DNA from: a virus
DNA: 10,466 bases
Strand: one strand, 5' to 3'
Virus record (IMG/VR): IMGVR_UViG_3300005614_000040
Coordinates: 64,001-74,466 of that record
The notes beneath the pieces are model-generated. The model searched no databases. It saw only the letters and a list, made by a program, of their open reading frames with translations, and was not told the DNA's origin. The number at the start of each line of letters is the position of its first letter. Positions within the stretch are counted from its first letter, which is position 1. Below are positions 1 to 10,466 of the stretch, one piece after another. Both the position numbers and the translations under genes were made by a program.

Positions 1-35
1 AGGTACGCCAGTTTGCTTTGATTCATTGAGTACCG

Positions 36-380
36 TTAGAAGGGGTACATCGGTTTTGGCTGCGCGAGAATTTGATCGATTTCCTGCAATCGCTCGGGGG
101 CTTCTTTGTCCCCTCGGATGATCGCGTCATCAATCGCCTTGCGCAAGTTGTTTATGGTTCCCGTTACCGCATAGGCGACTGCGTGGGCCGCCATGATTCG
201 TTCGGTATCTCCAGGAAGCACATTGACCAGAGTGTCGATGGCCTGGTTGCGCAAAGCCTCCAAAGTGTCAGTCAGAATGTCCCAACCTGCGCAGGCTTTA
301 AGCTGCTTGAGGGAGTTGGCATCCTGGATGGCTTGGAATAACTCTTGCTGTTCGTCGGTTACGTCGTATTGAACGTTCAT
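36..380 (-). CDS. Hypothetical helical protein (114 aa) immediately downstream of the portal candidate. Possibly a head morphogenesis or scaffold-associated protein.
   Basis: Intact ORF in the track. Its ATG overlaps the portal stop as TAATG at position 380. No recognisable motif. Confidence 0.5.
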   Translation of the reverse strand: MNVQYDVTDEQQELFQAIQDANSLKQLKACAGWDILTDTLEALRNQAIDTLVNVLPGDTERIMAAHAVAYAVTGTINNLRKAIDDAIIRGDKEAPERLQEIDQILAQPKPMYPF

Positions 381-2488
381 TATGGAACTTCACCTTGGTC
401 TGGAATTCCTTCGGCGGAGCCGAATCCAGTACCACCTGGGGCACCTTGAATTTCTTCGGGCGTGGACGCTGCTTCAACCGCGTGGCGAAGCACGTCACGC
501 CCGGCGCGTGCGAAGTTCTCTTGGTCAAGCAACGCCTGCTTCTGCTGGAACTGCGTCGCCTGCTGCGCCTGCACAGCCTGAAGTTTCATCCGCGCCAGTG
601 CCGCTGGGCTATTGGCCTGAGCACGCTGCTTTTCTTCGTCAGACATTGGAACAACAAGCGATGTGTAGTTCTTGAAGTCCGAAGTCTCCAGGAACATCTT
701 TATCAATTCGTCGATGCTGAGTTTCTTCTGTTCCAACTGAAGTTGCTGTTGAACGTATTGGCCCGTCAAGAACTGCGACATGATCGGAAGGGCTTGAGCC
801 ATCGTCCGGCGCGCCGCGAGTTTCGATCCAGCCAAAATGTCGAAATCAACCCGGGCGTTCAAAAGTTCCAGAACGTCGCCGCCATTGCGCAGATACGCGT
901 GGTCGAGTTCGTCGTTGAGAACCCTCCGGATAACGGAGGCCGGGAGCATCGCCCGGTTCATCTCGTGCAACTGGTAGAGGAACGGGATGATGACGTTAGC
1001 GGACAGACGCTCGATGAAATCTGATACCCGGTTCCCGGAACCGCTGCCAAGCATGTTGGCCCCGGCCGCTGTACGGGCAAGGTTAGAGTGTCCGGATTGG
1101 CCCGCGATGCCTTGCGTCGCAATCTCGTTCACGCCGCCAACCTGTTCTGCGCGCGACTGCGACATCGCGATGTGTTGGGCGGCCTCGGGAACTGCCGGAG
1201 TGCGCTCTAGCGGAGCGAAGTCACCCTGGTTCTCGATGTTGACAATGCGGCCGGGTGCGATTCGAATGTTCTCGATTGGTACGCTCTTGCCGCGAACGCG
1301 CGTCCACACGCCTTGCAGGTTGAGTGTAGCGTTGTCAATGTAGGTATTGGTGAGGCCCTGTTGAAGCCGCTGCTCGCTGCCGATGGTTTTGGCGAGGCCC
1401 AAGCCGTAGAAGGCTTCAGAAACATCCCACCAGTTGACCGACAAGAACGGGATCACTCCGTAGGGATTTTTGTCGTTGCAGATGACCAGCTTCTTCTGCA
1501 AGACAACCATTACCTTTTCGTTGTCCCAGCGCTCCAGAATTTCCAACGGTTCGTTGAATGGATCGATGGTGGCGTCGTTCCACTTTGGGTCGGCGCGCGC
1601 GTCCCAAAGCGGGTTCCGCAAAGCCTGATCTTGTGGGGCCTGGTTCGCGAGTTCGCGCGGGGGCAGGAAGAGGTCAATCAATTCCCGCTCGGAAGGAATC
1701 TTATACCCTGGCCGATCCTTGAGCTTGACCAGGTCGTTATACGTCATGTAGAGACGGTGGATAACGAACTTGCCCTTGGCGATGTGAGGGGTATTCAGCG
1801 TCGGGTCAACGAGAACGTGACGGAGATTAGTAACGTTGTCGAAGAACGGGCGGTCAACAGTTTCTTTGACCACCTCTTCTATAATCTCCTCGTCCTCGGG
1901 TGCCTCCAACGTTACAGGAGGCGCGCCGGGCACGCCGGAAGGAAGGCTCACTGAGCTATCCTTACGCTTGTAAATCTTTCGTTCGCGAGTGAATCGATCC
2001 CAACCCCATTTGAAGATCGAAGTCCCGAACAGGGCGGCATTGCGCACACCCATGCGGATCGATTCGCGAAAATTGATATCGTCTAGCTGATACGCAATGA
2101 TGTCACCGATTGCGCGCGCCGTGTCCGCCGAAGTAGCCGGGCGGGGCTGAATCAAAAACGGCGGGTCATCGAAAAACAACCCGTTGACGATCTGCGGGGT
2201 TACCGAGTTGACTGCGGTTGCAACTGTGTAGAACGGTACATTGGACCGGGGAACAGCCGTACCTTCCCAGAACACCGGGCTAACTGGTGATTGTTCGAGG
2301 ATCGATGCTGTATTCCAACCCGTAACCCACGCCTTGGTGGTGGCGTAATTCTCAGCCTTCTGCGTATCGCTCACTACGAGCTTGAGCGCAGCTTCGTCAC
2401 TCCAGTCACCCGTCCGCTGGATGGCGTGGACTTCGACTGGACTGAGTGGTTCTTGTGGCGGAATTACGGGCTGGTCGAGAAGTGCCAC
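380..2488 (-). CDS. Probable portal protein (702 aa).
   Basis: Large ORF directly downstream of the terminase large subunit on the same strand. This is the canonical packaging-module order (compare the P22-type portal of about 700 aa). The start appears to be GTG (cac at 2486-2488 on plus). It sits just after the stop of the upstream 115-aa ORF, with AAGGA upstream. No similarity search was possible. Confidence 0.55.
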   Translation of the reverse strand: MALLDQPVIPPQEPLSPVEVHAIQRTGDWSDEAALKLVVSDTQKAENYATTKAWVTGWNTASILEQSPVSPVFWEGTAVPRSNVPFYTVATAVNSVTPQIVNGLFFDDPPFLIQPRPATSADTARAIGDIIAYQLDDINFRESIRMGVRNAALFGTSIFKWGWDRFTRERKIYKRKDSSVSLPSGVPGAPPVTLEAPEDEEIIEEVVKETVDRPFFDNVTNLRHVLVDPTLNTPHIAKGKFVIHRLYMTYNDLVKLKDRPGYKIPSERELIDLFLPPRELANQAPQDQALRNPLWDARADPKWNDATIDPFNEPLEILERWDNEKVMVVLQKKLVICNDKNPYGVIPFLSVNWWDVSEAFYGLGLAKTIGSEQRLQQGLTNTYIDNATLNLQGVWTRVRGKSVPIENIRIAPGRIVNIENQGDFAPLERTPAVPEAAQHIAMSQSRAEQVGGVNEIATQGIAGQSGHSNLARTAAGANMLGSGSGNRVSDFIERLSANVIIPFLYQLHEMNRAMLPASVIRRVLNDELDHAYLRNGGDVLELLNARVDFDILAGSKLAARRTMAQALPIMSQFLTGQYVQQQLQLEQKKLSIDELIKMFLETSDFKNYTSLVVPMSDEEKQRAQANSPAALARMKLQAVQAQQATQFQQKQALLDQENFARAGRDVLRHAVEAASTPEEIQGAPGGTGFGSAEGIPDQGEVP

Positions 2489-2494
2489 GGGTCC

Positions 2495-2842
2495 TTACTT
2501 ACCTGCTGATGCGTGGTGGCCTGTTTTGAGATCAACACCGATACCGTCAACTTTGACGGAGGTGCCGGACTCTGCGTCGCTCTTGCCGATCTTGAACGCC
2601 TTCGATACGGCCGCAGTACGGTCGGTGGATGGAGTGCCGTTACCGTGAGGACCTGCGCCGCTGTCTTCGTTCCACGCCGGGTAGGTCTGGTATTCGGACT
2701 GCTTGAGCAGAACGTTCTTCGCCTCGGTGCCGTCCTGGGCCGTCTTGACTTCGTTTACCTTGAAGTCTTCTGGCTTGGCCATCCGGGGGTAAGTTTGCTG
2801 TTCCGAGAGGGATGCGAGTGTTCCTGTGAGTGCTTTTTCCAT
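2495..2842 (-). CDS. Hypothetical hydrophilic protein (115 aa) between terL and the portal.
   Basis: ORF with ATG at 2842. It is preceded by AAAGGAAAAATTT, a good Shine-Dalgarno sequence. It lies between the TerL stop (2875) and the portal start. Confidence 0.55.
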   Translation of the reverse strand: MEKALTGTLASLSEQQTYPRMAKPEDFKVNEVKTAQDGTEAKNVLLKQSEYQTYPAWNEDSGAGPHGNGTPSTDRTAAVSKAFKIGKSDAESGTSVKVDGIGVDLKTGHHASAGK

Positions 2843-2874
2843 AAATTTTTCCTTTAGATCACCCGTACGCGGGG

Positions 2875-4857
2875 CTAACCAACCATCGTACCCAGAATCG
2901 GGTCTAATCCATTTGCCGGAGGAGTGTATCCGTCGCTTTCGTTATTTTTCGCGTCGTCCAAACTCACCACAGGCTCGAAGCTCGGTTGACCCCAAGGATC
3001 AGTAGCTTCTTCCATATACATATTGTAGGCAGCCCGCATCCGGAAGGCTTGCTTCTGCTCGGGCGTCCACGTCCAGCTTGCGATACCTGATTCCTGGATT
3101 TGCTTGAGCACGCGAGGCGCGTAACGTGGTTGCTGCGAAATCACGTCGGGAATGTCGTTGTGACGGCGAAGATTGACCTGACAGCGAAGGAATTCTTCGT
3201 AAAGGGTTTTCAGGAATGGCAGGTAGTTGACGAACTTCAGCAAGTTGCCGACCAGTAACGGCTGGAGGGCCGCCATGCGAGCTTTCTTCGCTCCGTCTTC
3301 CCGAGTTACCGGAATCCAATCGATGCGGCTACAGACTGCAATCACCAGCGGGTCGTTGGTCTTCTGCGCCTCGGCGATGATGGTGGGTTCGATGAACTTC
3401 GATGCCCCGGCGTCTTCGACACCAATTACAAATGGATGGTGCTTGACAGCCATATCAACGATTGCCTTAGCAAGCGCGATAGGGTTTGGAAAGCGGTCGC
3501 GAACGAGATCGTTGACATAGGCGCATCCGTTGGGTCCCCAGATTACCGAGCACCCAGTCGTAAAGTCGCGGTACTTTTTACCGCTGAAAGCAAAATCCCA
3601 GGTATGAGATACCAAACCTTGGAAGGGAATTTCGACGTGCGGCACGGTCGCGCGCAGCAACATCGGAAGATCGAATACCGCTTCCGCTTCCGGAATCGGA
3701 TTCTGGTTCATCTGGCCTTCGAAACTTCCTTCTTCATCTCCACGCTGACCGAATCTATCTCGGTTGTACTCAGAGAGCAGGTAGTCGTAAGAAAGCACTT
3801 TCGGCATCAGGAGGACGCAGCCATCGGCCCCAGCCTCCTGGTAGAACAAATTCGGATTGATGCTTTTGGCCAGGAGTTCGGATCGTACTTCCTGGCGTAC
3901 GGTGATCGCGCGGCCAATGAGAATCAAGGAATTTGATGCCTTGCTCTCGATCATCTCCCAGCCAGGGCCGGAGGTTGTGGTGCCCACCGTCGAATCGATT
4001 TCCAACCCGTACATATCCGAGTCGTGATAGCGCGTACCAATTTTGGTACAATAGCCGAACGGCCGGAGCATCTTCTTATTGATCTTGAAGTTCTTGTTGA
4101 CCTTCAAGCACTGTTCTTCGTTTTCCGAGTTGCGGTTAGAAACCGTGTCGTCGCAGTGCAGAATTTCGTAGTGGTATCCAGAAAGCGTCGAGGTGATCGA
4201 CGAGGCCATGATGGTCGGCTCTCTGCGCTTGATACCTTTAGCCAGCCACACGGGGCACTGGTATTCGAAGGCGTTGGTCAGGTCCTTCTCTAACAGACAA
4301 AACTGCGGGAAGAACAAATTCATCAGCGAAGGTTCCTGAAGCTTCATCAGGAAGTGACCTTTGAGTTCGTCGAGGAAGCTCACCGCGAGGTTGTCAGCGG
4401 CGGTCAAAATCAGGATACGAATTTCGGGGAAGTTCAGAATCCACTGAACCAGGTCGGCCAATCCCGTGGTGGATTTGAAGGAACCACGCGGATACAACAG
4501 CAGGCGGTTCTTAATTTCGCTTTGCTGCGAGAGTGGTTTACTGTCATCCTTCTTGACGAAGAAGTCGAAGAAAGGCCCGTGGTTCTCTTTGCGCAGAAGG
4601 TTGGCGGAGATCGGCTGCCCTGCGGTTTCCGGGTTAGTCTCGTGGACCATGTACCCGGCCAACCATTCCAGGTCTTGCTTGGAGCGCCGGATGACCTCCT
4701 GCGCCCAATGCTGATCGTGCAGCACGCCCTGGTCGAATAGGGTTTTCAGTCCTACCCGATTCGAGTCCAGGTACTCGTAGAGATCGTCATGGCCGACCGA
4801 AGTCCAATCTACGACGCCATCGACTGCATACTTTTCTACGAGGTCTGCAAGGTTCAC
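2875..4857 (-). CDS. terL: Terminase large subunit (660 aa).
   Basis: N-terminal ATPase motifs are present. A Walker A-like LLLYPRGSFKST resembles the deviant RQxGK[ST] of terminases. A Walker B-like ILHCDD is also present. The C-terminal half carries acidic residues typical of the RNaseH-like nuclease domain (VIGVEDAG, WDFAFSGKK). The start is GTG at 4855-4857, overlapping the stop of the upstream micro-ORF as GTGA. Confidence 0.8.
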   Translation of the reverse strand: MNLADLVEKYAVDGVVDWTSVGHDDLYEYLDSNRVGLKTLFDQGVLHDQHWAQEVIRRSKQDLEWLAGYMVHETNPETAGQPISANLLRKENHGPFFDFFVKKDDSKPLSQQSEIKNRLLLYPRGSFKSTTGLADLVQWILNFPEIRILILTAADNLAVSFLDELKGHFLMKLQEPSLMNLFFPQFCLLEKDLTNAFEYQCPVWLAKGIKRREPTIMASSITSTLSGYHYEILHCDDTVSNRNSENEEQCLKVNKNFKINKKMLRPFGYCTKIGTRYHDSDMYGLEIDSTVGTTTSGPGWEMIESKASNSLILIGRAITVRQEVRSELLAKSINPNLFYQEAGADGCVLLMPKVLSYDYLLSEYNRDRFGQRGDEEGSFEGQMNQNPIPEAEAVFDLPMLLRATVPHVEIPFQGLVSHTWDFAFSGKKYRDFTTGCSVIWGPNGCAYVNDLVRDRFPNPIALAKAIVDMAVKHHPFVIGVEDAGASKFIEPTIIAEAQKTNDPLVIAVCSRIDWIPVTREDGAKKARMAALQPLLVGNLLKFVNYLPFLKTLYEEFLRCQVNLRRHNDIPDVISQQPRYAPRVLKQIQESGIASWTWTPEQKQAFRMRAAYNMYMEEATDPWGQPSFEPVVSLDDAKNNESDGYTPPANGLDPILGTMVG

Positions 4858-5012
4858 TTGACTTTCTTGAGGTTGGGATTGGCCTTCTTCGCTTTGCCGC
4901 TGGCGTGCCGCGTTGCGTTAGCGAGGATGGCCCCGGCCGCGTCCTTGGAGACGCCTTCTTTGGCCGCTATCTTGTTCTGAACCGATTTGAAACCTGGGTG
5001 CTTACTTGCCAC
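4854..5012 (-). CDS. Micro-ORF (52 aa, Lys/Ala-rich, GTG start) translationally coupled to terL.
   Basis: GTG at 5010-5012 is preceded by GGGAGG at 5-nt spacing. The ORF is open to a TGA that overlaps the terL GTG start as GTGA. Translation: V/M-ASKHPGFKSVQNKIAAKEGVSKDAAGAILANATRHASGKAKKANPNLKKVK. It is below the 60-aa cutoff of the ORF track. Confidence 0.4.
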   Translation of the reverse strand: MASKHPGFKSVQNKIAAKEGVSKDAAGAILANATRHASGKAKKANPNLKKVK

Positions 5013-5103
5013 TTTTGCCTCCCAAGACTTTCTTGGCGGCCTTCTTCGCCGCCTCTGGGGACCCGGCCTTCACTTTGATCTTCAGCTTTACTTCAGGTTT
5101 CAT
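5002..5103 (-). CDS. Micro-ORF (33 aa, very Lys-rich).
   Basis: ATG at 5101-5103 overlaps the TGA of the upstream 53-aa ORF as ATGA. AAGGAAG lies upstream. Translation: MKPEVKLKIKVKAGSPEAAKKAAKKVLGGKSGK. Confidence 0.35.
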   Translation of the reverse strand: MKPEVKLKIKVKAGSPEAAKKAAKKVLGGKSGK

Positions 5104-5261
5104 TTCTTCTTCCTTGCGTTAGATAGCGCGACTGCTACTGCTTGTTTGTCGGCTTTCTTCTTGCCGAATTTCGCGGCCGTTGCAGCGAAGGTTTTTCCGG
5201 TGTGGAATTCCTTGATATTCTCGCTGATGACTTTCTTGCTCTTACCTGGAAGAAGTGGCAT
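5100..5261 (-). CDS. Micro-ORF (53 aa, basic).
   Basis: Its ATG overlaps the TAA of the 98-aa ORF as TAATG. Translation: MPLLPGKSKKVISENIKEFHTGKTFAATAAKFGKKKADKQAVAVALSNARKKK. Coordinates are within about 1 nt. Confidence 0.45.
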   Translation of the reverse strand: MPLLPGKSKKVISENIKEFHTGKTFAATAAKFGKKKADKQAVAVALSNARKKK

Positions 5262-5557
5262 TACATCCCTGCTCCGCCACCCGGCGCGCCTGCTGCGCCT
5301 TCCTGGGCTTCCTCGGTCTGCTCGGGCATGTGCTCGTCGATGTGGGCGTGGAGCGCGGCTGCGTTCTGGATCGGGAACTGCGGCGACTCTTGCGCGCCTG
5401 CTCCCGGATTCATCATCTCGGCCGGGTCTGGTTCCTCGTCGTGGCGAACAATATAACCGCCAGCGTGTCCAGGTTTGATGTGCATCTCACGCACTTTACG
5501 GCGCGGCTTCTTGGCTTTGCCTTTTGACATCGCCGACTTGCCAGTTTCCTTTTTCAT
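5261..5557 (-). CDS. Hypothetical protein (98 aa) with a strongly basic N-terminus and an acidic, Gly/Ala/Pro-rich C-terminus. Probably disordered.
   Basis: ORF in the track with ATG at 5557. GAGG lies 4 nt upstream. A 1-nt gap separates it from the stop of the 106-aa ORF. Confidence 0.55.
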   Translation of the reverse strand: MKKETGKSAMSKGKAKKPRRKVREMHIKPGHAGGYIVRHDEEPDPAEMMNPGAGAQESPQFPIQNAAALHAHIDEHMPEQTEEAQEGAAGAPGGGAGM

Positions 5558-5558
5558 G

Positions 5559-5879
5559 TTACCTCGTCCAAATCTGCAGAGCGCAACCCGTCGAACCCAG
5601 GGTGATTTTGAAGTCGCGCCACGTCAGCGGCACGGTGAAGTCTAAAAGCAGCGGCATACGCACAGTCGAAGCCACGGGGATCAGAAGCAAATCAATCGGC
5701 GTGGACGCCCCGTCTGTGACTGTTATGGTTCCGCCCGTCACAGTACCACCTGGGCAAGTGATGAGAATTTTGGTAATGAACAGAGACCCGCCACCAGCCA
5801 ATACGCCCGTGCTCTCCCAGTAGGCAGTAGACATATCGGTGTCGATGTAGATGGGTTGCTGCGCTATGAGGTTTGCCAT
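5559..5879 (-). CDS. Hypothetical Gly/Thr-rich beta-type protein (106 aa).
   Basis: ORF in the track. The ATG is preceded by AAGGAAAAATG. It follows the 58-aa ORF after a 6-nt gap. Confidence 0.55.
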   Translation of the reverse strand: MANLIAQQPIYIDTDMSTAYWESTGVLAGGGSLFITKILITCPGGTVTGGTITVTDGASTPIDLLLIPVASTVRMPLLLDFTVPLTWRDFKITLGSTGCALQIWTR

Positions 5880-5885
5880 TTTTCC

Positions 5886-6062
5886 TTAGAGGTTTTTGAG
5901 CCGGGAAAGCATATCCCGTTTGAATTTGATTGCTCCGGCATCCACATCGAGAATCAACGTTTGGATTTTACGGGTGCGGGCATCCATCCGACGTTTGTTG
6001 TCGATCAAAACCAGGACTAAAAATACGACGGCGGCCGTGAGTGCAAAAACTAAATCTGCCAT
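5886..6062 (-). CDS. Small single-pass membrane protein (58 aa).
   Basis: Not in the track because it is under 60 aa. The ATG at 6060-6062 is preceded by TAGGAGGCGAC, an excellent Shine-Dalgarno sequence that overlaps the stop of the 239-aa ORF. Translation: MADLVFALTAAVVFLVLVLIDNKRRMDARTRKIQTLILDVDAGAIKFKRDMLSRLKNL. There is one hydrophobic helix followed by a charged tail. Confidence 0.5.
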   Translation of the reverse strand: MADLVFALTAAVVFLVLVLIDNKRRMDARTRKIQTLILDVDAGAIKFKRDMLSRLKNL

Positions 6063-6070
6063 GTCGCCTC

Positions 6071-6790
6071 CTAGCGGATAGATGCTGCGGCTACCGCGCC
6101 TCCAATTTGGATGCTGGGAACAATGAAGGGCTTGAGTTCAAGCCAGAAACGCGCCGGGAAACTGGTTGGCGGGTGAAGATAGGATTTCATCGCCTTAGTC
6201 TCGACTTGGTTCGCGGTGTCTAGCATCTGGCCCGTGGTTTTGGTAATTCCGTCCACGTTGCGCGCAGTGTCGAGCCAAACCGGATCAGCCAACAAAGTGT
6301 TGAACCGTTCAACCGCATTTCCAGCATTGACTGCAGCCAAGTCTACGTGCCCGGCGATGGGCTGAAAATAAGAGACGGTGGTATCGAGCGTGTGGAGCGT
6401 GGACGTTGCTTGCTGCGCCGTCTGCCCGAGATCGGCAACTGTGCCGCGCCCGGCAGCCAAAGTTGCGTGGATATCGGCAAACAACTGGACTTCCTGGGCG
6501 TCGAGTGCCGCGAGGTTTTTGTTCTCGTGGTTGGCCGCGACTTCGATCTGGCCGAAAGCACCACGGACAGTATTGAGGGTCTTGGCTACGTCGGCGAGAG
6601 TCCCACAGGGATGGTAATTGGCCGGGCTGCCGCAGTCTTGGTTAAGCGTGTCGAGCGTGCCAACGATGTTGGCGCTTATCTTCTGCTCGTCTTTACTCAG
6701 GGTGTAAACGAAACTTGACAGCCGCAACAGCAACAAACACGCGCACAACCCGACCGCGACGATTACGCCTGTCCGGACGGTGTCGTGCAT
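6071..6790 (-). CDS. Membrane-anchored helical protein (239 aa). It has an N-terminal TM helix and a long Ala/Thr/Leu-rich helical ectodomain with two Cys. Possibly an i-spanin or lysis-accessory protein, or an Mce-like helical protein.
   Basis: Hydrophobic segment GVIVAVGLCACLLLL near the N-terminus. The remainder shows a heptad-like Ala/Leu/Thr/Gln pattern. The ATG overlaps the stop of the upstream ORF as TAATG at 6790. Confidence 0.6.
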   Translation of the reverse strand: MHDTVRTGVIVAVGLCACLLLLRLSSFVYTLSKDEQKISANIVGTLDTLNQDCGSPANYHPCGTLADVAKTLNTVRGAFGQIEVAANHENKNLAALDAQEVQLFADIHATLAAGRGTVADLGQTAQQATSTLHTLDTTVSYFQPIAGHVDLAAVNAGNAVERFNTLLADPVWLDTARNVDGITKTTGQMLDTANQVETKAMKSYLHPPTSFPARFWLELKPFIVPSIQIGGAVAAASIR

Positions 6791-7200
6791 TACTTGCTGC
6801 TAAGCGCCGTTGCCAACGCCCCGAGTTCGGACGCCACCTTAGTCACCGTAGCAACGCTGGTGGCGTTGGTGATGTGGCCAGCGGTAAGCAACGCAGCCAG
6901 GTTGGACTGAACCGCGCTCACGACGCTCGCGGTGCTCGGCTGCGCCCCGAAGTCGTATACCAATCCACTGACTGCCATCAGGTCGGACTGGGCTTCGGCG
7001 ATAACCTTGCCGACCGCCGCTCCTGCGGCGCTGCCTGCTTCGGCGGTCACGATGGTCTGTAGCGCCGGGCCGACGTACTTGAGGATCGTGTCGGCGACGG
7101 CTTCGATCTTAGGCGCGGCCCCGAGCAGTTTAGCTAGTTCTTTTTCGACCCACGCCGCGAAAGTGTGCTCGGCGTTGGCAATTTTACTGAAAATACTCAT
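6790..7200 (-). CDS. Ala-rich helical protein (about 136 aa from MSIFSK). The track shows an extended 173-aa version running to 7311.
   Basis: The internal ATG at 7198-7200 is preceded by AGAGG at 5-nt spacing. This start sits 9 nt after the stop of the 74-aa ORF. The upstream 37-aa extension would overlap that gene and has no RBS. No catalytic motif recognised. Confidence 0.55.
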   Translation of the reverse strand: MSIFSKIANAEHTFAAWVEKELAKLLGAAPKIEAVADTILKYVGPALQTIVTAEAGSAAGAAVGKVIAEAQSDLMAVSGLVYDFGAQPSTASVVSAVQSNLAALLTAGHITNATSVATVTKVASELGALATALSSK

Positions 7201-7208
7201 AGGTGCCT

Positions 7209-7433
7209 CTATGCTTTTGGGATTGGTGGCGGTAAAGGGAGGGTGGAATGAAATTTTTGTGGAAGAACGGCCTGCAGCCAGTCGTAGAACCAGGTATAGA
7301 CGGTGAGCCACGACATCGGCGCGCCCGGGTGCGGCATCGTGCTGATGCCCGCCATGAAGAAATACCCGATTCCAAACGTAATTTTGGGGTGCGACGTTAG
7401 CCAGTCGATCAAAGTGGCGAGGAAGCAGTGCAT
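7209..7433 (-). CDS. Small protein with two hydrophobic segments (74 aa). Holin candidate.
   Basis: Segments ITFGIGYFFMAGIS and WLTVYTWFYDWLQAVL give a 2-TM topology. It has the typical holin size. It is the first gene after the terminator at 7484-7503 and lies upstream of the membrane-anchored proteins. Confidence 0.45.
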   Translation of the reverse strand: MHCFLATLIDWLTSHPKITFGIGYFFMAGISTMPHPGAPMSWLTVYTWFYDWLQAVLPQKFHSTLPLPPPIPKA

Positions 7434-7483
7434 GTCGAGGGCCTTACACCAGTGTGCAGGTCTAAGCCTCGCAGCGTAGAAAT

Positions 7484-7503
7484 GCGGGGGCCGAAGCCCC
7501 CGC
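7484..7503 (-). terminator. Probable rho-independent terminator following the 210-aa gene.
   Basis: A 7-bp G/C stem, GCGGGGG / CCCCCGC (7484-7503), encloses a CCGAAG loop. On the minus strand it is followed by ATTTCT. It begins 6 nt after the stop codon at 7509-7511. Confidence 0.55.
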
Positions 7504-7508
7504 TTGGG

Positions 7509-8141
7509 TTATGCGCGGTCGATCACGAACTCAGTTACGGTCACGCCGTTGACGCCAGCCGTTCCGAACGTAAAGCTCGGGATGAAGTTGAGGTCGCTCG
7601 CTCCAACGCTGGTAGCCTGGGTGATGACTTGGAATGTGCCAGCGGTTCCGGATGGGGTGCCAACTGCGATGTTGACGTTATTGATCTGGTAGGTCATAAC
7701 GCCGCCGTTCAGGGTCTTGGTCTTCGAATCCCAGAACAGCTTGGTTTCGATCAGGAAGCTCTGGGTTCCTGCGCCGCCCGAACTCGTCGCCGCGCCGACC
7801 CAGAGGGCGTTGCCCCCGGTGGGCACATTTGAAGAGTTAAGCTGCGTGCCAGCCGCGATGACGGAAGCAGGCATCTGGTACAGCTTCGGCTCGAAGGTGT
7901 AGCTTCCGGCCGTCAAAACCTTTCCGGCAAGACGCACGACGAACGCATGGCCGTCATACACGGAACCAGCGATGTCGGGCGGAAAAGCGGCGACCAGGCC
8001 GCTTCCAGCAGGAAACGCTGGGGATGGCAGGGTGCCGTAGTTGGTCGTGCTGCTCGGGGTGATAAGCCCGGTCTCGGTGTTTACTGTGATTGACTGAAGA
8101 GGGAGGTCCTGCCAGCCAGCGGTTGTGTTGGTGTTTGCCAC
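7509..8141 (-). CDS. Ser/Thr/Gly/Asn-rich beta-type protein (210 aa). Probable virion structural or decoration protein.
   Basis: Intact ORF with GTG start at 8139-8141. AAGGA lies 7 nt upstream. The composition resembles capsid, tail or decoration proteins. It is a monocistronic unit bounded by a hairpin upstream and a strong terminator downstream. Confidence 0.65.
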   Translation of the reverse strand: MANTNTTAGWQDLPLQSITVNTETGLITPSSTTNYGTLPSPAFPAGSGLVAAFPPDIAGSVYDGHAFVVRLAGKVLTAGSYTFEPKLYQMPASVIAAGTQLNSSNVPTGGNALWVGAATSSGGAGTQSFLIETKLFWDSKTKTLNGGVMTYQINNVNIAVGTPSGTAGTFQVITQATSVGASDLNFIPSFTFGTAGVNGVTVTEFVIDRA

Positions 8142-8160
8142 GGTCGTGTCCTTGTGAAAA

Positions 8161-8190
8161 TAGCTCAGACACCTTGCGGCAGTCTGAAAA
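8161..8190 (-). terminator. Possible weak terminator or processing hairpin between the tRNA block and the 210-aa gene.
   Basis: Inverted repeat TCAGAC...GTCTGA around 8164-8187. On the minus strand it is followed by AGCTATTTTCAC. Confidence 0.25.
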
Positions 8191-8206
8191 GAAATTGTCC
8201 AGAAAA

Positions 8207-8282
8207 TGGACTCGGCGGCGGGAATCCAACCCGCAACTACTCGGTTAGGAACCGAGGACCCATGCTTTTAGGTGACGCCGAG
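8207..8282 (-). tRNA. tRNA-Arg (anticodon CCU, decodes AGG).
   Basis: Hand fold, 76 nt. Acceptor CTCGGCG/CGCCGAG is a perfect 7 bp. D-stem ACCT/GGGT. Anticodon stem CTCGG/CCGAG with loop TTCCTAA. T-stem GCGGG/CCCGC. CCA is encoded. The D-loop has C19 and the T-loop has G56, a compensatory swap of the usual G19:C56 pair. Confidence 0.7.
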
Positions 8283-8283
8283 A

Positions 8284-8359
8284 TGGAGAACCCGCCCGGA
8301 TTCAAACCGGGATATCAACCTTCGGAGGGTTGTGCTCTATTCTTTTGAACTACGGGTTC
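8284..8359 (-). tRNA. tRNA-Arg (anticodon CCG, decodes CGG).
   Basis: Hand fold, 76 nt. Acceptor GAACCCG/CGGGTTC. Anticodon stem CAACC/GGTTG with loop CTCCGAA. T-stem CCCGG/CCGGG with loop TTTGAAT. CCA is encoded. An A19:U56 covariation is present. A 1-nt spacer separates it from the preceding tRNA. Confidence 0.7.
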
Positions 8360-8364
8360 GTAGG

Positions 8365-8439
8365 TGGGGCGCGGACGAGGATTCAAACCTCGGTTCAGGG
8401 CTTAGAAGGACCTGGCTTATTCCATTAGCTGATCCGCGC
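8365..8439 (-). tRNA. tRNA-Arg (anticodon UCU, decodes AGA). Probable.
   Basis: Hand fold, 75 nt. Acceptor GCGCGGA/TCCGCGC is perfect. T-arm CGAGG-TTTGAAT-CCTCG. D-loop has GG. Anticodon loop CTTCTAA. The anticodon stem has one U:C mismatch and the D-stem has 3 bp. Confidence 0.55.
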
Positions 8440-8605
8440 TTATTTCTTCGGAATGAATCCGCCGCGCGACGCGAAGTTAATGCTGAAAGGCCGGGTAACC
8501 TGGGTGGTACCGTTGTGGTACGTTACTTCGAGGGCCTTACCGCGTTCGAGTCTAGGAGTCATTATTTTGAATTGTACCACAGACAGAGAAATCTGTCAAG
8601 GAAAT

Positions 8606-8681
8606 TGGTGGGTCCGGAGGGAATCGAACCCTCATCACGTCGCTTAAAAGGCGGGTCTCTAGCCAGTTGAGTTACGAACCC
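8606..8681 (-). tRNA. tRNA-Lys (anticodon UUU) with an atypical, weak anticodon stem.
   Basis: Hand fold, 76 nt. Acceptor GGGTTCG/CGGACCC has one G:U. T-arm GAGGG-TTCGATT-CCCTC. D-loop has GG. Anticodon loop CTTTTAA with U33 and A37. The two outer base pairs of the anticodon stem are C:C and C:A mismatches. Confidence 0.55.
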
Positions 8682-8682
8682 T

Positions 8683-8759
8683 TGGTGCGCCGGGCTGGAT
8701 TTGAACCAGCATCATTCTCCTTAAGAGGGAGATATAATCAGCCGTTATACGACCGACGC
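8683..8759 (-). tRNA. tRNA-Lys (anticodon CUU).
   Basis: Hand fold, 77 nt. Acceptor GCGTCGG/CCGGCGC has one G:U. Anticodon stem TCTCC/GGAGA with loop CTCTTAA. T-arm GCTGG-TTCAAAT-CCAGC. CCA is encoded. Only 1 nt separates it from the preceding tRNA-Lys(UUU). Confidence 0.65.
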
Positions 8760-8761
8760 AA

Positions 8762-8855
8762 TGGTAGAGGAGGAGGGAATCGAACCCTTACTGGCATCGG
8801 TCATCTACCGACTACAGAGGCTATAAGGCTCCGCCGCGCGCCCGCGCTCTCCTCT
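8762..8855 (-). ncRNA. tRNA-like element (about 94 nt with CCA) with canonical 3' half but an aberrant 5' half and anticodon region. Possibly a degenerate long-variable-arm tRNA or a tRNA 3'-fragment.
   Basis: Textbook T-arm AAGGG-TTCGATT-CCCTC, acceptor 3' strand CTCCTCT, discriminator A and CCA. A perfectly complementary AGAGGAG lies 94 nt away, but both strands are low complexity. The intervening sequence is extremely GC-rich (CGCGGGCGCGCGGCGG). No anticodon loop with U33 carrying a Ser/Leu/Tyr anticodon could be drawn. The 5' 50 nt lie inside the 3' end of the GT2 coding sequence. Confidence 0.35.
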
Positions 8856-9479
8856 AAAAAATTCTTTCGGCAGACTATTCCTGTCCACCACAGGCCACCC
8901 TGTAGGTTTCTGGTTGGCGGAGTGGAGCACGCAAACCATATTATCACCTGCGGGTTTGGAAGTAAACCAAGGAAACGCCCGGTTCACAAAAATCAGGTCT
9001 TCGCCGTAGGAAACTTTTTCGTCGAACAGATGGCCGAGTGCCCACTGTCGGCGGTAAATCAGCGTTGCGCCCCACAAGCAACTACCCGAGTACCGCGACG
9101 CCTCGCCTGTGTTTTCGTTCCAAAAGTAACAGGAACCGTACCCACCCAGCTTCAATTCTTCCGCGCCCATCATTGCCACTTGATCGGCAAGGCGGTACGG
9201 AGAAGACCAATCGTCGGCATCAAAATGGCAGATAAACTCACCGCGCGCAACCCGAATACCTGCGTTTCGTTTTTCGGCAAGGTTCGCGGCTGGCTTGAAA
9301 ATGTAGGTGACACCTGGTACATCTTTGACCAGGTCGGCGATAGGTTCATCGCCGTCATCTACAACAATGAGTTCCTTGTTCGGCCAAGTCTGGGATAGGT
9401 AACACTCGATGGCGCGGACGACGCGACCTCGCATGTTGTGGTGACAAAGCAAAACCGACACCATCTCAGTTGTGGACAT
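8805..9479 (-). CDS. Glycosyltransferase family 2 (GT-A fold), 224 aa.
   Basis: The N-terminal beta1-alpha1 signature is VSVLLCHHNMRGRVVRAIECYLSQTWPNKELIVVDDGDEP, of the V-S-V-x-x-x-x-x-N ... E-I-I-V-V-D-D-G type. A downstream DXD-type motif FDADDW is present. The ATG at 9477-9479 overlaps the stop of the upstream GT by 14 nt. Confidence 0.75.
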   Translation of the reverse strand: MSTTEMVSVLLCHHNMRGRVVRAIECYLSQTWPNKELIVVDDGDEPIADLVKDVPGVTYIFKPAANLAEKRNAGIRVARGEFICHFDADDWSSPYRLADQVAMMGAEELKLGGYGSCYFWNENTGEASRYSGSCLWGATLIYRRQWALGHLFDEKVSYGEDLIFVNRAFPWFTSKPAGDNMVCVLHSANQKPTGWPVVDRNSLPKEFFRGERGRAAEPYSLCSR

Positions 9480-10077
9480 ACATCAAATCCCTGGCCACAC
9501 CCCACTTCAATTTCTTCGTCAAATCCTGCAGCGTTGTTCTGTCTACGCCGGAGCACGCGGGCACCAGGGGTTTGTTCAGCCAACCTTTGAACTTGGCGCG
9601 TTTCACTAAGAACGATGGCTTATATCCCGGAAAGCCGGGTTTGCCAAGCTGCAGGACTCGGTAGCCGTCAATTCCGCAGGTCTCAGGCCCGGTCAAGGTT
9701 GACTCACACAGCACCAGATCGAGATTATTCCTGACCGCCTCGGTCAACATTCTTTGTGTCCACTGCGGCGGATAGTAGCAGTCTTCGCAGGGAAAGCAAA
9801 CCCATTTACCTTTGGCCTGGTTAAGCCCGACTTCTGATGACCAGTAGCAGTCTGATACTTTGATCTTTCCGGCCGTTCGCAGATAGCGAAACCGCTTGTC
9901 CTTCAACTTCTCGACGATCCGCTTCTGCTGGTGCGCGACGGTTTTGTCTTCCGTGTTGTCGGTTACGATCACTTCGTAGTCTTCGTGGGTTTGACCCTTG
10001 ATTGACCACAAACACGCCGCCAGGAAATCTGGTCGATTGTAGAGCGAAACAACGTAGCTGACTTCGACCTGGGGCAT
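9466..10077 (-). CDS. Glycosyltransferase family 2-like (about 203 aa from MPQVEV).
   Basis: GT2 N-terminal signature EVSYVVSLYNRPDFLAACLWSIKGQTHEDYEVIVTDNTED. The ATG is at 10075-10077. The longer track ORF (to 10278) would run through the tRNA-Pro gene, so the internal start is preferred. Confidence 0.65.
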   Translation of the reverse strand: MPQVEVSYVVSLYNRPDFLAACLWSIKGQTHEDYEVIVTDNTEDKTVAHQQKRIVEKLKDKRFRYLRTAGKIKVSDCYWSSEVGLNQAKGKWVCFPCEDCYYPPQWTQRMLTEAVRNNLDLVLCESTLTGPETCGIDGYRVLQLGKPGFPGYKPSFLVKRAKFKGWLNKPLVPACSGVDRTTLQDLTKKLKWGVARDLMYVHN

Positions 10078-10234
10078 TTTTAATGGCACCGGACTGGCGA
10101 ATTGGACGCCACTCGGAGGTTTTGGAGACCTCTGTGATCCCAGATCGTCCGGCAAAAATGGAGCACCCGAGTGGAGTCTAACCACCGTCTCGATGTTCGT
10201 AGCATCGTGTCCTATACGTTGAACGACAGGCGCA

Positions 10235-10310
10235 TGGTCGGAAAGGTGAGATTCGAACTCACGTCGTCTCGCTCCCAAAGCGAGTGCCTAAGCCTCTAGG
10301 CTACTTTCCG
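10235..10310 (-). tRNA. tRNA-Pro (anticodon UGG).
   Basis: Fully canonical hand fold, 76 nt. Acceptor CGGAAAG/CTTTCCG. D-stem GCCT/AGGC with GG in the loop. Anticodon stem CTCGC/GCGAG with loop TTTGGGA. T-arm GTGAG-TTCGAAT-CTCAC. Discriminator A and CCA are encoded. Confidence 0.85.
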
Positions 10311-10315
10311 AAAAA

Positions 10316-10402
10316 TGGTCTAGGTAGCTGGATTTGAACCAGCGTAACCCCGAAGGGACACGTTCCCGAAACGTGTGGCAGACCGGACTTGCCGATACCT
10401 AG
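10316..10402 (-). tRNA. Type-II (long variable arm) tRNA, 87 nt, whose anticodon reads CGG by hand folding. This is a proline-codon anticodon on a Ser/Leu-type body.
   Basis: Acceptor CTAGGTA/TACCTAG is perfect. D-stem is 3 bp (GGC/GCC) with an 11-nt loop containing GG. Anticodon stem CACGT/ACGTG with loop TTCGGGA, so positions 34-36 are CGG. The variable arm is CCC-TTCG-GGG. T-arm GCTGG-TTCAAAT-CCAGC. Discriminator A and CCA. Confidence 0.55.
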
Positions 10403-10403
10403 A

Positions 10404-10466
10404 TGGTGCCAACTCAGGGAGTTCAACCCTGCTCTACTGTGCTTCAAACAGTCGTAGCGAGCGCGT
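10404..10466 (-). tRNA. tRNA-Phe (anticodon GAA), truncated by the window edge. The 3' 63 nt are visible.
   Basis: T-arm CAGGG-TTGAACT-CCCTG. Acceptor 3' strand AGTTGGC plus A and CCA. Anticodon stem ACTGT/ACAGT with loop TTGAAGC. It begins 1 nt after the preceding tRNA. Confidence 0.5.

What the first reader, a model, noticed from the sequence alone, without database searches (positions are those of the whole stretch)
4854..5557. Chain of unannotated lysine-rich micro-ORFs translationally coupled into terL, where a small terminase is expected
Three ORFs of 53, 33 and 52 aa lie between the 98-aa ORF and terL. All fall below the ORF-track cutoff. Each stop overlaps the next start: TAATG, then ATGA, then a GTG behind a GGGAGG Shine-Dalgarno sequence, then GTGA into the terL GTG start. 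Together with the 98-aa protein they are extremely basic and rich in K, A and G, resembling small nucleic-acid-binding or histone-like peptides. No ORF of canonical small-terminase size or HTH character precedes terL. These peptides may substitute for or make up the DNA-recognition component of the packaging machinery. Alternatively they could be packaged DNA-binding proteins, or one frameshifted product. The overlap pattern makes chance ORFs unlikely.
Basis: seen in the sequence. Interest (0 to 1): 0.6.

Follow-up and report, generated by a model that had tools for sequence, protein, structure and literature searches.

The report
Four real small genes before terL
The tiny overlapping reading frames in front of this phage's DNA-packaging motor gene are genuine, conserved genes, but they behave as portable accessory genes rather than a replacement for the missing small terminase; one belongs to a very large, highly conserved phage family that no curated library searched here describes.

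Summary
On the minus strand, ORFs of 98, 53, 33 and 52 aa tile 5557-4854 and run into a GTG-started terL, with TAATG, ATGA, GGGAGG-N5-GTG and GTGA junctions. All four are real genes: relatives keep them in frame, with dN/dS about 0.02-0.2 where it could be computed, like terL. The 53-aa gene is Pfam DUF6496. The 52-aa gene belongs to an unnamed family (at least 1,211 clusters, 21 invariant residues, no Pfam, PHROG or NCBIfam model). The 33-aa gene is a lineage orphan. The 98-aa protein is not basic overall (+10 N-terminal part, -11 C-terminal part).

The small-terminase reading is not supported. Close relatives lack one or more of the micro-genes, and L005 (terL about 51% identical) lacks all three. 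Elsewhere the 52-aa family sits next to proteases, portals, tail fibres or unrelated terLs, and is within 300 bp of a terL in only 4 of 74 loci. Frameshifting is refuted, because relatives have separate TAA-ATG junctions.

Best reading: independent accessory late genes, translationally coupled in the morphogenesis operon. The 52-aa family is probably virion-associated; a fused homologue in phage Atu_ph07 was detected in the published virion proteome. Only the 98-aa family is syntenic with terL across the lineage. Function remains unproven.

The parts
5559..5879 (-). 106-aa upstream gene. Its TAA stop ends one base before the 98-aa ATG, so it is the real head of the stacked run.
   Evidence: Conserved as 106-110 aa in L024-L028. 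No family match.
5261..5557 (-). 98-aa gene with a basic N-terminal part, a His-containing motif (MHIKPGHAGGYIVRHD ... LHAHIDEHM), an acidic stretch and a Gly/Ala tail. It is the only member of the chain syntenic with terL across the whole lineage.
   Evidence: Six clusters in 5.8 billion proteins. dN/dS 0.06-0.19. Homologues lie upstream of terL in L001/L002 and L005. Weaker profile hits to L096:2223-2486 (E 1.2e-4) and Tunturi_3 gp147 (E 0.079) among 22,552 ORFs. AF2 predicts it mostly disordered, pLDDT 57.
5100..5261 (-). 53-aa gene, a member of Pfam DUF6496 / phrog_2423 (function unknown). Its start shares the A of the upstream TAA (TAATG).
   Evidence: Pfam 25.1 bits against a cut-off of 24; phrog_2423 E 3.4e-9. 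149 clusters, mostly 62-92% identical. 14 invariant columns. dN/dS 0.02-0.13.
5002..5103 (-). 33-aa lysine-rich orphan gene (MKPEVKLKIKVKAGSPEAAKKAAKKVLGGKSGK), joined to the 53-aa gene by an ATGA overlap.
   Evidence: Conserved at 32-34 aa in L025-L028 with in-frame indels and pN 0.15-0.25 against pS 0.68-1.0. Only 2 representatives at E<=1e-3 among 1.84 billion, one being itself.
5018..5023 (-). GGGAGG Shine-Dalgarno sequence, five bases upstream of the GTG start of the 52-aa gene, inside the 33-aa ORF.
   Evidence: Read directly from the sequence.
4854..5012 (-). 52-aa gene (GTG start), a member of a large unnamed phage family with consensus HPGFKAVQNKIAKKEGVSKxAAGAILANATRxASAxAKKANPNLKKVK. 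Its TGA overlaps the terL GTG (GTGA).
   Evidence: At least 1,211 clusters. At least 555 IMG/VR stretches. 21 invariant columns. No Pfam, PHROG or NCBIfam match at E<=1. AF2 gives three helices, pLDDT 77.5. dN/dS 0.06-0.20.
2875..4857 (-). Large terminase gene (660 aa) with a GTG start and no Shine-Dalgarno sequence. It is probably translated by coupling to the 52-aa gene.
   Evidence: phrog_38 E 1.1e-42. Weak match to the T7-type terL model. Upstream sequence shown. Relatives also have GTG starts at or next to the upstream stop.

Best explanation
The region holds four genuine, separately initiated small protein genes inside the late (virion morphogenesis) operon of an uncultured podovirus-like soil phage. 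The phage is distantly related to the Acidobacteria phage Tunturi_3. SHOWN: all four genes are under purifying selection and kept in frame. SHOWN: they are modular. Relatives with homologous terL gain, lose or replace them individually. The 53-aa (DUF6496) and 52-aa families also occur in hundreds of unrelated phages, next to quite different late genes. INFERRED: because stops and starts overlap, no promoter or terminator lies between the genes, and terL has a GTG start without a ribosome-binding site, ribosomes finishing one gene reinitiate on the next. The chain would therefore also set the (low) translation level of terL. INFERRED, medium-low confidence: the 52-aa protein is a small, strongly basic three-helix protein that is made late and associates with the virion, most plausibly binding the packaged nucleic acid. 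The micro-proteins are not the small terminase. If this lineage has a terL-linked partner, the best candidate is the 98-aa protein, not the micro-ORFs.
For: Coding: frame conservation, dN/dS 0.02-0.2 where computable; codon-position GC like terL; independent gene calls. Family membership: DUF6496 / phrog_2423; 52-aa family. Modularity: L001/L002, L003, L005 and L028 differ in content; the two families co-occur in 3 of 80 loci. No terL linkage: next gene is a head protease, portal, tail fibre or another terL family; terL within 2.5 kb downstream in 13 of 74 loci, within 300 bp in 4 of 74; 1 of 66 and 0 of 66 for DUF6496. Late-module context: (capsid, virion structural protein, sheath/tube/baseplate, an 1,851-aa protein); 568 of 707 neighbours lie on the same strand. 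Phage-restricted: only 22 hits in 185,579 species genomes, all MAGs. Virion association: Atu_ph07 AUZ95303.1 carries the domain at residues 48-95. It corresponds to gp544 of PMC6102473 Table S5, with 9 unique peptides and 32% coverage; the numbering was mapped by seven exact molecular-weight matches. Coupling.
Against: No direct evidence of function exists for any of the four. The Atu_ph07 phage stock was only PEG-purified, and its 131 'virion' proteins include enzymes. The homologue there is a domain of a 278-aa protein, not a free 52-mer. A terL lies within 2.5 kb downstream about three times more often than my rough chance estimate of about 5%, in roughly six lineages, and the position immediately before terL is kept down to 46% terL identity (L003/L004). 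Some packaging-related role is therefore not excluded. Fold searches gave no significant analogue, so DNA binding rests on charge and a helix-turn-helix-like prediction only.
Confidence: 0.6

Rival explanations
1. The 98-aa protein is a non-canonical small terminase and the three micro-genes are passengers inserted between terS and terL. This would mirror T7, where the 89-aa gp18 is separated from gp19 by genes 18.5 and 18.7.
For: The 98-aa family is the only chain member present in every relative with enough upstream sequence, including L005. It has weak profile hits to the gene directly upstream of terL in Tunturi_3 (gp147, E 0.079) and to L096, which has a different terL family (E 1.2e-4); these were the only two non-member hits among 22,552 ORFs. 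terL is weakly T7-type. T7's order of tail fibre, holin, TerS, small genes, TerL parallels the window's order of a 58-aa TM protein, 106 aa, 98 aa, micro-genes, terL. The N-terminal 40 residues carry +10 charge.
Against: No similarity to T7 gp18 (hhalign probability 0.1) or to any TerS profile. AF2 predicts it mostly disordered, with one 10-residue helix and no HTH or oligomerisation helix, though the alignment had only 6 sequences. The gp147 match is marginal.
Confidence: 0.15
2. The micro-proteins are host-directed effectors made late or delivered with the DNA, for example binding the host nucleoid, ribosome or a defence component, rather than structural passengers of the virion.
For: The very high conservation (about 70-90% identity, 21 invariant residues) across phages from MAG bins of many phyla suggests a universally conserved target. 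The lysine-rich composition resembles ribosomal or nucleoid proteins. DUF6496 also occurs in bacteria according to Pfam (my own knowledge). In L014 the 52-aa gene is followed by cold-shock-domain genes, and in 11 loci a Dps-like DNA-binding gene lies nearby.
Against: Host-takeover and anti-defence genes are usually early, fast-evolving and clustered away from structural genes (my own knowledge). Here 568 of 707 neighbours lie on the same strand, and the identifiable ones are mostly virion or packaging genes. The Atu_ph07 homologue was found in the particle preparation.
Confidence: 0.2
3. One reading: the lysine-rich micro-peptides together form or replace the DNA-recognition (small terminase) component of the packaging machine.
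For: They occupy the position where terS is expected. No TerS profile match exists nearby. The 52-aa gene stays immediately before terL down to 46% terL identity and also lies near terLs of other families in L101, L096 and the Bradyrhizobium phage. Its predicted fold has a helix-turn-helix-like element.
Against: L005 (terL about 51% identical) has none of the three; L028 lacks the 53-aa gene; L001/L002 lack the 33-aa gene. In most phages the 52-aa family is not beside terL (4 of 74 within 300 bp) and instead sits next to a protease, portal or tail fibre. DUF6496 is essentially never beside terL. Near-identical sequence across phages with unrelated terLs conflicts with the pac/cos-specific and TerL-specific co-evolution expected of TerS (my own knowledge). 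No similarity to T7 gp18.
Confidence: 0.05
4. The 33-aa and 52-aa ORFs, or the whole chain, are read as one protein through programmed ribosomal frameshifting.
For: The 11-nt overlap in the window and in L028 includes an A-rich stretch (GGCAAAAGUGGCAAG).
Against: In L025, L026 and L027 the 33-aa ORF ends in TAA and the next gene starts with its own ATG right at or after it, with no overlap. A strong GGGAGG sits five bases before the window's GTG. Hundreds of family members are free-standing 50-57-aa proteins with their own ATG. The 33-aa gene is absent from nearly all carriers of the 52-aa gene.
Confidence: 0.02
5. The micro-ORFs are chance open frames in a non-coding spacer or on the wrong strand.
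For: They are short. Antisense frames are also open for up to 165 codons.
Against: dN/dS is far below 1 with saturated synonymous change, and indels are in frame. There are family matches in curated and bulk databases. The coding GC pattern is typical. Antisense frames are not conserved in phase or length.
Confidence: 0.01

Closest known systems
Pfam DUF6496 (PF20106) / PHROG phrog_2423
   Same: The 53-aa protein scores above Pfam's gathering threshold. Its close homologues carry the precomputed PF20106 label. It shares the conserved ...ADKQAVAVALS..R.. C-terminal helix.
   Different: The window protein belongs to a tight phage subfamily (MPLKxGKSKKVVSENIxEFHTGKTY...) that is mostly 62-92% identical. 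The family has no known function, and no paper in the library mentions it.
Unnamed 'HPGF...AGAILA...NPxLKKV' phage micro-protein family (examples: Bradyrhizobium phage ppBeUSDA76-2 WAX24408.1; residues 48-95 of Agrobacterium phage Atu_ph07 AUZ95303.1, which is gp544 in Attai et al. 2018; UniProt A0A6J5M5M3)
   Same: The 52-aa protein has every invariant residue of the family and the same length. It is about 70% identical to the cultured-phage members. Its predicted fold superposes on them at TM 0.80-0.85.
   Different: In the window it uses a GTG start overlapping the preceding gene and abuts terL. Most members sit elsewhere in late modules. The Atu_ph07 copy is fused into a 278-aa protein. 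The family is absent from Pfam, PHROGs and NCBIfam.
T7 gene 18 (small terminase, 89 aa) - 18.5/18.7 - gene 19 arrangement
   Same: A T7-type terL (weak match) is preceded by a stack of small genes downstream of a small membrane protein or holin-like gene. Gene packing is tight.
   Different: None of the 106-, 98- or 52-aa proteins resembles gp18. The intervening T7 genes are spanins, whereas the ones here are soluble lysine-rich proteins.
Canonical small terminase subunits (lambda Nu1, P22 gp3, SPP1 G1P, T4 gp16)
   Same: Position immediately upstream of terL. Possible helix-turn-helix element in the 52-aa protein.
   Different: Too small (33-53 aa against about 90-200 aa). No oligomerisation domain is predicted. 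Not co-inherited with terL. Conserved across phages with unrelated terLs. No profile match.
Small basic proteins packaged with viral DNA (for example T4 internal proteins; adenovirus protein VII/mu) - an analogy from my own knowledge
   Same: Very basic, small, encoded among late/structural genes. One homologue was detected in a virion preparation, mostly in the lowest gel band.
   Different: No sequence or fold relationship was shown. Packaging and DNA binding are untested. The strong residue-level conservation suggests a specific fold or partner rather than mere charge.

Membership tests
Small terminase subunit (TerS) | Sequence or profile similarity to a known TerS family | tested here: not met
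   No TerS hit for any of the 106-, 98-, 53-, 33- or 52-aa proteins in Pfam or PHROGs or NCBIfam; the 98-aa family was rescanned in PHROGs. hhalign against T7 gp18 gives probability 0.1 and BLASTP gives no alignment for the 106-aa protein. PDB profile searches were empty.
Small terminase subunit (TerS) | N-terminal DNA-binding (HTH) domain plus helical oligomerisation core, about 90-200 aa | tested here: not met
   The 52-aa model has only three short helices (8-19, 23-35, 39-44). The 98-aa model is mostly disordered. The 33- and 53-aa proteins are too short. Caveat: only monomers were predicted, and the 98-aa alignment was shallow.
Small terminase subunit (TerS) | Co-inheritance and tight synteny with its cognate terL | tested here: not met
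   For the micro-genes: L005, L028 and L001/L002 lack one or more of them. terL is within 300 bp in 4 of 74 loci (52-aa family) and 0 of 66 loci (DUF6496). For the 98-aa family alone this feature is met within the lineage.
Small terminase subunit (TerS) | Binds the pac/cos site and stimulates TerL ATPase/nuclease | not testable with these tools
   Needs biochemistry.
Pfam DUF6496 (PF20106) | HMM score at or above the gathering threshold (24 bits) | tested here: met
   The 53-aa protein scores 25.1 bits, E 2.3e-5, covering profile positions 6-50 of 58. Homologues P0127, P0128 and others carry precomputed PF20106.5.
Unnamed HPGF/AGAILA 52-aa phage family | Invariant residues H5 P6 G7 F8 I15 A16 G20 S22 A26-A31 (AGAILA) R35 A37 A41 N45 P46 L48 V51, and length about 50-57 aa | tested here: met
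   The window protein has all 21 invariant columns of the 40-sequence alignment A1. Top hits reach E values down to 3.5e-23.
Programmed -1/+1 frameshift product | An overlap with a slippery site conserved among relatives, and no independent start for the downstream frame | tested here: not met
   L025, L026 and L027 have TAA followed by a separate ATG. The window has a strong SD plus GTG.
HU/IHF or other histone-like DNA-binding folds | Significant structural match | tested here: not met
Virion (packaged) protein | Detected in purified particles | tested here: inconclusive
   The Atu_ph07 fusion homologue gp544 was found with 9 peptides and 32% coverage in a PEG-purified preparation (PMC6102473 Table S5). 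There are no data for a free-standing 52-mer or for this phage.

The most novel reading that the evidence does not exclude
The HPGF/AGAILA 52-aa family is a pan-phage micro-protein that is co-packaged with, or bound to, the genome (a 'phage protamine' or genome-end/DNA-handling factor). It would be shared by podo-, myo-, jumbo and crAss-type phages across many host phyla. In this lineage it would work at the terminase step together with the His-rich 98-aa protein, as a split, non-canonical substitute for a small terminase.
Probability: 0.12. Interest if true: 0.75.

Novelty: new member of a known kind. Interest (0 to 1): 0.4.

Why it matters
Genes under about 60 codons are routinely dropped by annotation; the 52-aa gene was missed in L028 because of its GTG start. 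Here four such genes are shown to be real. One belongs to a family of more than a thousand sequence clusters that is conserved far better than typical phage proteins, including its own neighbouring terL. That family spans very different phage types, yet it has no entry in Pfam, PHROGs or NCBIfam. Conservation at that level implies a specific, widely shared function in late infection or in the virion, and it is cheap to test because a 52-residue peptide can be synthesised. The work also corrects a tempting misreading: a missing small terminase is not evidence that whatever sits in its place does its job. Finally, it points to the 98-aa protein as the better candidate for a terL partner in this poorly known group of phages related to an Acidobacteria phage.

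Full report
1. What is there. All genes in the window lie on the minus strand. Reading 5' to 3' on that strand, the order is: 210 aa, 173 aa, a 239-aa protein with an N-terminal membrane segment, a 58-aa membrane protein, 106 aa (5559-5879), 98 aa (5261-5557), 53 aa (5100-5261), 33 aa (5002-5103), 52 aa (4854-5012, GTG start), terL (2875-4857, GTG start, 660 aa), 115 aa, portal (380-2488), 114 aa. The stack begins one gene earlier, because the 106-aa ORF's TAA ends one base before the 98-aa ATG. terL matches phrog_38 (E 1e-42) and, weakly, NCBI's T7-type terL model. The portal matches the SU10 portal family. The only cultured relative is the Acidobacteria podovirus Tunturi_3, with terL about 27% identical (PMC11924767).

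2. Are the ORFs real? Yes, all four. Metagenomic contigs L025, L026 and L027 (terL 81% identical for L026 and 88% for L027; the L025 contig ends just inside terL) carry the same 98/53/33/52 chain. L028 (terL 80% identical) carries 98/33/52. Nei-Gojobori estimates give pN far below pS for every gene and pair. Where dS was not saturated, dN/dS is 0.06-0.19 (98 aa), 0.02-0.13 (53 aa), 0-0.15 (33 aa) and 0.06-0.20 (52 aa), against 0.07 for terL. The 33-aa ORF varies between 32 and 34 codons through in-frame indels. L025 and L027 differ in it only synonymously. GC by codon position looks like terL. The long antisense ORFs (up to 163 aa) are composition artefacts whose phase and length are not conserved. 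No promoter-like or terminator-like signal above chance lies within the chain.

3. Composition. The three micro-proteins are strongly basic: net +11, +9 and +10, with pI 10.4-10.6. The 98-aa protein is not. Its first 40 residues carry +10 and the rest -11, giving pI 6.6. That part of the observation needed correcting.

4. What the four genes are.
(a) The 53-aa protein passes Pfam's threshold for DUF6496 (25.1 bits against 24) and matches phrog_2423, both of unknown function. It belongs to a tight subfamily of at least 149 clusters, mostly 62-92% identical. No paper in the library mentions DUF6496.
(b) The 52-aa protein has no match in Pfam, PHROGs or NCBIfam even at E<=1. It nevertheless has at least 1,211 cluster-level relatives in the 5.8-billion-protein collection. 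The 120 listed are mostly 50-57 aa and 73-98% identical. There are at least 555 hits in IMG/VR, and 21 of about 52 columns are invariant in a 40-sequence alignment. In 185,579 species genomes it appears only 22 times, always in MAGs, mostly on short contigs that look viral, binned to many phyla. It is therefore essentially a phage family. Cultured carriers are Bradyrhizobium phage ppBeUSDA76-2 and the 490-kb Agrobacterium jumbo phage Atu_ph07, both about 70% identical.
(c) The 33-aa protein is an orphan. An exhaustive HMMER search of 1.84 billion representatives found only itself and one 38-aa relative.
(d) The 98-aa protein has six clusters.

5. Test of the small-terminase idea. Four lines of evidence argue against it.
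- Dispensability. Phages with clearly homologous terL differ in content. L001/L002 (61-64% identical) have the 98-like gene, a 71-aa Cys-rich gene, a DUF6496 gene, a 93-aa gene, then the 52-aa gene, and no 33-aa gene. L003/L004 (46%) keep the 52-aa gene directly before terL, but DUF6496 is fused to the end of a 145-aa protein and a 189-aa Cys-rich gene is inserted. L005 (51%) has only the 98-like gene plus an unrelated 95-aa gene. L028 lacks DUF6496.
- Context elsewhere. In 80 IMG/VR loci carrying the 52-aa family, the next large gene downstream is a head maturation protease (L035 group), a portal (L048), a tail fibre/spike (L097; L046 shares its N-terminal domain), a terL of another family (L101), or unknown. 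Other contexts include a crAss-type capsid block, a myovirus sheath/tube/baseplate block, the end of an 1,851-aa gene, and an SLT lysozyme followed by cold-shock genes. Of 707 neighbours within 2.5 kb, 568 lie on the same strand.
- Distance to terL. A terL, detected by iterative searches from eight seeds, starts within 2.5 kb downstream in 13 of 74 loci but within 300 bp in only 4. That is a modest enrichment over my rough expectation of about 5%, concentrated in a few lineages, and not an obligate link. For DUF6496 the figures are 1 of 66 and 0 of 66. The two families co-occur in 3 of 80 loci and are not homologous.
- Evolutionary behaviour. A protein that stays about 70-90% identical across phages with unrelated terLs does not behave like a small terminase, which must match its own packaging site and its own TerL (my own knowledge).

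No protein near terL matches any TerS profile or T7 gp18. By contrast, more distant podoviruses with related terLs (KPP25, CW02) have an unannotated 232-aa or 165-aa gene in the TerS position. The absence of a normal-sized terS here is therefore real, though I examined only about 24 kb of a 74-kb genome.

6. Frameshifting. In L025, L026 and L027 the 33-aa ORF ends in TAA and the 52-aa gene begins with its own ATG at or immediately after it. The window and L028 differ only in having GTG instead of ATG and a five-codon extension of the 33-aa ORF (GGKSGK). Given the strong GGGAGG at the right spacing and hundreds of free-standing family members, a fused product is not needed and not supported.

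8. One piece of experimental evidence. In Atu_ph07 the domain occupies residues 48-95 of the 278-aa protein AUZ95303.1. Attai et al. 2018 (PMC6102473) list virion-associated proteins by gp number. GenBank order plus 53 reproduces seven listed molecular weights exactly: gp544 31.80, gp548 13.65, gp561 17.79, gp574 52.57, gp576 52.20, gp577 14.42 and gp578 19.16 kDa. gp544 was detected with 9 unique peptides and 32% coverage, in gel bands 4-13 and most abundantly in band 13. Proteins of about 7-9 kDa on that list (gp514, gp210) were also found in band 13, so I take it to be the lowest-mass band, which hints at processing. The stock was only PEG-purified and the list includes enzymes, so this is supportive rather than conclusive.

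9. The 98-aa protein deserves separate mention. A profile of eight members, searched against all 22,552 six-frame ORFs of every locus fetched (1.86 Mb), found only two other sequences below E=1. One is an 87-aa protein in L096 (E 1.2e-4). The other is Tunturi_3 gp147 (E 0.079), the gene immediately upstream of terL in that circular genome. Both share the pattern [M/I]-x-I-x(2-7)-[G/E]-G-[Y/F/H]-x-[V/I]-x-H ... L-x-x-H-[V/I/L]-x-x-H. L096 has a different terL family but the same order: tail-fibre-like gene, 98-like gene, 93 aa, 52-aa family, three small genes, terL. T7 has a comparable order of tail fibre, holin, 89-aa TerS, two small genes, TerL. If any gene of the chain is a terL partner, it is this one. 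The matches are weak, however, and nothing about its predicted structure resembles a small terminase.

10. Mechanism proposed. Shown: there are four separate genes under purifying selection, and they are modular and largely independent of terL. Inferred: translation proceeds along the stack by termination-reinitiation. The 98-, 53-, 33- and 52-aa genes have recognisable SD-like sequences, whereas terL has none before its GTG, as in the relatives. TerL output is therefore probably tied to, and lower than, that of the gene before it. Inferred with lower confidence: the 52-aa protein is a late, virion-associated basic helical protein that binds nucleic acid. The 53-aa and 33-aa proteins are of unknown role. 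Rivals are scored in the structured fields.

11. Verdict. The sequence observation is right, and the ORFs are real and mostly unannotated. The headline interpretation (a substitute small terminase) is not supported, and frameshifting is refuted. What remains of interest is a very large, unusually conserved and uncatalogued phage micro-protein family, plus a lineage-specific 98-aa protein that tracks terL. Interest 0.4; new member of a known kind.

Noticed in passing
window 8207-8759 and 10159-10402 (minus strand): Two tRNA arrays with eight genes: Arg-CCT, Arg-CCG, Arg-TCT, Lys-TTT, Lys-CTT, Arg-ACG, Pro-TGG, Pro-CGG (Rfam confirms six). Both lysine isoacceptors and four arginine tRNAs sit a few kb from a run of very lysine-rich genes. 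I did not test whether codon use matches.
   Followed up: partly
window 8805-9479 and 9466-10278 (minus strand): Two family-2 glycosyltransferase genes (Pfam PF00535, E 8e-19 and 8e-17) lie between the tRNA arrays. The 270-aa ORF as listed runs over tRNA-Arg and tRNA-Pro, and the Pfam match starts at residue 74, so the true start is probably internal (near MPQVEVSY...).
   Followed up: partly
window 5886-6062 and 6071-6790 (minus strand): A 58-aa protein with one hydrophobic segment, and a 239-aa protein with an N-terminal membrane segment, lie just upstream of the stack. The position parallels the T7 holin gene 17.5 before gene 18, so this may be a lysis cassette. No family matches.
   Followed up: no
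L028:5295-5453: The 52-aa homologue in this contig (GTG start overlapping the 33-aa ORF, as in the window) was not called by the source's gene caller. This is an example of systematic under-annotation of the family.
   Followed up: yes
L024:7240-7653 and L024:9995-10468 (same phage, beyond the window): An HNH endonuclease (phrog_5046, E 5e-9) lies two genes after the portal, and an endonuclease VII-like gene (phrog_3322, E 2e-37) follows the major head protein. HNH genes next to terminase/portal genes are linked to cos-type packaging in other phages (my own knowledge), which could bear on how this phage manages without a recognisable small terminase.
   Followed up: no
L009:7075-7410 (Tunturi_3 gp147), L096:2223-2486, window 5261-5557: The 98-like proteins are rich in conserved histidines (for example SHNGGHVITHKHHSPEHH...AQHVMKH in gp147), which suggests metal binding. 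They are the only chain members syntenic with terL across the lineage.
   Followed up: partly
L039:1562-1889 and L076:2422-2779: In two unrelated viral contigs the 52-aa family gene is followed directly by a DUF6496-subfamily gene. This is the reverse of the window's order, and there is no 33-aa gene between them.
   Followed up: no
L003:13-908: The two proteins upstream of terL in this 46%-identity relative (152 and 145 aa) each contain a G-x-A-[KR]-V-H-x-G-E-x-[IV]-V motif. One of them hits a tape-measure PHROG weakly (phrog_15478, E 0.0011). The 145-aa protein ends in a DUF6496-like segment.
   Followed up: no
L026:239-1441: An IS1595-family transposase gene (Pfam Zn_ribbon_IS1595 + DDE_Tnp_IS1595) sits on the opposite strand in the phage contig, upstream of the structural genes.
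   Followed up: no
L216:14966-15802 (Atu_ph07 AUZ95303.1): The gp numbers in Attai et al. 2018 Table S5 are offset by +53 from GenBank CDS order in this part of the genome. gp544 (31.8 kDa) was most abundant in band 13, where proteins of about 7-9 kDa were also found, which suggests proteolytic processing of the protein that carries the 52-aa domain.
   Followed up: partly
window 2495-2842 (minus strand): A 115-aa low-complexity protein sits between terL and the portal. It is conserved at the same length and position in L027. No family match.
   Followed up: no

Follow-up and report, generated by a model that had tools for sequence, protein, structure and literature searches.

Three consecutive tRNA-Arg genes on the minus strand of a phage genome carry the anticodons CCU, CCG and UCU, and the locus raises the question of why a phage should keep them. 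The initial annotation of this DNA suggested that the complete trio compensates for rare arginine codons in a host poor in these tRNAs, with replacement of host tRNA-Arg destroyed by an anticodon nuclease as the alternative. The window analysed here corresponds, in reverse complement, to the last 10,466 nucleotides of an ENA metagenome contig of 74,477 nt (ERZ27252105 k141_4674152), and the end of the window is the end of the contig.

The tRNA-Arg trio and the array in the window

The three genes lie on the minus strand as follows.

8207–8282, minus strand: tRNA-Arg(CCU), 76 nt, encoded CCA, U73; ARAGORN and Rfam RF00005 (44.6 bits)
8284–8359, minus strand: tRNA-Arg(CCG), 76 nt, encoded CCA, U73; ARAGORN and Rfam RF00005 (55.8 bits)
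8365–8439, minus strand: tRNA-Arg(UCU), 75 nt, encoded CCA, C73; ARAGORN and Rfam RF00005 (35.9 bits)

Spacers of 1 nt and 5 nt separate the genes, and the whole block spans 233 nt. ARAGORN scores are 104.7 for the CCU gene, 111.4 for the CCG gene and 108.2 for the UCU gene. The Rfam tRNA covariance model RF00005 finds the CCG and UCU genes with default filters and the CCU gene with permissive filters only, and all three lie above its gathering score of 29 bits. The two programs agree on the gene number, strand and anticodons that had been proposed, and the proposed coordinates are exact; with all anticodons correct, the trio would supply decoders for AGG, CGG and AGA. Different anticodons or pseudogene-like scores in covariance scans, named beforehand as evidence against the assignment, did not occur.

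The anticodon loops of the trio consist of 7 nt in the pattern YU-NNN-AA (UUCCUAA in the CCU gene, CUCCGAA in the CCG gene and CUUCUAA in the UCU gene), with U33, A37 and A38 present in each. The D loops (AAAAG-C-A-U, AAAAG-A-A-UA and AAUG-G-A-A-UA) all have an A following G18-N19. In tRNA-Arg(CCU), the D loop AAAAGCAU and the T loop UUGGAUU are joined by a C19–G56 elbow pair, and the corresponding pairs are A19–U56 in tRNA-Arg(CCG) and A–U (with U56) in tRNA-Arg(UCU). The latter is the weakest gene of the trio, containing a U30·C40 mismatch in the anticodon stem and one additional base separating the acceptor and D stems.

In E. coli, the identity elements read by ArgRS are A20, C35 and U36 or G36, and the discriminator of tRNA-Arg is A73 or G73, a minor identity element. 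All three tRNAs carry the A20, C35 and U36/G36 set of this E. coli standard, whereas their discriminators (U73, U73 and C73) are pyrimidines. Judged by cloverleaf score, anticodon loop and identity elements, the trio is predicted to consist of elongator tRNA-Arg genes of the bacterial type, the purine discriminator excepted.

A longer series of tRNA genes ends with the trio; its other members are listed below together with two genes inserted among them.

8606–8681, minus strand: tRNA-Lys(UUU); ARAGORN and Rfam; three Watson–Crick pairs only in the anticodon stem
8683–8759, minus strand: tRNA-Lys(CUU); ARAGORN and Rfam
8762–8855, minus strand: non-canonical tRNA(UAU)-like gene with a long variable arm and A73-CCA; ARAGORN at relaxed thresholds only
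8805–9479, minus strand: family-2 glycosyltransferase, 224 aa, inserted in the array; Pfam PF00535, E 7.8e-19
9466–10077, minus strand: family-2 glycosyltransferase, 203 aa, inserted in the array; PF00535
10084–10153, minus strand: diverged tRNA-Trp(CCA)-like gene, loop CUCCAAA, G73-CCA, weak D arm; folded by hand
10159–10233, minus strand: tRNA-Arg(ACG), U73, U19–A56 elbow pair; ARAGORN and Rfam
10235–10310, minus strand: tRNA-Pro(UGG); ARAGORN, Rfam 62.9 bits
10316–10402, minus strand: tRNA-Pro(CGG), 87 nt; ARAGORN, Rfam 44.9 bits (permissive filters)
10404–10466, minus strand: 3′ two-thirds of tRNA-Phe(GAA), cut by the window and contig end; read from the sequence

Along the minus strand, the order is Phe (cut), Pro(CGG), Pro(UGG), Arg(ACG), the diverged Trp, the two glycosyltransferase genes, tRNA(UAU), Lys(CUU), Lys(UUU) and the trio. 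The visible array holds 11–12 co-oriented tRNA or tRNA-like genes within 2.3 kb, including eight canonical members, two diverged ones and the truncated Phe. ARAGORN calls eight tRNA genes in the window, all on the minus strand, and the drawn cloverleaves of all eight show regular stems, 7-nt anticodon loops and an encoded CCA. The initial annotation overlooked tRNA-Arg(ACG), the two Lys and two Pro tRNAs, the two diverged tRNA-like genes, the cut Phe and the contig end.

tRNA-Arg(ACG) is located 1.7 kb upstream of the trio, and the four genes together represent all four bacterial Arg isoacceptors; both Lys isoacceptors are present as well. The view of one tRNA per rare Arg codon is cropped by its coordinates, since the phage has four Arg and both Lys isoacceptors.

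Several members depart from the canonical form. The tRNA(UAU)-like gene has a 9-nt anticodon loop (CCUUAUAGC) with the core YUUAUAR, reading UAU, and runs into the 3′ end of the 8805–9479 glycosyltransferase ORF, which in turn overlaps the second glycosyltransferase gene. It is kept at the syntenic place in three related loci (L016, L017 and L018), with compensatory change in 14 of 27 pairs, and a canonical tRNA-Ile(UAU) occupies this place in L053. The Trp(CCA)-like gene is caught neither by default ARAGORN nor by Rfam; aligned with the syntenic Trp(CCA) tRNAs of relatives, it has compensatory change in 12 of 15 pairs. In tRNA-Pro(CGG), a 12-nt stem-loop is inserted in the variable region. 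Default tRNA finders overlook several members of the array, which calls for caution in annotation.

The array is probably truncated at the contig end. An independent short contig (Logan SRR5508097) begins at the same base, so the break is either an assembly-graph branch or a genome end. Downstream of the array, the 210-aa protein gene at 7509–8141 directly follows the trio, and phage genes on the same strand encode the large terminase (PHROG 38) and an SU10-type portal (PF23899, E 3e-31). The major head gene is located on the contig outside the window.

Three candidate features accompany the trio.

8571–8599, minus strand: predicted sigma-70-type promoter, TTGACA-17 nt-TACAAT with TG before the −10 hexamer, 11 of 12 consensus matches
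8440–8562, minus strand: putative leaderless 40-codon ORF (MTPRLERGKALEVTYHNGTTQVTRPFSINFASRGGFIPKK), a coding candidate read from the sequence
8157–8211, minus strand: two terminator-like hairpins past the trio

The 166-nt spacer that separates the trio from tRNA-Lys(UUU) contains the predicted promoter (8599–8571), which precedes tRNA-Arg(UCU) by about 130 nt. The 17.6 kb read from the contig contains only two copies of this promoter type, both intergenic and on the coding strand. The second copy is found 5 nt before the ATG of a leaderless endonuclease VII/HNH-like gene that follows the major head gene. The spacer has no similarity to a tRNA or to this promoter-sharing endonuclease gene outside the promoter itself, and its origin as a decayed tRNA or as a remnant of that gene was rejected. 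The ATG of the 40-codon candidate ORF lies 8 nt past the promoter and its stop abuts the first tRNA of the trio; the ORF is specific to this phage, with no homologue in the related loci. A role as an Arg-sensing leader peptide finds no support, the four Arg codons among the 40 being scattered.

Past the trio, the first hairpin (GUCCAUUUUCUGGAC) occupies 8211–8197, and the second (UCAGACUGCC-GCAA-GGUGUCUGA) occupies 8187–8165 and is followed by the U-tract GCUAUUUU. The hairpins and U-tract are weakly indicative of a possible terminator, because terminator-like sites are no commoner in the region than expected from shuffled sequence.

Related arrays and conservation of the folded structure

A megablast search of the full window against 50,697 phage records gave no match, and distant-mode blastn with the array returned only short generic tRNA matches to unrelated phages. 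By portal sequence, no cultured phage is closer than Tunturiibacter phage Tunturi 3, whose protein shares 32% identity across 95% of its length. The useful probe for related arrays is the 210-aa protein, whose homologues in IMG/VR and JGI metagenome contigs share 30–61% identity with it. These homologues are repeatedly preceded by a large co-oriented array of 22–30 tRNAs for about 19 amino acids.

L016/L040: 24–27 tRNAs
L018: 22 tRNAs
L042: 30 tRNAs, 19 amino acids
L045: 26 tRNAs
L017, L046, L053, L055 and L058: partial arrays

All of these arrays share a gene order that ends at the 210-aa gene. Its first part runs Thr, His, (Ala), Phe, Pro, Pro, Arg(ACG, or GCG and UCG), Trp and Met/Ile2(CAU), and its second part continues with tRNA(UAU), Lys(CUU), Lys(UUU), Arg(UCU), Arg(CCU), Arg(CCG), Val, Ile, Gly and the 210-aa gene. 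In all related arrays, Phe(GAA) comes before Pro. The complete Arg trio is also present in four of these loci (L018, L042, L055 and L058), and relaxed thresholds reveal further diverged Arg genes in L040, L017 and L046.

The array in the window differs from those of its relatives in several respects. It lacks Val, Ile and Gly, and it carries the two glycosyltransferase genes where relatives have a CAU tRNA. The spacer before the trio is 166 nt long, compared with 4–7 nt in relatives, and the trio itself is arranged UCU-CCG-CCU instead of UCU-CCU-CCG. Each Arg tRNA of the window is closest to the tRNA of the same anticodon in relatives (50–71% identity). The difference in order can thus be regarded with moderate firmness as a rearrangement, and this similarity contradicts a swap of the CCG and CCU positions by a one-base anticodon switch.

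Arrays are absent from some relatives, within the 10–20 kb covered per locus: none accompanies the loci found by terminase (L004–L010) or by glycosyltransferase (L011 and L012). Tunturi 3 lacks an array at this place, and ARAGORN finds one or two tRNAs in it. Beside the arrays of relatives, ORFs judged by eye are lysozyme-like, metallopeptidase-like with an HExxH motif, or HNH/GIY-YIG endonuclease-like, and inspection of the translations by eye revealed no genes for tRNA repair or processing or for nuclease inhibitors. The genes inserted in the arrays vary, being glycosyltransferase, GIY-YIG or HNH genes in different arrays. From the shared order, the trio appears to be the last block of a phage tRNA array inherited vertically within the lineage. 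Such a conserved array of 22–30 tRNAs has not been described before in this clade of soil phages of about 60–105 kb, which probably infects Acidobacteriota, a poorly studied phylum.

The folded structure of these tRNAs is maintained despite extensive sequence change. In 25 Arg tRNAs of this phage group, 93.5% of stem cells are paired, compared with 59.7% in shuffled controls, and 176 double-sided changes are found; none of 500 shuffles reaches the observed values. Slid controls bring pairing down to 34–50%. Orthologous Arg tRNAs are strongly diverged (50–70% identity), yet they retain the structure. These compensatory changes, together with the syntenic tRNAs of the same anticodon in relatives, argue that the trio genes are neither chance matches nor decayed pseudogenes.

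Selection also seems to extend to the tertiary elbow. The G19–C56 elbow pair is normally invariant in tRNA. Among 153 array tRNAs, 44 lack C56, and in 42 of these 44 the D loop has a G with the complementary base directly after it. The absence of C56 affects 20 of 29 Arg tRNAs and 24 of 124 other tRNAs (Fisher p = 5.5e-7), and the 19–56 pair in the aligned Arg set is A–U in nine cases, C–G in six, G–C in four and U–A in three. This covariation is further evidence, at the level of sequence, of selection on the folded L-shape. Discriminators are likewise unusual across the 29 array Arg tRNAs, with U in 15, C in seven, A in seven and G in none. The 19–56 covariation and the odd Arg discriminators provide natural variation useful for studies of tRNA structure and identity.

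Taken with the conserved A20, C35, U33 and encoded CCA, and with the predicted promoter of the trio, the compensatory changes indicate that these genes are probably under purifying selection on function.

Codon usage and the proposed benefit of the trio

Codons were counted in 28 called genes (5238 codons) from 17.6 kb of the approximately 74.5-kb genome; early genes might use the trio codons more. The Arg codons comprise 10 AGA, 11 AGG, 44 CGG, 29 CGA, 52 CGT and 101 CGC. Per 1000 codons, the phage uses 1.9 AGA, 2.1 AGG and 8.4 CGG, so that the trio codons make up 1.2% of all codons, and AGA and AGG together 0.4%. AGA and AGG each account for 4% of the phage Arg codons, and the major head gene contains one AGG and neither AGA nor CGG. 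The absence of these codons from phage ORFs had been named as a finding that would speak against a decoding role; the codons are present, but rare.

The likely host offers a standard for comparison. The best bacterial homologues of the inserted glycosyltransferase come mostly from Acidobacteriota metagenome-assembled genomes (30–36% identity), a hint, together with the relation to Tunturi 3, that the host belongs to the Acidobacteriota. Genome fragments of Acidobacteriota, serving as a proxy for the host, contain 0.6–9.3 AGA, 1.9–8.2 AGG and 10.7–40.6 CGG per 1000 codons. The use of trio codons by the phage is not above this proxy, and that of CGG is below it. Among array-bearing relatives of about 50% G+C, AGA and AGG make up 36–39% of Arg codons, compared with 9% here at 55.5% G+C, and AGA is one of their leading Arg codons at 7.7–14.2 per 1000. 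Arg codon use across relatives tracks G+C content, with or without a visible array.

We consider it somewhat probable that the trio comprises functional elongator tRNA-Arg genes at the end of a vertically inherited array, not a stand-alone rare-codon kit, and that the likeliest benefit is translation independent of the host tRNA pool. A general supply of tRNA is favoured because of the low use of AGA and AGG, the codon choice that follows G+C and the completeness of the array; a boost to three specially needed codons is probably not the benefit. The retention of tRNAs for the nearly unused AGA and AGG makes the phage a further natural case against simple compensation and for independence from the pool as a whole.

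Polycistronic tRNA precursors are known to be processed by RNase P. In the proposed sequence of events, host RNA polymerase would transcribe the trio from the promoter at 8599–8571, probably supplemented by read-through from upstream. Given the spacers of 1 and 5 nt and the encoded CCA, RNase P cuts and slight 3′ trimming would then free the mature tRNAs. Host ArgRS would charge them through A20, C35 and U36/G36, efficient charging being assumed, and the charged tRNAs would decode AGA/AGG, CGG and AGG. With a near-complete decoder set of its own, the phage could free its translation from the host pool as a whole, which may be small in slow-growing soil hosts, and may decay or be attacked during infection. 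This reading is in line with that reached for 33-tRNA mycobacteriophage arrays, and large phage tRNA sets with a codon profile matching the host have been taken to argue against codon compensation (PMC10264068).

Some observations stand against this main reading. Position 73 is a pyrimidine in all three genes, and tRNA-Arg(UCU) scores 35.9 bits with a stem mismatch. In addition, the relatives of about 50% G+C are rich in AGA and AGG, and compensation could have driven the ancestral acquisition.

Rare-codon compensation, which supposes a host short of tRNAs for AGA, AGG and CGG and phage genes that need these codons more than those of the host, seems unlikely as the present benefit. The trio anticodons do correspond to the three Arg codons that bacteria usually employ least, AGA and AGG are infrequent in fragments of the candidate host phylum, and AGA is among the leading Arg codons of the array-bearing relatives of about 50% G+C. 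The two in-array glycosyltransferase genes use AGA and AGG about five times as frequently as the other genes, and the case of Leu-TAA in Synechococcus demonstrates that a scarce host tRNA can block a phage (PMC11726456). Against this, the phage uses the three codons no more than the host proxies do, and CGG less, the major head gene holds a single trio-cognate codon, and codon use follows G+C with or without an array. Moreover, the array also decodes the commonest codons (Arg ACG, Lys, Pro and Phe) and covers about 19 amino acids in relatives, so it has no selectivity for rare codons. Selectivity for codons over-used by the phage, as in the model of Bailly-Bechet et al. 2007 described in PMC10264068, is not found either. 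The fourth tRNA-Arg(ACG) and the 22–30-tRNA arrays of relatives likewise speak against regarding the trio as a selected rare-codon set, and the initial proposal of compensation does not agree with counts that are low, no higher than in the Acidobacteriota proxy and in step with G+C. Compensation may still have been the historical cause of acquisition in AT-richer ancestors, and it may apply to the remaining 57 kb of the genome.

A counter-defence specific to tRNA-Arg, in which a colicin D-like or other nuclease destroys host tRNA-Arg and the phage copies act as resistant replacements, appears improbable. The principle is proven for phage tRNA-Lys against PARIS (PMC11464382) and for phage tRNA-Tyr and tRNA-Lys against Retron-Eco7 and PrrC (PMC11555353), and the general hypothesis names colicin D explicitly (PMC10264068). 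All four Arg isoacceptors are present, as replacement of a whole targeted family requires, and the Arg tRNAs are structurally the oddest of the group, in view of their frequent lack of C56 and the complete lack of G73. The annotation of Tunturi 3 lists two RNA ligases, an RNA 2′-phosphotransferase and a kinase, which hints at tRNA damage in such hosts. In contrast, the anticodon loops of the trio are canonical and the odd features are located elsewhere, at the 19–56 pair and position 73, and no tRNA-repair or nuclease-inhibitor genes are seen beside the arrays. The breadth of the array, spanning nearly all amino acids, singles out nothing about Arg and argues against the Arg-specific anticodon-nuclease explanation.

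We give equally little credence to the trio genes being largely dispensable passengers, kept with the array by weak selection or drift while rearrangement and mobile genes shuffle its content. Array content does differ among relatives, as does the order within the trio; different arrays have received glycosyltransferase, GIY-YIG or HNH genes; several relatives and Tunturi 3 have no array at this place; and the Trp, UAU and UCU members are degenerate, in some cases below detection thresholds. The stems and the 19–56 pair are nevertheless maintained by compensatory changes at 50–70% identity, A20, C35, U33 and the encoded CCA are conserved, and the trio has a strong predicted promoter of its own.

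It is very doubtful that the tRNAs of the array, the Arg family above all, have been remodelled off the standard tRNA shape, through elbow swaps, a pyrimidine at position 73 and additional variable arms in class-I members, and so would evade a host factor that reads features of the tRNA body instead of its anticodon loop, such as an Acidobacteriota tRNA-Arg nuclease reading the elbow or acceptor; if true, tRNA structure itself would be the means of escaping an immunity aimed at tRNAs, and it would offer a way to find that nuclease.

Comparison with known phage tRNA sets

Phage T4 carries a cluster of eight tRNAs processed by host RNase P, with a single Arg tRNA, tRNA-Arg(UCU), that has the canonical G19–C56 pair. 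Both phages thus hold an AGA reader within a polycistronic tRNA cluster, but the phage described here has four Arg tRNAs, altered elbow pairs and pyrimidine discriminators. The tRNA-rich region of phage T5 resembles the array as a multi-tRNA region in a lytic phage, with tRNAs able to stand in for those of the host. T5 differs in having a defined nuclease, target and rescue phenotype, for its tRNA-Lys against PARIS (PMC11464382) and its tRNA-Tyr against Retron-Eco7 (PMC11555353).

A parallel is provided by the cluster C1 mycobacteriophages, each of which carries about 33 tRNAs (van den Berg et al. 2023, PMC10264068). Their arrays resemble the present one in being compact and co-oriented, in covering most amino acids in a virulent phage, and in being too complete for a few rare codons. 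The lineage and host are different, and here the structural and packaging module follows the array directly, in a genome of about 75 kb with an SU10-type portal.

Two phages from the probable host phylum were also compared. Tunturi 5, a jumbo phage of Acidobacteriota whose 43 tRNA genes include five for Arg (PMC11924767), likewise comes from soil, and its tRNA set is nearly complete and holds several Arg isoacceptors, but it is an unrelated jumbo myovirus. The portal relative is instead Tunturi 3, a 97.6-kb podovirus of Acidobacteriota from Arctic soil, with three tRNAs according to its authors (PMC11924767).

Phage tRNA arrays and the rival ideas on their purpose are already well known, and the trio alone adds little to them. 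The by-products of the analysis are of more interest, namely the clade-wide array, the covariation of the elbow pair and the odd tRNA(UAU).

Noncanonical features of the array tRNAs

Of 153 array tRNAs from the window and related soil-phage loci, 44 have A-U, C-G or U-A in place of the elbow pair G19-C56, which is near-universal in tRNAs. The elbow-pair set covers tRNA-Arg(ACG) at window 10159-10233, the tRNA-Arg trio (CCU, CCG and UCU) at 8207-8439, and the arrays of L017, L018, L040, L042, L045, L053, L055 and L058. In 42 of the 44, the D loop carries the complementary base. Such replacements are strongly concentrated in the tRNA-Arg genes (20/29, Fisher p = 5.5e-7). In addition, the discriminator of the array tRNA-Arg genes is mostly U73 or C73, and G73 occurs in none of them.

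Moreover, several normally class I tRNAs, 81-87 nt in size, contain a stem-loop inserted in the variable arm. Among the relatives, these are Arg(ACG), Asn(GUU), Gly(UCC) and Thr(UGU) tRNAs. The window representative, tRNA-Pro(CGG), retains the tRNA-Pro hallmarks C1-G72 and A73. The anticodon stem of the window tRNA-Lys(UUU) has just three Watson-Crick pairs, with mismatches C27.C43 and C28.A42. This may be relevant, since PrrC and PARIS classically target tRNA-Lys(UUU).

Window 10316-10402 (-): tRNA-Pro(CGG) with variable-arm stem-loop
L042 8192-8278; L040 6223-6307 and 9812-9893; L018 5930-6011 and 8010-8091: relatives' tRNAs with variable-arm insertions
Window 8606-8681 (-): tRNA-Lys(UUU)

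Two tRNA-like genes

Window 8762-8855 (-): tRNA-like gene with UAU anticodon; syntenic copies at L017 578-671, L018 7355-7447 and L016 about 4050-4141
Window 10084-10153 (-): diverged tRNA-Trp(CCA)-like gene

The first gene is conserved and directly precedes tRNA-Lys(CUU). Its variable arm is long, and its 9-nt anticodon loop contains the core YUUAUAR, in which the UAU anticodon is flanked by a 31.39 mismatch. Comparison of four phages revealed compensatory change in 14 of its 27 pairs, and the equivalent position in the related locus L053 (519-596) is occupied by a class-I tRNA-Ile(UAU) of fully canonical form. The window copy was detected neither by default ARAGORN nor by Rfam. It overlaps the final 17 codons of the glycosyltransferase ORF. 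Candidate amino-acid identities are Ile or Tyr-like.

The second gene, undetected by default ARAGORN and by Rfam at E<10, is alignable and syntenic with the Trp(CCA) tRNAs of the relatives. It possesses the anticodon loop CUCCAAA, G73-CCA and the T loop UCCAAUU, and its D stem is nearly absent.

Inserted genes and promoters

Window 8805-10077 (-): two overlapping family-2 glycosyltransferase genes
L042 5133-6041; L018 6192-6773: GIY-YIG/HNH homing endonuclease-like ORFs between tRNA genes, judged by eye from translations
Window 8571-8599 (-); L001 (17.6-kb locus of the same phage contig) 13132-13160 (+): promoter TTGACA-17-TG-n-TACAAT

The glycosyltransferase pair interrupts the array at the place occupied by a CAU tRNA in relatives, and uses AGA/AGG about five times as much as the other phage genes. 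Its best bacterial homologues are mostly from Acidobacteriota (Solibacteraceae, Bryobacterales), and thus provide a possible clue to the host. In related arrays, the homing endonuclease-like ORFs lie as insertions between tRNA genes, and the arrays appear to be hotspots for mobile genes.

Two copies of the promoter lie in the 17.6 kb. Because an ATG comes only 5-8 nt after each, the mRNAs from both would be leaderless. The ATG after the window copy starts a 40-codon ORF ahead of the Arg trio, while that in L001 starts an endonuclease VII/HNH-like gene, sitting as an insertion behind the major head gene.

Possible RNA repair genes of Tunturi 3, a doubtful gene call and the contig end

Tunturi 3 (PP885686.1), L014 50823-52049, 57272-58462 and 64650-65207; L013 46940-47518: genes annotated as RNA ligases, RNA 2'-phosphotransferase and kinase
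Window 8332-8670 (+), equal to L001 1797-2135 (-): public gene call of 112 aa

Tunturi 3, the closest cultured relative, lacks the tRNA array. Its annotation includes two RNA ligases, an RNA 2'-phosphotransferase and a kinase, which together resemble a set for the repair of RNA or tRNA. This set may be another answer to the same host pressure as the array.

The 112-aa call lies on the strand opposite the tRNAs, where it overlaps two Arg tRNAs, the spacer with the promoter and tRNA-Lys(UUU), and is almost certainly spurious. The ENA contig of 74.5 kb and a Logan contig of 3.1 kb (L003) share their terminal base, window 10466, inside the tRNA-Phe gene. This identical end in two assemblies suggests that a repeat or graph branch lies there, or that the genome physically ends there.

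Follow-up and report, generated by a model that had tools for sequence, protein, structure and literature searches.

Eight tRNA genes were identified by ARAGORN in the window, that is, in the whole analysed stretch of 10,466 nt from a viral IMG/VR record; all of them are on the minus strand and have an encoded CCA (Table 1). The array is situated upstream of the genes encoding the large terminase subunit and an SU10-type portal protein, which are on the same strand, and it is cut at position 10466 by the end of the source contig, a metagenome contig of 74,477 bp (ENA ERZ27252105). Two genes of family-2 glycosyltransferases are embedded in the array. [quoted passage not shown] This tandem had been noticed in the first-pass annotation, which did not give the strand, and it was confirmed by ARAGORN.

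Table 1. Genes and other features at the tRNA array locus, in the numbering of the window
Feature	Position	Strand	Description	Basis
SU10-type portal gene	380-2488	minus
Large terminase subunit gene	2875-4857	minus
tRNA-Arg(CCU)	8207-8282	minus	tandem, downstream of the Lys genes	ARAGORN
tRNA-Arg(CCG)	8284-8359	minus	tandem, downstream of the Lys genes	ARAGORN
tRNA-Arg(UCU)	8365-8439	minus	tandem, downstream of the Lys genes	ARAGORN
46-aa ORF	8440-8580	minus	downstream of the promoter
Sigma-70-like promoter	8571-8599	minus	TTGACA, 17-nt spacer, TACAAT
tRNA-Lys(UUU)	8606-8681	minus	76 nt, CCA encoded, A73	ARAGORN, Rfam RF00005, family covariation
Anticodon arm of tRNA-Lys(UUU), nt 27-43	8639-8655	minus	CCCGC-CUUUUAA-GCGAC	sequence and fold
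tRNA-Lys(CUU)	8683-8759	minus	77 nt, regular 5-bp stem UCUCC/GGAGA, CCA encoded, A73	ARAGORN, Rfam
Allo-tRNA-like gene	8762-8855	minus	94 nt, UAU anticodon, 2 nt upstream of tRNA-Lys(CUU)	ARAGORN, relaxed settings only
Family-2 glycosyltransferase gene	8805-9479	minus	embedded in the tRNA array
Family-2 glycosyltransferase gene	about 9466-10155	minus	embedded in the tRNA array
tRNA-Arg(ACG)	10159-10233	minus	upstream part of the array	ARAGORN
tRNA-Pro(UGG)	10235-10310	minus	upstream part of the array	ARAGORN
tRNA-Pro(CGG)	10316-10402	minus	87 nt, extra arm; upstream part of the array	ARAGORN

The sigma-70-like promoter (11 of 12 matches and an upstream TG) was observed directly 3' of the tRNA-Lys(UUU) gene and is followed by the 46-aa ORF and then by the three tandem tRNA-Arg genes. 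Since this strong promoter lies between the blocks, the Lys and Arg genes may form separate transcription units. In the upstream part of the array, tRNA-Pro(CGG) has a hairpin in the variable arm and a 6-bp anticodon stem. In the arrays of related phages, too, a variable arm is repeatedly present on tRNAs of isotypes usually devoid of it (Lys, Asn, Cys, Glu, Thr).

The gene immediately upstream of tRNA-Lys(CUU) is missed by ARAGORN at default settings and falls below the Rfam tRNA threshold. It has a long variable arm with the loop UAGAUGA, a D stem of GC pairs only closed by a tetraloop, A73, an encoded CCA, and roughly the 8/4 arrangement of the acceptor and T stems. In at least nine other phage arrays there are calls of "tRNA-Ile(tat)" of 89-99 nt with an invariant AGAU in the loop of the variable arm. 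By its sequence features, the UAU gene fits the description of allo-tRNAs (PMC5389517). The allo-tRNA(UAU) species that were tested, six of them with potential Ser identity, had no translation activity in E. coli (PMC5389517). A conserved phage-borne gene of this kind inside tRNA arrays may merit separate study.

No near match to the window was found by megablast among 50,697 phage records. The closest large terminase subunit of a cultured phage is that of the acidobacterial Tunturiibacter phage Tunturi_3 (27% identity), which has no tRNA-Lys. Only two ARAGORN tRNA calls were obtained in Tunturi_3 (PP885686.1; L141/L142), and its annotation lists two RNA ligases, an RNA 2'-phosphotransferase, a kinase and a phosphoesterase. 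One possibility is that this phage repairs tRNAs by means of these enzymes instead of carrying a tRNA array. No tRNA-Lys was found in the examined DNA of the IMG/VR relatives collected by terminase (L001-L007) or in that of the relatives collected by glycosyltransferase (L103, L104).

In the genes of the window (2,791 codons counted) lysine is encoded by AAA in 41% and by AAG in 59% of cases. As both codons are used, both Lys tRNAs are useful. In the first-pass annotation tRNA-Lys(CUU) had been described as a back-up for its neighbour; it is no more than the other Lys isoacceptor in an array of many tRNAs. The codons AGA, AGG and ATA account for 2%, 3% and 5% of their own codon families, yet each of them has a dedicated tRNA gene. 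The array resembles a near-complete set that is independent of the host, and not a codon-matched supplement. Such a near-complete array fits translational autonomy and counter-defence alike.

The two Lys genes score 44.0 bits (UUU; E 1.7e-7) and 58.0 bits (CUU; E 2.4e-11) with the Rfam model RF00005, that is, above the gathering score of 29, and thus neither is a chance match. The score of tRNA-Lys(UUU) is the second-lowest among the eight tRNAs of the window. The D arm of tRNA-Lys(CUU), GUCGUAUAA..AUUAU, is common to the Lys(CUU) genes of two other arrays, L008 and L010, which carry the variant Lys(UUU) described below as well.

In the ARAGORN fold of tRNA-Lys(UUU) the two upper positions of the anticodon stem, C27·C43 (8655/8639) and C28·A42 (8654/8640), are open, in agreement with the two non-Watson-Crick pairs reported earlier at the top of this stem. 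Instead of five base pairs the stem has three, all of them G:C: C29-G41, G30-C40 and C31-G39. The alternative alignment given by Infernal places a deletion 5' and an insertion 3' in the stem, equivalent to the pair C27-G43' with a bulge of 2 nt. With ARAGORN and Infernal alike, the stem is irregular at its top. A further mismatch in the ARAGORN fold is A10·A25, and one nucleotide is lacking where the D stem passes into the anticodon stem (GAGA-CCCGC versus GAGCA-CCCGC in relatives). The loop is the canonical CUUUUAA, with UUU in a 7-nt loop between U33 and A37, and the T arm contains G53, U54, U55, C56, A58 and C61, so that every nucleotide of the tertiary contacts is present. The predicted stability of the anticodon arm is -2.3 kcal/mol, compared with -1.1 kcal/mol for the 5-bp arm of E. 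coli and -2.1 kcal/mol for that of T5. Thus the arm is not predicted to be weak, its calculated stability being like that of normal arms, and since three G:C pairs are sufficient for this, the open top may simply be tolerated.

A family of 19 distinct sequences with the same backbone was collected from the tRNA arrays of uncultured phages, using patterns in which the anticodon stem and then also nucleotides 39-48 were left free. The patterns did fix some positions of the D arm, the loop and, in one of them, nucleotides 44-47, so that the invariance of the corresponding columns is by construction. A 25-mer from the 3' strand of the D stem to nucleotide 47 is exactly conserved in three IMG/VR and four metagenome contigs, always within tRNA arrays of 13-29 genes. 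The lysine identity set recognised by the E. coli lysyl-tRNA synthetase (LysRS) consists of the UUU or CUU anticodon in a 7-nt loop, U33, A37 and the discriminator A73. The loop CUUUUAA, which is among the parts fixed by the patterns, and A73 were found in all 19 members.

The acceptor stem of the family has changes on both sides in seven of seven pairs, with 99.2% of cells paired, and the T stem in five of five pairs, with 100% of cells paired. The pairs 29-41, 30-40 and 31-39 are formed in 19 of 19 members, and two of the three covary. The covariation score is 0.614, as compared with 0.154 for shuffled sequences (none of 500 shuffles reaches the observed value) and at most 0.11 for slid partners. 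This pattern of substitutions indicates that the fold is under purifying selection.

The two upper positions behave differently from the lower stem and from each other. The pair 27·43 is open in 18 members: C27 is invariant, and nucleotide 43 is A (10 sequences), C (6), U (2) or G (1). At 28·42, ten members are open (C·A in five, A·G in four, U·C in one) and nine are paired (C-G in six, U-A in two, G·U in one). The latter fraction is not far from the expectation of 6 in 16 for two random bases; this looks like relaxed constraint and not like selection for an open pair, and the mismatch at 28·42 may be neutral. The complete arm CCCGC/GCGAC is shared without change by five sequences, which diverge from one another at as many as 16 of the remaining 63 positions; for the window tRNA, the number of differences from the other four is 11-16. 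The same arm was observed on a different backbone in L061. Since the arm is kept across diverged sequences and the fold covaries, the open top is a stable property of this lineage of probably translating tRNAs.

A pair C27-G44 with nucleotide 43 bulged was considered and rejected as a general model. Firstly, the family has members with A44 and C44; the invariance of G44 in the first 13 sequences had been imposed by the search pattern, and a pattern with nucleotide 44 free yielded these members. Secondly, this fold is less stable (-18.8 versus -21.5 kcal/mol for the window tRNA).

In four related arrays (L008, L063, L099, L125), two distinct genes of tRNA-Lys(UUU) are adjacent or close to each other, and at least one Lys(CUU) is present as well. 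The second Lys(UUU), beside the open-topped one, has an anticodon stem of 5 bp in L063 and of 4 bp in L008 and L099. Lys-like tRNAs with the loops AUUUAA(G/U) and no ARAGORN assignment were observed in L009 (10184-10618, minus strand) and L011 (725-798, minus strand); if these loops are of 7 nt, the anticodon would be UUA, that of an ochre suppressor.

The 17-mer spanning nucleotides 27-43 has 20 exact matches in the genomes of 185,579 bacterial and archaeal species, searched with one genome each. None of these matches is in a tRNA and none precedes a T arm. As part of a tRNA, the arm was seen in arrays of viral or metagenomic origin only. The first-pass annotation had allowed that the stem, when folded correctly, might turn out to be identical to that of the host tRNA-Lys; for the representative genomes of the 185,579 species this was not the case. 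The gene, its fold, its conservation and its restriction to phages are shown by the present analysis. As far as can be judged from sequence comparison, the window tRNA-Lys(UUU) represents a previously undescribed, phage-restricted lineage in which the anticodon stem is constitutively open at its top.

In the arrays examined, anticodon stems are often imperfect, whatever the isotype. Such stems occur in approximately 24% of the 716 unique tRNAs (four pairs in 21.6%, three pairs in 2.5%). In a tRNAscan-based survey of bacterial tRNAs, 5.6% had anticodon stems of four pairs and 0.2% had neither four nor five (PMC13092985). Compared with the bacterial rate, loose stems are a general habit of these phages. 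Imperfect stems are enriched in Lys(CUU) (14 of 32, p = 0.0035) and Thr (14 of 28, p = 0.0007). The copies of Lys(UUU) that were not selected by a pattern are not enriched (3 of 13 versus 126 of 619, p = 0.73), and a candidate enrichment of the Lys(UUU) isotype was rejected, as it is not significant without the pattern-selected copies. The state in which both top pairs are open is rare outside the family (2 of 619).

These observations may be combined into the following scheme. The tRNA-Lys(UUU) gene would produce a working lysine tRNA reading AAA and probably AAG. Its lineage, found only in uncultured phages with large tRNA arrays, retains a normal cloverleaf in which three G:C pairs close the loop and the top of the stem is permanently open. 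Along with tRNA-Lys(CUU) and the other tRNAs of the array, it would allow for lysine decoding without dependence on the tRNA-Lys pool of the host. The arm appears to differ in shape and sequence from that of cellular tRNA-Lys in the very region where Toprim-type nucleases bind and cut (AriB between 40 and 41; OLD after 28 and after 40), and thus the phage tRNA should be a poor nuclease substrate, surviving when the host tRNA-Lys is destroyed. We infer that it is charged by LysRS, expressed, and resistant to such nucleases.

Several observations were counted in favour of this scheme: the systematic open top and the phage restriction, taken together with the AriB and OLD precedents; the tRNAs for the rarely used codons AGA, AGG and ATA, which make the tRNA set unmatched to codon use; and the presence of two different Lys(UUU) genes in several related arrays. 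Other observations were counted against it. The positions at which escape from AriB was mapped are 39 and 41, and not 27, 28, 42 and 43, the OLD precedent is a tRNA-Thr, and imperfect stems are frequent across all isotypes without enrichment in Lys(UUU). The near-random pairing at 28·42 and the normal predicted stability of the arm were counted against it as well. In addition, the canonical loop means that nothing points to escape from loop cutters such as PrrC, and the relevance of PrrC-type nucleases suggested in the first-pass annotation found no support. Its more general suggestion of an anti-defence tRNA was partly supported: a conserved phage-borne gene, a non-cellular arm, the existence of stem-cutting nucleases and the OLD precedent speak for it, and the canonical loop, the T5 escape positions and the lack of enrichment in Lys(UUU) speak against it. 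By analogy with the known systems, an anti-defence role of the open-topped tRNA-Lys(UUU) is plausible but unproven, with a probability that we would set slightly short of even.

The main alternative is tolerated structural drift in a tRNA of ordinary supply. Here the near-complete phage set would boost or replace the host tRNAs, and the open top would be neutral, made harmless by the three G:C pairs. A tRNA for AAA is indeed needed, given its share of the lysine codons in the window genes, and the near-random pairing at 28·42, the normal predicted stability of the arm, and the array-wide frequency of imperfect stems with no enrichment in unselected Lys(UUU) are all consistent with drift. However, nucleotide 43 avoids G in 18 of 19 sequences while varying among A, C and U, the arm CCCGC/GCGAC is unchanged across 17-25% divergence elsewhere in the tRNA, and tRNAs of other isotypes seldom have both top pairs open. 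The tRNAs for hardly used codons likewise argue against simple codon matching. Whereas we regard an anti-defence role as having nearly even prospects, drift in an ordinary supply tRNA is a real possibility of lower rank.

A stronger claim can be formulated, which we consider unlikely as a whole: the open-topped, G:C-clamped and one-nucleotide-short arm would be a general solution evolved by phages, by which tRNA-Lys(UUU) would escape the notice of the AriB- and OLD-type Toprim anticodon-stem nucleases of soil and freshwater bacteria or would act on them as a decoy that is not cleaved, and the cluster of the allo-tRNA(UAU)-like, Lys(CUU) and Lys(UUU) genes would be a module of counter-defence and not of codon supply.

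Tuning of decoding or modification is rather improbable. With its short, flexible top above a G:C-clamped lower stem, the tRNA could behave differently on the ribosome; this could widen wobble, or could stabilise the weak UUU loop when the host modifications lag, and C31-G39 of the family does replace A31-U39 of E. coli tRNA-Lys. An unpinned top pair is known to alter decoding in tRNA-Trp(CCA) (PMC13092985), although the published effect concerns CNN anticodons. The phage also has Lys(CUU), so a wider wobble is not needed.

Still less probable is a decoy or inhibitor function, in which the tRNA would bind an anticodon-arm nuclease without being cut and protect the host tRNA-Lys, instead of replacing it or besides doing so. 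Such a possibility was raised for overexpressed T5 tRNAs (PMC12409363), but the conservation of the acceptor stem and T arm, together with A73 and CCA, suggests that the tRNA serves in translation.

A decaying pseudogene, with the three mismatches (including A10·A25) as damage in a disused gene and the second-lowest Rfam score as its sign, is barely credible and was already disfavoured, since every acceptor- and T-stem pair has compensatory changes with 99-100% of cells paired in 19 sequences, five diverged sequences have the same arm, and all nucleotides of tertiary contacts are present. The first-pass annotation had allowed that the tRNA might score as a pseudogene; it scores 44.0 bits against 29, and its family shows covariation.

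Phage tRNA arrays are now being reinterpreted as counter-measures to tRNA-cutting immunity, and the resistant phage tRNAs mapped so far are few and all come from coliphages. The lineage described here is a natural test series: the stem is fully paired in one member, open at 27·43 in others, and open at both 27·43 and 28·42, via three different mismatches, in others again. From this series it could be learnt whether phage tRNAs generally evade stem-cutting Toprim nucleases by shortening the stem. Should this not be an escape route, the family shows how few pairs the anticodon stem of a translating tRNA needs.

[quoted passage not shown] The substitution U39A abolishes cleavage and A41C reduces it; since the T5 tRNA with the restored E. 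coli site does not regain cleavage, other parts of the tRNA matter as well (PMC11464382, PMC12409363). The window tRNA-Lys(UUU) is unlike that of E. coli at both positions conferring resistance, having G39-C40-G41 in place of U39-C40-A41, where the E. coli reference may not be that of the host. [quoted passage not shown] However, the T5 tRNA has four pairs (CUGGU/ACCAU) and, from the D stem to the anticodon stem, a junction of full length, whereas the window tRNA has three pairs, all G:C, and one nucleotide fewer at the junction. The two are not close in sequence, and the resistance of the T5 tRNA was demonstrated experimentally, whereas that of the window tRNA is a prediction.

Partly similar but less extreme stems were found in tRNAs of cultured phages. 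C27·U43 with 28-42 paired is common to the tRNA-Lys of T5 and of an Epseptimavirus. The lower stem CGC/GCG and the open 27·43 of the window tRNA recur in Lys(UUU) of the Erwinia phage Hena1 (CCCGC/GCGGA) and of the Stenotrophomonas/Xanthomonas phage DLP_6 (GCCGC/GCGGA), and in Lys(CUU) of DLP_6 and of BUDD, likewise from Stenotrophomonas/Xanthomonas (UUCGC/GCGAC). In Hena1, DLP_6 and BUDD, however, 28-42 is paired, the junction GAGC-A is full, and the backbone is not that of the window tRNA. The bacterial tRNAs with 4-bp anticodon stems also have the terminal pair unpinned (PMC13092985). The window tRNA has two open pairs and 3 bp left, and stems of 2, 3, 6 and 7 bp together make up 0.2% of bacterial tRNAs; moreover, the function proposed for the 4-bp stems is expanded decoding and not evasion of defence (PMC13092985).

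The first-pass annotation had assumed that escape variants tend to lie at the top of the stem. This does not hold for T5, with positions 39 and 41, nor for the mycobacteriophage and coliphage tRNA escape variants, which are changes in the anticodon loop (van den Berg et al., PMC10264068); the latter have in common with the window tRNA the general idea of changing a nuclease site, but the loop of the window tRNA is canonical. There is one direct precedent for it, P2-OLD. This nuclease cuts after nucleotide 28 and after nucleotide 40, at the paired motif C28-N-G30/C40-N-G42, and the phage tRNA-Thr resists it only when the motif is altered and the pair 27-43 is lost (PMC12445682). The pair 27-43 is lost both in the OLD-resistant coliphage tRNA-Thr(UGU) and in the window tRNA-Lys(UUU). 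On the 3' strand the window tRNA has C40-G41-A42, in which the OLD motif is lost, whereas its sister tRNAs have C40-G41-G42; on the 5' strand C28-C29-G30 retains the motif, unlike the resistant tRNA-Thr(UGU). The isotypes also differ, as the preferred target of OLD is tRNA-Thr(UGU) and the window tRNA has the anticodon UUU; tRNA-Lys is among the tRNAs cleaved by OLD in vitro, although not as the preferred target (PMC12445682). Judged by analogy, the OLD-resistant tRNA-Thr is a genuine structural parallel to the open-topped tRNA-Lys(UUU), and the best published support for the idea that the top of the anticodon stem may be a site of escape.

Follow-up and report, generated by a model that had tools for sequence, protein, structure and literature searches.

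We identified a tRNA gene at positions 8,762–8,855, on the minus strand, of the window (the whole 10,466-nt stretch of viral DNA analysed). The element is almost certainly a genuine phage tRNA with the anticodon UAU and belongs to a five-armed family. This family of five-armed UAU tRNAs is widespread and was previously uncurated. Besides the arm that carries the UAU anticodon, its members have an extra arm with the dimensions of an anticodon arm, the 7-nt loop of which contains an invariant GAU triplet, and this extra arm is found almost only in company with the UAU anticodon. Taken together, our comparisons lean towards an explanation in which the element is a functional-looking tRNA whose extra arm copies the anticodon arm of tRNA-Ile(GAU) and would stand in for it in recognition by IleRS.

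Structure and detection of the element

The coordinates proposed by an earlier inspection of the DNA letters (hereafter, the sequence-only reading) were exact. The RNA runs along the minus strand, with its 5′ end at 8855 and its 3′ CCA at 8764–8762, and is 94 nt long; nucleotide n of the tRNA lies at window position 8856 − n. The whole gene, including the encoded CCA (8762–8855), is supported by ARAGORN (option -ps80), which calls a 94-nt tRNA(tat), by two covariance models (R1 and R2), and by syntenic orthologues. The acceptor stem had been described as perfectly complementary, and it is: AGAGGAG (8849–8855, beginning with the A1–U72 pair) forms seven of seven Watson–Crick pairs with CUCCUCU (8772–8766), which in the ARAGORN drawing is followed by the discriminator A73 (8765) and CCA, the 3′ strand with its tail spanning 8762–8772. 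The T arm (8773–8789; ARAGORN and covariance model), which the same reading called flawless, turned out less regular, since its stem AAGGG/CCCUC has only 4 bp and an A·C first pair, with the loop UUCGAUU. The GC-rich tract noted in the interior is real. In the covariance-model alignment it reads GCGC-GGGC-GCGC and forms a reduced D arm (8836–8847), with a 4-bp stem GCGC/GCGC (8847–8844 with 8839–8836) and a GGGC tetraloop (8843–8840), flanked by a single linker A (8848) before and by GG (8835–8834) after.

The sequence-only reading had found no way to draw a U33-containing anticodon loop, which proved to be a mistake. Nucleotides 28–36 read C-C-U-U-A-U-A-G-C, and both relaxed ARAGORN and the covariance model place here a decoding anticodon arm (8815–8833), with the stem CGGAG/CUCUG (8833–8829 with 8819–8815) and the loop CCUUAUAGC (8828–8820). 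The anticodon UAU, which reads AUA, occupies 8825–8823 (position 31 in ARAGORN). In standard numbering, the loop comprises a C31·C39 mismatch and seven nucleotides, C32 U33 U34 A35 U36 A37 G38, and a C26–G44 pair caps the stem. The extra (‘variable’) arm, drawn by ARAGORN and the covariance model alike, is 17 nt long (8796–8812) and consists of a 5-bp stem GUCGG/CCGAU (8812–8808 with 8800–8796) and a 7-nt loop UAGAUGA (8807–8801), with GAU at 8805–8803. Between it and the T stem lies a 6-nt linker, GCCAGU (8790–8795), which, judging by the lengths of the 3′ linker in the family, takes the place of the ordinary variable loop.

With canonical tRNAs the element shares a 7-bp acceptor stem, four of the five T-stem pairs, a C-U-UAU-A-G loop with U33 and a purine at position 37, and the A73-CCA end, and 25 of the 26 modelled pairs are intact in the window copy. 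Its D arm departs from the canonical one in having one linker nucleotide instead of two, and a 4-nt loop GGGC instead of 8–11 nt with G18 G19. Two other drawings were rejected. An 8/4 fold of the allo-tRNA type would require an eighth pair A8·C65, whereas the window copy is 7/5, and in an 8/5 fold of the tRNA-Sec type the eighth pair would again be A·C, while the anticodon is not UCA.

Default ARAGORN called no tRNA at 8762–8855, and Rfam searches with the whole window and with a 111-nt sub-window returned only sub-threshold tmRNA and tRNA-like-element matches, the best of them to tmRNA (RF00023) at 12.3 bits against a gathering threshold of 47 (that of the tRNA model RF00005 is 29). Both approaches miss the element because its D arm has only 4 bp and a tetraloop, and because of the fifth arm. 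ARAGORN detects it, as tRNA(tat), only at the relaxed threshold (-ps80); its intron mode offered a meaningless tRNA-Tyr(ata) with a 2-nt intron, the mitochondrial mode yielded spurious fragments, and the tmRNA mode found nothing. Folding of the single sequence was unremarkable (z = −1.18). The similarity to the tRNA-like domain of tmRNA (RF00023) comprises the acceptor stem, T arm, discriminator A, CCA and a long interior, but the element has A3–U70 rather than G3·U70, lacks a tag reading frame and pseudoknots, and measures 94 nt, compared with the 374 positions of the Rfam model.

While the curated models of Rfam gave no match at threshold, a model built from the family itself does recognize the element. 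R1 scores it at 82.1 bits, and the independent model R2, which was built from 72 relatives and left out the window and the five relatives nearest to it, L053, L020, L035, L054 and L324 (L numbers denote individual contigs or loci), scores 8855–8762 (minus strand) at 71.5 bits (E = 1.8e-14), with the ordinary tRNAs of the window reaching at most 38.9 bits. Only the curated models fail here, so their silence, which the sequence-only reading had proposed to count against a tRNA-like element, is a false negative.

Covariation, genomic context and the overlapping GT2 gene

Across 72 distinct sequences of the family, 93.2% of the cells are paired, compared with 56.7% in shuffles and 38–48% when the partners are slid, and none of 500 shuffles reached the observed level. 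Double changes occur in 24 of the 26 pairs, all five helices covary, and RNAalifold returned the identical five helices. All seven pairs of the acceptor stem change on both sides within the family. The D helix is 90% paired, with covariation at four of four pairs in the same 72 sequences, the anticodon helix is 92% and the T helix 98.9% paired, and in the stem of the extra arm pairing is 100% at the three inner pairs, where 12–39 double changes occur.

The sequence-only reading had also considered that the element might be a tRNA 3′ fragment serving as an attP core, solely an RNase P/Z processing signal, or a product of chance complementarity. The failure of any Rfam family to reach threshold and the folding z of −1.18 fit such explanations, yet we regard them as very improbable. 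A full-length five-helix molecule is conserved and covaries, its homologues are always whole tRNAs within tRNA arrays, and a domain scan of nine window ORFs detected no integrase. A 3′ fragment does not describe an element that is complete, sits in an array and is conserved whole in relatives. For a processing signal we found no specific support, and the invariance of U33–A37, though seen in members mostly gathered with patterns containing it, would be left unexplained by a mere RNase P/Z handle. Chance is contradicted by the R2 score, by the covarying helices in relatives, and by the absence of such a signal beside GT2 homologues elsewhere.

The element is in register with a phage tRNA array, its CCA is encoded as in its neighbours, and the next gene of the array, tRNA-Lys(CUU) (8683–8759, minus strand), begins 2 nt downstream and provides a synteny anchor, the order being conserved in relatives. 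In L019, L020 and L023, which are related to the window through TerL at 51–68% identity, an orthologue lies between the Trp and Lys(CUU) tRNAs, and L024 retains a 3′ fragment of the orthologue at the contig start, 3 nt before Lys(CUU). The order of a UAU tRNA followed by Lys(CUU) is common to the window, L019, L020, L021, L053 and L324; L023 has the same order with one ORF interrupting it. In L021 and L022, the same array site is occupied by a canonical 77-nt tRNA-Ile(UAU) with C4–G69, U12–A23, C29–G41, A37, A38 and A73. The architecture of the window copy (a short GC-rich D arm, a UAU arm and a long extra arm) recurs in L020, L053, L035, L324 and dozens of further contigs, with imperfect T stems in its nearest relatives L035 and L053 and a clean 7/5 fold in L020 and L054.

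Altogether, we gathered more than 150 distinct relatives from IMG/VR contigs, Lactobacillus phage isolates and bacterial genomes (Acidobacteriota and Xanthomonadales). Pattern scans of IMG/VR gave 29 contigs for the first pattern and at least 120 for each of two further patterns, and matches were found in the genomes of 53 bacterial species, at least three of them by chance. The copy in the Lactobacillus phage isolate ENFP1 is annotated as tRNA-Ile; LpeD is another cultivable Lactobacillus phage with a version of the gene, and among bacteria, Pyrinomonadaceae and Stenotrophomonas are examples with a chromosomal copy. The window's closest relatives are on a contig of a Granulicella MAG; they resemble a Tunturiibacter phage. 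Several other routes to relatives returned nothing: megablast of 7400–10466 and BLAST of the commonest short-D-arm member matched no isolated phage, an exact 28-mer from the 3′ half of the element had no match in IMG/VR, portal-anchored IMG/VR loci were too distant (L012 has an array, without a family member in the fetched part), and no comparable array was present in the flanks of the TerL relatives L025 and L026.

As the sequence-only reading noted, the element overlaps the 3′ end of a GT2 glycosyltransferase gene. This ORF (224 aa, 8805–9479, minus strand; Pfam PF00535, E = 7.8e-19) extends 51 nt into the element, and its last 16 codons and stop codon (8855–8805) are drawn from the 5′ half of the tRNA, the stop being the UAG of the extra loop (8807–8805). 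Invariant columns of the GT2 alignment A1 end with L203, P204 and F207, before codon 209, where the element begins. No ORF enters the tRNA by more than 3 nt in the gene tables of L019 and L020, no tRNA-like signal adjoins the GT2 homologues in other phages, and GT2-anchored searches led to unrelated phages, in which GT2 sits in morphogenesis modules without a tRNA. GT2 and the tRNA are independent modules, the former simply overrunning the latter. The proposal of a highly divergent long-arm tRNA constrained by dual coding was essentially right in its first half, whereas the constraint is not supported, as the architecture recurs in L020, where no ORF enters the tRNA by more than 3 nt. GT2 homologues with the same tail and no tRNA-like signal had been named as a case for chance complementarity; the homologues found in other phages, none with such a signal beside it, show only that GT2 is independent of the tRNA. 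An RNase P cut at 8855/8856 would leave the GT2 message without its stop codon and the 16 codons before it, so maturation of the tRNA and translation of full-length GT2 would be mutually exclusive for any one transcript.

The overlap also bears on whether the element is used in translation at all. It might instead be a pseudo-tRNA in decay, or an RNA with a regulatory or decoy role; readings of this kind have been suggested for most allo-tRNA(UAU) genes. In the window copy, the T stem contains an A·C pair, C·C stands at 31–39 and the D arm is minimal. T stems are imperfect in L035 and L053, its nearest relatives, as well, and Mukai et al. (2017) describe an Edaphobacter allo-tRNA(UAU) pseudogene that overlaps an ORF, along with inactive variants (PMC5389517). 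These features could mean that the window copy is weakened. Disuse is nevertheless unlikely, given that nearly all modelled pairs are intact, every helix of the family shows compensatory change, the CCA is encoded, the array spacing is tight, the position is kept at 51–68% TerL identity, and the U33-U34-A35-U36-A37 stretch is invariant in 74 aligned members, most of which were gathered with patterns that already specify U33–A37. Together, these observations point to purifying selection on a decoding-competent, tRNA-shaped molecule. Moreover, the mismatch at 31–39 is the majority state, present in 46 of 69 members, rather than a private defect of the window copy.

The GAU extra loop and probable isoleucine identity

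The two loops of the window copy, CUUAUAG in the first arm and UAGAUGA in the extra arm, fit the family patterns Y-U-UAU-A-N and Y-A-GAU-D-R. Among 46 members gathered without any constraint on the extra arm, its loop reads Y (46), A (43), G (46), A (46), U (46), D, R, with GAU present in every member, and the stem pairs equivalent to 31–39 and 29–41 are C–G in 38 and 32 of the 46, respectively. A reverse scan yielded 151 tRNAs gathered by the extra arm, the T arm and ACCA alone, and 144 of them carry the anticodon UAU. The stem of the extra arm has 4–6 bp, and the linker on its 3′ side measures 5 nt in 47 of 69 members and 4–6 nt in 66, dimensions that are those of an anticodon arm, unlike the usual variable arm. 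Of the 69, 67 have A as discriminator and 57 encode CCA. Only a minority (14 contigs, 4 unique sequences) has the canonical loop CUGAUUA; the position equivalent to 33 is usually A, not U, and that equivalent to 37 is more often U or G than A. Other over-long class I tRNAs of the same arrays carry plain UUCG, GAAA or UAAU hairpins.

The loops in the variable arms of class II tRNAs are short, about 3–5 nt, and not conserved in sequence, and few unpaired nucleotides flank these arms. The family resembles bacterial class II tRNAs (Leu, Ser, Tyr and Sec) in having a helix between the anticodon and T stems and a length of 85–95 nt, but its 4–6 bp stem bears a conserved 7-nt loop and is followed by a linker of about 5 nt, so that arm and linker together are as large as an anticodon arm followed by an ordinary variable loop. 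One may still ask whether the element belongs to the class II type and is charged without regard to its anticodon, most likely by LeuRS, in which case AUA would be partly recoded to leucine. The long extra arm and the prevalence of A73 agree with this, A73 being a key LeuRS determinant and an antideterminant against SerRS in human tRNA-Leu (PMC9976931). There are also precedents: nev-tRNAs with a V arm and UAU are leucylated in vitro (PMC3333845, PMC4300185), and insertion of Ser or Ala at codons that are not cognate is known from allo-tRNAs (PMC5389517). Against charging by LeuRS, none of LeuRS, SerRS and TyrRS needs an invariant GAU in a 7-nt loop, and anticodon-blind charging allows many anticodons (35 codons for allo-tRNAs, PMC5389517), while here UAU is nearly invariant. 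In addition, L021/L022 have a textbook tRNA-Ile(UAU) as the orthologue at this position, and the 4-nt D loop of the window subtype is unlike tRNA-Leu. We consider such charging improbable.

The element probably accepts isoleucine and decodes AUA. A73 and the anticodon are strong Ile determinants, and C29–G41 is also listed (PMC9976931). The element has A at 8765, whereas its decoding arm carries U34 A35 U36 in place of the Ile anticodon G34 (or lysidine-34) A35 U36, GAU being found in the extra loop instead. The extra arm of the window copy (GUCGG/CCGAU) has the equivalent of C29–G41. In the family, the GAU of the loop and the prevailing equivalents of C29–G41 and C31–G39 in this arm match the anticodon arm of E. 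coli tRNA-Ile(GAU), CACCC-CUGAUAA-GGGUG. The minor determinants are otherwise missing: the element has G4–C69, A29–U41 in the decoding arm and no U12–A23, and its subtype is without the D-loop determinants G16, D20 and D21, while C4–G69, U12–A23 and C29–G41, the three stem determinants, are all present in the short L021 orthologue. The modification t6A37 is a determinant for bacterial IleRS (PMC9976931); since the 37-equivalent of the extra loop is more often U or G than A, t6A37 cannot be present there in those members. Of the 159 Ile codons in the genes of the window, only 7 are AUA, so the benefit of decoding this codon would be small.

In bacteria, the tRNA that reads AUA normally depends on the essential enzyme TilS, which converts its C34 into lysidine. 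Under the mechanism we propose, the element would be transcribed from the minus strand within the tRNA array, together with the upstream GT2 genes, and RNase P would free its 5′ end at 8855/8856, the CCA being already present. The first arm (C32 U33 UAU A37) would decode the rare AUA codon on the ribosome. The extra arm, with its 5-bp stem and UAGAUGA loop, would copy the anticodon arm of the major tRNA-Ile(GAU), and IleRS would read this surrogate GAU loop together with A73. An IleRS that is poor at UAU would then still attach isoleucine, and neither TilS nor lysidine would be required. E. coli IleRS does charge tRNA-Ile(UAU) inefficiently, as reported in a study that included GAU and LAU anticodons as substrate variants (PMC3575796). 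That the extra arm works specifically as a surrogate anticodon for IleRS is a tentative suggestion, which we put below an even chance. With similar reserve, we can imagine that the two jobs of an anticodon are split between a UAU arm for the ribosome and a decoding-crippled GAU arm for IleRS, and that the arms might swap at the five-way junction.

A less likely alternative is that the tRNA does accept isoleucine and decode AUA, but that its conserved GAU loop serves a partner or role other than IleRS, such as a tertiary contact stabilising the minimal-D-arm core, docking of an enzyme whose modification of U34 would prevent misreading of AUG, or a shield against a nuclease of the host. The evidence for the family and its UAU anticodon holds irrespective of the function of the extra arm, and the extra loop departs from a true Ile anticodon loop at the equivalents of 33 (A) and 37 (U or G). 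Members with a canonical D arm keep U12–A23, and many keep C4–G69; charging of such members might therefore follow the usual route. A fidelity device could also be useful, since misreading of AUG by UAU tRNAs can occur on E. coli ribosomes (PMC3575796). However, such a role does not account for an invariant triplet that is exactly the isoleucine anticodon, nor for stem pairs that mirror C29–G41 and C31–G39 of tRNA-Ile, and no candidate partner gene is conserved beside the tRNA, its neighbours being other tRNAs. Separately, L021 and L022 manage with a short canonical tRNA-Ile(UAU) without an extra arm, which counts against the surrogate reading.

Relation to known tRNAs and significance

Canonical tRNA-Ile(UAU), exemplified by Mycoplasma mobile tRNA-Ile2 and by the tRNAs of L021/L022, shares with the element UAU, U33, A37, A73 and the role of a TilS-independent AUA decoder. 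It is four-armed, with a normal D arm and a variable loop of 5 nt, whereas the element has an additional arm with a GAU loop. In M. mobile, recognition by IleRS was solved on the side of the enzyme, through Arg865 (PMC3575796). The nematode nev-tRNA-Ile(UAU) likewise combines a V arm with UAU, and in it, too, tRNA class and anticodon meaning are mismatched; AUA-to-Leu recoding has been proposed for it (PMC3333845, PMC4300185). It differs in being eukaryotic, derived from tRNA-Leu, leucylated in vitro and evolutionarily unrelated, and the abstracts of those two reports describe no GAU loop in its V arm.

If the proposed mechanism is correct, the family would represent a natural, horizontally spreading solution to AUA decoding without TilS, lysidine or an adapted IleRS, employed by many phages and by some Acidobacteriota and Xanthomonadales. 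A tRNA with its own synthetase handle would explain how a phage AUA decoder can work in many hosts. In addition, aminoacylation identity would here be carried by a copy of the anticodon outside the decoding arm, a situation that is rare in nature and would be of relevance to tRNA identity rules, orthogonal tRNA design and genetic-code engineering. The short-D-arm subtype is missed by standard tools, and in one bacterial copy (L315) ARAGORN mistook the extra arm for the anticodon arm and wrongly called tRNA-Ile(GAU); tRNA inventories of phages and MAGs, and the codon-usage analyses built on them, therefore under-count AUA decoders.

The closest described group is that of the allo-tRNAs(UAU) of Mukai et al. 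2017 (PMC5389517, NAR 45:2776), with which the comparison is one of descriptions only. Like the element, they have an extra arm that is long, a tetraloop on the D stem, an extended anticodon stem, the UAU anticodon, and the tendency to be missed or mis-scored by standard models, and they come from acidobacterial and soil metagenome sources and from phage tRNA clusters. The same report mentions stem-destabilising mismatches, ‘possible five-stem-junction structures’ and one example overlapping an ORF (PMC5389517). Two features set the groups apart: allo-tRNAs have 8/4 or 9/3 acceptor/T stems forming a 12-bp branch, whereas the window copy and its family are 7/5, and they mostly have G73 or U73 (Ser identity), whereas the element has A73, as do nearly all members of its family. 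A conserved GAU loop, or a mimic of the Ile anticodon, is not mentioned for allo-tRNA(UAU) in the results passages of that report and of a review that were compared. Six allo-tRNA(UAU) variants converted to CUA are listed in the report as inactive in an E. coli CAT Ser146TAG assay, and their link to the present family is by description only (PMC5389517). The CAT Ser146TAG reporter accepts only Ser or Ala.

A tRNA(UAU) gene with five helices

The element on the minus strand from 8855 to 8762 (5′ to 3′, AGAGGAGAGCGCGGGCGCGCGGCGGAGCCUUAUAGCCUCUGUAGUCGGUAGAUGACCGAUGCCAGUAAGGGUUCGAUUCCCUCCUCCUCUACCA) is very likely a genuine, though non-canonical, phage tRNA(UAU) gene belonging to a widespread five-armed family, defined here by a shared extra arm with a GAU loop. 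The observation made at 8762-8855 in a previous sequence-only reading is real and is explained by such a gene: the two 7-nt acceptor strands are fully complementary (7/7 pairs), and the discriminator (A), the CCA and the GC-rich tract are all present as claimed. The T arm, described there as flawless, does have an intact loop (UUCGAUU), but the first pair of its stem is A.C. The assertion that no U33-containing anticodon loop could be drawn proved wrong, as relaxed tRNA detection, one of the checks proposed at the time, recovers one: at a score threshold relaxed to 80%, ARAGORN reports a tRNA of 94 nt that has a long variable arm and, as its 7-nt anticodon loop, C-U-UAU-A-G. The codon predicted from this UAU anticodon is AUA. 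Because its CCA is encoded at the 3′ end, as in the neighbouring tRNAs, and only 2 nt separate it from tRNA-Lys(CUU), the element lies in register within the tRNA array.

Covariance models, also suggested as a check, gave a divided answer. No curated Rfam family reached its threshold for the element, the top hit, tmRNA, scoring 12.3 bits where its gathering score is 47, and an Rfam search of a 111-nt sub-window around it yielded nothing above the whole-window result; single-sequence folding was likewise unremarkable (z = -1.18). We built a five-helix covariance model from 27 family members with a short D arm and aligned 74 matches to it, representing 72 distinct rows. Standard pairs occupy 93.2% of cells, compared to 56.7% in shuffles (the observed level was reached by 0 of 500), while slid partners leave 38-48% of cells paired. 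Double-sided changes occur in 24 of the 26 pairs. In the extra-arm stem, pairing is complete (100%) at the three inner positions, where 12-39 double changes were counted, and RNAalifold independently returned the same helices. A second model, from which the window and its five nearest relatives had been left out, scored the element at 71.5 bits (E = 1.8e-14), with every ordinary tRNA of the window well below; given how this model was built, the element genuinely belongs to a tRNA family under structural constraint. Two earlier suggestions, that the tRNA-like 3′ half is a fragment of the attP type or that the structure serves as a processing signal, are thus not supported, the element being a whole covarying five-helix tRNA in register in its array and a member of that constrained family.

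An extra arm resembling an anticodon arm

The main interest lies in the second, GAU-bearing anticodon-like arm found across the whole family. With a stem of 4-6 bp, a 7-nt loop and a 3′ linker to the T stem that measures 5 nt in 47 of 69 members, the extra arm has the dimensions of an anticodon arm, unlike the usual variable arm. Among 46 unique members gathered without constraint on this arm, its loop reads Y (46), A (43), G (46), A (46), U (46), D (U 32, A 12, G 2) and R (A 41, G 5), and its stem carries C-G at the equivalents of 31-39 (38/46) and 29-41 (32/46). The anticodon arm of E. coli tRNA-Ile(GAU) is CACCC-CUGAUAA-GGGUG, a sequence confirmed in 5,408 genomes; a rarer extra loop, CUGAUUA, with U at the equivalent of position 33, occurs in 14 contigs (4 unique sequences). 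The coupling between the UAU anticodon and the extra arm holds in reverse too: when only the extra loop, T arm and ACCA were selected, the first arm read UUAUA in 140 of 151 unique sequences among the matches listed, and 4 more carried UAU in variant loops. The GAU loop is specific to the UAU tRNA, since the other over-long class I tRNAs (86-89 nt) in these arrays bear variable-region hairpins with plain UUCG, GAAA or UAAU tetraloops and display no anticodon mimicry; they comprise Pro(CGG) in the window (87 nt, 10316-10402, minus strand) and Arg(ACG), Gln(UUG) and Asn(GUU) in relatives (L020 561-646; L021 1112-1200, 1322-1410 and 3909-3997; L019 2735-2820).

Canonical-length tRNA-Ile(GAU) genes whose anticodon loop is devoid of U33 were also seen in phage or bacterial arrays (CCGAUUA at L053 2153-2226; UCGAUAA at L319 1900-1973), and a 76-nt tRNA in L192, ending ...GGCGCTGCACCA, has CAGAUAA inside an apparent 8-nt loop. 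These are the same variants as in the extra loops of the UAU tRNAs.

The conserved, covarying entity is a five-arm tRNA that combines A73 and CCA with a UAU anticodon loop of canonical form; its extra arm may be a putative synthetase handle. The strong determinants of isoleucine identity are the anticodon and A73, and C29-G41 is one of the minor ones (PMC9976931); a UAU anticodon is not efficiently charged by the E. coli IleRS, while the Mycoplasma mobile enzyme does so via Arg865 (PMC3575796). We infer that the extra arm could act as a surrogate tRNA-Ile(GAU) anticodon arm that offers IleRS its expected GAU, alongside a UAU arm that would decode AUA. Misreading of AUG by UAU is possible on E. 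coli ribosomes (PMC3575796). Several features speak against a surrogate for IleRS, however: the equivalent of position 33 is usually A, A at the equivalent of 37 is not conserved, the subtype to which the window's copy belongs no longer has the D-loop determinants, a short form without the extra arm exists in the relative L021, and AUA is rare in the window genes (7 of 159 Ile codons; GC content 55%). The window's array also provides decoders for AGA and AGG, which are as rare as AUA.

The allo-tRNA(UAU) set of Mukai et al. (PMC5389517) is the nearest described group. It shares with the family an acidobacterial/soil origin and a place in the tRNA clusters of phages, together with a long V arm, a tetraloop D stem, mismatched stems, 'possible five-stem junctions' and one ORF-overlapping copy. 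However, allo-tRNAs are defined by 8/4 or 9/3 branches and mostly have G73/U73, whereas the family combines a 7/5 architecture with A73 and was therefore not filed as allo-tRNA. The negative amber-suppression test presented there relied on a CAT Ser146 reporter, which works with no residue but Ser or Ala there, so that insertion of Ile would likely escape it. The nematode nev-tRNA-Ile(UAU), leucylated in vitro (PMC3333845, PMC4300185), is a functional analogue from a different lineage. A full-text search of a limited literature collection found, within that collection, no description of a GAU-loop extra arm in a bacterial or phage tRNA(UAU).

Family members and the locus in related phages

In IMG/VR, a pattern of the UAU loop, UAGAUG and the T loop matched 29 contigs. 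The UAU loop followed by 32-50 nt and the T loop gave at least 120 matches (102 unique cores among the matches listed, most of them family), as did, with the first arm left free, the extra loop AGATDA with the T arm and ACCA (at least 120). Parsing produced 69 unique full-length members among the matches listed, falling into three subtypes with a canonical D arm, a short one of 4 bp and a tetraloop (the window's type), or the D region TTGCTAATATTGG. Of the 69, 67 have A as discriminator and 57 encode CCA; 44 have G.U and 10 have A-U at pair 1-72, and 46 show a mismatch at 31-39.

Cultured Lactobacillus Herelleviridae phages also carry members, unannotated in LpeD and annotated as tRNA-Ile in ENFP1. 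Among bacteria, the pattern matched the genomes of 53 species, including at least three chance matches (L292, L295, L298). In Pyrinomonadaceae and Blastocatellia, the family gene resides inside chromosomal tRNA arrays, and it is present in Rhodobacteraceae and others too. Stenotrophomonas, Xanthomonas, Luteimonas and Lysobacter (Xanthomonadales) harbour near-identical copies, as does a Thiobacillus MAG (L281-L283, L288, L296, L310, L311, L315, L328 and others); such near-identity across genera suggests that these copies are carried on a mobile element. On the chromosome of Stenotrophomonas sp. S11A1a (L315 3300-3393), default ARAGORN calls a 73-nt tRNA-Ile(gat), because it mistakes the extra arm for the anticodon arm.

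Relatives of the window's large terminase (TerL) at 51-68% identity were fetched with 10-kb flanks. Those covering the array share the order Pro(UGG), Arg(ACG), Trp, X, Lys(CUU), Lys(UUU), Arg(UCU), Arg(CCU), Arg(CCG), where X is the element's slot, except that L019 is without Lys(UUU) in the array stretch and in L023 one ORF separates X from Lys(CUU). X is a tRNA(UAU) of 92 nt in L019 and of 91 nt in L020 (ARAGORN gave 94 nt with a mispaired acceptor stem), and a 3′ fragment at the contig start in L024. The 91-nt tRNA(UAU) of L023 (2720-2810; 62.7 bits) was detected by the custom covariance model only, owing to its aberrant T loop (GGGCGGCACC instead of GGTTCGAATCC); it retains the five helices, the UAU anticodon and the extra loop CAGAUUA. 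In L021 and L022, X is a canonical 77-nt tRNA-Ile(UAU), from whose sequence C4-G69, U12-A23, C29-G41, A37, A38 and A73 can be read. One locus can hold either the five-arm tRNA or a standard tRNA-Ile(UAU), one having taken the place of the other.

Between the window and L020 copies, the acceptor and D regions are wholly different and the anticodon and extra arms nearly identical, including a compensatory G-C to A-U change. Closer copies occur in the IMG/VR contig L053 and in L324, a 21-kb contig with 26 tRNAs ordered as in the window; the binning of L324 with a Granulicella MAG points to a host among the Acidobacteriaceae.

A TROVE/Ro60-like vWA protein is encoded a few kb from the array in relatives (L020 3064-4407, L021 6344-7687, L022 2550-3893, L023 6695-8059), with no such gene in the window; the Y RNAs bound by bacterial Ro60 orthologues have a tRNA-like module. 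In L023, a related 95-kb phage contig, a 96-aa ORF adjoining the array (168-458) contains an RF-1 (peptide chain release factor) domain. Some TerL homologues are ~300 aa longer than the window's 660-aa TerL (P0018, 957 aa; P0019, 925 aa; P0050 and P0078, about 1000 aa), and P0050 and P0078 contain a LAGLIDADG_3 domain, consistent with possible intein or homing-endonuclease insertions in the terminase gene.

Overlap with a glycosyltransferase gene

A metagenomic phage contig of 74.5 kb (ENA ERZ27252105 k141_4674152) ends with the window, its final 10.5 kb, in which all genes examined are on the minus strand; a 3.1-kb Logan contig from a different run is identical across the region. Its phage has an SU10-type portal, and the closest isolate is the Tunturiibacter (Acidobacteriota) phage Tunturi_3 (portal identity 31.7%). 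Default ARAGORN and Rfam identify eight minus-strand tRNAs: Pro(CGG), Pro(UGG) and Arg(ACG) at 10402-10159, Lys(CUU) and Lys(UUU) at 8759-8606, and Arg(UCU), Arg(CCG) and Arg(CCU) at 8439-8207. Between tRNA-Arg(ACG) and the UAU tRNA, two tandem GT2 glycosyltransferase ORFs with a 14-nt overlap (9466-10158 and 8805-9479, minus strand) occupy the site where relatives have tRNA-Trp, a tRNA not found in the window.

The overlap with the 3′ end of GT2 was correctly noticed before: the UAG stop of the ORF at 9479-8805 (224 aa) constitutes the first three bases of the extra-arm loop, and, the element beginning at codon 209, the final 16 GT2 residues (RGERGRAAEPYSLCSR) come from the 5′ half of the tRNA. 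Alignment with GT2 homologues (45-48% identity) extends through L203, P204 and F207; these homologues belong to the morphogenesis modules of phages unrelated to this one, with nothing tRNA-like seen nearby. Called ORFs overlap the tRNA relatives in L019 and L020, whose gene tables were examined, by at most 3 nt. Since the GT2 homologues are tRNA-free and these tRNA relatives practically unoverlapped, we conclude from the sequence comparisons that a GT2 cassette was probably inserted directly upstream of an already existing tRNA gene and now runs into it, and that the RNA itself is unlikely to be shaped by dual coding. The idea of a divergent long-arm tRNA was accordingly right in outline, but not in naming dual coding as the cause, the L019 and L020 copies being ORF-free beyond 3 nt.

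The stretch from the GT2 genes to the element contains no sigma-70-like promoter, so the element is probably co-transcribed with GT2, and cleavage of the shared transcript by RNase P would leave a GT2 message with no stop codon. The sole strong promoter is downstream, inside the tRNA array (8599-8571, minus strand), and is near-consensus (TTGACA-17-TACAAT with an extended -10 TG, 11/12 matches). The ATG of a 39-codon ORF (8562-8443, minus strand) is situated just 9 nt past its -10 hexamer, so that the message would be leaderless or nearly so, and the ORF ends, at 8443, 3 nt ahead of tRNA-Arg(UCU).

Follow-up and report, generated by a model that had tools for sequence, protein, structure and literature searches.

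Two short GT2 glycosyltransferase genes in the tRNA array of an uncultured phage: a candidate virion-glycosylation cassette

Introduction

In the parts of the literature available to the search, self-encoded virion glycosylation in tailed phages has been shown experimentally for only a few actinobacteriophages, in which it alters antibody recognition. Freeman et al. are said to have described in 2023 the mycobacteriophage virion-glycosylation genes, namely gp108-110 of Che8 and gp35-38 of Corndog. The Corndog glycosyltransferase (GT) genes are located inside the head module, flanked by the genes for the portal and the capsid protease, while those of Che8 are found at the genome end, with the packaging genes immediately downstream. 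In both phages, the genes overlap in tandem, encode short soluble transferases of GT-A fold (206-232 aa in mycobacteriophages), and are accompanied by a TylF-type methyltransferase. The enzymes comprise a GT25, a divergent Glyco_tranf_2_2-like protein, and a GT2-methyltransferase fusion, which, according to two later reports, glycosylate the capsid and tail-tube subunits (PMC12363180; PMC12619734).

Virus-encoded GT modules are also known from the chlorovirus PBCV-1, whose capsid-glycan enzyme A064R has three domains of ~200 aa, two rhamnosyltransferases and a methyltransferase, that act sequentially in the cytoplasm to finish the capsid glycan; the first of them, A064R-D1, is a retaining GT-A enzyme of another family (PMC9614988). 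Other phage GT-A enzymes, linked to 5mYOX or thymidylate-synthase-like (ThyS) genes, glycosylate DNA; they sometimes act sequentially, are sometimes paired with epimerases, and are sometimes encoded near terminase genes (bioRxiv 10.1101/2023.12.21.572611). GtrB of O-antigen-converting prophages has a GT2 catalytic domain with C-terminal TM helices and works beside a GtrA flippase and GtrC. A further group comprises Bacillus subtilis SpsA, WrtF, RmlT, and K4CP, which are cellular, and TarP, which is prophage-borne; their acceptors are polysaccharide or teichoic acid.

The locus described here belongs to an uncultured phage represented by a 74-kb contig. The window, that is, the whole stretch analyzed (10,466 nt; positions 64,001 to 74,466 of IMG/VR record IMGVR_UViG_3300005614_000040), carries two GT genes, GT-B and GT-A, upstream of packaging and head genes, much as in Che8 (Table 1). 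They share with the Che8/Corndog systems the tandem overlapping arrangement and the short soluble GT-A-type products, and some homologous cassettes in other phages also have a sugar O-methyltransferase, adjacent or fused. Unlike those systems, the window has no methyltransferase, and glycosylation is here a prediction from genes. BLASTP gave no significant alignment of the pair with Che8 gp108-110 or Corndog gp36-38, and the best profile score, 18 bits, was that of the GT-A profile against the generic GT2 core at the N-terminus of Che8 gp108.

Table 1. Features of the GT locus and its surroundings (window coordinates).
Feature	Position	Strand	Description	Basis
Upstream tRNA block	10159..10402	(-)	Pro(cgg), Pro(tgg), Arg(acg)	ARAGORN; Rfam tRNA 44-63 bits
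Leader	10078..10158	(-)	81 nt, tRNA-Arg(acg) to GT-B start	
GT-B	9466..10077	(-)	Predicted soluble GT2, GT-A fold	Pfam PF00535, homologues, alignment, AF2 model, Foldseek
GT-B stop/GT-A start overlap	9466..9479	(-)	14 nt, ATGTCCACAACTGA	ORF coordinates
GT-A	8805..9479	(-)	Predicted soluble GT2	Pfam PF00535, PDB sequence matches, homologues, alignment
tRNA(UAU)-like gene	8762..8855	(-)	94 nt, anticodon UAU, long variable arm	ARAGORN, relaxed threshold only
Two Lys tRNAs	8606..8759	(-)	tRNA-Lys(ctt) and tRNA-Lys(ttt), directly downstream of the pair	ARAGORN, Rfam
Sigma-70-like promoter	8571..8599	(-)	TTGACA, 17-nt spacer, TACAAT, extended -10 TG	11/12 consensus matches only
Three Arg tRNAs	8207..8439	(-)	tRNA-Arg(tct), Arg(ccg), Arg(cct)	ARAGORN, Rfam
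210-aa protein gene	7509..8141	(-)	Context, not part of the cassette	TNF/C1q-like jelly-roll fold, kept in the phage group

The two transferases

A preliminary description of this DNA had proposed two tandem, overlapping GT2 genes of about 200-225 codons with a GT-A N-terminal signature and no C-terminal membrane anchor, and each of these points is borne out. Both ORFs are intact, GT-B encoding 203 aa and GT-A 224 aa. The overlap between them implies co-transcription, and their translation is probably coupled. The mechanical ORF list starts GT-B at TTG 10278, an extension that crosses tRNA-Arg(acg) and tRNA-Pro(tgg); the start at ATG 10077 agrees with the N-termini of 44 homologues and with an independent gene call. 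Pfam PF00535 (Glycos_transf_2; cut-off 23.3 bits) is matched by GT-A at 68.7 bits (E 7.8e-19) and by GT-B at 63.2 bits (E 3.7e-17). The maxima of the Kyte-Doolittle 19-residue mean are 0.69 and 0.79, which leaves no hydrophobic segment in either protein, compared with 2.4-2.8 in the neighboring membrane proteins p239 and p58. Neither GT belongs to an NCBIfam equivalog, all matches being far under the cut-offs. By sequence, GT-A and GT-B are members of two distinct families. Recent tandem duplication as the origin of the pair was rejected because BLASTP found no significant similarity between the two proteins.

GT-A contains the IVVDDG and DADD motifs that had been attributed to it, within LIVVDDGDE (residues 37-45) and FDADDW (residues 86-91). 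In an alignment of 12 family members, D87, D89, and D90 are invariant, and together with D42, G43, K70, N72, E160, and D161 they form a set that is invariant or nearly so, corresponding to the motifs VVDDG, KRN, D87-x-D89-D90, and E160-D161. The D87-A-D89-D90 stretch is a DXD-type metal/nucleotide-sugar motif, while the conserved E160 and D161, in a YGED context in the C-terminal half, offer a candidate catalytic base. Sequence matches in the PDB are to chondroitin synthase and PglI-type enzymes, with GT2 structures at E 1e-8. The homologues (34-48% identity) are every one on phage-like contigs, and the close relatives are metagenome-derived in all cases.

GT-B is marked by TDN (39-41), (E/D)D at 98-99, and D179. 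T39, D40, N41, D99, and D179 are invariant in the alignment, D99 in 45 sequences; E98-D99 aligns with D98-D99 of SpsA as a DXD-type metal motif, and D179, in the C-terminal half, is a candidate catalytic base. The AF2 model (pLDDT 96.5, pTM 0.92) predicts a single Rossmann-like alpha/beta/alpha sandwich of GT-A type. Foldseek against the PDB returned GT-A glycosyltransferases throughout the 50 best matches listed, led by SpsA (E 2.4e-11, TM 0.72) and including WrtF, RmlT, K4CP, and TarP; the concern that the nearest structures might be Rossmann proteins other than GTs is thereby answered. A064R-D1 is absent from these 50 matches. The SpsA group provides the best sequence and structure matches of the pair, with which it shares the GT-A fold, an N-terminal half that is rich in Asp and binds nucleotide, and the DXD-type metal site; in contrast, identity over the fold is 14-18%, the acceptor-binding C-terminal halves are unrelated, and GT-B and GT-A lack the extra oligomerization or second catalytic domains of these enzymes.

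The GT-B family comprises proteins of about 200 aa on phage and metagenomic contigs, with 42-68% identity to GT-B and 105 clusters at 50% identity (E<=1e-30). Elsewhere, its domain is fused to a GT6 domain, a GT92-like domain, or a SAM methyltransferase, which indicates glycan assembly in several steps, with methylation. These fusions parallel the domain architecture of A064R, which like the pair supplies cytoplasmic GT modules of ~200 aa, although A064R comes from a eukaryotic virus and the window genes are separate, not fused. Taken together, alignments and profiles mark both proteins as genuine GT2 enzymes of GT-A fold with conserved catalytic residues, and their families are nearly confined to phage or metagenomic contigs.

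Genomic setting and insertion in the tRNA array

Downstream of the pair, a TerL (phrog_38, E 1e-42) and a portal of the SU10 type (PF23899, E 3e-31) are encoded, together with a major head protein (phrog_1357). No lysin domain was found in the region, so that of the structural/lysis region previously suggested only the structural part stands. Searched by megablast, the whole window had no match among 50,697 phage records, and tblastn of both GTs against deposited phage genomes gave N-terminal-half matches only (26-36% identity); no close relative was found among these genomes, actinobacteriophages included. A PADLOC search returned nothing.

The pair is located inside a tRNA array, with ARAGORN tRNA genes on either side (10402-10159 and 8759-8207), as had been noted before. 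All eight tRNAs exceed the Rfam tRNA gathering score in a region search with permissive filters, and the window and the contig both end 64 nt past the upstream block. Four relatives (L027, L028, L029, and L032) retain the series ...Pro-Arg(acg)...Lys(ctt)-Arg..., the order within the upstream block also being the same in relatives, and have at the junction 184-575 nt and no GT; the pair is therefore an insertion. In L027-L029, no GT gene was found in the whole stretches examined, beyond the junction itself. The relatives carry 9-26 tRNAs in the stretches examined, and their arrays also house HNH, SprT-like, and metallophosphatase genes, which makes the array an insertion hotspot and the tRNA arrays of this phage group landing pads for accessory genes.

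The absence of the pair at this site in four relatives and the pairing of the same families in unrelated phages support its horizontal acquisition. In GC, GC3, GC skew, and codon usage, the pair is inside the range of the neighboring genes, and composition thus yields no evidence of recent transfer. Of the earlier suggestion that the cassette is a moron, the acquisition is supported by the relatives; the promoter and terminator of its own were found neither flanking the pair nor, for the promoter, in the GT-B leader (consensus scan). The only strong promoter-like site, that of Table 1, lies downstream of the pair in a 166-nt spacer, with the three Arg tRNAs and the gene of the 210-aa protein downstream of it in turn.

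The same families in other phages

At least five unrelated phage backbones have an A-like gene adjacent to a B-like gene, and the usual site is the capsid/neck gene block. In L015-17, an HK97-type phage, the genes for the head-tail connector and for head closure flank two A-like genes, a B-like gene (65% identity), and a Methyltransf_21 gene. L062 has the order capsid, 223-aa gene, A-like (38%), B-like (46%), RmlD/epimerase, and head closure. In L060/61, the B-like gene precedes TerS, while the A-like gene and a further GT2 gene are found between connector and head closure. L018 has a major head protein gene 2 kb downstream and a Methyltransf_24 gene. In L006-L011, the A-like gene occurs alone, after a Mu-F minor head protein gene and beside terminase, portal, and capsid genes. 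L012-14 carry A-like (43%) and B-like (64%) genes, and in L012 the flanking genes have no PHROG matches and no recognizable function. The one replication-module case is L064-66, in which B-like (54%) and A-like (42%) genes are located among replication/recombination genes, namely those for a PD-(D/E)XK nuclease, AAA_24, a UDG-like protein, and PolA.

The B-then-A order with a 14-nt overlap seen in the window recurs in L064, and the A-then-B arrangements overlap by 4 nt (L012, L015) or 31 nt (L062). Sugar O-methyltransferases or an NDP-sugar epimerase accompany the pair in some backbones, the methyltransferases being those of L015 and L018 and the fusion protein P0234.

Virion proteins as the proposed target

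The reading preferred here is that the pair is a portable cassette by which a short glycan is built on virion proteins, analogous to Che8/Corndog with enzymes that are not homologous, a proposal to which we attach about even confidence. It is favored because the pair recurs in unrelated backbones, mostly among capsid/neck genes, because the Che8/Corndog systems share the architecture of tandem overlapping short GTs with a methyltransferase, and because Pfam matches for 5mYOX/TET, thymidylate-synthase-like, and hydroxymethylase proteins are missing from the GT loci examined. Against it count the position of the L064-66 pair among replication genes and of the window pair in a tRNA array, the lack of homology to the Che8/Corndog enzymes past generic GT2 motifs, and the uninformative flanks in L012. 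Insertions into phage late operons are also frequently morons with no virion role, which weakens it further.

The acceptor favored in the preliminary description was a Ser/Thr-rich protein of 210 aa encoded about 700 nt downstream. The gene is there, starting 663 nt past the GT-A stop, and its product has 22% Ser+Thr. Nothing in particular, however, singles it out as the acceptor: the family median for Ser+Thr is 25%, homologues (33-70% identity) occur in relatives with no GT in the stretches examined, and none is present in the sampled GT-bearing loci of other phages (L012, L015, L018, L006, and L009). The 210-aa protein folds as a TNF/C1q-like jelly roll, a type known from fiber tips and lectins. 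Virion proteins in general remain the best-supported of the targets named earlier, by analogy of gene neighborhood. The major capsid proteins beside homologous cassettes were found to have no Ser/Thr-rich C-terminal tails, which also speaks against the virion reading; the capsid protein ends in SETSSS in the present phage alone and in AQTGS in a relative, and the SETSSS end is a weak hint of glycosylation.

Under the virion reading, GT-B and GT-A would be small cytoplasmic metal-dependent GT2 transferases made from a single transcript, probably working in sequence with host nucleotide-sugars as donors. The short glycan would be placed before or during assembly, most likely on the capsid or on exposed fiber or decoration proteins, and the likely gain would be a masked or altered particle surface. 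The cassette would pass horizontally between unrelated phages and would here have landed in the insertion hotspot of its phage group.

Whether the pair is the marker of a virion-glycosylation cassette widespread among environmental phages, extending capsid glycosylation beyond the actinobacteriophages, is a proposition that we regard as evenly balanced. If it does, two uncharacterized near-phage-only families, of which GT-B alone has ~100 clusters, would serve as markers of portable glycosylation, and the spread over unrelated environmental phages would suggest that sugar-coated virions are common. Compact 200-aa enzymes and a clear genome set would also become available.

Alternative substrates

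DNA hypermodification, in which a phage DNA base activated by hydroxymethylation or in another way would receive one or two sugars from the pair and the DNA would be guarded against restriction or CRISPR, is an unlikely alternative that nevertheless has documented parallels. The phage enzymes that glycosylate DNA share with the pair the GT-A fold and a generic R...DDD...ED pattern, and sequential action, epimerase partners, and occasional closeness to terminase genes are on record for them (bioRxiv 10.1101/2023.12.21.572611). The replication neighbors in L064-66, the B-like gene of L060 that abuts both the replication module and TerS, and the mildly basic GT-B family (median pI 8.6) point the same way, and DNA-modification genes may lie in the 57 kb of contig beyond the 17.6 kb read. 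The partner genes of the known DNA-modifying GTs are missing, however: no 5mYOX/TET-JBP, C5-methyltransferase-plus-oxygenase, or ThyS-like hydroxymethylase was found by Pfam within 8-10 kb of the pair in the contexts examined, homologous loci included, nor anywhere in the 17.6 kb read of the 74.5-kb contig. Most of those contexts have capsid and neck genes on either side, the GT-A family is acidic in character (median pI 5.6), and the accompanying methyltransferases are of the FkbM/TylF sugar O-methyltransferase type, as in virion-glycosylating mycobacteriophages. If DNA were the target all the same, the pair would represent a new route to glycosylated DNA, one that dispenses with the 5mYOX or ThyS partners known so far.

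Modification of the host envelope appears more doubtful still. In this case, the soluble GT2 enzymes would act at the cytoplasmic membrane face on lipid-linked O-antigen, capsule, or teichoic-acid intermediates, and the altered cell surface could lead, for example, to superinfection exclusion or keep progeny from adsorbing to debris. The nearest characterized relatives by sequence and fold (WcaA, TuaG, EpsE, PglI, SpsA, RmlT, and TarP) are enzymes of cell-envelope polysaccharides, and GT-A has a faint PHROG match to a GtrB-like family over its N-terminal 100 residues (E 0.008). Soluble GT2 enzymes, e.g., TarP, can use such substrates without TM helices and also modify cell-wall polymers. For this reason, the earlier argument that lack of an anchor speaks against seroconversion was too strong, although it was right that the enzymes are not of GtrB type: GT-A shares with GtrB the GT2 catalytic domain, while the pair has no TM segment, and no GtrA/GtrC-type ORF or flippase partner is present in the window, the neighbors of the pair being tRNA genes. 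The similarities to envelope enzymes are limited to the generic nucleotide-binding half and, as noted, fall below every NCBIfam equivalog cut-off. The GT-B family is missing from 185,579 bacterial and archaeal species, represented by one genome each, and so is not carried by sampled prophages; with the metagenomic origin of the close GT-A relatives, this argues against lysogenic conversion by prophages. The high tRNA counts of the phage group, along with the lack of an integrase in the regions read, are more typical of virulent phages.

Vertebrate queuosine is glycosylated by a GT2-type enzyme. Glycosylation of phage tRNAs or other RNA by a pair recruited to the array, in the manner of the eukaryotic queuosine-glycosylating GT-A enzymes, would suit its place in the array, its apparent co-transcription with tRNAs, and its 3' end overlapping a tRNA-like gene, but is barely credible because homologous cassettes are located in tRNA-free loci (pairs in L012, L015, L018, L060, L062, and L063; A-like genes in L006 and L009), tRNA-rich relatives carry no GT at the junction, and their arrays receive unrelated genes as mere hotspots. 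Just as improbable is a control of expression through processing of the tRNA(UAU)-like gene, with RNase P cleavage removing the GT-A stop.

The tRNA(UAU)-like gene, class II in shape, is missed at default tRNA calling, ARAGORN reporting it only at a relaxed threshold, and it forms the downstream edge of the insertion. Residue statistics on AUA recoding by this gene are based on few residues, too few for either answer. The gene and GT-A overlap across the final 17 codons of the latter and its stop, and these codons are found in this copy of GT-A alone. Homologues of the tRNA-like gene occupy the same array position in all four relatives, and its consensus cloverleaf has compensatory changes in 15 of the 25 pairs.

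Two phage glycosyltransferase families

Phages were already known to carry GT2 genes and to have glycosylated virions; what is new is a pair of uncharacterised families that are almost confined to phage contigs and move together, the repeated placement of both in the head/neck module across diverse uncultured phages, and a precisely bounded insertion into a conserved tRNA array. The two overlapping ORFs of the preliminary description are both real and intact, and GT-B (a 203-aa GT2 glycosyltransferase) and GT-A (a 224-aa GT2 glycosyltransferase) overlap by 14 nt. The ATG of GT-B at 10077 fits the N-termini of 44 homologues and an independent gene call; a longer mechanical ORF with a TTG start at 10278 was rejected because it passes through two tRNA genes. 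Each protein exceeds the Pfam Glycos_transf_2 cut-off by approximately 40 bits, and neither has a hydrophobic segment, which confirms the absence of a membrane anchor noted earlier. GT-A carries the VVDDG and DADD motifs ascribed to it, and its D87, D89, D90, KRN motif, and E160-D161 are invariant or almost so in a 12-member family alignment. GT-B has TDN where DDG is expected and (E/D)98-D99 where the textbook DXD is expected; D99 is invariant and aligned with the DD of SpsA, and D179 is another invariant acidic residue. For GT-B, AlphaFold gave a model from 45 sequences with a pLDDT of 96.5, and the best 50 PDB matches listed for this model are all glycosyltransferases of the GT-A fold, including SpsA, WrtF, AvpGT, RmlT, K4CP, and TarP, rather than non-glycosyltransferase Rossmann proteins, so the proposed enzyme identity stands.

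Coordinates of the features discussed (L005, longer stretch of the same contig; L027, L028, L029, and L032, relatives of the phage; L024 and L025, related IMG/VR phages)
Feature	Sequence	Position	Strand
GT-B	window	9466-10077	-
GT-A	window	8805-9479	-
tRNA-like element (94 nt)	window	8762-8855	-
Predicted promoter	window	8571-8599	-
p210 (210-aa protein)	window	7509-8141	-
p239 (239-aa protein)	window	6071-6790	-
p58 (58-aa protein)	window	5886-6062	-
tRNA-like equivalent	L027	4050-4140	
tRNA-like equivalent	L028	about 576-672	
tRNA-like equivalent	L029	7355-7447	
tRNA-like equivalent	L032	8733-8824	
22-26 tRNA genes	L032	1424-9926	
22-26 tRNA genes	L027	59-4763	
22-26 tRNA genes	L029	4442-8091	
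p234 (234-aa protein)	L005	16032-16736	
Endonuclease-type genes (one a weak match)	L005	10441-10854, 13166-13669, 16740-17417	
Piecewise TerL and major head protein matches	L024	1-2220, 7225-10161	
Piecewise TerL and major head protein matches	L025	1-2046, 7051-9987	

GT-A and GT-B have no significant similarity to each other, and a recent tandem duplication was therefore rejected. The GT-B family is well populated by proteins of approximately 200 aa, with 54 close homologues at 42-68% identity; an exhaustive profile search (E<=1e-30) gave 105 clusters at 50% identity, nearly all of 185-235 aa with end-to-end matches. A scan with conserved peptide patterns over 185,579 bacterial and archaeal species (one genome per species) returned only generic GT2 proteins at 22-32% identity with mostly partial query coverage, the highest value being 41% over one 64-residue stretch; the family is thus essentially limited to phage-type contigs. 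The GT-A family is smaller, and its close members (34-48% identity) all come from phage-like contigs.

The two families adjoin repeatedly in backbones that share nothing else with the window's phage. Three GT-B-family members are fusions, one with a GT6 domain, one with a GT92-like domain, and one with a SAM methyltransferase. Together, the recurrent pairing and these fusions indicate that the two enzymes would belong to a multi-step glycan-building pathway, with methylation optional, that is mobile as a cassette.

Arrangement of A-like and B-like genes (homologues of GT-A and GT-B; percentages, identity to the window's copies) in other phage-type loci
Loci	Arrangement
L012-14	A-like (43%), B-like (64%)
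L015-17 (HK97-type siphovirus)	TerL, portal, ClpP, capsid, connector, A-like (35%), A-like (41%), B-like (65%), FkbM-type methyltransferase, head closure, gp10, tail completion
L062	capsid, 223-aa gene, A-like (38%), B-like (46%), RmlD/epimerase, head closure
L060/61	B-like ahead of TerS; A-like and one further GT2 gene between connector and head closure
L064-66	B-like (54%), A-like (42%); order and 14-nt overlap as in the window
L018, L063	B-like and a more distant GT2 paralogue; in L018 also Methyltransf_24, with a major head protein gene 2 kb downstream
L006-L011	A-like without B-like, following the gene for the Mu-F minor head protein and next to those for terminase, portal, and capsid

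Insertion into a conserved tRNA array

The window is the final 10.5 kb of the 74,477-bp metagenomic contig ENA ERZ27252105 k141_4674152, which terminates at window position 10466; the window has no DNA-level similarity to deposited phage genomes. All of its genes lie on the minus strand, in the reading order tRNA-Pro(cgg), tRNA-Pro(tgg), and tRNA-Arg(acg); GT-B and GT-A; tRNA-Lys(ctt), tRNA-Lys(ttt), and a 166-nt spacer; tRNA-Arg(tct), tRNA-Arg(ccg), and tRNA-Arg(cct); p210 and eight small proteins, of which two have a membrane helix at the N-terminus; the large terminase (phrog_38, E 1e-42); and an SU10-type portal (PF23899, E 3e-31), with the major head protein (phrog_1357) farther along the contig. 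The pair thus sits between tRNA blocks as first described, three tRNAs on one side and five on the other, and all eight exceed the Rfam tRNA score in a search with permissive filters. A 112-aa opposite-strand ORF in the public gene calls overlaps with the tRNAs and is probably not a real gene. The region had been called structural/lysis; terminase, portal, and major head protein bear out the structural part, and for the lysis part no match to a holin or endolysin family was found. p239 and p58, with a single markedly hydrophobic helix at the N-terminus of each (Kyte-Doolittle 2.4 and 2.8), may be membrane proteins or have a part in lysis.

Relatives were found through TerL (37-64% identity), portal (50-60%), and p210 (33-70%). 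Four of them (L027, L028, L029, and L032) have 9-26 tRNAs directly upstream of the p210 gene in the stretches examined, and share with the window the order ...Phe-Pro-(Pro)-Arg(acg)-[Trp or Arg(tcg)]...Lys(ctt)-(Lys(ttt))-Arg.... At the junction that holds 1.27 kb of glycosyltransferase genes in the window's phage, these four have 184-575 nt and no glycosyltransferase gene. ORFs for an HNH endonuclease, a SprT-like protease, and a metallophosphatase are interspersed in the relatives' arrays, so the array is a landing pad, or mosaic hotspot, for accessory genes, of which the pair is not the sole case.

The downstream edge of the insertion is marked by a 94-nt tRNA-like element, first signalled by a faint Rfam match, with a 7-bp acceptor stem, a T-arm (GGTTCGATTCC), an ACCA end, a long variable arm, a CUUAUAG anticodon loop, and, in the window, a GC hairpin in place of the D-arm. 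ARAGORN reports it, as tRNA-Ile(tat), only once its threshold is relaxed; in the window, L027, L028, and L029, the gene escaped both ARAGORN with default settings and the Rfam gathering threshold. Each of the four relatives has an equivalent directly 5' of tRNA-Lys(ctt), and the gene is conserved at 91-94 nt with a class-II shape, an Ile-type UAU anticodon, an always mismatched 31-39 pair, and A73 in most; across the five sequences, compensatory changes in 15 of 25 pairs support a cloverleaf with an extra arm. The putative tRNA-like gene may be of Ile, or of Leu/Tyr-like, identity; AUA is rare, at 17 of 268 Ile codons. The window's element overlaps the final 17 codons and stop of GT-A, the same 17 codons being a C-terminal tail missing from GT-A homologues. 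This overlap and the conserved position of the element place the insertion between tRNA-Arg(acg) and the element, with the GT-A frame ending inside the latter.

The pair is closely packed, with an 81-nt leader after tRNA-Arg(acg), ordinary composition and codon usage, and no flanking consensus promoter or terminator. Of the earlier proposal of a horizontally acquired moron, the acquired accessory cassette is therefore retained, given the four relatives without it at that junction, and the strict moron, with its own promoter and terminator, is not. The one strong, near-consensus sigma-70 site (TTGACA, 17-nt spacer, extended -10 TG-TACAAT; 11 of 12 matches) lies downstream of the pair in the 166-nt spacer, and from there this predicted promoter would read into the three Arg tRNAs and the p210 gene.

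Proposed role and candidate acceptors

The pair would be two cytoplasmic transferases, translated from one message, that take nucleotide-sugars of the host and attach the sugars one after another to an acceptor made by the phage. Among acceptor classes, virion protein has the best support, for us roughly an even prospect. It is favoured because, in five of eight backbones (carriers of GT-B-like or GT-A-like genes, the window's own left out), these genes are flanked by, or immediately adjacent to, recognisable capsid, connector, head-closure, Mu-F, or terminase genes, and because the cassette companions (FkbM/TylF-type O-methyltransferases, RmlD-type epimerase) are of kinds present in the clusters of mycobacteriophages Corndog and Che8. 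Later papers credit the enzymes of these phages with glycosylating the subunits of capsid and tail tube and with protecting virions against antibodies (PMC12363180; PMC12619734). Corndog has the order portal, TylF-like methyltransferase, gp36, GT2-like gp37 (230 aa), GT25 gp38 (206 aa), and capsid protease. In Che8, three genes overlap in tandem at the extreme right of the genome and encode a GT2-methyltransferase fusion (gp108), GT2-like gp109 (232 aa), and GT25 gp110 (211 aa); since these lie outside the structural block, the tRNA-array site here and the replication-module site in L064 are not disqualifying. The likeness is architectural, not evolutionary, as no homology of GT-A or GT-B to Che8 or Corndog proteins was detectable beyond the generic GT2 core. 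A functional parallel is PBCV-1 A064R, in which modules of approximately 200 aa (two glycosyltransferases and a methyltransferase) complete the capsid glycan (PMC9614988).

As to the individual acceptor, p210 was earlier put forward as the obvious candidate, and nothing marks it out. This gene is conserved in the phage group (62 homologues, duplicated in L029), including relatives without glycosyltransferase genes in the stretches examined; it does not occur in the loci sampled from other glycosyltransferase-bearing phages, and its Ser+Thr content of 22% is lower than the family median of 25%. Its TNF/C1q-like jelly-roll fold is typical of trimeric fibre tips and lectins, and p210 probably lies exposed on the virion as a trimeric protein of fibre or decoration type, which could be glycosylated like any surface protein. 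p234, encoded beyond the capsid gene, is a weak p210 paralogue (26% identity, E 3e-4) with the same C-terminal ...VTVTEF motif. The capsid protein ends in ...QSETSSS in the window's phage versus ...QAQTGS in a relative, a hint, by analogy with reported mycobacteriophage C-terminal glycans, that it may be at least as good a candidate as p210; capsid proteins beside homologous cassettes have no such Ser/Thr-type tails.

The main alternative, that the pair glycosylates phage DNA, is unlikely. For 5hmC glycans, phage enzymes of the GT-A fold, sequential glycosyltransferases, and epimerases have been described, in some cases close to terminase genes (bioRxiv 10.1101/2023.12.21.572611), and the L064-66 pair lies among nuclease and polymerase genes; however, no 5mYOX, ThyS-like, or hydroxymethylase gene occurs in any neighbourhood read, which for the window's own 74,477-bp contig covers 17.6 kb. 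The nearest characterised enzymes point to modification of host-envelope glycans, a reading that is rather improbable: similarity to those enzymes is confined to the nucleotide-binding half, the scanned cellular genomes, prophages included, lack the GT-B family, and this tRNA-rich phage group has no integrase in the regions read. Glycosylation of tRNA, which the location inside a tRNA array brings to mind, is hardly credible because homologous cassettes sit in loci without any tRNA gene.

Endonuclease genes in the phage group

Two genes of HNH/endonuclease VII type (137 aa, phrog_5046; 167 aa, phrog_3322) are dispersed in the contig's head module, together with a third gene, of 225 aa, that has a weak endonuclease VII match (E 4.5e-4). 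In L024 and L025, the TerL and major head protein genes are matched only piecewise, TerL in two pieces and the capsid protein in five, with gaps of about 0.1-1.2 kb, one of which holds a homologue of the HNH-like 137-aa protein (p137). These split matches suggest that introns, inteins, or homing endonucleases have inserted into essential structural genes, and the scattered head-module genes would fit heavy traffic of homing endonucleases among these phages.
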